From Podarcis melisellensis (Eukaryota), in the NCBI GenBank assembly GCA_964234715.1, contig OZ174277.1: a DNA stretch of 64,000 nucleotides, one strand, 5' to 3'. Within the stretch, counting starts at the first letter, position 1. The number at the start of each line of letters is the position of its first letter. The position numbers were made by a program, and so were the translations under genes. The notes beneath the pieces are model-generated. The model was not told the DNA's origin. It searched no databases and was given only the letters and a program-made list of their open reading frames with translations. Shown here in pieces: positions 1-64,000 of the stretch.

Positions 1-828
1 TCTACCCCCCCCCATATAAATAAAATGGGAGGAAGCTGAGTAGTGGGCAGCTGTGGTATGACTTGCATCAAAGCATGCTTGCAGCCCAGAGTGTTTAAAA
101 GACTCTGCTGCAGCCGTGGGTCATTGTAATGAAATTCCACCTTAAAGGAGTGTACAGGTCACTGGCAAAGATAACTTAGGGCAAGCTCGGTGCTTCCAGC
201 AGGAGGATTGAGCCACATGTTCCCTTCCAGTTCTCTTATTTTACAGTCTTAAAATTCAGTGTGTGAACAAATAATTACACCACTGAACTGACGGTGGCTT
301 CTTCTTTTCTTAAAGGAGAAATTAGATCCTGTTACTTAAAGGCTGGCAGTCAAAAAGAAGGAAATATGCAAAATCCAGCACCCAACTATGATTGTATTTC
401 TCATGCTCAGTAAGTAAACTCTTCTATTAGAAAGTATTAAGCTGTTCCTTTTCGCATTCCCGTGGGTTGTGAAAGAATTATGCAGTGAACAAAAAGGCAA
501 AATGAGTACTTGAATCTGCTTTTTTAAAATCATAGCATTTTACCCCCTATTTTTATGGTATTTTATGATTAATTGTGCTTGCATATATTGCTGTGCAGGG
601 CCTTGACGTTTTATATGAGTGGGAGGCTTATACAAATTATTATAAATAAATGATTAAATAAATAAATAAAAAGGAAAAATGCCCTCAGGGCAATTTATGA
701 AGACCTTAATAAAAGATAGTTCATGTTCTCAAGGTTATAATCTAAAAGACATTGAACAGAAGGGAAAGGGTTTGGGAGAAAGAAGGAGAAAAGCAAGCCC
801 AGGCACTGGTTATTTTTTATTTGTGGTA

Positions 829-1026
829 CAGTGGTACCTCTACTTATGAGCACCTCTGGTTATGTATCCTTCGAGATACGCACGTGGCAAACCCGGAAGT
901 CTTTTTCTGAGTTTCGCCGCACGCGCATTCACAGAAGCACTCTATTGTGCAGTGCAGAACAGGCATCTCCAGTTGCAAAAACCTTGGGATCCGATCAGAT
1001 CTCATCTGCAACCGGAGTTACCACTG
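829..1026. mobile_element. Tc1/mariner (Tigger-like) MITE
   Basis: TA|CAGTGGTACCTC...GAGTTACCACTG|TA. Confidence 0.8.
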
Positions 1027-2577
1027 TATTGTGTATATAGGAAGAGTAAAAAAAAAGGGGGGGACTGCATTTCATGATAAGTTGTATATTCCAGTAACTG
1101 TTCTCGGTTTTGCAGAACTGTATATTGGGAACATAATTTTTAGGAAATGAATGTAGAACATGGGGAGCTACCTTACACCAAAGCAGGCAATTGGTCTGTC
1201 ACTCTCAGTACTGTCTATATTGTAGCCTATGTTTCCTGGGAAAATGGATGAATAGTTAAAGCAACTTTAACAAAGTAGACTTAAAACATGACTGTTTAAA
1301 GTGGTATGTTTGGATTTTTGAACCCCCCCCCCCAAAGCCCAACAACTTCCCCAAAAGAAGCTCAACAACTTTCTTTGGGTGATTTCCACCCCCAAAATAT
1401 GGCAACCCTACAGTGTATTTGGATCCTCAATCATAATAATGTCTCCTCATCAGCACACATGGTATATTCTGTTATATATGTTAAATGCCCTTTCTATTCA
1501 TATTGACTGAGAGAGGAGGGATGGGTCTTGCAGCATTCAGTGTATGGAGGAATTGCAGGGCAAAAGAACCAGTTTCATAAGAACGTGAGAAGAGTCTTGC
1601 TGGCTCAAACCAAAGGCCTCCTTAGTATAGCTTCCTGTTCTTGCAATGATCAACCAGATGTCTCTTGGAAGCCAAGAAGTAGGACATGAACACAGCAACT
1701 CCCTCCCAACTCATGTTCCTCAGCAATTGGTATTCAGAGGCATATTGCCTCTGACTGTGATGAGGTTGTATAGGAAGATTTTCCACCAGCCTTTGCTCTG
1801 ATACTTGGCTGAAGAAAATAATGCAAATTAGGTGTATGAATTGAACAGCACCATCTTGCGTTTCCATAAATAATTATGCTCCTTCCAGTTCCTCACTCTT
1901 TTATTTGTTACTCCCTCTTGATTTTCAGGTGTCAATTACAGTATGAAAATGATATATTTCAGGGCTATTTCTAGTTCCCTCAGTCTAGACAAAAGACATG
2001 TGGCCTCCTTGCTTACTTCCCTGCAGGGCTGGCCTTAGACACATTTGTACCAGGTCACACATAGACTGGGGTTGTGGCCATGCAAGCCCGAGGGAGGAAA
2101 AACTACTTTTATGATAGGACTGTTTAACTTCGCAAAAAATTATATTCTGCTGGCTTTATGTGTATGTCTGCCCGAAGTGAGAAAACTTGAGGCTGCTTTT
2201 CTGTCATGTTTGTATTCTGCCTTCCCTTGAAAGCAACTCAGGGTTGTGTAACTGTTATAGGGTGACTATTAAGATGCTGCTGTTATTGTAATTACTACTA
2301 CATAATGATTTATTTCTATGCTGCCCTTCCTCCCCTGGAGCCTGGAGCATCCAACAAGATGGAAAAATGCCTTGCATACAGTAATAAACAGCATCCTAAA
2401 ATACATAGATATATGAAATATTTAAAATCAGAAAAACATAGAAAAGTGATACCAAACTGTTGAAATCCCCACCAATGTTTATGTCTCCGTAGGCTAGACA
2501 AACAACAAGTATTCACATTAATTGTTAATTTGTGCAAACATATTCATTGGGTAAATCAGATAAAAAGCCATTATTTA

Positions 2578-3130
2578 CTGTATTTTTTGCTCCATAAGAT
2601 GCACTCTTTTCCTCCTAAAAAGTAAGGAGAAATGTGTGTACATCTTATGGAGCGAATGCAGGCGGGAGGCTCTGCTCAGCTCTCTCTTTAAAGTGTGTGC
2701 GGCTCTTGCTGGCTTTTCCGCGAGGTGGGAGAAGGGACTGACAGGCTGCCCTCTGTCCCTTCTCCCATCTCCCAGGAAAGCCAGAGCAAGCTGTGCAGCT
2801 ATCGCTGAAGCCAGCAGAGCAAGAGCAATAGCTGTGCAGCGGCTCTTGCTCTGCTGGCTTCACAGCGAAGCAGGAGGAGGGACGGACGGGAGCAAGCAAA
2901 GCACCTGTCCTGGTGTCTCCTCCTCCTCTTTTACAGTGAGGCAGGAGGAGGGATGGGCAAGCAAAGTGAGAGCTGCACAAAGCGGGAGAGAAGCCATGTA
3001 AGCGGCTCTCGCTTTGCTTGCTTTAAAGCCGCTTACATGCTCTGCGCAGAATATTTTTTTTCTTGCTTTCCCCCTCTAAAAACTGGGTGTGTCTTATGGT
3101 CAGGTGCATCTTATGGAGTGAAAAATATGG
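2578..3130. mobile_element. pogo/Tigger-type non-autonomous element with GC-rich interior
   Basis: TA|CTGTATTTTTTGCTCCATAAGATGCAC ... GTGCATCTTATGGAGTGAAAAATATGG|TA; interior related to the 63391 element. Confidence 0.75.
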
Positions 3131-4821
3131 TAAATTGCAGGGGCAACACATCCTGTTTTGTCATTTGAAGTGAAACTGCTCTGCTGTGCCACTGCTGCTA
3201 CCCCCCACCTGCTCCTGCTGCCTCCTATTCTGCCCCTACTGCACACCCTGCCACATCCACCCCTAGTGGATCGGTGCCAAATTCAGGCAAGACCTTGCCA
3301 ATTTTGGGTGAGATCTCATGGGGCAGGCAGGGCACCCACAGGCATGCAGCCTAGGGGGCTTCTGCCTCACCTTGCCTAATGGCTGGGCCGGCTCTAGTGA
3401 AATGCTCCCAGGGCAAATAGCAGCTCAAAATGGATGAAGATTTTCATTTGGATCAAGGGGTGTTCTGGTAGAAAAGACTTGTCAACGGTCATAAAAAGTC
3501 AGTGTGGTTATAACAGAAGAGGATAGAATGTTGTGCCATTACTTTCACTGCTTTTCAGTCTAACCTACCTCATTTTGTTGTTGTGAGGACAAAATGAGAT
3601 AATCTCATGCATACCATCCTGTCTCCTTGGAAAGAGGATGGGGTACAAATGGGAGATAGCCGCAGCCATCTTGCCATTCAGTCTCCTGCTACCACAGCGG
3701 CCACATAGATGCATCTGATAATTCACAAGCAGGTCACGATGGACGCAGCTACTCTATGTTGTCTATTAGTGATATCTGATCATCTGCTGGTGCTGCCTCT
3801 GACAGTGACAGCAATTGTACTTGAGCTTTCTTTACCAGGCAGACCTCCCACTCTCTTCCTTTTTGCACACTCGCAGCCCTTACTTTGACTGGCCTTGTGA
3901 CAACTTTATAATGTAAATTTCCCCATCATGCAGAGAGAATTCATTTGAAAGCCTCGTGATTAATTTGTCGTGTTTGTTTTGAGGGCACGTTACTCTTTCC
4001 GGTAGAAGTCAAAGCCTACAGGCTACAAAGAATTAATTGCTGCAAAGAGAGATTCTCTGCAAGTGGCTAGGAGGAAGGTTAATTTTAAAACATTCTGCTA
4101 AAGCAAGTTCTTAAATACTGCAAAATACAAGTGTGTCTGGCCTCAGGCATGTGGAAGAGTTTCAGTCTAGTTGCTCTGTGCACTTGGTTTGGATTCATTC
4201 CCCAAAGTAACTAGCTGCAGAATGCTCTGTACTGTACAAAGGCATCTGTCTGAATACCTTAACGGTATCAGAGATCTCCTGGGCAATTACATCCATATCT
4301 GACAGTTTTCAACATCACAATGCTCTCCAAACTCTCTGCAAATGTACTCTGCACTCCAGGCTTTTTTGCTGGAACAGAAGCAGACATTATTGTAAAGTTC
4401 TTTAGCACTGAATGGCATCAAAAAAGCAGGCTTCGTTTCTCCCCAGCTACCAAGGTGATTTTAAATGACAGGGACATCCTTCAATTCTAGCAGTAAGCCG
4501 CCGATCCTTATTACTGATGCAGAGCGGATGCTGGCATTTGACAGGTTTCCACTGCTACGCAGCCACACACATTTTCACCAATACACAGTGAAATTCTGTG
4601 GGATTATGGGATATGGAGGTTTAATTATTAACGGCAGCTAGGTGCCTCCAGGAGACGTTCATTCATAGCATTTTTATTCTTAAAATACACTTCTACACTG
4701 CAATCCAATGCAGATACATTTCACTAATTTAATCAGGGTTTATTCCCAAAAAAGCATATACAGAATTATAGCTTCAATACCTTTGATTGTTGCTTAAAAT
4801 GTCTGTTCCTATGATGTAAAA

Positions 4822-5177
4822 AAAGTTAAAGGATCCCTGGATGGTTAAGTCCAGTCAAAGGCAACTGTGGGGTTGTGACGCTCATCTTGCTTCAGTCTGA
4901 GGGAGCCGGCGTTTGTCCACAGACAGCTTTCTAGGTCATGTGGCCAGCAGGACTAAACCACTTCTGGCGCAACAGGACACCGTGATGGAAACCAGAGCGC
5001 ATGGAAATGCCGTTTACCTTCCCGCCACAGCAGTATCTATTTATCTACTTGCACTTCGTGCTTTGAAACTGCTAGGTTGGCAGGAGCTGAGACAGAGCAA
5101 TGGGTGCCCACCCCGCCGCATGGATTTGGACCACTGATCTTCTGATCAGCAAGCCCAAGGGGCTGTGGTCTAAACCA
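4822..5177 (-). mobile_element. Sauria SINE
   Basis: Reverse complement of the 59563 copy, including the ctatttatctacttgcact core. Confidence 0.85.
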
Positions 5178-8100
5178 TCTTTTCCTATGATGTATCTGAT
5201 CCAAAACTAGAGAGGAAGTAGGTGGAGCACATACAGCTCTGGGAGCGCAGGGACCACCCATCTATCTCCAGTGTCGAGAAACTTTCCATTCACACAAAGG
5301 AGATGTTTGCTCAGTATGTTTCCTGCATTTGAAGCAAACGGAGAAGGTACTGTGTCATTCTTTGTGCCCACTGGAACTGGAATTACAAATGGACCAAGAG
5401 AGGACCCAGCCTAGCCTTCTCCTGAGCCTTTAGCATCCACTTGATTTGTGGAAATGGCCAGCCAACGTTTTAGCCCTGCTCAGATCTGTAGATCTAGTTG
5501 CTTTTAAAGACACAGTAGATGTTGTGGGGCTTTTTTCTTTTTTAAAACAAATTAGCAACCCTAACTATAACTGCTGTTTTTTAATAGATACCCTCTAGAC
5601 ACATGAAACTCGTGTCATTGGTTGTGCTACAAATGAGTCCTCAGTGAAAGTTCAGCATAGAAAACTGGCTTATACCAAGTGACTGCAGTGTTTCATCTTG
5701 TCCAGCAGCTCTCCAGGGTTCCAAACAGGAATCTTTTCCCATCCTTACCTGGAGAATCCAGGGATTGTACCTGGGGCCTTCTGCATTCAAGCATGTGTAC
5801 CAGTAAAGTTCTACATCATGATGAAATCTAAGCAGTGACATAAGACTATTTCATGTTGGATATCTCCTTATGTTGTAGGAAAGCTCCTTTTAGGCTTAGC
5901 ATTTAAAGCTTCAGAGCTCTTCTAAAAACTCTATTTCATTATTACTATTATAAACAGCCAGTTTTTCTTCCTCGTTTCAGCCAGTCTTCCTTTCTGGCTT
6001 GGTACTTTCATGTGTCTCTTAGTATGGAAGTAAAAAATTCAGACAGCATTTATTCAAAAGTAATTGCTTAGAAATGATAAAGTAAAAAGAGTCTCCTTTC
6101 TGTAGTTAGTCTATCATGCCAAGATAATTTGAACTGTATCCGTTCTCTTCTCTCCCCCTCTCACAAATCAAACAACATATAATATATCCAATGTGGGATG
6201 TTCAGAGAAGGAGGAAAATGTTGCAGTTAGGTTTTATTGGCACTTGTTAATGTACTCAACAGCTGGCAATTTAGATCATGCCATAGAAGTCTACAGAAAA
6301 AGAAGAAAAGGAATGGGGGAAGCATTGCCACATGGTGGCAGCAAATGTCTTTCAAGGAGCCACTATCTCTGCAGTGATCTAAACTCTGGTGCATCATTTA
6401 GATTAGAAGGTCATAAGGGAGGGACATCAATCTTCTGAAGAAACAGGAGGGGTCTCTCGAGAAAACAGAATGGCAATAATTGTTATCTTCCTCATCTTGA
6501 TCTATCTTTTGAAGTATTTTTCAGAGAGTGCTAGTAAAGGTGATTGAAATTATTTGGGGTACAATCCAGAACAATTGCAGTTAACAAAGATACGATTTAA
6601 CAGCACTTGAAGATATGTGTGTCTGTATATATAAAATTTATTTACACTCCACCTTTTCCCCTAAAAAGACTCAGATAAAAATAAGAACTGCTAAAAACAT
6701 GGGGGAAACAATCATTAAATTAAAACTGCACACAATTCTCACTATCCAAACTCTTGTCATATGAAAATTCACTTATCCAAACACAACGAATTAGTCCCCA
6801 AAACTTGCTGTCCACACTGCAGATGCAGATATCCAAACAGCTGGACCTGCATTTAGTACTGTAAACAAATAAGCAGCCTTAACCAAGCCTTACTGTTTTG
6901 TGTTTTGCTGCTTCACAGCAGCCATTTCATCAGAAACCATGGGGCAAGGGTGGGTGGGGGGAGCATTTTTTCCTTCCTTGTTTGCCATTTGCAGAGTTTC
7001 AGAGGTTTTCCCTGGGTTTTCCCAAGGTTTTCCATCATTTTATGGTCAAATTCCCAGGGCCAGAAACGCATTAGAAATTAGAATAAGTGACTTGTTATGG
7101 GAATGTTCGCCAAATGATTTGCTGAGAATGCGTTGTGTATAGATAGTGAGATCTGTGTTTATATACATATTTTTTAAAATCTACAAAAATCACACCAGGC
7201 ATATGCCCGTCCCGTCTTAAAAGAGGCATCTCCCCACAAGATGGAATACCTCATTTCAGATGATGGGTGCCACCCTCAGCTTTCATATGTTTCTGTTTAA
7301 AATAGTTGTTGTTGTTATAGCTGCTGTCCAATTAATCTGGGATCGGCACCTTTTAAAATCAATCAAAACACTTTAAAAAAATCAATTGAGTGAACGGACT
7401 AGTCCACTAAAGATTGGCTTCATGGTCTTGTGCAACAAGTGTCAACAGCACATTATTTTTACATTACTAACTGAATAATTAACTAAGCAGGTTTTTAACT
7501 AGCAGGACAGTCCAGTGCATGTCTGCTCAGAAGGAAGTCACATTGAATTCATTGGGGCTTAACTCTCAGCTAAGTTTGCAGCCTGAAAGCTGAAATTTCC
7601 ATGTTCCTGTTCCATTTGCAGCCTAATTAAGAGTTGGTAGAGATTTCCAGTACCCTCCTGCATATGGTTTCTTGGAATTAAGCCGCATTGGTGCTTTAGT
7701 CCCTGGCAAGTGTGTTTTGAATGGTAGCCTTAAAAACTTGTTTCTCCATTTCAGTAGAATGCCTTGTGCATGCTGATTTTTTCCTGTATCTGAGGCCCTC
7801 TGTACTTGGATTAAAAAACACAGGTTTAGTCGTTTTGGTTCAAGCTACGTTCCCTGAAGCAACAGGACTTCCTGTGTACTGGTTATGGATACTCATGATG
7901 TACCTATAATGCAACAGATGCGCTAGATTGCTTTCCTTACCAAATTAAGCTATGTACAAAATCACACCGTAAATGAATTAATTTCCAGAGTGTCAGTAGA
8001 GGGCACTGTATACCTTTTGCATAGGTCATGCATACATAACATGCCTGTCAAGTAGATTGGTAGTTGCTAATTTACCTTTCGAAATGCATTCATTATTCCA

Positions 8101-8524
8101 TTGCAGATATTAATTTTCTGTGGTAGCTATTTACATAACACAGCAGATTTTTAGAAATACCAAACCTCTTTTTCAAGATCCTACATTTATTATATTTTTG
8201 GGGGTGCATCTTTTACTTACTATTTTATTATATACTTTAAATACTTATAAAACACTAACACGGTGTCTAGATTTCTTACTGTTTATGCACTGTCATCTGA
8301 GATGGTACTTTAAAAAATAAAGTCAAGTGTGTGAATATTATAGCATTCAGGCTGAACAGGCTTTAAACAACACAGGAGTGGGGGGTGGGGGGAAGGAACA
8401 TGCCAAAACTAAGTAGAGCAAGAAAAGAAGCAAAGGGGATGTGGCGCACCACCGTGATAGAGAATGTGCCAGGTGGATTGGGTACCCAATGTTTAGCAAA
8501 AACACATTCACCAAGTGAAGATCT

Positions 8525-8882
8525 AAAGGTAAAGGGTAAAGGGACCCCTGACCATTAGGTCCAGTCGTGACCGACTCTGGGGTTGCGGTGCTCATCTCGC
8601 TTTATTAACCAAGGGAGCCGGCGTACAGCTTCCGGGTAATGTGGCCAGCATGACTAAGCCGCTTCTGGCGAACCAGAGCAGCGCATGGAAACGCTGTTTA
8701 CCTTCCCGCCGGAGTGGTACCTATTTATCTACTTGCACTTTGATGTGCTTTTGAACTGCTAGGTTGGCAGGAGCTGGGACTGAGCAACAGGAGCTCACCC
8801 CGTCGCGGGGATTCGAACCGCTGACCTTCTGACTGGCAAGTCCTAGGCTCTGTGGTTTAACCCACAGTGCCACCTGAATCCC
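8525..8882 (-). mobile_element. Sauria SINE, near full length
   Basis: (aaaggt)-type tail, core and tRNA-like head ggattcgaacc on the minus strand. Confidence 0.92.
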
Positions 8883-8913
8883 AAATGGAGTTCTAGTGCA
8901 AGTTAAGGATTAA

Positions 8914-9611
8914 TGTCACTGATGGGCTGGATGCAGAGGAGCGGCTGGAGGCACCAGCCAAGGAACCCCCAAGGGAACTGCCAGAGGTTGAAGGCTCTGA
9001 ACGAGGGTGGGACGACAATGCACTCATTGGTGCATTGTCAGAGGTGGAAGGAGCAGACTGTTTGTGGTGGAAGCTGAAGAGGTAGCGAGTTTAGTGAACA
9101 GGAAGAGACTATGGCAGAGTACCATTCAGATGCCAAGACAGAAGAGGAGAAGAGTGAGGCCAGGAGGCAGAGAGGCTGGCTGCGGAAGATGCAGTCTCCC
9201 TCTCCTGCTGTGACCAGCTCCCCTCCTCCCGGCCTCCTAGAACACGCAGAAAAATGAAATGGGCAGAGCAGAGAAGGGTGAGTGCGCAGGCACAGCCTGA
9301 GACTGCATGGGAAATGTTATGTATTCAGCGGTTTGTTTGCCTGAGCTTGAGTCTGGACTAAGGCTTCTGAGCCCCTGTGTTCTGATTCGATACAGAACAT
9401 CACGGAACATTTCAACATTTGGGCCTCTGCCATTGGCCCTTAAACTCTGAGTCGTGATTCACAGCTTGGAAGTTTAGACAGCCAATCACGTTGGGGGTGG
9501 GAGTGGCCCAGGCCTTCAGGAATGTATATAAGCAGCTGCTTTGCCCCGTTGTCCAGTTCTGTTAGTTCATTAAAGGTTCCTGCTGTTATCACTGTGCCCT
9601 GCCTCATAGCA
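8914..9611 (+). mobile_element. Degenerate LTR-like remnants (probably two nested or adjacent solo LTRs)
   Basis: Purine-rich TGTCA-start segment encoding PRELPEVEGSE, similar to the Gypsy LTR frame; 9315-9611 has TGTTATG..CATAGCA ends, CCAAT, TATATAA and ATTAAA; no TSD found. Confidence 0.45.
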
Positions 9612-9950
9612 ACCCACCTACACTTCAGGAAGGACTCTGGAGATAAGGAGTGGGCACTGGGAAGGTGTCCCCACAATTGCTTCAACAAGGCAAAACTTCC
9701 TTGAAAGAGTTGCTGATGTCACTAGACTGCGTCTTAAATCCCTCCTCAATTGATCCCTTATGGCTCAGGTTCATGGCTTGTATCTACCAGAAGCCATACA
9801 TTCTGTATTGTGGGCCTAATTCTGTAGAACTCTGCCACAGCTGAGATCATATAGGCCCGCCTCCCTGTTGAACTTCAGACCTTTCTGCGATTAATTTAAT
9901 TGATTTAATCCACTGTGTGCTCTTTGTAATCTCACTGTACAATGCTTAGT

Positions 9951-11117
9951 TTGAATGACTACAGACCAGTTGCACTGACTCCAATCATCATGAAGTGTTT
10001 TGAGAAACTGGTGCGCCGTCACATTATTTCCTGTCTTCCATCAACTTTTGACAACTACCAGTTTGCATACAGGGCAAATAGATCCACAGAAGACGCTATC
10101 ACCACCACTCTCCATGCTGCTCTGTCCCATCTGGAGCAGCCGGGGAGTTATGTGAGGCTGCTGTTTGTGGATTTTAGCTCTGCTTTTAACACTATCCTCC
10201 CCCATAGACTGGTGTCCAAGCTAGAGGCGATTGGACTCTCCAACTCCACCTGTCTCTGGGTTTTGGATTTTTTGTCAGAACGTTCTCAGAGGGTTAGAGT
10301 AGGGTCACATATGTCCAAAGCCCTTAGCCTTAACACCGGCTCACCACAGGGTTGTGTGTTGAGTCCCCTGCTCTATACTCTCTATACGTATGACTGTACA
10401 GCCATCTATTCCAGCAACAAAATCATCAAGTTTGCTGATGACACTACGGTGGTGGGGCTCATTTCAGGAGGGGATGAGTCCGCCTATCGGGACGAGGTGG
10501 AGCGGCTCTGTGTTTGGTGTGGAGAGAACAATCTGGCTCTTAATACGGCTAAGACCAAGGAATTGGTGGTGGATTACAGGAAAAAAAAGGCGGACATTCA
10601 GCCCTTGTATATCAACGGGGAACGGGTGGAGAGGGTGGCGGAATTCAGGTTTTTGGGAGTGACTATCGATCAGGGCATGACTTGGAGCGCAAATACCACT
10701 GCTCTGGTGAAGAAGGCCCAGCAGAGAATTTATTTCCTCAGACTTTTAAAGAAGAACAATCTGAGTGAGAGACTGCTGGTGTCCTTCTACCGAGGCTCCA
10801 TAGAGAGCATTCTCACATACTGTATTTGTGCTTGGTTCTCCAGTTGTACAGCTAGGGAGAAGAAGGTGCTCCAGAAGGTCATAACCACAGCCCAAAGGAT
10901 TATTGGTCATCCTCTCCCATCTTTGGAAGAACTGTACGGTTCCCGTTGTCTTAGGAAAGCAAACAACATCCTGCAGGATTCATCTCACCCGGGATACAGT
11001 CTGTTTGCACTACTGCCTTCTGGCAGGAGATATAGAAACATCAAGTCAAGGACAAATAGACTGAAAAATAGTTTCTATCCAAGAGCTGTGGCCTTTTTGA
11101 ATGCTGTAACTCGATAG
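9951..11117 (+). CDS. Rex1-type reverse transcriptase plus C-terminal domain (N-truncated, no internal stop)
   Basis: ORF track 9942..11117; its ATG comes from flanking DNA. Confidence 0.85.
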   Translation: MNDYRPVALTPIIMKCFEKLVRRHIISCLPSTFDNYQFAYRANRSTEDAITTTLHAALSHLEQPGSYVRLLFVDFSSAFNTILPHRLVSKLEAIGLSNSTCLWVLDFLSERSQRVRVGSHMSKALSLNTGSPQGCVLSPLLYTLYTYDCTAIYSSNKIIKFADDTTVVGLISGGDESAYRDEVERLCVWCGENNLALNTAKTKELVVDYRKKKADIQPLYINGERVERVAEFRFLGVTIDQGMTWSANTTALVKKAQQRIYFLRLLKKNNLSERLLVSFYRGSIESILTYCICAWFSSCTAREKKVLQKVITTAQRIIGHPLPSLEELYGSRCLRKANNILQDSSHPGYSLFALLPSGRRYRNIKSRTNRLKNSFYPRAVAFLNAVTR

Positions 11118-11164
11118 TGTGACCTGGGAGTTTGATGGGTGTGGGTGTGGCTGGAATGTGGTTT

Positions 11165-11511
11165 CATAGGCGCCGACTCCATGGGGCTTGAGGGGGCCCG
11201 AGCCCCCTCAAAAATTCGTTTGGGGGGGCTCCGCCCCCCCAATAATCTCCGGCGCCCCTCCAGCAGAGCGCCATCGCCGCCCCTCCCCCAGCCCAAAATG
11301 CACAGGGAGGGGCGGGCTGCATGCCTCCTGCCCTCCCTCCCGAGCAAAAGCTCCACCCAATTTCCTTTGGAGCTGATTAATAGGCGCAGCACGCTCTCCC
11401 CTATTCGCTCACGAGGAGGCGGCGCCACTTTATTTGCATATTCATGAGCTTATTTATTATTCATGAGCTTTCCCGGGCCCCCCCAATATTTTTTATAAGT
11501 CCGCGTCCCTG
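11165..11511. mobile_element. Non-autonomous hAT-type MITE nested in the Rex1 3' UTR
   Basis: Perfect 8-bp TSD TGTGGTTT (11157-11164, 11512-11519); imperfect TIR CATAGGCGCCGACT / CAGGGACGCGGACT. Confidence 0.82.
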
Positions 11512-12020
11512 TGTGGTTTGTTTGGTTGTTGTTGTTGTTTTTGCTTTTGTTGTTTTTAAGGGATGGCATCCAATTTCGTTGCAGTTGTGCAATGTTGCAC
11601 TTGTGTAATGACAATAAAGAATCTATCTATCTATCTATCTATCTTAGACGCTCTGGTGATTAAGTGGTATATATATAGCTGGAATAAAATAAGCAAAATA
11701 TATTCACCTCTGCAAAGAAAGCATTCCCCATGATTTATGACTACTGCATTGCCGTCATCCTTGTATATAAAGCCTCTCTAAACTGTCTCTGTAACTGAGA
11801 TTCCCTATCCTTGCAAAATGCTACTTCCAGACAGTGACCTCTAAGGTACTGAGTGGCCTAGGTTTTAATCACTCTGCAGAAACTGGGGTGAGGTTTCATA
11901 AAACCATTTGGGGAGCTGCAGGTTGTACAAACACTCCCTCAAGCTCCATAGTCTTTTCAGTACCTTAATGAGGCATTCACTAAAAATTAATTCTAGTCCT
12001 TTATCTCCTTTTGTGCGCAG

Positions 12021-12153
12021 TGAAACCCATTTCAGCTCCTCTAGTACAACTACCTCAGAGAGCCAAGAAGCATCTTCTGATCATGGGCCAAGTGCGTTGC
12101 AACAGCAGCTGCTACTGATGGTGGCGCGGAGAACCCTTTCCGAAACCCAACGG
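12021..12153 (+). CDS. PCNX2: Pecanex-like 2 internal exon (ETHFSSSSTTTSESQ...LQQQLLLMVARRTLSETQR)
   Basis: gcag acceptor; CGG|gtaccg donor (weak); 133 nt, phase 2->0; peptide resembles recalled PCNX2 SSSSTTTSESQ..SALQQQLLLMVARRT and joins the next exon in frame. Confidence 0.85.
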
Positions 12154-12707
12154 GTACCGTGTAATATCTCAGTTCCTAACACTTCGTATAAATATGTCCC
12201 AGGGAAGGGGATTTCTTTTAAATGGGCCTTTTCTGTTATTGCTGGGATTAGGGTGACTTGTTTAATAGTCCTGTAAATATTGATGTACATACTTGACAGT
12301 TATTTCAGGATATTTGACTACTTTTGCATGCTTGTTCGGAAAAGATCCCTTAATACTCCCAGCAGGGAAGGAAGGCATTCCTTGCTGATGGGGCCAGAGC
12401 GAACCTTTTCTGAAACCCCCACTCTTGCTGATTGTCTGGATCAGGCTGATTATGTATTCATTGTATTAATATATTCATTTATTGTTCATTATCTCTTTAG
12501 TTAATCTCCTGATGAAGAGCTGTTTTGTCTTGAAATGTGTAAGGAGAGTTTGCCTTTGTGTAGGATACACTGAAGTGTATATATAAGTGAAGCTTTTGTG
12601 GGTTTTTGGTTCAAGGTTTGTGAATTGGCAAATCTGATAGAACTATTGCTTCTGTAGGATAGCTTTGGGGATGACTGCTGTGTGAGTATAGGTGGAGAAA
12701 TCTTATA

Positions 12708-12959
12708 CAGCCGTACCTTTGTTTTCGAGCAGAATGAATTCCGGACGTCCATCCCACTTCCGAAACGTTCGGAAACCAAGGCACAGCCTCCAATTGGCTT
12801 CCGATTGTGCAGGAGTGCCAAAAACAATAGCGGAAGCTGCATTAGATGTTTGGCTTCCCCAAAAATGTTTGAAAACCGGAACACTCACTTCCAGGTTTTG
12901 ATCATTTGGCAGCCGAAATGTATGAGTATCAAGGTGTTAGACAACCAAGGTACAAACTG
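12708..12959. mobile_element. Tc1/mariner MITE
   Basis: TA|CAGCCGTACCTT ... AAGGTACAAACTG|TA. Confidence 0.7.
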
Positions 12960-15900
12960 TATATGTATGTATGTATGTGTACACACACACACACACATTT
13001 CTGTGCTTCCTGGGAGTGGTATGCATCTGTCAGGGGCTCTTGCATTTGGATCAGGAGTTTGATGGCCTGGGCCAACAGCCTAACTAAGTGGTCTACAATG
13101 GAGGCTAGAGTATTGGGGCAAATGGAGCACTTCTTCACCAGCTTCAGTCTGCCCTCAGCCAGCCCCCACCTTCCTGCCCTCAGCCAGCCCCCACCCCAGG
13201 GGGTGGCCCTACCTGACCGATTCCTCTTCCCTAGTCTCAGCAAGGAGGAGGATGGGGACAAAAGTAGAATTTGTTGGCTCTGCCCTCCATTGGCTCCAGT
13301 TCCACTTCCTGTGCCATTGTTTATGTAGCCAAAATGCCACCATCCATGCACATGAGGCAGGTATCAGCAGACTTGTGGGAACTTCAAGGTCTGCAAAACC
13401 TTTGGAGGTGGGGAAACTCCTAAGGGGAGCAACGACAGGGAGAATCCAAACTGCGGCATTTTCTTGCAGTTCCCACTAGCAAATAGTAAAAATTTGGCTT
13501 TCCGCCCTTGCCCATGTTGCCTCATGGTAGCAAGTATGTGCATGCAAAAAGTTTTCATTTAATTACTTCGTGTGTTTTAATTCAGTTCAGCTTTTTTGGG
13601 TTATAACTATAGGTCATCACAAATATAAAAAAAGGGGAGATCGCCGTTAATGAATGAATGAGATGAGAAGTAAAACAACAAAAAAAGTCTCCATTTTACT
13701 TCAATGCATGCATTTCTCCTTTTCCTCATAGCAGAGTAACATTGTCTTCCATAAACACAGTCTTAAACGTGAGTCCACAAGTGACCTTGGAGGCCAATTC
13801 CACACTTCCTTCCACAGTGGGGACATAGGTTTCCGGTTGGGAGTTGATCACGGTGTGGGTTTGCCAAACGTGCCTTTCTCTTAGCACGTTTCACCCTTTC
13901 ATCTTGAGTTCAAGCATCTTCAAAGCCCATGACACCTTTGGTAAACACTGTTCTCCAATTGGAGCCAGTGTTTCCCAGTTGTTGGTGTTTATACTACATT
14001 TTTTTAGATTTGCCTTGAGAGAGTCTTTGAACCTCTTTTGTTGACCACCAGCATTACGCTTACCATTTTAAGTTCGGAGTAAACATGACTCCACATTTTG
14101 TTGCAGTTCCCATAAGTAAATAGTAAAAAATTCACCCTAACATGGGGTTTCTATGCATAAGTGACATTATTACTTGTTGGGGTTTTTTAATTAGACCATA
14201 TGCTTCAGATTGGACAGAAACCTTCCAAAATCTGGCCAGAATAATCCTCATATAGGAGAAGGGGAAGGTTTTCTTCACTAACTGATGGAGAAAGTTATTT
14301 TTCATCTTTCATATAAAGAACAATGTTGTTGACATTTTTAAAAAAATAAAAAGTCAGAGCATATCCATCCTTCCCCCTCCTATCAGCTGAAATAAATCTA
14401 CTAAGAGCCCCTTACAAAGATAGTTTTCCCTTCAGGGAGGTGTTAGAACAAAGCATCTAGAAAAGAATCAGAAGGCATTGGTCAATATTGGTGCTGGATA
14501 GCTCGAGCCACAACAATGGTTTCAGAAGCAGCTTCCAAATTCACAGATACTGCAGATAATAACCCTTTCACGAGTCTTGAATGTTTATGTATTAGATGGC
14601 TCAGCATGAAGCAGTTGTGCAGAATGAAGAATCTGCTCCTAAATCTTTCTTGTTCTTCCATGAAGGTGTTATTTTCTATTGTCCAGACTTCAAGTTTAAC
14701 TAACAGATACCTCACATATATTTTAGCAACAGTATCAAACTGATTGATTGGTCTATAATTCAGTGGTAAAGTTTTATCTTCTGTTTTATATATGGGAGTG
14801 GGTTTAATTCATTTCATTATTCATCAGTTTGCTTTTCATTTGTTTTCACAGCCGATACATAATTAGTTCCTTCATTTTCATTATTCCCATTCACTGTCGT
14901 TTTCTCCTTCCTTAAGTGAAATTTAGCTACATACTCTTCCGCTGCCTGTAACTTTAGTGTTTTACATTTTGAAAAACGGCATGGTATTTTTTAGCCTCTT
15001 TCTAACTTTCCAAAGGATCAGACCTACCACATTCCAGAAAGAAAGGACAAAGTGTACCCATGTTAGAGGCAGTTTAAAAATGCACACCTTTTCACTAATG
15101 AGCTATGAATGAAGTGAATGGGAAATGAATGGGGTTTTTTTAAATCAAAACTTATTCATTCAAAAGTCTACTCACTTTTTCAATAGAAACAAATGAAATA
15201 AAATGGGGCTGTCTGCCTGTTCCATTCCAGACTTTGGCTTTTGAACTCAAGGATTCTGGAGAACATCCTCTCTAGGGTTTGTTTTAGGCCTTGTTAACTT
15301 GTATTATTCCATCTGAATGTCTTATTCTGATGTAATATAATACATGACTGTAGCATTGTAGGAACCATACCATTGACACAAGTATTACTTTGGAAGTCGA
15401 CGGCTGTTAGATTTGGGGCAGGGGCAGGATAGCAGTCAACCTGTAACTTTAAAACAGGATCTGACTGCCCAATGAAAACATAGCTTATTTTCTACTGTGG
15501 TAATTTTTCATTAGAAAGTATGTTAAACTTTTTAGATGGTGGTTTTGATTCTGAAAGGTTAACCGATGATTAAATTGAACAATGTTTTTTAAGGAGCAGA
15601 GAGTAGTTAGAAAACAATTTTAGTATTTCAGAGAAATAAAGGTCAAAGGAACTTATTCCAGCATCTTACAGTAATTGAGTTTGTGGTTTGATAGATTTAA
15701 ATCACATACAAAACCTAAAGGTCAAAGAGCAATCTTGGCTGAAGTGGGCTCAATAAGTATTTTGTTTCTGTATATTGTAAATGGTCTGTGGCACAACTTT
15801 ATGACTACAATGAAGGATAGACTAGTTTCTTCTATGCACACGAAATTGGGTTTTATTCATGGTGCAATGAAATCTATTTTTAAGAAGTTCAATATAGAGG

Positions 15901-16001
15901 CTCGTTCAAAAGTATCCACTGGAAAAAGAAGCCGGTATGAAATTGCATAGCTTTCTCTTAGGCAATACACAATTATATTCATCTTTTATTTTATTTTAAA
16001 G

Positions 16002-16144
16002 CATCTCAGTGAAGACCTTGAGGATTCATCATGTTCATCGGCACAAAAGAAAATTAACAGGCAGTTTTACAAATTTATCGTATTTCCTGGCAAATGGATA
16101 AAAATCTGGTATGATCGACTTACCTTGCTGGCCCTGCTAGACAG
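16002..16144 (+). CDS. PCNX2: PCNX2 exon (HLSEDLE...FYKFIVFPGKWIKIWYDRLTLLALLDR)
   Basis: tttaaag acceptor, AG|gtaaac donor, 143 nt, phase 0->2; pecanex DRLTLLAL motif. Confidence 0.93.
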
Positions 16145-16858
16145 GTAAACTTTTCTTTTTTAAAAATTTCTATTTTACAGTGACATTTATTTGTTCCTTA
16201 GAATAGGGCTGGCATTTCAGATTCTGGGAGGTAGACCAAAGGGACTTAAAAGGAGGCAAAGATTCATTGTGAAAGGTCTACCCGCAGATACGGTAGAGAT
16301 TAAATTGTGAAACACTAGCATATTTTTGAAGAAAATTCATTAGGATATTTTCTTGTTTCATTGTGAGCTAGCAGCCTTGTGCTGGGCTTTGCTCGGGAAT
16401 GCCAAGAAACCAAAATGTTTTTGACGCAAATAAACTAATTTTGAAAACGCACAAAGGGTTTTTAATATCTTTGACAATGCTAACGTTTATATAGACCCAT
16501 TTATTGTAGCAATCATACAGAAACTGGGTTGCCAGAAATGCGTGTGCTCCTAAGGAATAATCACATGTAATTTGAAACATGGGGAACATTGATGGTCTTC
16601 CTACCTTGTTTTAAAATAATACCCTTGCCTGTCACTCTGACTCAGCAATATTTTGCATGTACTGTGACTTCAGTACACACATCTTGCTTTCTCACTCGTA
16701 AGGGCTGTTCTGTTTCCTGTGGTTGTGGGGGCAGGGGACAACTTTGCACAAAGAAGCCATCTAAGGATGGAGTATTGTGTCTTCATCAGGGCATAATAGA
16801 GATTTGTTTTAGGGCATCCAGAGAAGGTTAAGCCTGATGCAAATAACTGAGATGGTAA

Positions 16859-16903
<45 letters not shown>
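16859..16903. repeat. (ATT)n microsatellite
   Basis: Direct reading. Confidence 0.95.
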
Positions 16904-16905
<2 letters not shown>

Positions 16906-17049
16906 GTTAGTGCACAGTTATGGACTTAAATTCCATTAGTTTCACTTAATTTCTTTAGATAGCACATTGCACCTGCCCCCTCCTCTCCCTAATGTTGCTA
17001 TAAAGATATGTTATACATATGGTTGTATTTCTTCTTTGAGTAAAATACT

Positions 17050-17458
17050 TGTCAGGGAACTGCCATCGGAGAGGCAGGAGGTGGAGGGGCTCTCAGAAGT
17101 CAGGAGAGACTCAGCAGCGGAGGAAGGCACCAGCAGGGGGAGAGTGGGGGATCAGAAAGAGAGAGAGACGGAGGAATGGCTCAGGGAGTCTTCCAGCGAT
17201 AACAGCGGAGAAGTTCCAGGTCCTCCCATAGGTACTCCCACCCCTCGCCGGAAACTGTCGCGCCGAGAGTCCAGACGACGCGTTTCCGTCAAGGAGCTTT
17301 TATGCTGGAGTAGATTCCGTAAACGACCACTGTCGGATTCTGCCAGCGACTGACGGAGCCATGCTCAAGGGGCTCCGTGAGAGACAGAGGTTTGCTGATT
17401 TTGCCAAAACTCTGAGGGACTAAGCTTTTACGCACAAGCAGCTCATTATCCCATCACA
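17050..17458 (+). repeat. 5' LTR (409 bp)
   Basis: Direct repeat of 22138-22546 with 4 substitutions seen by eye; TGTCA...TCACA termini. Confidence 0.97.
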
Positions 17459-17460
17459 GC

Positions 17461-17471
17461 AATCCGACAGT
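17461..17471 (+). promoter_or_regulatory. Self-priming primer-binding site (Tf1 type)
   Basis: AATCCGACAGT is the exact reverse complement of LTR 17329-17339 (ACTGTCGGATT); no TGG tRNA PBS present. Confidence 0.8.
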
Positions 17472-17503
17472 CTTTGAAAGCAGCTTGTGCAAGGAGAGGC
17501 ATC

Positions 17504-18518
17504 ATGAGCAACCCAGCCAAAACCGGAGGAGCAGGAGCTGGAGCGGGTCCAAGCCTGGAAGAAAGGTACTGGGCGTTGGAGGTCAAGCTAGTGCTGCAAA
17601 CGGCGAGGCTTGAGGAGAGGAGGGCTCAGGATGCGGATAAGGGAAAAACCACCCCACTCGCAAGAAAGGTGCCAGGATTGGTGCAGAGGTTTGGGGGGGA
17701 TCCCAGGAACTATCAAGCCTTTAGAACAGAGATGCAATATGCCCTCAATCTGCAGTTTGATGACTTCCCCGATGAGGAGTCGAGAGTGGCGTTTGTGATT
17801 GGCCATCTCGAAGGGGGGGGCGAAAGACTGGGTTAGGCCCCTGATGGCAGCCAATAATGACATCCTAAAGGACTCAAGGAAGTTTTTTTGCGCCATGGAT
17901 CTGATGTTTTCCAGCAAGATTGAGCAGGGAGTGGTGCGCAGACAGTTAATGGCGTGTAAACAGGGGAGCCGATCTGTCCGTGAGTACTGGACTGAGTTCA
18001 CCATGCTGATTCATAGACTGGGTTGGGATCTATCGAGTGACCCCATACAAATGCTGTTCGAAGAAGGGCTCTCTTCGGCAGTGAAAGATGAACTTTCCCG
18101 GGCGCCTAGGGCGGAGTCTATGGACCAGCTGACTAAATCCGCGCTGACCATAGGAGCGCGCCAGGAGGCGAGAGCTTTGGAAAAGCGGGAAGGAAAGGGG
18201 GAACGTTGGAGGGATTTCCGCATTCCAGAGATTCCAGAGCAGCCTTTCCCACCAGCAGAGCCGATGGAACTTGGAACAGCGCGCGCGCGCGCAGTTTCAA
18301 ACCCCAGTGAAGGGAGGAAGAAGGAGGGAAAGAGTGCCAAGAAATGTTATCTCTGCCAACAGCCAGGTCACTTTGCCAGAGTCTGCCCGCAAAGAAAGGA
18401 ATGGCAAGGGATGGCGGGAGCTGTTGGGGGGAAAGAGGAAGAAGAAGTCAAGGAGCAAGTAAAAGCCAACGCCTGGCTGCCACCATCGGGGCACAGCAGC
18501 CAGGCCAAAGAGCAGTGA
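17504..18518 (+). CDS. gag: Gag (PEG10/sushi-like capsid plus CX2CX4HX4C knuckle), split by one extra G in the G8 run at 17813-17820
   Basis: ORFs 17474-17836 and 17799-18518 join as ...GHLEGGAKDWVRPL if one G is removed; CYLCQQPGHFARVC knuckle. Confidence 0.85.
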
Positions 18519-18526
18519 AAGTGCCC
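18458..18526 (+). promoter_or_regulatory. Putative -1 ribosomal frameshift signal (A GTA AAA, 6-nt spacer, H-type pseudoknot)
   Basis: Stem 1 GCCTGGCTGC (18471-18480) pairs with GCAGCCAGGC (18496-18505); loop GGGCAC pairs with GTGCCC (18521-18526); lies in the gag/pol overlap. Confidence 0.75.
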
Positions 18527-21500
18527 ACGCCGGAACCCCCAAGACCAGCGCTGGTGATAGAGGTGTTGCTAGAGCTGCCAAACGGACACCCACTAAAGAT
18601 AAAAGCGCTATTGGATTCAGGCAGCTCCTGTAATTTTATGAGTAAGGAGTTTGCAGCTGAGCACCAGATACAGACTATCCCTTTAAGTAACCCTTTGCAG
18701 GTGACCACGATTGATGGGAGGGAGCTGTTGGGAGGAGAAGTGAGCCAACAGACTGTCCCAATGATAATGAGGGTGGCAAGACACACCGAACTGATAGCGT
18801 TTAACGTGGCCACCTTGGGAGGAGCTCCCATTATTTTGGGGATGAGCTGGCTAGCGCTACATGATCCGCTAGTAGGCTGGCATCAGAGGGTGGTTTCCTT
18901 TGGATCAGCACATTGCCTAGAACACTGCAAAGAGGGAAAGGCTCAGGAAGGGGCCAGGGCCACTCTAGCAGGGACGGAAGTAACGGACAAGGGGAAGGTG
19001 CCACGACAATACGCTGACCTGATTGACGTCTTCAGTGAAAGAGAAGCAGACAAACTGCCCCCGCACAGACCTTTTGACTGTCAAATTAACTTATTCCCAG
19101 GAGCACAATTGCCAGTAGGCAAGCTGTATGCAATGTCAGACAGTGAAATGCAGGAGTTAAGGGAGTTCATTGACAAGAATCTCAAGCGAGGTTTCATCAG
19201 AGAGTCACGAGCGGTGGGGGGCAGCCCAGTGTTCTTTGTGGACAAAAAAAATACTAATAAACCCAGATTGGTCATGGACTTTCGGGCCCTAAATGCAGTG
19301 TCAGAACCAGTGACCTTCCCCATGCCCAGAATCGATGACATTTTGACCCGGGTGAGGAAAGGGAAAATCTTTACCAAGCTGGACCTTAGGGGTGCATATA
19401 ATCTGATACGTATGAGAAAGGGTGATGAGTGGAAAACCACTATGTTCACCCCCTTGGGGGCCTTTGAGTATCTCGTTATGCCCTTCGGTCTACAGGCGGG
19501 CTCGGCCTGTTTTCAATCGTTCATGAATCACGTATTGGGACCATTGCTTTACAAGAACTGCGTAGCGTTCTTAGATGACGTCCTGGTGTACTCGGAGAAT
19601 GAGGAGCAGCATGTACGAGATGTAAGAGAGGTACTGAGCAGATTGCAAGAAAACCAGCTGTGGGTGAAACTGGAGAAGTGTCAGTTTCATACCAGGGAGG
19701 TGGAATTCCTGGGGTACCGGTTGTCAGACAAGGGATTGGCCATGGATCCCAGCAAGGTTCAAGCGGTACTGGAATGGAAGACACCGAAAACTAAGAAGGA
19801 CGTGCAAAGATTCCTGGGCTTCGGAAACTTCTATCGGAAGTTCATCAAAAACTTTGCCCACTTAACGGCGCCCATCACTGATTGGCTTAGCAGCAAAAAG
19901 AAATTTGTCTGGACGGAAGAGGCGCAGCGAGCGTTCGAAAGATTAAAGAAGGCGTTTGCGTTGGAAGAGCAACTTCTGCACGTGGATCTACAGCAACCAA
20001 TGAGAGTGGAGACTGACACGTCAGACCGAGCGGTGGGGGCTGTGCTTCTACAGCCGGGAAAAGATACGTCGGAATGGAGACCGTGTGCTTTCTTCTCGCG
20101 GAAGTTGAACAAATCCGAGAGGAACTACACCGTATACGACCGAGAACTGCTCGCCATTCATGAAGCATTCTGGAGATGGCGACACTTGCTGATTGGGGCG
20201 CAGCACAAGGTCCAAGTGCGAACCGACCACAAAAATCTGGAATATTGGAGAACAGCCAGAGTACTGAACCAGAGACAAGTGAGATGGGCCCAGGAGTTCT
20301 CCAAATTCCATTTTGAAATTCATTACGTACCAGGCTCGGAGAACGTAAGGGCGGACGCTCTTTCCAGAAAACCTGAGTACTTAGAGGGGGAGGGAGCGCC
20401 TGAGGAAAGGCATATAATCCCTGAGGACCACTGGGTGTGTGGGGCGGCATTGGTGGGGCAGAGAGAACTGGTAGAGGGTACCGAGAACGATGAATACGCC
20501 CAAGAAAAACTCAGAGAACTCAGGGGGACAGGGGAGAACACAGGGGGGTTTGAAGAAAAGAATGGGGCATTGTATTACAAAGGGGCACTGTACATACCCG
20601 ATGGGGAACTGAGGGGCAGAGTACTCAAACAGTTACACGACAGCCCCACAGCAGGGCACTTCGGGCAGCACAAAACCATGTGGTTGGTTACCAGGGAGTT
20701 TTGGTGGCCCAAGGTGAGGGAAGACGTGAGGGAATATGTCAGGGGGTGCGACAGGTGTCAGCGAGCGAAAGGGGAGAGGCTGGCACCAGCTGGGCTATTG
20801 GAACCCTTACCCACACCAGAAAGGCCATGGGAGGCAGAATCCATAGATTTTATGACGGACCTGCCAAGATCCAAAGGGAAGACAGCCGTCATGGTGGTAG
20901 TAGACCTATTAACTAAGATGTGTCATTTTATAGCCTGTTCACACGCGGTCACAGCGGAAGAAACCGCCAAGTTGTTTGTAGAGCATATTTTCAGGTTGCA
21001 TGGCGCCCCCTTGAGGGTGGTCAGCGACAGAGGGAAACAATCTACTTCCAGGTTCTGGAGGAAGCTCATGAGCTTACTGCACGTGGAAGTCAATTTTTCC
21101 ACTGCCCGGCACCCAGAAACAAATGGGCAAGCGGAAAGGGCAAACGGGATTTTACAACAATACCTGAGGTGTTATGTAAGTGACAGAGAAAATGATTGGG
21201 TAGATAAGTTGGCTCTGGCAGAATTTGCCTACAACAACGCAGAGAATGTGTCCACAGGGATAAGTCCCTTCCTGGCGAATCATGGGTGTCATCCTAGGGC
21301 ATTTCCAGGAGAAGGAGGGGAGAGATGGAGTGTCCCGGCTGCGGAACACTTTGTTGAAGTGATGGAAGCGATCCACTGGCAACTCCAACTTAACTTGGAG
21401 AGGGCCAAGGAAGAATACAAGAAGCAAGCAGACAGAAGCAGAAGGGAAGGTGAAACCATAAGGGTGGGGGACCGGGTGTGGCTATCCACCCAAGGGTTGC

Positions 21501-22354
21501 CGTTCAAGGGTGGGTGTAAGAAATTGAGACCCAAGCGGCTGGGACCCTTTGAGGTCACACAACAGGTCAACCCAGTGGCATTCAAACTCAGATTGCCCAA
21601 TCACATGAAACTGCACCCAGTATTTCACAGGTCTCTGCTGTCGCCATACCGAGAGGGGCGAGAGTGGGGGGAACGTGAGAGGGAGGTTACTCAAACACTA
21701 GTCATAGAAGAAAGGGAACGCAACATGCATGTGGCAGGAATCATTGATTCCAGGTGGACAGGGAATCAGGTGGAGTATTTGGTAGAATGGGAAGGGGAAG
21801 CGGAGTCGGAAAACACATGGGTACCGGCAGAGGAGGTCAATGATGAGTTGTTAATAGAAACGTTTCATCAACGGTTTCCAAGGAAAGCTCAGCCCGTGGA
21901 ACGATTCAGGAGGGAACACTTCGGCACAACCGATGAGGAAGAGGAGTTTGCAGGGTTCCCAGAATCTGGGCTGGAAGAGGGAATAAACTCTGACGAGGAA
22001 GAGGACACAGGGAGACAGTGGAGAGAAGTGTTCGAATCCTCTGATGATGAGGAGTGTTCTTTCCGGGGTTTTCCATCCTCACCGCCAGCAGGGAAGGGGG
22101 CGGGAGAGGGGGGAGGGGGCCCTGGAGGGGAGGTGGATGTCAGGGAACTGCCATCGGAGAGGCAGGAGGTGGAGGGGCTCTCAGAAGTCAGGAGAGACTC
22201 AGCAGCGGAGGAAGGCACCAGCAGGGGGAGAGTGGGGGATCAGAAAGAGAGAGAGACGGAGGAATGGCTCAGGGAGTCTTCCAGCGATAACAGCGGAGAA
22301 GTTCCAGGTCCTCCCATAGGTACTCCCACCCCTCGCCGGAAACTGTCGCGCTGA
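18464..22354 (+). CDS. pol: Pol polyprotein (protease, RT, RNase H, integrase, GPF motif, chromodomain, acidic tail), in the -1 frame relative to gag
   Basis: LLDSGS; YLVMPFGL/FLDD; TDTS..TDHKNL; H..H..C..C with SIDF/SDRG/GQAER; RLGPF; YLVEWEG..ENTW; open frame 18344-22354. Confidence 0.95.
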   Translation, partial: SQRLAATIGAQQPGQRAVKVPTPEPPRPALVIEVLLELPNGHPLKIKALLDSGSSCNFMSKEFAAEHQIQTIPLSNPLQVTTIDGRELLGGEVSQQTVPMIMRVARHTELIAFNVATLGGAPIILGMSWLALHDPLVGWHQRVVSFGSAHCLEHCKEGKAQEGARATLAGTEVTDKGKVPRQYADLIDVFSEREADKLPPHRPFDCQINLFPGAQLPVGKLYAMSDSEMQELREFIDKNLKRGFIRESRAVGGSPVFFVDKKNTNKPRLVMDFRALNAVSEPVTFPMPRIDDILTRVRKGKIFTKLDLRGAYNLIRMRKGDEWKTTMFTPLGAFEYLVMPFGLQAGSACFQSFMNHVLGPLLYKNCVAFLDDVLVYSENEEQHVRDVREVLSRLQENQLWVKLEKCQFHTREVEFLGYRLSDKGLAMDPSKVQAVLEWKTPKTKKDVQRFLGFGNFYRKFIKNFAHLTAPITDWLSSKKKFVWTEEAQRAFERLKKAFALEEQLLHVDLQQPMRVETDTSDRAVGAVLLQPGKDTSEWRPCAFFSRKLNKSERNYTVYDRELLAIHEAFWRWRHLLIGAQHKVQVRTDHKNLEYWRTARVLNQRQVRWAQEFSKFHFEIHYVPGSENVRADALSRKPEYLEGEGAPEERHIIPEDHWVCGAALVGQRELVEGTENDEYAQEKLRELRGTGENTGGFEEKNGALYYKGALYIPDGELRGRVLKQLHDSPTAGHFGQHKTMWLVTREFWWPKVREDVREYVRGCDRCQRAKGERLAPAGLLEPLPTPERPWEAESIDFMTDLPRSKGKTAVMVVVDLLTKMCHFIACSHAVTAEETAKLFVEHIFRLHGAPLRVVSDRGKQSTSRFWRKLMSLLHVEVNFSTARHPETNGQAERANGILQQYLRCYVSDRENDWVDKLALAEFAYNNAENVSTGISPFLANHGCHPRAFPGEGGERWSVPAAEHFVEVMEAIHWQLQLNLERAKEEYKKQADRSRREGETIRVGDRVWLSTQGLPFKGGCKKLRPKRLGPFEVTQQVNPVAFKLRLPNHMKLHPVFHRSLLSPYREGREWGEREREVTQTLVIEERERNMHVAGIIDSRWTGNQVEYLVEWEGEAESENTWVPAEEVNDELLIETFHQRFPRKAQPVERFRREHFGTTDEEEEFAGFPESGLEEGINSDEEEDTGRQWREVFESSDDEECSFRGFPSSPPAGKGAGEGGGGPGGEVDVRELPSERQEVEGLSEVRRDSAAEEGTSRGRVGDQKERETEEWLRESSSDNSGEVPGPPIGTPTPRRKLSR

Positions 22355-22546
22355 GAGTCCAGCCGACGCGTTTCCGTCAAGGAGCTTTTATGCTGGAGTA
22401 GATTCCGTAAACGCCCACTGTTGGATTCTGCCAGCGACTGACGGAGCCATGCTCAAGGGGCTCCGTGAGAGACAGAGGTTTGCTGATTTTGCCAAAACTC
22501 TGAGGGACTAAGCTTTTACGCACAAGCAGCTCATTATCCCATCACA
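22138..22546 (+). repeat. 3' LTR (409 bp)
   Basis: Direct repeat of the 5' LTR; preceded by purine tract ggaggggaggtgga. Confidence 0.97.
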
Positions 22547-22565
22547 ATACTTGTGTTTTATTTCT

Positions 22566-23080
<515 letters not shown>

Positions 23081-23124
23081 TAATTCACTGATAGCTAATG
23101 CGGTGAATCTTGTTTTGTTTTCAG

Positions 23125-23157
23125 AGCATTCAGCCTGATCCTGCCTCACCAATACAT
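23125..23157 (+). CDS. PCNX2: PCNX2 33-nt exon (SIQPDPASPIH)
   Basis: ttttcag acceptor, CAT|gtaagt donor; follows a 92-nt intron; pecanex SxQPDxASPxHG motif. Confidence 0.93.
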
Positions 23158-24539
23158 GTAAGTTTCATCCAACAGATAAAAGCTTTTACCGGTGACATAT
23201 CTATTCTGTCAGTTGGTTCAGCTGAATTTCTGGAAATAGTTTCAATAAGCCATCTCTTTAGAATCCTAACCCCATTTTTCCAACTTAAAAGTTAAAACTC
23301 AATAAAATGACTTTTTTATTCTGATGATGGATACAAAGTAATTAGAAGAAGATACAGGTTGACTGACTTGCAGGTGACACATGTTTTCTCCTTGCTAAAT
23401 TAACTTGTACTTTGTCATTCTGCATGTCTGAATCACCCTTTTTGCATGAGCACCAAAGTACTGTAGTACTTTGGGAGAAGCATAATTAAAGAATCAATAC
23501 TGGAGAGTTATGATATATACTAGGAATGTTTTTATCAAGTGGCATCAAGCTGAGATGCATGGGATCTGCTAATTGCAGGAACAGAATTCACTTATTCCCA
23601 GCTGACAAAGTGTGGCTTCTGATGTTACTCAGAAGCATTGAAAGAAAATGTGCAAATGACTTGCACATCTCCTTTCCATGCTTCCAGACACTGTCTGAAG
23701 CAGTGACTCACATCCTTCTCTCCATGGGGAGATGTGTGCTGGATGTGCATCTTGAAATCACACATCTCCCCCAGTTTTGCTGCCTGAGTCATTTGTTTTG
23801 GATGATAAATGGGTTTCTGGTAAGATGAGTTATGCAATTACTTGCTCATCTACTTATTTGGGCTTACACAGGTGATATCAAAAGTTGCCCACAGGCCATT
23901 ATAGAGGGTTCTAAAAATCCGGGTAGCCATTATTATAGTGAGCAGAGAATAAGGATTTCCCTTTTTAAATTGGCCTTGGTGTACAGAATTCTTGGAGACT
24001 TATTAGCGATGGTAACTATGAATTTAAGCCAGAAGTCCTTTGTAATGGCACATACCACTGTGAAAATTCAATTTGTTGCCAGTTTTAACTTGTCCTCGCT
24101 CAGGGCTCAGGGTAGAATTTAATGTACTATTTGATTCTCTGCAGTAAAAGGCGTGGGAAAGGGAAAAAAAAGATTGTGGCATGTGACCGTTTAGATACTT
24201 ATTGATACTTATTTTGTAGGTTATCAGCTGGCTAGGCTTAATGCTGATTAGAAGACTGATGACCCCCCCCCCCAGCAAATAATTGATTTGCTACTTTTAC
24301 ACACAAAATAATATGTAAAATAAAACTCAACATGCAGCAGTGGACAATATCGTTAGATATAGCACTATGTGTGTAACCTTGAACTCACATACTCTAGTAT
24401 TGTGTGTGGATGTATTTCAGAAATGGTTGGAAGCCTGATTTAAAAAATAATAATTGTTGACAATGCTGGTTGAATTAGTTAATTATGTCTGCATTGTTGA
24501 GCATAGACAGAATGGCATTTCTGTTAAACCTATTTATTT

Positions 24540-25500
24540 TATATACTCGTATGCCACACAATAAGCAAAGTATCTAGGCAGTTAACATACCCATAAAACG
24601 GCAAAAAAGTGCTGAACATCTGGACTGTAGTACACAATAGAAACTGGGTTGAGCCATATATCAAAAAAAGTTTGTGTAAACAGATGAGTCTTGAGCAAAC
24701 ATCTGAAGCAAAGTACTGATGGCGTCTGCTTAATATGAATAAGGCAGGGGCTTCGCAACTGAATGCAGACATACTGAATGCCCTGTTTCTTGTAGAAGGA
24801 AAGCAAGCATCATGTGACACTCTTAACAGTTCCTCTCTAGCTGAGCATAAAGACCAGGCAGGTATGGGGCAAGTTAGTCCAAAGCTGTTCAGAGCTGTAT
24901 ATACTATCAGCAGAATCTTGGATTTGACATGATAGCTAGTTATATGCAGTTGAGTTATATGCTGGTGATGGGAAGCTGCCATCAACAACTAGGCAGCTCC
25001 GTTCTGGTCTCGTCACAGCTTCCAGATCAAACACAACAGGCCCATCTAGAATGAATTAACATAGTAGTCTGATTTTGAGGTTGCCAACACCTGAATCACA
25101 GTGACCAGGAATCGAGGAATGGGTATAGTTGTCTCACCATATGAAGCTTATAGAAAGGTATTCTAGCCACCTAGACCACTTGGGCCTCAGTGATATAGAT
25201 GGATCCAGGAGTACCCCTAGGCTGTGAACCTGGTCTCTCAGAGGAAGTGTGACCCTGTTCAGAATACCCTGGACACAGAAACCACTCACCCAGAGCTCCC
25301 CCATTTTACCAGGAATTAAGCTTTATTTATTGGTCCTTATCTTGCCCACTACTGCATCCAGGCACCAATCCAGTCCTTACGCAGTGCCACCTGATTCAGA
25401 TGTAATAGGGAAGTAAGAGCTGAGTTTCATCTGTGCACTGATGACACCTCGTCCTCGTGACTGCTTCTAGAGGTTTCATCGAGATGCTGAAAATAATACC
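24540..25500 (-). mobile_element. Old L2-like LINE fragment
   Basis: Minus-strand peptide KILLIVYTALNSFG...RAFS resembles the L2 ORF2 C-terminus; degenerate. Confidence 0.6.
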
Positions 25501-26981
25501 CTGTGATACTAGATGCCATAAACACCATGGGGCCAATGACTTCTCTCAGTACTACCCTTTGGGCTTGACCCTAGATTCTATAATTGCAACCACTAGCCCA
25601 ATATTATCAACTTTTGAGTGGCACCCACACTTAACTGGGAATGAATCTGGGATCTCTCTCACTCATTTGTAGCTCTTCCCAAATTTGTATAAGCCCTCCC
25701 TTGCATCAGTCAGAAAGACTGTAAAACTCGAATCCAGAACTCCATGGGTTCAAACTTAAAGACTCTGCATGATCCCAAATCACCAAGTCATTTTGCTGTC
25801 AAAGTTCACTGCAATTCATGTCACAGCTAACATGCAAATTAGCTAATCCTGAACTTCATTGTGTTTCTTTTCCCTGCAAGCATAAATAAATCACAAAGCA
25901 TATGGAATTGCTAGATACATCAGAGCTGAAAGGCATTTCATGCTTAGATGCAAACTGGGCATTGCTATTAGAGAGCACATTAGTTTCTAGTTCCAATCAT
26001 TACTACATATGATTTCCAGTGATTTATAAGAAATAAATATTCAGACCTCGCTAAAGAGGTAATTTTCTCTGTGCTAAATGTAAGTTCTGTTTGTCAGTTA
26101 AACCATATAAAGTAGCATGAGCGGTAATCAAATCAGTTGCATGGGCAGACATTAATAATGTGCACATTTGTTTTAAAATGAAAAGAAATTGGCTTAATCA
26201 AAATTGCATTATAATAACATCAAAGCCTGATTTGAAAGTACTGGCAGAGACAAAGCACCTAATGATTTTTAATGAAAGCATTTTTCTAATGCAATATTGG
26301 GGACCTAAGTTCAGCAGTGGTAGTCAAGTTTTATTGAAATACTAAATTTATGATTTCTTTTATGAAATGCTATTATATAGGGAAACCTGCCCTATTTTTG
26401 ATTTCACTGATTCTGATGTCTTTTTAGTATGGCCATTTCTTTCAAACCACCGTGCTGTGCAATTATAGGATCTCCATATCCCCTGTTTTGCAAAAGCTTT
26501 GGGAAGAAAGTCTATTGTGCCCATCATGACTGTAATATGAGCACCCTCTCCACCCCTATTGCCAGCTATATCCAAACAGTCCTATGAACATCTGGATGGA
26601 ATCTATGGATGGATCTCCACCCACAGGATGCTCCTGTGGAAGAATGGGAGAAGCACTTATAGCTGATTCTCTCTGCAGCCTCCTATGCACCCCCTGAAAA
26701 TCTGTTTGGAGTGTTAGGGGACCCTCTGGAACTGTGTGGGAAGAAACTCGACGGGCAAGGGCCGAAGGCAGAATCAACAAAAGTCACCTCACATACAACC
26801 TTCCTCCAGCAGGGAGCTTCCACTGGATCTGAGTTCTTTCATTGAACAGAAGAAGGAGCCTTTCTGTTTGCAGAGGGGCAAATCCCACCAATCCTTGGGA
26901 TTGCATGGATATGCAGGGGACTGGAAAAGAGGGTGCAGCTACTTTGCTCATCCATGCTGCTTTTAGCTGTCATGTTAAGCT

Positions 26982-27127
26982 CAGTGGCGGAGCTTCATGC
27001 TCCGGCATCGGGGGACGGAGAGCAGGCAGGGACGGGGCTGGTGCACGTCCTGGGGGCAGGGCACCTCACCAGGATCGCTTTGCCGGGGACGGTGCGCTCC
27101 CCCTGCACCCCTCTTCCTCCACCAGTG
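26982..27127. mobile_element. hAT MITE, 146 bp
   Basis: 8-bp TSD GTTAAGCT on both sides; TIR CAGTGGCGGAG / CTCCACCAGTG. Confidence 0.8.
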
Positions 27128-28156
27128 GTTAAGCTAAGACAAGGTTTAATTGATGCCACACAATCCATAGGTGTTCAGACCAAAGTTCTTTCCAGTCCAT
27201 CCAACATCCTGTGATTCAGGCCCTCAACATGCCTCATAACAACAAAAGCACAAGTCTTCTAAAACTGGATTAGTACCAAACTAAACAGCATCGTCATAAA
27301 ACAGAAGGGACTTCTCTGCTAACCAGATCACCCTTCCCCAAATACCTTGTGAAAGGAGATCATTTTGACCAGTCTCCTGAAAATCTTAATGGACTTTGGA
27401 AGAAAGCTCCATAAAGTTTTTGCACTTCTGCTTTCCCTTCTCTTCTGCGCCCAAGTCTTCTTCTTCTTGTTGTTGTTGTTTTCAAAACCTCATTTATATT
27501 TTTCAGATAGCCTTACAGCAGCTTTTTCCATGACAAAATGGAAAAGCAAGGCACATATATCAGAGATCTGAAACAGAGCAGCGCTGCATAATGTGTTACA
27601 AGCACCAACATTTTTTCACATTTTATAATACATGCAAATGGAAGCACAGGCACCCTTATGAACGGCTCCGCAAGTCGGCATGACAGGCTGCCATATTGTA
27701 CTTCTTCATAATTCACAGAATTGCATTAAAGTGAAAGCACACAAGGCAGGTTGATGCTAATGCCAGGACACACAACAGCAGGGAAATTAAAGAATGATTA
27801 GAGTCCCCACATGTTTGCCCTTCAGTATTAAAACAGCTGGGGGAGACTTGGCATAACTGTCCCCAGGATTTTTATGTGAGAGCTATAAGTGCTCTTCATC
27901 TCAGGCTGTTTCCGTGGGTTTTGCAGTTTTGAAAATTTGCACAGACTTCTTAGTTGGGGGTGGAGTGCCCCTTCCAATGTTACGTTAGCTGGGAGCTGCT
28001 GTGTGGGTCCTTTCTGTGTCCTTCCATACCAGTGGGTATCTGACAGCGCACAGGAAAAGTGAAGATCGCATCTTCTCCTGCTGCCACTTTTGAGGTTTCC
28101 AGTATGAATCAACGCTGATCTTCCTATGTATCCAAGATCTTCCGGCATTGCTGGGC

Positions 28157-28279
28157 TAAGGTTACCAGATTTTTTTCAATGAATCAGGGTACACATTTCA
28201 ACTTCAATGGATTTTGTATGCAGACTGATTTGTAAATCTGGGGACTGTCCCCGGGAAGCGGGGACGTCTGGTAACCTTA
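28157..28279. mobile_element. hAT MITE, 123 bp
   Basis: Perfect 13-bp TIR TAAGGTTACCAGA; perfect 8-bp TSD TGCTGGGC. Confidence 0.88.
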
Positions 28280-28814
28280 TGCTGGGCAGCATGGGAAGAA
28301 CATGCAATACAGCAGCTCCCAGGGTGCTGAACATGTTACAAGAGACACCCCCAGAAGTGGGGCGGTGGTATAATCCTTTGACCACTTCATCCATGGCATC
28401 CGTGGTACATGGCTTGTGGCTCCATTTAATTGCTATTACGCTGGTTTACATGTAGCATTAAACCGTGTTAAAATTAACTCTGGCTTGACATGGATGAGTA
28501 GCAGGCTTTTGCACACAGTGAATACCAGCACATTGCTTGTTCACTTTAAACCATTTATTTTAACTATGGTTCAGGATTATATACAACTAGGCCATTGTAG
28601 TTAATGACATATACATTTGGATTTTGAAATAAAAAAGAAAATCATAATATACTGCTATTCTCTGATATTTGAGATGCATATCCTAAGTTTTGTACTTTTC
28701 ATGTTTTGCGATATGGAAATATTTTTGTGATGTACAATATGAAAATTTGCACTTTGCGTATGAAAGGGTATAATGGCAGCATTAAATATATTTATGTTTT
28801 GTCTGCTTTTCTAG

Positions 28815-29078
<264 letters not shown>

Positions 29079-30729
29079 TAGAGAATAAACCTTTAAACAT
29101 GGATGGATGTCTTGTGTGTTGTACATGGTCAAGCACTGGTAACCTCTGATCTGTGTAGCGCAGGGACAGGGAAATTCAGGCCTCTGTATCTGAACCACAA
29201 AAACTTCCCCAAGCCACACCCCTCACTGGCCCTGTGTGTAGAAACATCCTACTATGCAATGGTAAAAATGACATTTGTTGCCCCACCCACTTTTGCCTCT
29301 GGTCTCGCCATTCACTGCCATGTTCTTCTTGGAAGGTTGCCCAGTAGTGAAAGCTCCCTTGGGTTGAAAAAGGTTCCCCACCCTGATGTAATGGAAGAGG
29401 CTGCTGAAGTTATTCTGAAAACACCCCCAGCTATTATTATGTTAGGAATGTTCAGGTGTTGTTTAATGTCTTTATTATGCAGTGCCATGTTTTGGTTTGC
29501 TTTTTTAAAAAAGAGCCTGAAAAGAGGTGGGACGTCTCTTTAAGTTATATTGCTACTGCTCACCCTCCACAAGCTGCCCCAGGTCTCCTCTCCCCACCTC
29601 ACCCTGTTGACCTCCTCCAGCTGCTCCAAATGCATGTTTGTGGAGGAGAACATGCAGCTGGAGTCCTGAGAGATGGGGAGAAGCATGGTGAGAAAATTCC
29701 AATAGAAAAGTGGTGAAAGGGTTAAATACCCCTCTGAGATTACTTCTCTGCTCCAAATTGACCCCTCTGGAAGATGCATTGAAGTAGTTTTTAGGGTTGT
29801 AACTTGAAACTTCTCAATCATTGGAGGGACAACACTGGAGACCATTCTGTGTTGTCTTCTGCCATTGGAAGTAACATAGGGTAGGTAGCACAAGGGACTG
29901 GGCATTCTCTGTCATTGTGCCAAGGTAAGGATGTTGCCACAGAAGTCCACCCAGTTGTATTTCTGCCTACCTTTCAGGGTGCCGTGAAAACACCCAGTGT
30001 GCTTTTGGGATGCATATTTACCAAATTTAACAATACCATGTTTCAGAGGCTTTAAACTCCTTGGAGGAAAACTGAGATATAAATGTGAATAAATAAACAT
30101 TTACTCTATGTATTTTATAAATTCTAATTTTGTTTTTATTCTCGGGGGTGGGTGGGGATTGTTAGCCACTTTGAGAGCAAGCATGTTATTATGAAGTAAG
30201 AGTTTTTAAAGCTGATAGAGAATCAGAAGTCTTCTTTTTTCTTTTCTTTCTTTTAGTTCTTATGTTAAAAATGCCTGCTATTTGATGTTGATTTCTGTGT
30301 TTTTTATTTGTTTTTCAATAATAAAAATAGATTTAAAAATAGAAAAGCTAGGTCCAGCAGGGAAAGTACTTCCCATGAGTGGTGTGGACTCTTCTGTTTC
30401 AGTCATCAAATAAGGAATTAGATCCTGTGTTTCAGAACCAGAGCTGGGTGTGCATGACTCATTACGTGGCTGTGGTCTTGCATAGTGTAACTGTATTATG
30501 AGTTCTGGGTGGTGCTGAAACTCAACCACATTGGTGAACAGATAGCTTTTGTGCTGGATTCCACCCTGGCTGACATAACAAAAACACTGGCCTTAGTCCC
30601 TAGACCTGCCAAAGCTTGCTTGGCTTCACAACCTGACCCAGAGGACTCTGGCAGACCTAGCCCTAAAGAGGAACATTGAGGTTTGGTAACTCCCTGGGTA
30701 TATCTTGTAAGGTCACCTCCTTGACTTAA

Positions 30730-30804
30730 AAATAATAATAATTTATTATTTATACCCTGCCCATCTGGCTGGGTTTCTCCAACCACTCTGGGTGGCTCCC
30801 AGCA

Positions 30805-30847
<43 letters not shown>

Positions 30848-31110
30848 GCAATAAAACTTTGAACATTAAAAACTTCCCTAAACATGGCTGCCTTCATATG
30901 TCTTTTAAAGTCAGATAGTTGCTTATTTCCTTGACATCTGACGGGAGGGCGTTCCACAGGGTGGTTGCCACTACCGAGAAGGCCCTTTGCCTGGTTCTCT
31001 GTAGCTTCACTTCTCACAGTGAGGGAACCACCAGAAGGCCCTTGGAGCTGGACCTCAGTTTCTGGGCTGAATGATGGAGCTGGAGACGCTCCTTCCTATA
31101 CTGGAGGTAT
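30730..31110 (-). mobile_element. L2-like LINE 3' fragment with internal (AAT)n
   Basis: Reverse complement of 32085-32415. Confidence 0.8.
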
Positions 31111-31679
31111 ACTGACTTCCTGCAGCCACTGATGAGATTCCTACAGCAACAGAGGGAATCCACTAGTGAATGATCAGGCCTTTCTGTGATAAGCACTGGC
31201 ACATATATCTTATAGTTCTGACATGCCAGTTTTACAGTTTTCTTGTTCTAGTCTCTCACAATGAAATGGCTTGTCTGCCAAACAAGCTCCCTCTCTCTCA
31301 ACATTTGGCCTCTTCCTCATTAAGGGTCACTTATATTATGCTTTTGGGGCATAATATAATTTTATTCTCTCCTCCCACCCTATTTTAATGATGGATTTAA
31401 TTTCTCATCTTAATAAGTGTGTAATTGGGCAAATGGTTCCCTTATTACTGAAGAATGGGCCTTTTGACTCCAGCAGATGTGTTTTCGTTATTTCCTATAG
31501 TTGCTTGGTAACCTGTTGATTTGGCCTGCTCATCAGTTAGCACTTAGGGTTGGAAGAATGTAATAAATAAGAGATAAGGAGTTTGGCTGATGCATTGGCT
31601 GATGGCATCAAAAAGCCCATGAAGCCCTAGTACCAAGCTAGTCTTCTTGTGCCATTCTCCAAAAGGACCTCTCCAAACT

Positions 31680-32414
31680 CAGTGTATGGACAATAAAATG
31701 GCAAATACAATTAAATGTAGGCAAGTGTAAGATGATGCATGTTGGGTCAAAAAATAATCATCTTTATTTCACATATATGCTTATGGGATCTAAACTGGAG
31801 GTGACAGACCAGGAATGAGACATTGGGATCATAGTTAGCTACCTTGACGAAGTTGTTGACCCAGTTTGTGGTAGCTGTGCCAAAGGCAAATTCCATGCTA
31901 GGGATCATTCAGAAAGGCATTTGAAAACATATCATTATGCCATTATACAAATCTTTGGTGCAGCCAGATTTGGAATATTGTGGTAAGTTCTTGTCACCTC
32001 ACCTCAAAAAGTATATTGTAGAGCTGGAACAGGTTCAGAAAAGGGCAACCAAAATGCTGAAAGCCCTAAACAGCCTCGGTCCAGTATACCTGAAGGAGCG
32101 TCTCCACCCCCATCGTTCTGCCCTGACACTGAGGTCCAGCTCCAAGGGCCTTCTGGCAGTTCCCTCACTGTGAGAAGCCAAGTTACAGGGAACCAGGCAG
32201 AGGGCCTTCTCGGTAGTGGCACCCACCCTGTGGAATGCCCTCCCACCGGATGTCAAAGAGAAAAACAACTACCAGACTTTTAGAAGACATCTGAAGTCAG
32301 CCCTGTTTAGGGAAGCTTTTAATGTTTGACCGACTATTGTATTTTAATATTTTGTTGGAAGCTGCCCAGTGTGGCTGGAGAAACCCAGCCAGATGGGTGG
32401 GGTATAAATAATAA

Positions 32415-32455
<41 letters not shown>

Positions 32456-32720
32456 AGGGATGGAGCAGCTCCCCTATGAGGAAAGGTTGCAATGTTTGGG
32501 ACTTTTTGGTTTAAAGAAAAGGTGACTATGAGGCAACATGATGGAAGTTTTTAAAATTACTCAAGCCTGGAGAAAGTGGATTGTGAACATTGGAAAGTTC
32601 AGGACAGATTAAAGAAAGTGCTTCTTCACACAACACATAGTCAAACTATGGAACTTGCTGCCACGGGAAGTGGCAATGGCCACCAACTTGGATAGCTTTT
32701 GAAAGAGGATTAGACAAATT
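31680..32720 (+). mobile_element. CR1 LINE fragment interrupted by an L2 3' fragment (about 32065-32453) with a (GAT)n tail
   Basis: CR1 peptide MPLYKSLVQPDLEYC..LEQVQKRATKM switches to L2 ALNSLGPVYLKERL; CR1 resumes at gggatggagcagctcccctatgagg; tgaaag repeated at both junctions. Confidence 0.8.
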
Positions 32721-34364
32721 TATGGAGGGAGAGGGCTGTTGAGGGTCACTAGCCACAATGGCCGTCCTCTCCCTCTACGGTTGGAGACAGCAGTTCTTCT
32801 GAATCCCAGTAACTGGAAGCTCTTGCGCTTGAATCCTGATTACTGATTCCCCACAGGCATCTGGCCACTGTTAGAACAGGTTGCTGGACTAGATGGGTCA
32901 ATGGCCTGATCCAGCAGGATCTTCTTATGTTCTTACATGCAAATATGTACTCATAATAGAGTTCATATACCTGTTCAATAGCTGCTCAAGAGAGGAGTGC
33001 AAATGAATGCCAGCATAAGCACATGATTCATCCAGCGGATTTGTCTCACCACCACGTTTATTTTAATTTTATGCTAGACAGCTTGATATCTTTTGTTTTC
33101 TGTTGGAAAGGTGCATGTCATTAGAATCCCTTAGGGACGTCATATTACAAATCGTTGTTAACTGCCTAGAATAAGAAAACCTTCCTTTCCCCCACTCCGC
33201 CTTAATTCTCTCAATGTGAAGGCCTAGTGGGCCTTCCTGGGTCAATGTTTACAAAGCTGGATGCTTGCCCAGTACTGAGCCATGCAAGAACTGGCACCTT
33301 GTAAGAAAGGAGTCAAGTAACAGTGTGCCAGGTGCTGTATAGTAAAATATAGAAAGTTCGCACAAGCTGACTTTTGCTCCCCCGGCCCATTTATTTTCAT
33401 TTTCATGGCAGATTAGAATAAAAAATGTAGCCTGCCCAGTCTGCTTAAGTAACACATGGTTTATTCACAGGGGAAATTGCCAGAAATAACAAAGTGTCCC
33501 CCTGTCCCACCATAAGAAGCAGAACAAACAATCTGTGTGCAATTTGAGACCCAATTTTTTCTTGAACTGGAACTATGACCCGACAGGAGGCGCCTCCCCC
33601 TCCTTTTTCCCATGGATTTCAGATCAGATTTTTGTTGGATTTCTCATGATACGGCTCCAGCATAACTGACTTTGCAGCAGTTTACATGCTGTCCTGACAC
33701 AATATGCTCCCTTCTGCCTGCTACATATTTGAAATTGGAAACGAGATAAGCGATTTCCCTCTGGCTTGTGTCAGATTGGCTCATAAACCAACCAAGATGC
33801 TTCTCCAAATATCTGAACACTCAACCCCCTCCCTCTTTTCTTCAACTGGTGTTCTAGGAGCAGCAAGGAGAGGAGATGGAGGGAGGTCTTCCCACTTCTG
33901 GTGTGATCCACCCCATAAGGCCTTGCAATAGTTCATGGGAAGGATAGTTTTCTCAATGTATGCTGGCCTTGCAGTCACATATTCACCTCACATTTGCACT
34001 AATTGGTCATCTGTATCTAGTCTTATATCCATAGGCCAACCACTCCTGAACAAGATGTCCTTCTTATATGTCTACCTAAACATCCAATCGTTTTGTTGCA
34101 TCTTGACACTAAAAAGCTTCTACTCTTCAAGCTCTATACTAGCCCACTAGGATGTTGACCCCATAGTGTAGGGAATAAGATCAAGGCAGTCTCCAGACTT
34201 CACAAGGATGTAATCGTTTCTTCCCCAGATTGTATTTTTATTTAGACCATAGATCAAGCAATTATTACAGTTTCACATAACGATACTCAATACATTTATA
34301 TTATAGCCTTTTCATGTGGCAACTAATAAGATAATAACAACAGCAACAAAGGAGAAATGTGTAG

Positions 34365-34610
<246 letters not shown>

Positions 34611-34935
34611 TAACTTTTTGTATTGTGTAGATAATGCCTGCACGCAACAACTCTCTCTCTTCATGATCATCAACCCGGATAAATATGGCGACCAGAAAAC
34701 CTTTGGTGTTGCCTCTTTGGTAGCAATGCAGCCATTCATCCATCCAACCATGGAAGAGCTTGGGACATCTGGGTCTGATGGCACTTTCTTCCATCTGTGT
34801 CCCATTGAGCAACCAGTCAGGTGCACTAAATGCACATAGTTCCAGCCTACAGCAGCTTTAGTGAGTTTCTGGGAGATTGGGGAGAAGTGATGTTAAACAA
34901 AGCCCTTCTCCTCAATCACGGTTCTTCCTCTAGCC

Positions 34936-35073
34936 CAGCCTTTCTCAACCTGTGGGTCCCCAGATGTTGTTGAACTACAACTCCCATGACCTCTAGCTAG
35001 CAAGGCCAGAGCTCAGGCATGATGGGAGTTGTAGTCCAACAACATCTGGGGACCCACAGGTTGAGAACCACTG
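34936..35073. mobile_element. Palindromic hAT-type MITE
   Basis: Long inverted arms (ttctcaacctgtgggtccccagatgttgtt...aacaacatctggggacccacaggttgagaa). Confidence 0.8.
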
Positions 35074-35506
35074 CCTAGCCTCTCCATGCCTCTCCTCTTC
35101 AACTGTTTTACTATCCCATCACAGGTCTCGCTGTTGTGGGCAGGCACTGTGGTCTGGCGGAGCTGCCTGAGGCTGCCCACAGCCATGTCCTGTTCAGCAA
35201 TCACTTTGATATGTGTTGAATTAGTAATGCTTCAGGTTGTCATTTTGGTCTCTCCAGGTCCAATAACTTATTCGATTTTTTTGACTTGAGCAAACCCTTG
35301 TCATAAGTGGCAGGAATCTGTCAAAGAATCATAGAATTGTAGAGTTGAAAGGGACCCTGAGGATCATCTGGTCCGACCCTCTGCAATGCAAAAATATGCA
35401 GCTGTCCAATGTGGGAATTGAACTTGCAGCCTTGGCATTATCAGCGCCACTCTCTAACCAACCAAGCTATCCATGACATATTTTAATTTTAATTTTTGTA
35501 TTTCAG

Positions 35507-35598
35507 CTGCTGCCGGGATGATCTCTTCGCTGTACAGTATTTCTCGGAGCTTCATAGTTGTGATTGTCCTGTACACATTCTGTTTCAATGCAGTAAAG
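35507..35598 (+). CDS. PCNX2: PCNX2 exon (AAGMISSLYSISRS...CFNAVK)
   Basis: tttcag acceptor, AAG|gtaaga donor, 92 nt, phase 1->0. Confidence 0.93.
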
Positions 35599-37046
35599 GT
35601 AAGAAGGGGAGTGATTCTGGTGGCAAAGCAGGGCAGCTGCTACTGTGGCTCCAGTCTCAGTTTCTCTGTTTTCTTCTGTCTACAGACCTGTATAGATAAT
35701 GCTTAGATTTGCAATATTTTCCCTCCTTGCAAAAAAAGGGGGAAAGTTTGTGAAACTTGGTGTATTGTGCATATATGCTTCAACAAGGAGACCCTGCATC
35801 ATAACTTACGTTTGTGGAACATAAATGTGGAAGGAAGGCCACTGTGCAAGTGGAGCATCTCTTGTGAAAAATGAAAAAGGAGAATTTCAAGTGGAAGGAG
35901 CTGGGAAATATTGTATGCGATTATGGAGGAGAGAACGAAAATCTTAATGCTAACTCATTAATCAGTTGCTTTGTATAGTTTTGTGCTTTCCGAGGGTTAA
36001 CTGAACTTCCAAATCGCCTTTGGTAAATAGCGTTAAGGACAATCCTTTTAAACATGTTCTGCCATTTGCACATCTTTTCACAGCACCATCAACTAAATTA
36101 CAGCAGGCAGGTGGCTTTGTAGATAAGCAATCTTGCCCATAGGCTCGACTTCATACTGCTTTGAAATGTGCTCACAATGCTACCCTGAAGTTGGAGTGCG
36201 CTGCAAAAGATTTACAAGATATCTCCTTCAAATTACACATATTAACTGCAGACTTTCTGTTCACACAGGAAAATTATGCCTCATTTGAATTTTTATGACT
36301 CTGTTCTTTTTGAAGATACTCCTAAAGCAGAAAAATTAGGCATGCAAAAATGATACTACTTATTTCACCTTCTAACCTTAGTCCACTCTGGATTTGGAAT
36401 TTTCATACCTCTTTATGGTGTGTGAAGTAAAGGCCTACGTGAGCCTGATTTCTTTTCTAAAAATGACTTTCATTTCCATTTCAGGGCATTCTTGTACAGG
36501 GCATTCGTGCACACTCCAAATTCAGTAGAAAGGGCACTCAGATTTCATAGTGCTTTCCCTCCTGCTTTGCTTGTGGTCTGCATAGATAGAATATACCAGT
36601 AATAAGAAATACACACACACACAAACACTTTCTCCACACAAAGATTGCTTGTCCTATTGATCAGTGCAAGTGGTCATAGAGAACTGAAAAATGTAAGAAG
36701 GAAACATTTTGGGTGTGTTTTAATTGTTGTAACTCACCTTGGGAACTTAGGGTAAAGGGCAGGCAATAAATTGTAATAATAACAAAGAAATAAACAAAAT
36801 AAATAATAATAAATGAACCAAGCAGATGTGGAACACAAGAATTAATATATATTTGGGTGCGCGTGCACACACACATCCCTTATCATATAGCATTTTGCTG
36901 CTTGTGAAATGTAAAACCCAATGTGTTTAAAGCACACAATTTCATGCAGTTCCCAGGATTGGGGAGGGGGATGTGCTTTAAATGTGTGGCATGCATGCAA
37001 CTTAGGTGATTGCAACCTCAATACAATTCAACATCACATCCTCTCC

Positions 37047-37305
37047 AGTGTGGTGTAGTGGTTAAGAGTGGTGGACTCGCAATCTGGTGAACCGGGTTCG
37101 TGTCTCCGCTCCTCCACATGCAGCTGCTGGGTGACCTTGGGCTAGTCAGACTTCTCTGAAGTCTCTCAGCCTCACTCGCCTCACAGAGTGTTTGTTGTGG
37201 GGGAGGAAGGGAAAGGAGATTGTTAGCGGCTTTGAGACTCCTTAGGGTAGCGATAAAGCGGGATATCAAATCCAAATTCCTCCTCCTCCTCTTCTTCTTC
37301 TCTCT
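37047..37305 (+). mobile_element. tRNA-derived SINE with pyrimidine-repeat tail
   Basis: A-box-like tggtgtagtgg, B-box-like gggttcg, tail tcctcctcttcttc. Confidence 0.75.
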
Positions 37306-39444
37306 TGTAAATTATCCTTTTTGAAACGCCTACTTTATAATGGCCACCTCTTTCAGTGTGTGTATTGAAATGGGATTGGATTGAAGCTGGAACCTTCCTC
37401 ATGCAGCGTGTCTTCTCTGTCACTGTTCTGTGGCCCAGCCCGAGTTTGCATTTCCCTCGGAAGCACTGAAAGACTTTTTGGGCACTGCCTGGCTTCAGAA
37501 GGCAGTGACTTGCATCAAAGTTATTAGATGGGAGTTGTGCTGCCTGTGAGGGAATAAGTACTAAGGTGGAGACTCAAACCTGCCCACCCCCTGAATCCAA
37601 AGGAAGGCCTAGCTAGCATCTTCGTTGCAGAATCTACCAGGAGAAGACCAGCACTGTCCATCAACTACATAATAGGACCCCATTCCAGTTTTAACTTGGG
37701 CTGTTCCTTAGCCTTTGACTCTCTCAAAATTAGCCCCCCAAATCAATGGGAAGTAGGCTTATTTGTGGCATGATCCAACATGGAGTTAAGATAATACCCC
37801 ATGAAGTCACTGATACTATTCAAATATCCTCCTGGTTATGGTTTTTCCTACTTTACAAATGTTTATTATTCATGCCCAGCCACTTATTTTACAGTAAGTC
37901 TACACTGGAAACTGATTTGCTATCCCTGCTTTTAGGCACGCTTAGTGGTAGTACATGTGCCGGGGTGTATTCTGTGCATATGTTCTCAGGCGCATTGAAG
38001 TACAAAATTGATTTACAGGCTCCTGTAGCTAATTACTGTTCAAGGCTATCTTAACAGGTGGAATTGGTATATTTAAATTCTCTCACACCCATTGATTATA
38101 TTAATGAGGCATGGCTTTGTGAGGCCCACTTTTTAGTACCAGTAACTTAATCCACACACCCATAACTTTGACTAATTTGTCTTAATTAACATTTCTGAGC
38201 GGCAAACTCTACAACGTGAAGGTAATCTTCAAACAGCTAGAATTCTCGGTAGATTTTTAAAACACGACTTGATATCCACAGAAGCACATATAAAAGAAAT
38301 CCATGATTCCATTACATTCTGTTCATAGAGTCGAGAGAAAAACGTGATCTGTATTTACAAATACTTCAGAATATGTGAGGCAGTTTTGGAGACAGGCTGC
38401 AAAATGATAAAAGTTCTTTAAATTAGAAAACTTTGGAGTCTTTCCTACAGCTATTCAAAAGATGAAATAGCTTTCAAGTTTTACTATTTATTATGAGTGA
38501 TATGACGCTCACAAATGTCAAAATGAATACGATTGTGATATTTCTTCATGGTTTTCCTTAGCAACTTGGTTTTGAATATGTACTGAGTCTTACCTTATTC
38601 TTTTATTTATATATTAAACTTATATAACCCACCCTTCCTCCCAAAGGAACCTGGCTGTCAGTCACACAAGTGATAAAACAATAAAATAACTTCTAAAAGC
38701 ACCTTAAATTTATGTAACTATTATTAGAGTGGCAACAGAGAAACGTCTGGACCTCAAAGCAGAAGGAGAAAGATAGGCATTGCTTGCCTATACAACGATG
38801 GACCACAGAATGCTGGCATAATTAGGCCCAATTTTACTAGATGTGCAGGCAATGGCCATAGTGTGAAATGCCACCAAGGGAGGCTGCTCCCTTCAGCTTT
38901 CAGTGGGTGTGAGGCAGCGCCCTATACAGTTCCCGCCAATTTCTTTCATTTCTAGCTTTGCAATGGAGACATCGAAATTGTCCACAATATGGCGGGAGCT
39001 ATATACCACCTGTGGTTTGCCACGCGAAGCTGCTTCTGTGTGGTTTGCATTGTTGTTTTACAGAACCCATAAGGCAGCAGTTGTCTATATTAAGCAAGTG
39101 ATGGAAGACACTGGTGTTTTATCGACTGTTTTGCACTTTTAAGTGTTTTAAGACTACTCCATGTCATTGTGCTGGAAGGGAAATGAGATGGATTCACTAT
39201 AAAGTATTCATTGTTCCTCTGGGTCCGCAGGTTTGTAGGAAGGAAATCGGTGGTCGGTCAGTGGGGTGGGTGGGTAGAATCATCTGACTTCCTGTGGTTT
39301 TCCTTGTTTCTTTTGCTGCTAACTGCTGATTTGAAAAGCTATTGTGGTTTATATAAGGATGCTATTGTGGTTTATATAATTATGCAGTGTGTCGGAAACA
39401 TCACAACTTCTCTCAGATTAGAATTAACAGTGTAATTCTTCTAA

Positions 39445-39612
<168 letters not shown>

Positions 39613-40859
39613 TAAGTCATCAGCAAATCCTTTTATAGATCTTTGTCACTATGACTTATATTGATGCTCCTGTAAAATTAACAGAAATGGAATGATGTGG
39701 CTTTGATCTGTGTGGTGAGCATACCTGTGGGAGGAAAATCATTAGGAAAACCAGAAGCGAGAGGGTTCTTTGAGGTTACAAACCATTGTGCTTGATTGAT
39801 TTTTGGTTAGATCCAGAAAGTCAATTCTTACATTTTTATGAGGGGGGGAAATAGCAGGCTTCTTTCTTTAGGAGGTCTTTAGGAATCTGTCTAGATGTGT
39901 AGATCCTGGGCTGTCTAGATCCATTAAGAGTGCATCTATATGACATGTGACTTGATCTTGACTCGCTGATCACAGTGATGCTCTGGGAAGCCCAAATCTG
40001 CACAGATTTTGTACAAGAATGGAATAAACAGCCATTATAGCTCTTTAAAATTCCCCCCAAAGTACAAACATGTTTCCCCTTGTTGAAAATGTACCCACTT
40101 TCCATTCATGCTTATTTACAAAAAAAGAAGCTCCTGCGTTTTACTTTTAAGTGAGGAGTTTTGTGTCCTTGAAATCTTTGCTTGCTTGCCTTGTACAGTA
40201 TCTAATCTCCTCTAATACCTTTAATCACATCTCTGCAGTTCGAACTGCTCTTAAATATCTTGTTTGGGATTAAAACACTTATTTCTGATATTTAAAAAGC
40301 ATCAAATATTCATGGACTAACCACGATTAAAGTGCATAATCCTCTTCCCTCCCCCAAATTACTTTGAACTAAATTAAAGGGTATTCAAGGGATTGCAAAT
40401 GTTCAGATGAGATGCAGTGCCATAAAGATGAAAAAGAAGTTGGAACACAAAAATAAATTTGAAATTAGCATTCCCGCCCCCCCATTGATACAGCAGTTCT
40501 TAACCTCTTAATTATGACTGGTTGAAAGAAAAGAAACACTAACATTAAGTATAATTTTGCAAAACCCTTAAATCAATTCTCAAATTGTTTTCAGGTTATT
40601 TTCTCTAGTGCATTTTGCATATGTGCAAAAAATTTTTTTTTAAAAAAATGTAGGTGCTAAGGATGTGGGGGCAAACTCACACCTTGAAAATGATACTTAT
40701 TTGCCTCTTATGTTGTGTTCATTTAACTCCTTTTTGCTCAGTCTCCACATACCCAGTTAACCATTGCACAAGAGAGAGAGTGGGGATGAAACTGTTGGTC
40801 CTGACTGCACAGACCCCATCTCTGCAACCCACTATGTCTCATGGCCTGGATGCTTGCAT

Positions 40860-41330
40860 GGAGAGTCTGCTGTACCTGAATAGGCTCCCGAGACAATGCA
40901 GAATCCTGATCTTCCAGGTTTCTCATTTCATGGGGAACCTCAGAGTGGAAGGTCTTCCTCTCCCCATATAAACCATCCCAGACTCTGTGGTCATCATCTG
41001 AGACCCTTCTTCGTGTTCCTCTCCATGTGAGAATGGAGGGTGGCAACACAAGAAAGGGCCTTTTCTGTAGTGGCTCCTCATTTGTGGAAGGTTCTCCCCA
41101 GGGAGGTTCTCCTTGCACCTTCATTATATATTTTTAGGCAACAGCTGAAAGCGTTCCTCTTCAACCAGGCCTGATTAATACCTTTTAAATGTATCTTTGG
41201 GAAAGGGGGGTATTTCTTTGTTGTTATTGTTTTAATTATTTACTTGTGTTCTTACCTTGTATTTTATTTTGTGATCTGCCCTGTGATTTTGTGACGAGGG
41301 GTGGTAACTAAATTTAATAAATATAAATAC
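40860..41330 (+). mobile_element. L2-like LINE 3' fragment
   Basis: agggccttttctgtagtggc..tgtgga motif shared with the other L2 copies; A-rich tail. Confidence 0.65.
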
Positions 41331-41793
41331 AAGCTCCTTGTGGGTACCATTGTTGACTTTCTGTCCCTGACACACAGAGGGCTGCAGGAACAGTGACATG
41401 AGGCACATGGGAACCCAAAGGCTGCATCTCTGCTCTCCCCCTTGTATGATGGTAATCACAGTTGGGGGGGCAGGGAGAAAATAGCTATACTTGTACCTAG
41501 ACCAGTCCTGTAGTGTTGGCCTGTTAGCCATGAGCAGTCACTTTCAGCCAGATCCTGAAATACCTCCGTGTGATGGTCTGTTGAGTGGTGATGATCTTCT
41601 GTCATGGGTCACTGTAGCGCATCAGAGACTGGGTGGGGCTCACATATTTTTGTAGTGGCTTCCCCTTGTTTTACCCAGACGAGTTAGAAAACATAGCCAC
41701 TAATGCCTAGTTTGCCCTATAAATAGCTCATTTACAAGCTGTTATATGAAAATGTCCTAAATGAGGTTTTTTGTGTGTGTGTTTTTAAACCAG

Positions 41794-41890
41794 GTCTCTT
41801 ATTCAATGTAAATATTTCCCTCACTTTCTGCATCAACATTTGGAAGATTCACAAACTGATCCGCTACCCGAGAAGATGAGAGAGTCAGTG
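41794..41890 (+). CDS. PCNX2: PCNX2 exon (SLIQCKYFPHFLH...DPLPEKMRESV)
   Basis: accag acceptor, GTG|gtaggt donor, 97 nt, phase 2->0; DPLP motif. Confidence 0.93.
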
Positions 41891-43151
41891 GTAGGTTTCG
41901 TTTCTTTGTTTTTATGGGGAGCCCATGCAAAGGCGTCATCTGAAATCCCACAACCATGCTGTGATATTATTTCACACACAAAGTGTCAAGATGTCTGGTC
42001 AAATTATTTAAATCTCTAGCAGAGAAGCAAGTCTGGGGTAGAGCTGCGAATTGCTTCAGATGAATGACAGTGGAAGAAAGAAAGGCTTTAGGGACGACAA
42101 GGCTGCTTTCCTCGCTCTTAACTTCTCCTCCTTTGGCATGTAGACGGAAGTCGCTGGAATTCTTCAGTGCTGAGGGTGTTGCAAAATTGCATCTTGTGTG
42201 AATGGAAATCATTATGTCTTCCATGAGAAAATTAACAGAAGTTGCCTACGACACTCGTGGTTAAAGCAGGCATTATCCGGGGTGTTGATTAGAAACAGAA
42301 CCTTAAAGCAGTCGTGTTGGGTCTCTGATTTTGCTCAGAACAGCAGTGAAGGCTGAAAGGGGTTCAGCTTTCCCTTCCTGTGCCACTTCTGCAATCTAAA
42401 TTGCTCCTCCAGAACTGTTGTTAGCTCACTATGGAAAAAGCACATGCAGAATGTCGGTACCCGTACCTGTATTGGAGAAAGACCATAGATAGCTACTGAT
42501 AGAGAGGCTTGCATGCAGAAGGTCCCAGGCAGCACTGGGGAACACCCTTATCTGAAACCCTAAAGAGCCTCTAGCATTCATTGCAGACTAGGGGGTAGAA
42601 ATAGTGCAAGGCCCAAAATCACATGAGAATCCTTCAGGAGTAGAAAAAGCCCCCATACCTTTGCTCTCAAATGAGTAGAATGCTATTAAGGCACCAGGTG
42701 ATGCATTGGAGGCGATGGGGTTTGGCAGCATGCCATTGCCCTCCTTGTGTGCGTGACATGTGAGGAGGCCCCTGGAAAGTTGGCTAGGAGGGTTTAGCGC
42801 CCTCAGGCCCCCAAATAAAAAGGTTCCCCACTCCTACAGTAGTTAGTTCTAGGCTAGAGGGACCAATATGCTAGTCTGGCACAGTGTCCTCTATTTTTCC
42901 TCACTAAGATTAGCGGGGAGGATTTTAGATGGAGAAAACAGGTGTGTCAACAGGTTAAGTCGCTTCCCTCCACTGCTGTATTAATAAAAATTGAAGGCCC
43001 CTGAGGATACTTTGCATCCCCTGCTTTGTTTCTTTTTAACTTCAATAATAGACACCCCCCACACTTCACACCCTTCTTTTGTCAACTTACAATCTGCTTT
43101 AAACTCACTCAGTGAATGCTACTACACGCCAACCCAATTGCCACAAGCACT

Positions 43152-43445
43152 GTGACATTCCAGGGGTTGTAGGTGTGCCTTAACCCAGCCAGGGCTTGTT
43201 TTCCTTTTGGACAAATGAGGCATAGCCAAGACTCTGGTGTCTTTAGGATATATGGCTTGTTTACACATAGATACAACCTGAACCTAGCCAGGCTCACAGC
43301 ATTAGCACCCAAAAAGGTCCCTTCTTCTTCCATAGCTTTTAGCCTTTCACTCAAATGGACAGCAAGCATCATCATGCCCTGCCCCTCTCCAGTTTACATT
43401 TCTGCTACTGGTCTGAACCCTCTGCTTTTATCCCTTGAAGGATAA
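43152..43445 (-). mobile_element. Possible solo-LTR remnant
   Basis: Minus strand ends in ...gaatgtcaca with LTR-like composition; no TSD confirmed. Confidence 0.3.
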
Positions 43446-46003
43446 AAATGTGTTGTCCCGATTATTGATTTGGGGGTTATAGGTAGTGTTGTGTGTGTTT
43501 TAAATACTGCTATTGTTAATGTTTTTATATGCTGTTACTTGCCCTGGATCTGTTCTCTCTGGTGAAAGGTGAATTAAAAAGTAATATAATTATAATATTA
43601 TAATATAATATAATATAATATAATAATAATATATATGTAATTAATGGATGATGCAGACCTACCACGAAGCAGCACGAGATAGCCACTTCAGGTAGCTGAC
43701 ATTGTTAGTTAAAGTAATTAAGAAAGTAAAGTAAAAAGTTGAAATATTTATTCCCAGAGGTAGGGAGAAGGCCTTGTGGGATTTTCTGCCTCAGGTACCA
43801 AAGTAGCTTGACAGCAGCTTTCAACTGCGGAGGTGGTTGCTACATTGCCTGAGGTAGCAAAAACTCTTGAACCAGCCCTGGATTCCTCCGAAATTAATTA
43901 AAGGGCATTTCTTGACAACTCTAACAGCTACAGAAACAATTCCTGCTCCTCTACTTAAGTTTGTAATAGATACCATTAATGGGACTGACACTAGCATCCA
44001 AGGGTTAGCAGAAATCCCCATGTCACAGCAGTTGCCTCATTTTGTGTTCATGAAATGATTTTTCTATTTATTCCAAAGTCCTGTCCACGTGGCAACTTCC
44101 TGCACTTCTGATTGGGTACTGTGGACCAGACAGGGATTGCAGAAAAGACCTTGGAAAAGGCATATTCCTTCCCCTGGCATCTTCAGACCCAGATTCAACC
44201 TTCAAGATATTTGTAAATCAAGCATCCCCTTAAGTGTTGACTATGGTGAATTGAACAATATTTTGCAGTGCCCAACCACACTTGAATATAACTTGGTTTA
44301 CAAGTTACAGCTTCCCTTAAATGGGATTTATGTCCCTTGTGGCTTGCAGAGTCAAGCTGCATCAAGTAATATTGCTAAATGTTGAATTGAAGTTGGCATG
44401 TGAAAAAGTAATATAACATATGTGTGTTCCTGCCTATCTAGCCTCATGATTTCAGTTTGGTAATAAGGAATGTAATAGCTAACGTGTGTTGCACATGTTT
44501 GTGTGTGCACACACGGAGAGAGTATAGAATTATGTGGATGATATTTATTTTTAAGTTGGGTGCCTTGAAATCAATACCATTTGAGCTGAAGATAATTGCT
44601 CCACTCTTCAGGATGAATCTAGAGGGATTTACTATTTAAAATAAGCCTCTCTGATTCCCCTCCAAATTAGCAATAATTTAGCACTGCATTTTTAGTGACC
44701 TTTGCTACATTTTTGTTGCTTGAATGGCACTGTAACAATTGTCAGCCTTGGTGACTGGAATCAACAAGGCGGCTGCATTGGCTAATTAACCACTCAACTT
44801 GGAGAATGGAACTTCCTAGCTTTATAATTAATTTCATAGGCATCCACATGGTTGATTACTGCATTAACCAGCAGCCTAAGGGTATTCATGTGTGACATTC
44901 AAACTCTAACTTCCTTCCTGGACTGTAGCAGTAGTGGAGAATCACAGCTCCCAAAAAAAACAAAAAACAAAACAAACCACAATTAAATGCAAAAAGAAGA
45001 ATTGCATAGTTCTCTCAGATTTGAGATAGGGTGGTATGAAATTGGCATTTTCTTTGTAGAAGGTTAGACAAAAGTCTAAACTATCAAAAATCGCAGCCCA
45101 AATCCCACCAGGCTCGTTTTTACTGGGGGGTTTTCCCCCTTCCTGTTATACATGTTCCAAACACAGTGGGCTGAATCTATAGTCACCCTGCTGCATTCAC
45201 ACTGTTGGATTCTGTTTTGCATATCTATTGGCATAACACCATGGATGGGAATGTGCATTACTATCTGATTTGTAAAGCAAATGAGAATATGCCTCTCACC
45301 AACAATATGCAATGCAGTAATGCAGTGCAGTTCTATAGTGTATCCAGATCGCATCAGTGGATACAAATTTCAGTGCAAATGTGCATCGCACCATATCCAA
45401 TAAATCTTGACTCCAGTGGGAGAGAAAACAATGTTGTAGTTGCAAACCCTAATTGGTGGGCTTTGGTGGTGTTTCCAAGGGTGTTGGTGGCATACCTACT
45501 ATTTTTATGCCGGGGGGGGGGGGGTTGCTTGTGTGTTTTTCTGCTTTTGGGCTTAACACATGTACAGTATAGAGGCCATTCGTTCCACTGCCAGAGTATA
45601 CTGAATTCTTGAGACTATGCAATTGCTCTGCCCTTTTGTTTCCATTTTCTGTTGCTCTTCCCGACTGTCATCAAGATTACTAGATGTGGCTATACTTCTC
45701 TATGCTCATTAGAGGGCTGATATAAATAGTATTATTATTATATTACATAACATTATGCTTTAGGATAAATAAAGCAGCAGAGCTTCAGCCAAGGAGGCAA
45801 TAAATAAGTGGTTCATTCGTGCTGTGCAGCTTTATCCTAACAGTTACCCTGACCCTTAGGCTAGGTTGAGAGAAAGTGATTAGCCAAGGGGAACTTTATG
45901 GCAGATTGGGGGATTCACACCCAGGTCTCCCCAACTCCTAGTTTGACTCCGCTCAACCCACTAAGCACTGCTCCTGTACAATCCCCATGCATTTCAGAGG
46001 TGG

Positions 46004-46006
46004 AGT

Positions 46007-46052
<46 letters not shown>

Positions 46053-46053
46053 G
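46004..46053. repeat. (GT)n(GA)n compound microsatellite
   Basis: Direct reading. Confidence 0.95.
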
Positions 46054-46508
46054 TTTCCTGTGTTAAAGGCAACTAGAGCAATACTTTGCCAACTTTTTTA
46101 CCTGAACAGCAACTGGGGAATGCTTTAATTCAGGGCTTGTCAACATTTTCGGGTGACCCATGGGCATATTTTTGGGGTCCCAAGACACATTTGCAAACTG
46201 GAGAAGCTGTTGTGGGTGGCTCACACCCAACCAACCAACCAACCAAACACTGCAGTCTATTATGTTGGCTACAGCAGAATGCCTTTTTTCAAGCCCCATT
46301 TCAGCCTGAGGGGTTGTGGGGGGAGGGAACCCTGTGGGTGCCAGGGAAGGCCTCTGCCTGCATGGATGCCATGCTGGCAACCCCTTCTTTGAGCAGTGAC
46401 TGATGTGAATTTCATTGCAAATGTCAACTTCTGAAGATGGAGTAGCTTCATTTAGCAAGTCAAATTGGTCTTAACTTGAGTTTGATCATTTTAAAATTAT
46501 ATTCACAG

Positions 46509-46601
46509 AGGGAAACCTTGAAATCAGATCTCATTGTGTGCTCCGTGGCGGCTGTGCTGTCATTTGCAGTCAGTGCCAGTACTGTTTTCTTGTCATTAGG
46601 G
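46509..46601 (+). CDS. PCNX2: PCNX2 exon (RETLKSDLIVCSVAAVLSFAVSASTVFLSLG)
   Basis: tcacag acceptor, GGG|gtaggt donor, 93 nt, phase 0->0. Confidence 0.93.
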
Positions 46602-47774
46602 GTAGGTATTATAATTCCTTTCTTCTACATTATTTCCTAAGATATTGTCTCTGTTATTCAAAGCAATGAGATCTCATTATAGGCCATTATGGAAGACACA
46701 TTAGCAGACGAAGGAATATTTGCTTGTGAGTGGTACTGGGAGTTTTGTATCACTTCACACATATGAAAATCCAGTTTTTAAATATGAGGTGTGATGCACT
46801 AAGATGTTTTTTGGCCATGGAGACACAAAGCCTCTGGTACAAATTGGCTGAGCTACTGTAATGCCTTGTAAAGTTTATGAGCATTCAGAATACTGAGAAA
46901 ACCTGCCAGCTATAGGATATCTGTGACAGTCAGGCTTTCATGAGTTGAAATGAAAGGTTTTTGCCAAGAAAAGCCTGCCACAGTGTAAGGAGAGGAGGTT
47001 CCCTAGAGCCCTTGGCACTAGGGAGGAGTTGGGGGAAAGTCCTGTTGTGCTAGTGGAACTTATTGCACTAGATGCAGCTAGCTTATCTTCTAGCATTATG
47101 TCCAAATAAAGCAATTGTATGCAGTGTTTATGTGCCACTATGAGCAGTGGCCAGGTGACAGCGTCATGCACTCCAAGATCATAACCATTTCAGGTGATCT
47201 TCACATCTTGGCCATAGTGTGTCAACCAATTGTTGTAGCCCTTATTTTCTGACTTCCATTCATTTTTATCATGGAAGCAATTTCTATATACTGCCTGAAG
47301 CATTCCTTGCACTTCAGCCTTGTATCTGGCATATTCTGATTTTCTAGTGGCATTCCGTTAAAAAAGACACCTTCTGTGTTTTATGACCCAGCACAACGGA
47401 CTCCTTAGGCTGTGAATGTGCAAAAAACCAAACAAACCCAAACAAAAAGCATGCGCGCACGCACACACACACAGAAAGAGAGAGAGAGATAGAGAGAGAG
47501 AACAAGTTTAGCAAAGGCGGGTGAAACACTACAGCAACCTTTCTCTTCTCTTGAACCAAAATATAAGTAGATACTGTGTAATAAAGCACATGGTAAAGAG
47601 TAACTGAGAGACAGGAGAGTTTGCTTTCGTTTCCTCAGTCCCACATCTGCCTGTACAAGCATATGTTTTCCAAAATAAAAATGGGCTAATGTTGAATGGA
47701 AACAGCAATACAAAAAAATCATGCGGTTCTTTTTTAAACTATATATATTATAGTACTTAATATGTTGTTTTTAA

Positions 47775-47978
<204 letters not shown>

Positions 47979-50857
47979 TAAAAGCTTCTTCTTCTTTTTT
48001 TAAGAAAAAAGTTTTAAGTGACACTGTCTATATGTGCTTTACATTATAATGATTTTTTTTGTACATCAGTGAGAGTAATCGTCCACGGAACACAAAGGGA
48101 AATGAAAACAGGCAGATTGTGGCAAAGTCAATTGTTGGGTGCAAGAATAATAGCATATCAGGGATCAGGCAGAAGCCTCTCTGAATGTGCAGTTGAGACA
48201 CCAAGAGGAGAGAGAGAGAGAATCTATCTGATCCTGAATTCTCTTTGGCCATTCCAGTGATATTACTCTAAGTGGACTCTTGCAGATAAATTTGTATATA
48301 TATATGTATATCTCTTTTTTAAAAAAGGAGGTGTTTAAAAATTATTACGATATAAAAACCATACAATAAAAGCATTAAAAAGTTCAAAAAATAATATAAA
48401 AGCAAAAACATTAAAAACTTTAAAAAAGTCAATTAATTCCCCTGTGGACTCACTTCTGAATAGAACTCCCATGGATCATGTAAACACCCCCCCCCCAATT
48501 TTTCATTACTAATTCTTGTTAGATTGTTTCCCATTGCATTTAACTCAATTGTTGCTATGTATCTTTGAAAACCTCAAAATAAATATTGCGAGAAAGCAAT
48601 GTTGCAAAATTGGATGCATTTTGACCTACCCAGCTCTTCCTTAGGGTATTCCTGTAAGCACATCAGGCAATCACCTTTGTGTGCAGAGCTGTTCCTGATT
48701 CAGGCGCTGTTAGTCAGATTGCTGCATGCGCTTGTGGGAAAGAAGCATAAGGAAACAGGTCAGGGGTGAAAGGAAGCAAGACAGGTGAGCGATCCCTCTT
48801 CCTGCTAAATTCGTCTACCCTCCCTCTGTGTGTGATGATCCTGGATCATGGCTTGTGTTTACCCTTGACTGGAGATAAGTAAAACACACACACAACAATT
48901 TATGAAAGTATATTTGAACAAATAAAATTTGACAATAGAAAGCAGCATTGCTGAATTGCTGAAACTGTTTTTTGTGTGTTTGTGTGTGGTTGCTTTTCTT
49001 TCTTTTTGTATATCCGTTCAGCATTTCGACTGCTGTCAGGGATGGTAATTTGCTGTTCTCTCAGTGACCTCAACCCACTAAGCCCTGCTGCTATGCAATT
49101 TCCTAGAGGCCTGGCAGAGATTCAGTAAAGAACTAATTGGCATAAACGGATATTGTGTTGTAGTAGTGGATGACAAGTTTCTCCCTTTGTTTAGAACAAT
49201 CTTTACAACCTGCATCCTCTATTTATGTCAGCCAACTCACCTGAGCTCTTGTAGTTGTTCTGCCCTTTGACTTTAGTTTTGTCCATTTTATCAGGAAGCT
49301 ATTTATATGAAGTCAGACCATTGGTCCATCTGGGTCAGTATTGCCTGCTCTGATTGGCCGCAACTCTCCAAGGTTTCAGGCAGGGAGTCTAGGTGGATAT
49401 GGCAGAGATTGAACCTGGAACCTTTTGCATGCAAAGCAGGTGCTCTGCTGGGGAAGCTGTAGTCCTTCCCCTAGCTTCTCACAATCTTAGAAAGAAACAA
49501 GAACAAAAAACCCACTGCAGGCTGATTAATGAGTTTAATGCAGTATGTGCAACCCATAATTTTAAAATGCATCTCAGTGTTTAAATTTCTGGCAGAATTC
49601 TTTTTCAGTTATTTGGATGCAAAATAAAGTTTGGGTGGCATGAATATATGAGACTATGATTTAAATTTCCCGCCCTGTAGTGTCGTGAGGAACATTAAAA
49701 TTGAGTTTTTAAAAAAGTCATATTGAGGATATTTTGGAATTGCTATCTTCAGCAGGTGGTGTCTGAAGACTTCTTTCCAGTTCTCCTGGAAATCTGTTGG
49801 CTAGGAGCCAGCTTGTCTTTGGATAACCCTCACTTTTTCTTTGCTCCAATTAAGAAACTTGCTGTCAACTTTTGATGGGTCTGTGCTTTAATCGCTCTCA
49901 ATGTGTGTTTTTGACGTGTTTGAAGATAAGAACGTCAAGACAGTAGGTCTCGTCTGTGACCTCAGTCTCTTCTTGAAACCAATCCAACAACTAGATACTC
50001 TGCAGAGAAACATATTTATAAGACGCATTATTTAAATAAAAAAAAAGATGCATTATAATGTTAAGTGTCTTTGGCAGGAGGGTGTTGCATGGAAATATAT
50101 TCACAGAACAATCTCTCTCGAAAGAGCATCTTTGATACCAAAATGTACTGAACAATTTATAGTTTGTTACAGTTTATTACAGAATGTTTTCATACTAGCA
50201 GACAAGGATTGTGATGCACTCCACCAAATACTTTATTCTTATACGGCACAAGATTCAACTTTGTTCCCCCCCCCCTCCAAGAATTCTTCCAAAGCCAACA
50301 ATATTATCTAAGCTATGATTTGTGCCCAGGTTGGAAACCAAATGTGTTTCAAGCTAAGGGTGACCTGGCTCAGTTCAGAAGATAAAATGTTAAATACTAG
50401 AAGAAGAAAACTACCTGCAACCAATGTATCTTTGAACAAGAATTTGACTCTCTGATTTGAAATAGCCACCCCAGCTTAAGATGTGTTGGGTTTCCTGCCT
50501 GCTTCCCAACTGCTACTGCTATTGACCTGCCTTCTCTGATGTTTTTGCTGTTGCACTGCTATTCACATATAGTGCTATGGCTTGTGCATCCCCTTACTTA
50601 AGACTAGTTTTCTTCTGCAATTTTCTGTTGCTTCTGGAACGGCTGTTAAATCTGCATTCTTATAGAGCTCTGATCTAATTACACATGCAATACTGACCAG
50701 GGATCCAACGCTTAATCAACTTCTAGTTGCTCATATGAATCCAATGCCCCTTTGGCGTTTCACTTTGGTATCCTACCACATTTCGGATTTTGATGAGAGA
50801 TCAACCCCCCCCCCAATCAGAGCCAATTTTGGCATTCACATTCCATGTGATAAATGA

Positions 50858-51097
<240 letters not shown>

Positions 51098-52136
51098 TAA
51101 GTTACTTAAATGTTGTGACACATTCTTTGTAGAATTAAGAGCTGGACAATATCATTTATGCATCTGGTCTACCATTCAGGCTTCCACAACTTGTGACCTG
51201 CCTCTCCTAAACTGCTGTCACCTATAGCAGCCATCATTTGTAACTGGAGAGGCACTTGATGTCTCTCCTGTCTCTCCCTCCAGGTTGGCCTACCCATTGG
51301 CCACATTGAGACCTTTGCATCAGATGGTGCAACAGGAAAGGCGATGGATTTATGTGCCCTCACCCCACTAACTCACCACTGTTTAGAGTTGTAGGAGTGC
51401 TCCTTTGCTGAAAGTGGGACTGTCCAGTGGGGCCTCTTCCTTGGAAGTGCTTTTCCTCAGAATGAGGTATGCTGAGTAAGGTGGCCTCAGAGATTTGTCT
51501 ATCCCCCCACACATGGGGCCTTAGGAGCTCTGCTTCAGGCGGGAAAATGTCTTGCACTAACCCTGGCCATGCAGGCAGCGTGAGCCTGAACCTGGTGGGC
51601 TGCCATATGTGGCTGGAGGATAGCATTTGCTCTTCTCCTTGCCCTTCCTTCTTGGACTTCATTCTTCTTCAGGGATGCCAAACCCAGCAAGCGCTCTCAT
51701 CACGTTGGAGCATGCCTGCCAATGAGTTCAGAACTCATCTTATCTGTGTTGCTTTCAAAACTGAAAGTACGGATGAGAGAAGAAGCTCTGACAGCCTCCA
51801 AAAGAGTTTCTGACATTTCATTCACATGGCAACATTTAGCTGATTGTTTGGAGTAGCCTTATCTCTAGCGAACCTAAAGATCTGCTTGAAGGGACATGGA
51901 GCAAAGAATAAGTGCCTTTTAGATTCATATCCACCGAAATCCATCCAGGCTGAAAATCCCAAATGAACGACCAGAGCACAACATGTATCAAGGTCTTGAA
52001 AATACTGGCACATGTCGCTCATTGGAAAAGACGTTCTGAAACCTTGTGGCTTGTTTTCATTTAATTTGAAGAAAGTGGCAGCATCACAGTTCCTTTATGA
52101 AACAATGAGTGCAGGATTTGCATCAATAACTTATCT

Positions 52137-52274
52137 CAGGAATGGGGAAACCTGTGGCCCTCTCGATGCTGCTGGACTCCAACTCCTGCCCTCCCTCACC
52201 ATTAGCAGTGTGGTTGGTGCTTATGGGAGTTGTAGCCCAATAACTTTTGGGGGACCTCAAGTTCCCCATCACTG
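52137..52274. mobile_element. Degenerate palindromic hAT-type MITE
   Basis: Same actccaactcc/gggagttgtag core as the 34936 and 62398 elements. Confidence 0.6.
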
Positions 52275-53917
52275 CTTTACCATCCCTTCTCTGAGGTGAC
52301 AAAATTCCCACTTGGCTGATTTCAGTAGTAAACCCATACAGTAGTTTCTTTCCATGGATGAAAGGTGCCCTGAAAGTCCTAGTACATCCCTTTGGGAATG
52401 GGTCAGGCAAGCTTCTATTACAAAAGGAAATTGCTTGGTTCACTGAGGTAAAAATAGCTAAAACTGAACAGTGAGAAGGTTCACATTTGCAATCTTATAT
52501 GAAAGTCAAGGAAGGGCAACCCCCTTCACAATGAACCCCTGTTTTCTGCTACCCCAAATGGTAGTTCCCTGGCCCATTTGTGCAAGAGGTTTGTGACCCT
52601 CTTCCATTATTTTCCACAGCAAAAATGGATCAATGTACAAATAAAGGTGTAAAACAAAGAGCACAGTGCCTACTAAAAGATAGAAGCAAGAATTCTGGGA
52701 CGTTTGCCAACTACTGTATCTTTCTTTATGTTCTAATTTTCTAGTACTTAACAGTATGTTGACACCAAAACTGTTATAATGATTAATGATCTCTGAAAAC
52801 ATATAACGCTGTGCTTCCAGCAGGGAAATCAGTTTAATTCATGGGTACATCTTTCAGATATGTTATACATATACTAGATAAAGACACCAGCCTTTTAAAT
52901 TGTTATTTATTTGAAATTTGTTCCAAAGGATTCAGGGGGAGTTGTGTTATACCATTTAATCTTAATTCTTTCAATAGACTTGTGTGGTTGAGCTGGGAAA
53001 TAGTGACTGGCCCAAAATCACCCAGTGGGCTAAAAGGCAGAGCAGAAATTTGAATCTGCGTATCCTGCTTAATGCTGCCCATTGTGCTGCACTTTCTACT
53101 CTCCTCCTTTCCCTTGTAGTCCTTTCATGTGCCCCCAAACTCTGCTTTGGGACATTCCTCAACCCTCAAGCAGATTTGGGGGGCACCCAGGGAGGGAGAA
53201 GAAGAATGGGAAGTCACATCATGCAAGTGAAAGTCCGGTCACATGATAAAGTCTGGTCAAGGAAATTGCCGATGTTATCTCAGCGCCTCTGTCTATTATC
53301 TTTGAGAATTCTTGGAGAACAGAGGAGGTTCCTGCAGACTGGAAGTGGGCAGATGTTGTCCCAATCTTCAAAAGGGGGGTGGGGAGAAGACCCAGGTAAC
53401 TACCAGCCAGTCAGTCAGCTTGATGTCAATACTAGGAAAGGTCCTAGAACAGATAATTAAACATTTGGTCTGTGATTACTAAGACCCAGTATGGGTTTCT
53501 CAAAGACATGCCAGACAAACCCAAAGAGTGCTCACTAATGGTTCCTCGTCATCCTGGAAAAAAGTGAAAAGTGAGGTGCTGCAGGGTTCTGTCCTGGGCC
53601 CGTTGTTGTTCAACATCTTTATAAATGACTTGGATGAAGGAATTGAGGGGATGCTCATCACATTTGCAGATGACACCAAACTGGGATGGGGAGCAAATGC
53701 TACTGAAGGCAGAATCAGGATACAAGATTGGAGGACTGGAGCTCAGTCTAAGAAAATGAATTTCAGTAGGGACAAATGCAGGATTTTACATTTAGGCACG
53801 AAGAACCAGCTGCACAAATATAAGATGGAGGACAGTAGTACATGTAAAAAGGATCTAGGGGTCTTAGTAGACCACAAGCTGAACATGAATCAACAGTGTG
53901 ATGCAGCAGCAGCAGCA

Positions 53918-53961
53918 GAATGAATGAATGAATGAATGAATGAATGAATGAATGAATGAAT
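53918..53961. repeat. (GAAT)n microsatellite inside CR1
   Basis: Direct reading. Confidence 0.95.
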
Positions 53962-54050
53962 AGCTAACTAATGCTATTCTAGGCTGCATCAACAGAAGTA
54001 TAGTGTCCAGATCAAGGGAAGTAATAGTACCACTCTATTCTGCTTGCTTA

Positions 54051-54406
54051 GGGACGTGGGTGGCGCTGTGGGTAAAACCTCAGTGCCTAGGGCTTGCCGA
54101 TCGCATGGTCGGCGGTTCGAATCCCCGCGGCGGGGTGAGCTCCCGTCTTTCGGTCCCTGCTCCTGCCCACCTAGCAGTTCTAAAGCACCCCTAAGTGCAA
54201 GTAGATAAATAGGTACTGCTTTATAGCGGGAAGGTAAATGGTGTTTCCGTGTGTTGCGCTGGTGCTGGCTCGCCAGAGCAGCTTCGTCACGCTGGCCACG
54301 TGACCCGGAAGTGTCTCCGGACAGCGCTGGCCCCCGGCCTCTTAAGTGAGATGGGCGCACAACCCTAGAGTCGGACGCAACTGGTCCGTACGGGCTGGGG
54401 TACCTT
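54051..54406 (+). mobile_element. Sauria SINE nested in CR1
   Basis: GGGACGTGGGTGGCGCTGTGG head; 15-bp TSD TATTCTGCTTGCTTA (54036-54050, 54407-54421). Confidence 0.93.
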
Positions 54407-55171
54407 TATTCTGCTTGCTTAGACCACACCTGGAGTATAGTGTCCAGTTCTGGGCACTACAATTTAAGAAGGATGTTGACAAGCTGGAACATGCGCAGAG
54501 GATGGCAACCAAGGTGATCAGGGTTCTGGAAACCAAGCCTTATGATGAATGGTTGAGGGAATTGGGTATGTTTAGCCAAGAGAAGGCTGAGAGATGATAG
54601 CCATCTTCAGATATCTAAATGGCTGTCTCATGGAAGATAGAACAAGCTTATTTTCTCCTGCTCCTGATGGTAGGACCCAAACCAATGGTTTCCAGATACA
54701 AGAAAGGAGATTTTGACTAAACATCAGGAAGAACTATTTGACAGTAACAGCTAGAATGGACTTCCTATGAAGGCGGTGGACTCTTCTTCATTGGAGGTTT
54801 TAAAGCAGAAGTTAGGTGTCTATCCAATATGGATTCTTTAGTTGAGATTCATGCATTGGAGAGGGTGGGATTAGATGACCCCCAGGTTCCTTCCAATTCT
54901 ACAGTTCTATGACTCTATTATGTTGAATGTCACCTCCTGTCTTTTAATACAGGACCAGTCCAGATTAAAGTTGTACCAGAACTTTGGAGAGCCATGTCAT
55001 TGTGTTTTGATTCAATAAAGGCAATTAAAAAATGGTACTACTGCCAGACATAAATAGTCACCTTTGTATAGTGATTAGTTAAACAAAACAGAAGCCATCC
55101 TGATAAGTTGTTCTATTGAAGTTTTGCTTTCCTGATTTTTTTCTTTCTTTTCTTTCTTTTCCCTCTTGCAG

Positions 55172-55349
55172 CTGTGATATCTTTCTGATTACAATTGCGG
55201 GAATGAAGCTATTGCGGTCTTCATTTTGTAATCCCATTCACCAGTTTGTTACATTAAGCTTTACTGTCATCTTCTTCCAGTTTGACTACTATGGTAACTC
55301 CGATAACTTCTTGTTGAATTTCTTCATGATGTCCATTGTGTTTAATAAG
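55172..55349 (+). CDS. PCNX2: PCNX2 exon (CDIFLITIAGMKLLRSSFCNP...MSIVFNK), GC donor
   Basis: ttgcag acceptor; the frame-preserving donor is AAG|gcaagt; 178 nt, phase 2->0. Confidence 0.92.
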
Positions 55350-58300
55350 GCAAGTGAATTGTTACTTAAAACTCTGTCACAATTTTGAGTGTTTAAGAAA
55401 AAGAAACAAAAATCCATAACTAATAACATGTGTCTAACTGTATCCTACAATAACACCTGAAAAACATAGTTAACATGTCACATTAAAGCATAGTCTAAAA
55501 GAAACAAAATGGAAGTTCCAGCTCATGCTGCTGCTGCTGCTACACCACCAGGAAACAAACCAGGCTCTGATTGGTTGGAATATCTGAACCTGTGTTCCTT
55601 GTTTGTTATTCTCCAAACAAACCACAAGCAGTAACCAAGGCTGTTTCTTGACTTATTGATGGTTTGTTTGGAAAGAAACAAACTATGACTTGCACCAAAC
55701 CCAGAAATGACCCCAAAAGTCACAAAGAAGTCACAAAAAGGGACAAGGTGAGGGAGGAGGGTTTGTAGGCTTTTTCAATGGTGTTTCAAATATACAGGAT
55801 TTCACTTAAATGCTTGGTGCCTCTCACATAATTTGGGAGTTGCCTGTACTAAAATCACAAGTACATATATTACAGGTTTATTGAAGAAATGCTACAGGCT
55901 AGGGGCCAATTAAACATATTTTTGAGAGGAAGTTCTTGATTATTCTTAGAGGTTTAGAACATCCCTAAAAGTTTATATGAGTTTTTTGGGGGCAAATGTT
56001 TTATATATCTATAGATCTATACCCATATATCTCAAACTATTGAGAAGTTGACCACGGTAGCAATATCTTGGGAAACAAGTGAATAAAATGGAAATAGCAT
56101 GTGCGGAATAGTCGTACTGAAATTGTTTCATTCAGAGGCATGCTGAGACAATGAGTGAAAAGTGCAATCTCATTGAGCTGGTAATTAGAGATTTGCAGTG
56201 GCTCTGTAAATGAAATACTTATAGGATTGCTGGGTTTTGAAGATTAATTATTACATTTTGCAGGTTATTATTTCATCACATGGATCTAAATCCCCAAGAA
56301 TCTCTGAAATGTTGTGGGCCGGCCTTTAAAAAAATTAATTTGGGGTAATTTTATTCCTATGAAAAGTCTATCTGTCAGGTCCCTGCTCAGATGGCATCAG
56401 GCACTGTATCTGTATCTTTCCCAAATCTCTATGGTCCATTCTGCTTCAGCAAGAAAAGGAACTGACAGCTTCAATCAATGCACTGTTCAATCACCATAAT
56501 GTTGACAACTATTTTTGAAAGATAGAAAGCACATTTTTGCTGCCACACTACCTTTGGCTATGTAGAAATAACCCTGGAAGTGACAGCCAGGAACTTATTA
56601 TTCTCTGAAGGTGTGATTTTTCCCATGTCTGAGCAGCAAGGCTTTTTCCTAAGTGTTGTAAGTCTGTATAATCATTTCAGTAGAAAAAACAATCCGTGTG
56701 AAGCCACGGTTGAAGAAGCATATCCATTTTTCCACTAAAGGAAATGAAATAAACCCACAGTAGACAACATCTCCAGCTTTGTTATTCCAGGTTAGATGAC
56801 ACTTTCTTCATCTGTCCTCAGTAACGTGCTTTGCAATGGTGACGGGGGTCACAGGTGGCAAGGGAAGGGGTACCCCTTCCTCCTCTTCTGTGACTGCCCC
56901 CCATGCCCCAAATTGTCCCACTGCTGTAATTAGGCTTGAAATAAAGCTTTGTAGCCAATGGAAGGAAGCCTAATTACAGTGTATGGGGCATTTACTGTGT
57001 GAGCGGGTCACAGCTGGGGAGGGGAGAGCCCCCCCAACCCCCATTGCAATTAGGCTTAAATAGCCTTCTATTGACTACAAAATAAAGCTGCTTTCAAGCC
57101 TAATTTGAGCATGAGAAGGCAGTGGGCACCTGTGGGCCCCAAGGAAGGGCCTCTGCAGACTTCTGAACACCTGCAAGCGCCACATTGGTGACCAATGTAT
57201 GTAATTAATGCAGTCCAATGAGGATGCAAATCAACCTCACTGCTCACAGGGCATTGCTTTCCACAGCCACTTTCCTCCCCCTATTAGCTCCTTGTAGCTG
57301 CTTTTGGATGTGCTACTGCATGCTGGAACATCCAGTTCAGTAAATTGGTTGGGAGCCCTGCCCCCAGAACCAAAATTAAAATGGTGCATAAAGGTATTGG
57401 GAGGGCTGTGCATGGATGATGCATTTTGGCTGTGATCCAGGATTAGAAATAGCCATACGATATGTAGGGAACTGAGACTGATTGAAATAGTGGAGGATTA
57501 TTGCCCGTTAGTTATTTACTGGGAGGCTCTGCTTTCCTTTGGACCACATCAGTGAGGGCGAGAGGGTAGGTCTTGCACCCCAGGAAAGTTACTTCAGTGT
57601 TGCTAGCACAGCAGTTTGACTTCATCCCAGATTTTTCACCCCATTTTCCCTTGAGACGGATGAATGCCAACAGCAGATTCCCTGCGCCCACTGTTTCTTC
57701 TCTGGAAATACCCTCTATGCCACTACTTTGCATGATTGCAATGGTTGTTTATTAGAGACCGGTGAACTTTAAGTTTGCCATGGGAAATTGCTGGTGTTCA
57801 CATCCCCCTACAGACAGATAACAAAAGTGGAACCAAGTTGTCCAAAAGAATTAAGCCCTACAACTCACACTTCACAAACTGCAATAATCTATCTTGCCTG
57901 GTGAGTGGTGTCTCTTGAATACACATAGAGAGTCTGATAAGTTCCACTTGGATTATTTCATCATAACAACAATCCAGTGTTGTAAAGATATGTTCAGTGA
58001 TAGGACCGAAATCCGCTGGCCTTTTTATTCTGATAAGCAACATAATCACCTGAAATCCAAAACATTTGTTGAAAAGGTCTTTGATATCTCAGTCTGAAAT
58101 GTTTTATATGTTCAGTTGAACCCTTGTCCTTTGGCAATATGTGTGCTTGGCTCCGATTAAGGTCAAAACCTGTCAAAATTTCTTATGAAAAGCGTTACAA
58201 AATGAATCTGTCAACTTAATCTGCTCAGCACAAGACCACCTGCTGGGCTTCTCCTTGAGGTTGCAATGAAACTTCCTCATCTGCAAGAAAAATGGACTGT

Positions 58301-59562
58301 TCTTCATTTATGGAAAGCTCTTTGATACAACTGAGCCTTTTATGAATGGTATGGGGAGGAAGGCCATTTTTAAAAATTGCCCCCTTTTTCCTGCAGTTCC
58401 TTGCAACACCTCCCATACTATTCTGGAAGTTCCTCCAGGCCTCTGGAGACTGGATCAAATGGGGGCGGGACATAGGGGGCTGAGAAGAGGAGGGAAAATG
58501 GGTGGAAATCACTTTCCCCCTTTCCTTCATGGAAGTCTCCAGAGGATTAAAGAGCTCTCCATGAATGGAAGGTTACTGCTGGATACAACTATTTACTGAT
58601 AGCAGAATTGAAACAAATTAAGGGGAAGAGTTATAAAGCTTTTAAGTTCAGAGACAAGATTCACTTGAATGACATTCTGTATAGAAAAATAGGTGAAAGC
58701 ATAAACAGAAGCTAAGATGTACACAAGTCATAAATGACTTTCAGTGTTAATGGGAAGTTAGATTTGTAGAAAAGAAATTACACTTCAATGAGGAAATCTT
58801 TATCATCGGCAATATGTAAGTCCCCCAGCTCTGCCAATTTTCTCCAAAGATGCAGAAAGATTGCTCAAAACATTCATGAGCAATGCACATTAAGGGAGAT
58901 AAACACAAATTAGTCTGCAAATGGGCAAAATATTATCTCTAATTGGATGCACATAAAAGAAAAGTATTATAATTCCAATTCAACAGTGGAAGCAGTAAGA
59001 TGTTTCAAAATAGGTAACCGACAGTTATGTGGTTATAACAGGGCTATGAATCTGGGGGTCTCAAATGCGGCATTAAAGCACCCCAAGCTCTGTGATTACA
59101 AAGCTCAAATACTGCAGCAGATAACAAGTTTTGCAAATTGGGCAGATTCACATAATGCTTCTGAATTTTCATGATTCACACACTTTGCATAGTTGCACAG
59201 TTTGCTCAAAGAGCCTAGCTGACTTGGTGATTTTGTGTGCTCTGCTCCGAATGTAGAGTTTTGTGAAAAAGCAAGGGATGGGGATAGAAAGGGATAGAAC
59301 GGGATTGTGCACAAAATTACTTTCAATGTTTGGTGACTTTTTCATAGGTTAGTCTGGATGGACAGGCACAGTGAAGCAGTCGTCAGTATTCAGCCAGACT
59401 TCCAGATTTATCAGACCATTTTGAAAAAGGAAAAAAAAACTTAATAAAAAATAAGTCAAGGCAGCATGCAACTGTGGGAGTGGGGTGTATGGTAGAACTG
59501 CATCTTCATTTACTCTGAGTGAAGGGTCACATTCCTTTTTTGGGAGTGTCTTTGCAAACTAC

Positions 59563-59911
59563 GGGACCCGGGTGGCACTGTAGGTTAAACCACAGAGCCT
59601 AGGGCTTGCCGATCAGAAGGTCGGCGGTTTGAATCCCCATGACGGGGTGAGCTCCTGTTGTTTGGTCCCTGCTCCTGCCAACCTAGCAGTTCGAAAGCAC
59701 GTCAAAGTGCAAGTAGATAAATAGGTACCGCTCAGGCGGGAAGGTAAACGGTGTTTCCATGCGCTGCTCTGGTTCGCCAGAAGTGGCTTAGTCATGCTGA
59801 CTGCATGACCCGGAAGCTGTACGCTGGCTCCCTCGGCCAATAAAGCGAGATGAGCGCTGCAACCCCAGAGTTGGTCACAACTGGACCTAATGGTCAGGGG
59901 TCCCTTTACCT
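59563..59911 (+). mobile_element. Sauria SINE
   Basis: Full head-core-tail ending ccctttacct; TTTGCAAAC direct repeat at 59551-59559 and 59912-59920. Confidence 0.92.
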
Positions 59912-60416
59912 TTTGCAAACCAGAGGCGGTCAGGGACACCATACACACGGCAGCCACTCATACACCACAACCTAGTCTATTGACTACAATATAATTTTTT
60001 TTTAATCTGAACTTTGGACAGGGGGCCATGTGGGTGCCAGGGAAGGCCTCTGTAGGAGACCCTTGGTCTTGGCAGTCAAAGCAGAAACCACCATAACTGA
60101 AAGTAATTTTCAAAAATGGCTGCGTGAATCACCCCACTGAAAAAGACAATCGACTGGATGTGTTTCTCCCTTTGCCTCTGAAAGATGTACTTCATCTGGA
60201 ACCATGCCCTGATGTCATAACTCACAGCATTATAATGTCTGGTTATGGAGCAAGTTGCCCTGCATGTTACAGAGGGGCAGAGGAAAAGATGCAACCTGGA
60301 GCTGCTCCCTTGGGTGGGCAGTAGCTCCTTTACCTGTTGTGACCTCACCTTCCTCCATAAGAGCATGGAACACAAAGAAGTCTCTGACACATTTAGCCAT
60401 TCTATTTATATATCTT

Positions 60417-60556
60417 NNNNNNNNNNNNNNNNNNNNNNNNNNNNNNNNNNNNNNNNNNNNNNNNNNNNNNNNNNNNNNNNNNNNNNNNNNNNNNNNNNNN
60501 NNNNNNNNNNNNNNNNNNNNNNNNNNNNNNNNNNNNNNNNNNNNNNNNNNNNNNNN
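60417..60556. other. Assembly gap (140 N)
   Basis: N run in sequence. Confidence 1.
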
Positions 60557-60639
60557 AACAACATCTTGGCTAGAAAGCTCCTTTTTCTACAAAGAAAAAT
60601 CTGGTGGATTTATCTGGTAGATGTGTTCTGTGTGCCATA

Positions 60640-61025
60640 TGGCTATCCCGACCACTCACGTCCCCGATGCCTGAAAGATCGCCTACAGACCCTCTTGAGT
60701 GCTGAGATCAGCAGAGGGGGCTCTCTTGGTAGTTCCTCCACCCTCAGGGGCTTGGAGTGCAGGTGGCAGCCCTGGGGAGGGCATTCTCTGTGCTGGCCCC
60801 AAAGATGTGAAACTCCCAGCAGAGGTGCACAAGGCACCTTCATTATATAGCTTATGGATAATGCTGAAGATGTCCCACTTTACATTGGCTTTTGACATCA
60901 GAGATGTATGTTTTCAGGACCCAACTTCTTATGATTGCAAGTTGTTTTAAATTGTTTTTAATATTGTGTTTAATGCTGTAACCGGCTCTCAGACCTTGGG
61001 GTGAAGGGCAGGTAATTAATAATAA

Positions 61026-61057
<32 letters not shown>
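60640..61057 (+). mobile_element. L2-like 3' fragment ending in (ATTG)n
   Basis: LRSAEGALLVVP peptide and agggcattctctgtg motif; microsatellite tail. Confidence 0.6.
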
Positions 61058-61066
61058 AAGTAAATA

Positions 61067-61438
61067 CAGTGGTGCCTCGCTAGACGAAAAGAATTTGTTC
61101 CGCGATTCTCTTCGTCTAGCGGTTTTTTCGTCTTGTGAAGCAATCCCATTGACAGCTTAGCGGATTAGTGCTAGAGCTGTCAAGCGGCTTCCAGCGATCA
61201 GCTGTTAAGCGGCTTATCAGCGGAACAGCTGATAAGCGGCTTAGCGGCTTAGGAAAAGGGCAAAAAAAGCAAAAAAAAACCCGCCAGGGGACGCAAGATT
61301 TTTTCGTCTTGTGAAGCAACCCCATAGGGTAATTCGTTTTGCGAAGCGCCTCCAAAACGGAAAACCCTTTCGTCTAGCGGGTTTTTCGTCTAGCGGGTTT
61401 TTCGTCTTGCGAGGCGTTCATCTTGCGGGGCACCACTG
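61067..61438. mobile_element. Tc1/mariner (Tigger-like) MITE with internal TTTTCGTCTWGYG repeats
   Basis: TA|CAGTGGTGCCTCGC ... GCGGGGCACCACTG|TA. Confidence 0.88.
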
Positions 61439-61625
61439 TATTGTGTTAAAATAAAAATTCCACTTCACTTTCTATATGAACTGAATACCAACAATCCAAG
61501 AGGTAGTATAATTGTAATATAGGCACGTGGACATTGCGTGTTGTGTAGGATATATATGGTAAAATGCTTTCTTTCTTTCTTCTTAAAAAAAGTGCTTTTC
61601 ACATACGCTGTCATAACTTTTCTGA

Positions 61626-61829
<204 letters not shown>

Positions 61830-62397
61830 TAAGAAAAGTATATATTTTTTATGTTAAAGTTTTGAAAAAAAAAGTATGGATATTCCCACAGGGAGAAAAT
61901 GCAATATTAAAAAAGATCCTTTGAACAATACTTTGAAAAGTGGGATATAAATTATTAAACAGATAAAAATAAGAAAAAGCAATGAGTTGAGAAATGTATT
62001 TTATTATTGCTTGTGACATTATTACTTCTTCGGTGAGGTGTGTAACTTAAAGTCTGTTTTGCTTCAGAAGGTACTCTAGTATGTAGGCAAGAATGGCTAA
62101 AATGTATTGTTGGCTCTTGGACAGATAAGGAAATTGGACAGTGACTCTGACTTTCCCAGACTCTCTGGGAATCTCTGCTAATCTCATCACTCTGATACGA
62201 CATTTTCAGAAATGGAAGCCCTACTAGTGACACTGCCTCTATGTCATTAATTGGGAATAGAGAAAGTGACTGAACTACAGAGATCAGATTAGCAATAATT
62301 GTTGTTGTTATGATGAATGTTACATTTTTGTGGTGAAGTCGTGAAAGTCTGTTCGCTGGATTATTGCTGGGGTCCTGCTGGTCTTAAAGATGTAGGC

Positions 62398-62533
62398 CAG
62401 GCATAGGCAAACTCGTCCCTCCAGATGTTTTGGGACTACAACTCCCATCATCCCTAGCTAACAGGGCCAGTGGTCAGGGATGATGGGAATTGTAGTCTCA
62501 AAACATCTGGAGGGCCGAGTTTGCCTATGCCTG
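62398..62533. mobile_element. Palindromic hAT-type MITE
   Basis: TIR CAGGCATAGGCAAACTCG; TSD ATGTAGGC/GTGTAGGC (7/8 match). Confidence 0.88.
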
Positions 62534-63390
62534 GTGTAGGCCTTCTTTTTCCCAAGGTCATCCATTTGCTTATTGGCATGAGACCTCTTACGTTTTTCTC
62601 TCCCTGTTTATTATAGAGGAACATATGCATGGATTGAGTGCCTCCATTGCCTTTGAGTGTGCATAGATATTTTTGTAATGCTTTTGATTTTGAAGTAGTC
62701 TTTAGGAGGCTTCCTCGACCCCTCTTCTTTGGTTTCTCTACCTTTCTTGCTCCTTGCACGTACTCCACAGTGATGACTTTCTGTCCTTCCGAGCCAGTAT
62801 GAATCACGAGTCCACAATATTATGGCAACTGAACTTTGTTGACACTTCCTTCATCCCCATATCGTCTCCATTGGGTTTGAGAGGCTCTGAGGGCAACTCA
62901 TCTCACATAATCACTAATAGGCACAGACATCATTATATAGCATCCTCTCAATAAATTTAAGGAGTTGCAGATATATACTTGATAAGTATTTACTAAAACG
63001 GCAGATAACATCAAACGTTTGATTAATTAGGCCTCGGGAGAAAAGCTGAAATGTGATTATTACTTCAATTATCAACGAAACATGTCTCTCCCATATCAGT
63101 CTCTGCAGGCACTGTATGTAACCTTCCAACAGTTTGGCTTCACCCCCAAAGGCACACTGCTGAGACAGACGGATGAAAAAAAGAAATCATTAGCATATTA
63201 GTTATTTATGACAGTAGAAGTTGCTCATATGTGACAGATTAAGAAGAAATGTTAGACACATTTCAATACAGGACCCTGAATTAATTCAAGTGACAAATAG
63301 CCCAATCTATTATTCATTTATTTATCTTTTATTGCATTTATATTCCATCTTTTAATACAAAGATTTCAAGGTTCTTCCTCTCCTCATTTA

Positions 63391-64000
63391 CCGTATTTTT
63401 CGCACGATTGGACGCACCGGACCATAGGACGCACCTAGTTTTCAGGGGGGGAAATCAAGGAAAAAATATGATTCCCCCCCCCCCCGCAGCTCTGGGAGCA
63501 GTGGACAGGCTGCACGCAGCCTGTGCGCTACTCCAAGACCTTCTCCCTGCTTTTGCGGGAGGTGGCGGAATTCCCCCACCTCCCGGAAAAGCCCACAGGA
63601 GCCCAGCTTGACTCCTGCGGGCTTTTCGACCAGGAGGGAGAAGGGACTGAAACGGCCAGTCAGTCCCTTCTCCCTCCTTGGGGAAAAGCCCCCAAGAGCT
63701 GCGCGCTCTTTAAAGGCTGCACAGCTCTTGCAGGCTTTTCTGCAAGGTGGGGGAATTCCCCCACCTCCTAGAAAAGCCAGCAAAGCCGTGCAGCCCCTTT
63801 AAAGAGCGCACGGCTTTTGCCTGCTTTTGCGGGAGGTGGGGAAATTCCCCCATCTCCCGCAAAAGCCCGCAGGAGGGAGAAGGGACTGACTCGGCCAGTC
63901 AGTCCCTTCTCCCTCCTTGGGGAAAAGCCCCCAAGAGCTGTGCGCTCTTTAAAGGCTGCGCGGCTCTTGCCGGCTTTTCTGCGAGGTGGGGGAATTCCCC
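63391..64000. mobile_element. pogo/Tigger-type non-autonomous element with tandem hairpin-rich interior (runs off the window)
   Basis: TA|CCGTATTTTTCGC left end; internal unit repeated with a period of about 239 bp; related to 2578-3130. Confidence 0.75.

Follow-up and report, generated by a model that had tools for sequence, protein, structure and literature searches.

Paired integrase-tail motifs of a squamate chromovirus clade resemble host ligands of LEDGF and HRP2

Host ligand motifs and integrase tethers

How vertebrate LTR retrotransposons choose their integration sites is poorly understood. Lentiviral integrases contact the IBD of their host factor through a folded catalytic-core dimer interface together with the N-terminal domain. 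The LEDGF and HRP2 domains that these enzymes hijack also serve cellular ligands (PMC9987994), and the ligands of such TFIIS-N-type domains (TNDs) share a simple design. An obligate short helix puts F, V, L or I in one pocket of the domain, and an acidic linker of 8–16 residues, rich in D/E, G and S/T, raises affinity when phosphorylated by CK2 (PMC9987994). An FxGF sequence fills a second pocket; other TNDs can do without it, but every known partner of LEDGF and HRP2 carries it and requires it for binding (PMC9987994). Several proteins carry two or three motifs and engage several TNDs, with individual motifs discriminating among the domains (PMC9987994). The contact between FxGF and the LEDGF domain is conserved to Drosophila, as seen for JIL-1 and JASPer (PMC6877644).

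Short peptides of a different class are used by other retroviral integrases. The C-terminal tail of gammaretroviral (MLV) integrase binds the BET ET domain (PMC4027182), and an LxxIxE motif of deltaretroviral integrase binds PP2A-B56 (bioRxiv 10.64898/2026.05.01.722153). In both cases a short peptide in or near a disordered C-terminus mimics host ligands and sets integration behavior. Because of these cases the principle of host-ligand mimicry in integrase tails can be regarded as established. For LTR elements of flies, a preference for active, H3K36me3-marked genes has been reported, with LEDGF raised as a speculation without data (2023, PMC10018349). Our literature searches returned no report of a TIM/IBM-like motif (a TND-interacting or IBD-binding motif) on a retrotransposon integrase, in line with the original prediction, which knew of no earlier description for Ty3/Gypsy elements.

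Here we examine a lizard element whose integrase tail resembles the cellular TIM/IBM of IWS1, JPO2/CDCA7L, KMT2A/MLL1, MED1, CDC7-ASK, DPF3a and Drosophila JIL-1 in having a disordered region, a hydrophobic anchor, an acidic linker with CK2 consensus sites, and FxGF (PMC9987994, PMC6877644). As in JPO2, two motifs stand in series (PMC9987994). It differs from the cellular examples in that the carrier is a retrotransposon integrase rather than a host transcription regulator. It likewise resembles the MLV and deltaretroviral integrases in the position of its peptides and in their likeness to host ligands, but the motif class and the proposed host partner are different, and the carrier is a Ty3/Gypsy element rather than an exogenous retrovirus. 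The lizard instance would be new.

The element and the motifs of its integrase tail

The window, by which we mean the whole 64-kb stretch of Podarcis melisellensis DNA that was analyzed, contains a complete chromovirus (Ty3/Gypsy) with a chromodomain at the integrase C-terminus. All features described below lie on the plus strand. The 5′ and 3′ LTRs (17050–17458 and 22138–22546) are 409 bp each, were delimited by a blastn self-match with 99.0% identity, and begin and end with TG...CA; the flanking sequence ATACT (17045–17049 and 22547–22551, read from the sequence) represents a 5-bp target site duplication (TSD). The element is young. A gag ORF piece with a Pfam Retrotrans_gag match and a CCHC knuckle is found in the ORF list at 17799–18518, and gag looks split because an upstream piece (17474–17836) lies in a different frame. 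The Pol ORF (18344–22354) encodes 1336 amino acids that include protease, RT, RNase H, integrase, a chromodomain and an acidic tail, and it has Pfam matches to RVP_2, RVT_1, RT_RNaseH, Integrase_H2C2, rve, SH3_Tf2-1 and Chromo. The chromodomain occupies Pol residues 1130–1177 (21731–21874) and is defined by the Pfam Chromo match (E=2.7e-10), by alignment with CBX5 and by the survey of cage residues described below.

The order PR-RT-RH-IN-chromodomain, the 5-bp TSD and the TG...CA LTRs are features shared with chromoviruses such as MAGGY and Tf1-like elements. Unlike other chromoviruses, however, the lizard element carries a tail of roughly 150 residues with FxGF motifs past the chromodomain, in a frame that runs into U3. 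Beyond the motifs this frame reads on through a purine-rich (polypurine) tract (22090–22137), Gly/Glu-rich in the Pol frame, that abuts the 3′ LTR, and then into U3 of that LTR, which it enters for about 100 codons. The Pol stop (22352–22354) is found only in the 3′ LTR, the equivalent codon of the 5′ LTR being a sense codon. Relatives, including the divergent sequence P0047, extend to a conserved basic end with LLCW[KS]R, whereas the window copy stops earlier.

Ten residues past the chromodomain, the Pol frame reads RFRREHFGTTDEEEEFAGF at 21902–21958 (motif 1) and, after a 20-residue acidic spacer (21959–22018), WREVFESSDDEECSFRGF at 22019–22072 (motif 2). Both therefore lie downstream of the Pfam Chromo match and upstream of the polypurine tract and the 3′ LTR. 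As delimited by the translation and by alignments, motif 1 consists of an RFRREHF anchor (F1188 at 21905, anchor F1193 at 21920), an eight-residue linker, GTTDEEEE, and FAGF (21947–21958). Motif 2 has the anchor WREVF (anchor F1230 at 22031), a nine-residue linker, ESSDDEECS, and FRGF (22061–22072). The CK2 consensus S/T-x-x-D/E occurs at T1195 and T1196 in motif 1 and at S1232 and S1233 in motif 2. The original prediction had described two tandem FxGF motifs after the chromodomain, joined to their anchors by S/T-rich acidic linkers with CK2-type sites, and both peptides, as well as the consensus sites in both linkers, are indeed present in the translation. The further claim that this architecture is that of an IBD-binding or TND-interacting motif agrees with the definition given in a review of the TFIIS N-terminal domain (PMC9987994): a hydrophobic anchor and an acidic S/T linker of 8–16 residues precede FxGF (FAGF and FRGF in the window copy) within a disordered region.

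A motif rule was taken from the published definition, comprising a hydrophobic anchor, a linker of 7–16 residues that has four or more D/E and lacks K/R, and then FxGF. When the 70-residue tail was shuffled 200,000 times with its composition preserved, at least one match appeared in 0.65% of trials and at least two in 0.0045% (4.5e-5). The same rule gave no further match in a six-frame translation of the 64-kb window (128 k residues), nor did it match anywhere in 166 proteins from outside the family (104,663 residues in total), mostly chromoviral Pol fragments. A chance origin of the paired motifs is thus excluded.

Direct searches with the tail were less productive. No host motif-bearing protein was found in sequence searches with the tail only: a PDB search with the tail peptide gave no match at E up to 10, and a protein homology search with residues 1181–1250 alone produced 235 candidates, none of which was scored, an uninformative outcome that probably reflects low complexity. 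The best score of an ESM Atlas feature search with the tail was 0.78, below the useful range, and a literature text search for part of the IWS1 motif cited in the original prediction gave no match. A canonical LC3-interacting (LIR) motif was rejected by eye, as the fourth position is F and not L/I/V.

An AlphaFold2 run with a 26-sequence alignment gave pLDDT values of 84–90 for the SH3 domain and the chromodomain. From about Pol residue 1184 onward the model is coil with pLDDT below 50, with no secondary structure in the free tail, no helix at the anchors, and no contact in cis between the tail and the SH3 domain or chromodomain. According to this model the integrase tail is intrinsically disordered, a setting that suits a linear motif. 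The original prediction had each motif start with a short helix ending in F. The anchor F is conserved, but the helix is not recovered by AlphaFold2, and it is possible that the anchor helices form solely on binding.

Conservation of the motifs and loss of the chromodomain cage

The nearest database proteins are Gypsy Pol sequences of Podarcis muralis that are 72–77% identical over the region. We aligned twenty P. muralis copies, representing two 90% clusters and a singleton. All 20 tails have the motif 2 sequence S-F-x-G-F after W-R-x-[VML]-F and an S/T-acidic linker, and all 20 keep the G-F of motif 1, whose leading residue is F, L or M. The spacer varies among these copies and includes an 8-residue indel; between subfamilies, indels of 8–9 residues are found there. 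An exhaustive HMMER search with the SH3 domain, chromodomain and tail against 1.84 billion representatives yielded 13,931 matches, and among the best 148 newly retrieved of these, only family members have an acidic stretch followed by hydrophobic-x-G-F.

More distant relatives retain the design to different degrees. The sequence P0046, 67% identical, has both motifs with strict FxGF, whereas P0047, the 48% identical representative of lineage L003, retains motif 2 (W-K-T-V-F, an acidic linker and FLGF) and lacks motif 1. The same skeleton is seen in the further Podarcis subfamilies P0196 and P0197 and in a more distant family (P0051, P0195 and P0198) in which a DDWLF anchor leads through an S/T linker to FQGF, and an acidic linker then connects to LSGF. 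Overall, no full-length tail that we examined, down to 48% identity, lacks the F-x-G-F of motif 2. Motif 1 departs from the cellular TIM/IBM in most lizard subfamilies, where its first F is replaced by L or M, so that it reads F/L/M-x-G-F and not strict FxGF.

Eight key positions, the two anchor F residues and the F, G and F of each F-x-G-F, were set in advance and compared with the rest of the tail in ten subfamily representatives. Six of the eight key positions are invariant, as against 12 of the remaining 55 positions in the tail (one-sided Fisher test, p=0.005), and mean pairwise identity is 0.89 at key positions versus 0.59 elsewhere in the tail. Of the two key positions that vary, one is the F/L/M position and the other has G changed to E in a single copy. 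The anchors F1193 and F1230 are invariant and W1226 is conserved, and the TTD of the motif 1 linker is invariant in the ten representatives as well. Conservation of both motifs against flanking drift, as originally proposed, is therefore borne out: diverged subfamilies retain both motifs, whereas the intervening segment drifts and contains indels.

Selection on the protein was assessed from the DNA of four lineages (the window copy, L001/L002, L004 and L003), which provide small data sets. Between the window copy and L001, dS in Pol is about 1.1, and dN/dS is 0.03–0.04 in RT and IN. In the tail, pS between lineages is 0.5–1.0, which is near saturation inside the motifs. Values of pN/pS are 0.10–0.34 for motif 1, in the three lineages that carry it, and, across all four lineages, 0.21–0.56 for motif 2 and 0.27–0.81 for the spacer. 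Within FxGF the lineages differ synonymously, using TTC or TTT for F and GGT, GGG or GGA for G. Logan contigs of four species show the family at high copy number in each, and their best-supported variants in key codons are either synonymous (21928, 22033 and 22069) or fall at x or linker positions (21951 and 22053). A search for sequencing runs returned none recorded as RNA. Because the codon data and the Logan variants agree, constraint on the protein is indicated, though the data sets are small. Judging from these sequences, selection acts on the motifs at the protein level.

For the phylogeny, 134 sequences were compared over the integrase C-terminus and chromodomain, leaving out the tail. 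The tree groups all motif carriers in a single nine-row clade with an SH-aLRT of 100, the ninth row being a frameshifted fragment, and a relaxed motif pattern occurs in only one of 73 other tails of at least 40 residues. Possession of the motifs thus characterizes a single, well-supported clade of squamate (Podarcis-type) chromoviruses. The Vipera and Rhineura elements that form its sister group have acidic, S/D/E-rich tails that lack FxGF.

The same clade has an altered chromodomain. In the alignment, the window element has M/W/E at the aromatic-cage positions where CBX5 has Y/W/F, so that two of three aromatics are missing and the element lacks the three-aromatic cage of a canonical (group I) methyl-lysine-reading chromodomain. 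All three cage aromatics are intact in none of the nine clade rows, compared with 121 of the 125 other rows, including the Vipera and Rhineura sister group. Absence of two of the three aromatics is thus a clade-wide difference from other chromoviruses. Since motif gain and cage loss on one branch constitute a single event, the association is suggestive and does not amount to statistical proof.

Candidate partners and alternative explanations

The motif pair is real and conserved and, by its sequence, of a host-mimicry type. A function is plausible, and we infer the mechanism, that is, the binding partner, the phospho-regulation and the effect on target-site choice. The tail motifs might be short linear motifs that copy host TND-interacting or IBD-binding motifs, and the tail might dock onto LEDGF (PSIP1) and/or HRP2 (HDGFL2), readers of H3K36me2/3, through their TFIIS-N-type domain. 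Such docking would tether the intasome to the H3K36-methylated chromatin of transcribed gene bodies, with CK2 phosphorylation of the linkers strengthening the interaction and the presence of two motifs providing avidity or a choice of partner. We assign a probability of about one half to LEDGF/HRP2 tethering. It is also possible that the motif tether took over from methyl-lysine reading by the chromodomain, whose cage is lost in exactly the clade that carries the motifs.

A rival explanation, in our view unlikely, is that the motifs are functional and selected but that their partner is not a TND. Candidates include histones, bound in the manner of chaperones through acidic-aromatic contacts with H2A-H2B or H3-H4, a PH-domain or activator-binding surface of the transcription machinery, and a nuclear transport or trafficking factor. 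The tail might also fold back on the integrase's own basic or nucleic-acid-binding surfaces as a phospho-regulated autoinhibitory element. Conservation and protein-level selection show that there is a function, not which partner is used, and the tail itself is long, acidic and disordered. Its counterparts in Vipera and Rhineura are acidic in the absence of FxGF, so the acidic tail as such has an older role. However, a conserved anchor F and an F-x-G-F separated by a fixed acidic S/T linker of 8–9 residues, found twice, is the signature of LEDGF and HRP2 ligands and not a generic patch. Autoinhibition in cis is further disfavored by the AlphaFold2 model, in which the tail does not dock on the SH3 domain or chromodomain. 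Acidic-aromatic disordered motifs are promiscuous, which counts against LEDGF/HRP2 tethering, as do the absence of an anchor helix from the AlphaFold2 model of the free tail, the lack of a host motif-bearing protein among the matches to the tail, and the departure of motif 1 from strict FxGF in most subfamilies together with its absence from P0047.

It is less probable still that the motifs bind a different TND, such as that of TFIIS, Elongin A, PPP1R10/PNUTS, MED26 or IWS1, and so couple the intasome to elongating polymerase rather than to H3K36-methylated nucleosomes. The helix and acidic-linker design is common to TIMs, motifs discriminate among TNDs and multi-motif proteins engage several of them (PMC9987994), and the two motifs of the lizard element have different anchors, RFRREHF and WREVF. 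Nevertheless, FxGF is optional for those domains and needed by every known LEDGF/HRP2 partner (PMC9987994), and it is the best-conserved part of the motifs in this family.

Finally, an absence of protein function, with the motifs reflecting either nucleic-acid constraint (proximity to the polypurine tract and U3, or RNA structure) or chance resemblance in a low-complexity acidic tail, is very improbable: although strong conservation extends to the polypurine tract, which the motif stretch precedes by 20–230 nt, and to the LTR-encoded sequence, and although the tail-only protein search returned nothing, this explanation is largely refuted by the shuffle probability, by the better conservation of key positions than of the rest of the tail, and by the codon data, in which few non-synonymous and near-saturated synonymous differences, the latter extending to the F and G codons, rule out nucleotide-level constraint as the cause of conservation.

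If LEDGF/HRP2 tethering is real, it would mean that this lineage and the lentiviruses converged on one host domain by different routes. The proposed tether resembles that of lentiviral integrase with LEDGF/p75 and HRP2 in leading to H3K36me-marked transcription units. Unlike the lentiviral contact, the one proposed for the lizard element would rely on a linear motif, imitating host ligands, within the disordered tail. We tentatively suggest, at slightly less than even odds, a fuller scenario in which a squamate chromovirus clade dropped chromodomain methyl-lysine reading and acquired, then duplicated, a host LEDGF/HRP2 ligand motif. This clade would then be the first mobile elements known to have a cellular-type IBM/TIM as integration tether, and its convergence with lentiviruses on the same domain would be independent and mechanistically different.

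The motif pair offers a concrete molecular handle on targeting, in the form of a 20-residue peptide and a defined host domain. If the interaction were confirmed, the TND-TIM interaction network would extend to genomic parasites, and LEDGF tethering would have evolved twice via different structural routes. Confirmation would also reveal a targeting switch within one retroelement lineage, in which a chromodomain cage was lost and a linear motif gained.

The single insertion seen in the window lies in an intron in sense orientation, about 330 nt upstream of an apparent host exon (22879–23032) that was read from the sequence, is bounded by ag/G and AAG/gt, and encodes a hydrophobic peptide. The original prediction had placed the element in a PCNX2 intron. 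For this one insertion, an apparent exon does adjoin the element, but the gene name did not find support, as an ESM Atlas search with the neighboring exon peptide gave no usable match by which to identify the gene. A second, A-rich insertion with its own target duplication arrived later, and the distance from element to exon before that event was ∼25 nt.

Chromodomain cage and integrase tail

In the chromodomain of the element (21731-21874), M, W and E occupy the three aromatic-cage positions, which are Y, W and F in CBX5. Across the 134 chromoviral sequences surveyed, an intact cage is found in none of the nine members of the clade that carries two acidic FxGF motifs after the chromodomain, compared with 121 of the 125 other sequences. 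The Podarcis muralis proteins P0051, P0195 and P0198 constitute a more distant family within this FxGF-bearing clade, and here the cage is fully substituted, with N, R and T at the three residues. The tail of this family proceeds from DDWLF through a non-acidic, S/T-rich linker to FQGF, and then through an acidic linker to LSGF. This tail may represent a version of the FxGF module that depends on phosphorylation.

Three other database proteins (P0004, P0011 and P0021) are annotated as vomeronasal receptor-like, SLITRK6-like and GIMAP8-like. These putative host proteins are chimeric gene models that incorporate Gypsy integrase fragments, and are probably annotation artefacts of intronic insertions.

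Apparent coding capacity of U3 and organization of gag

The Pol frame crosses the polypurine tract and then continues for ∼100 codons inside U3 of the LTR (22138-22441, equivalent to 17050-17353 in the 5′ LTR). A stop codon in the 3′ LTR (22352-22354) removes the final 29 codons of this frame, and the 5′ LTR copy carries no stop at the matching position, such that its frame remains open. Because a basic C-terminal peptide containing LLCW[KS]R is conserved among relatives with as little as 48% identity, part of U3 appears to be protein coding and under selection.

The gag region seems to be split between two ORFs (17474-17836 and 17799-18518), whose overlap in different frames suggests a frameshift in the window copy or, alternatively, a programmed shift.

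Flanking sequences

A long (ATT)n microsatellite (16860-16905) lies ∼150 nt 5′ of the 5′ LTR. On the 3′ side (22547-23034), the target site duplication of the element, ATACT, sits within a pyrimidine-rich tract. A second, A-rich insertion (∼22570-22857) bears its own duplicated cttgtgttttatttct and stands between this duplication and an apparent 3′ splice site, behind which an apparent exon of 154 nt (22879-23032) encodes a hydrophobic peptide. The original prediction names PCNX2 as the putative gene.
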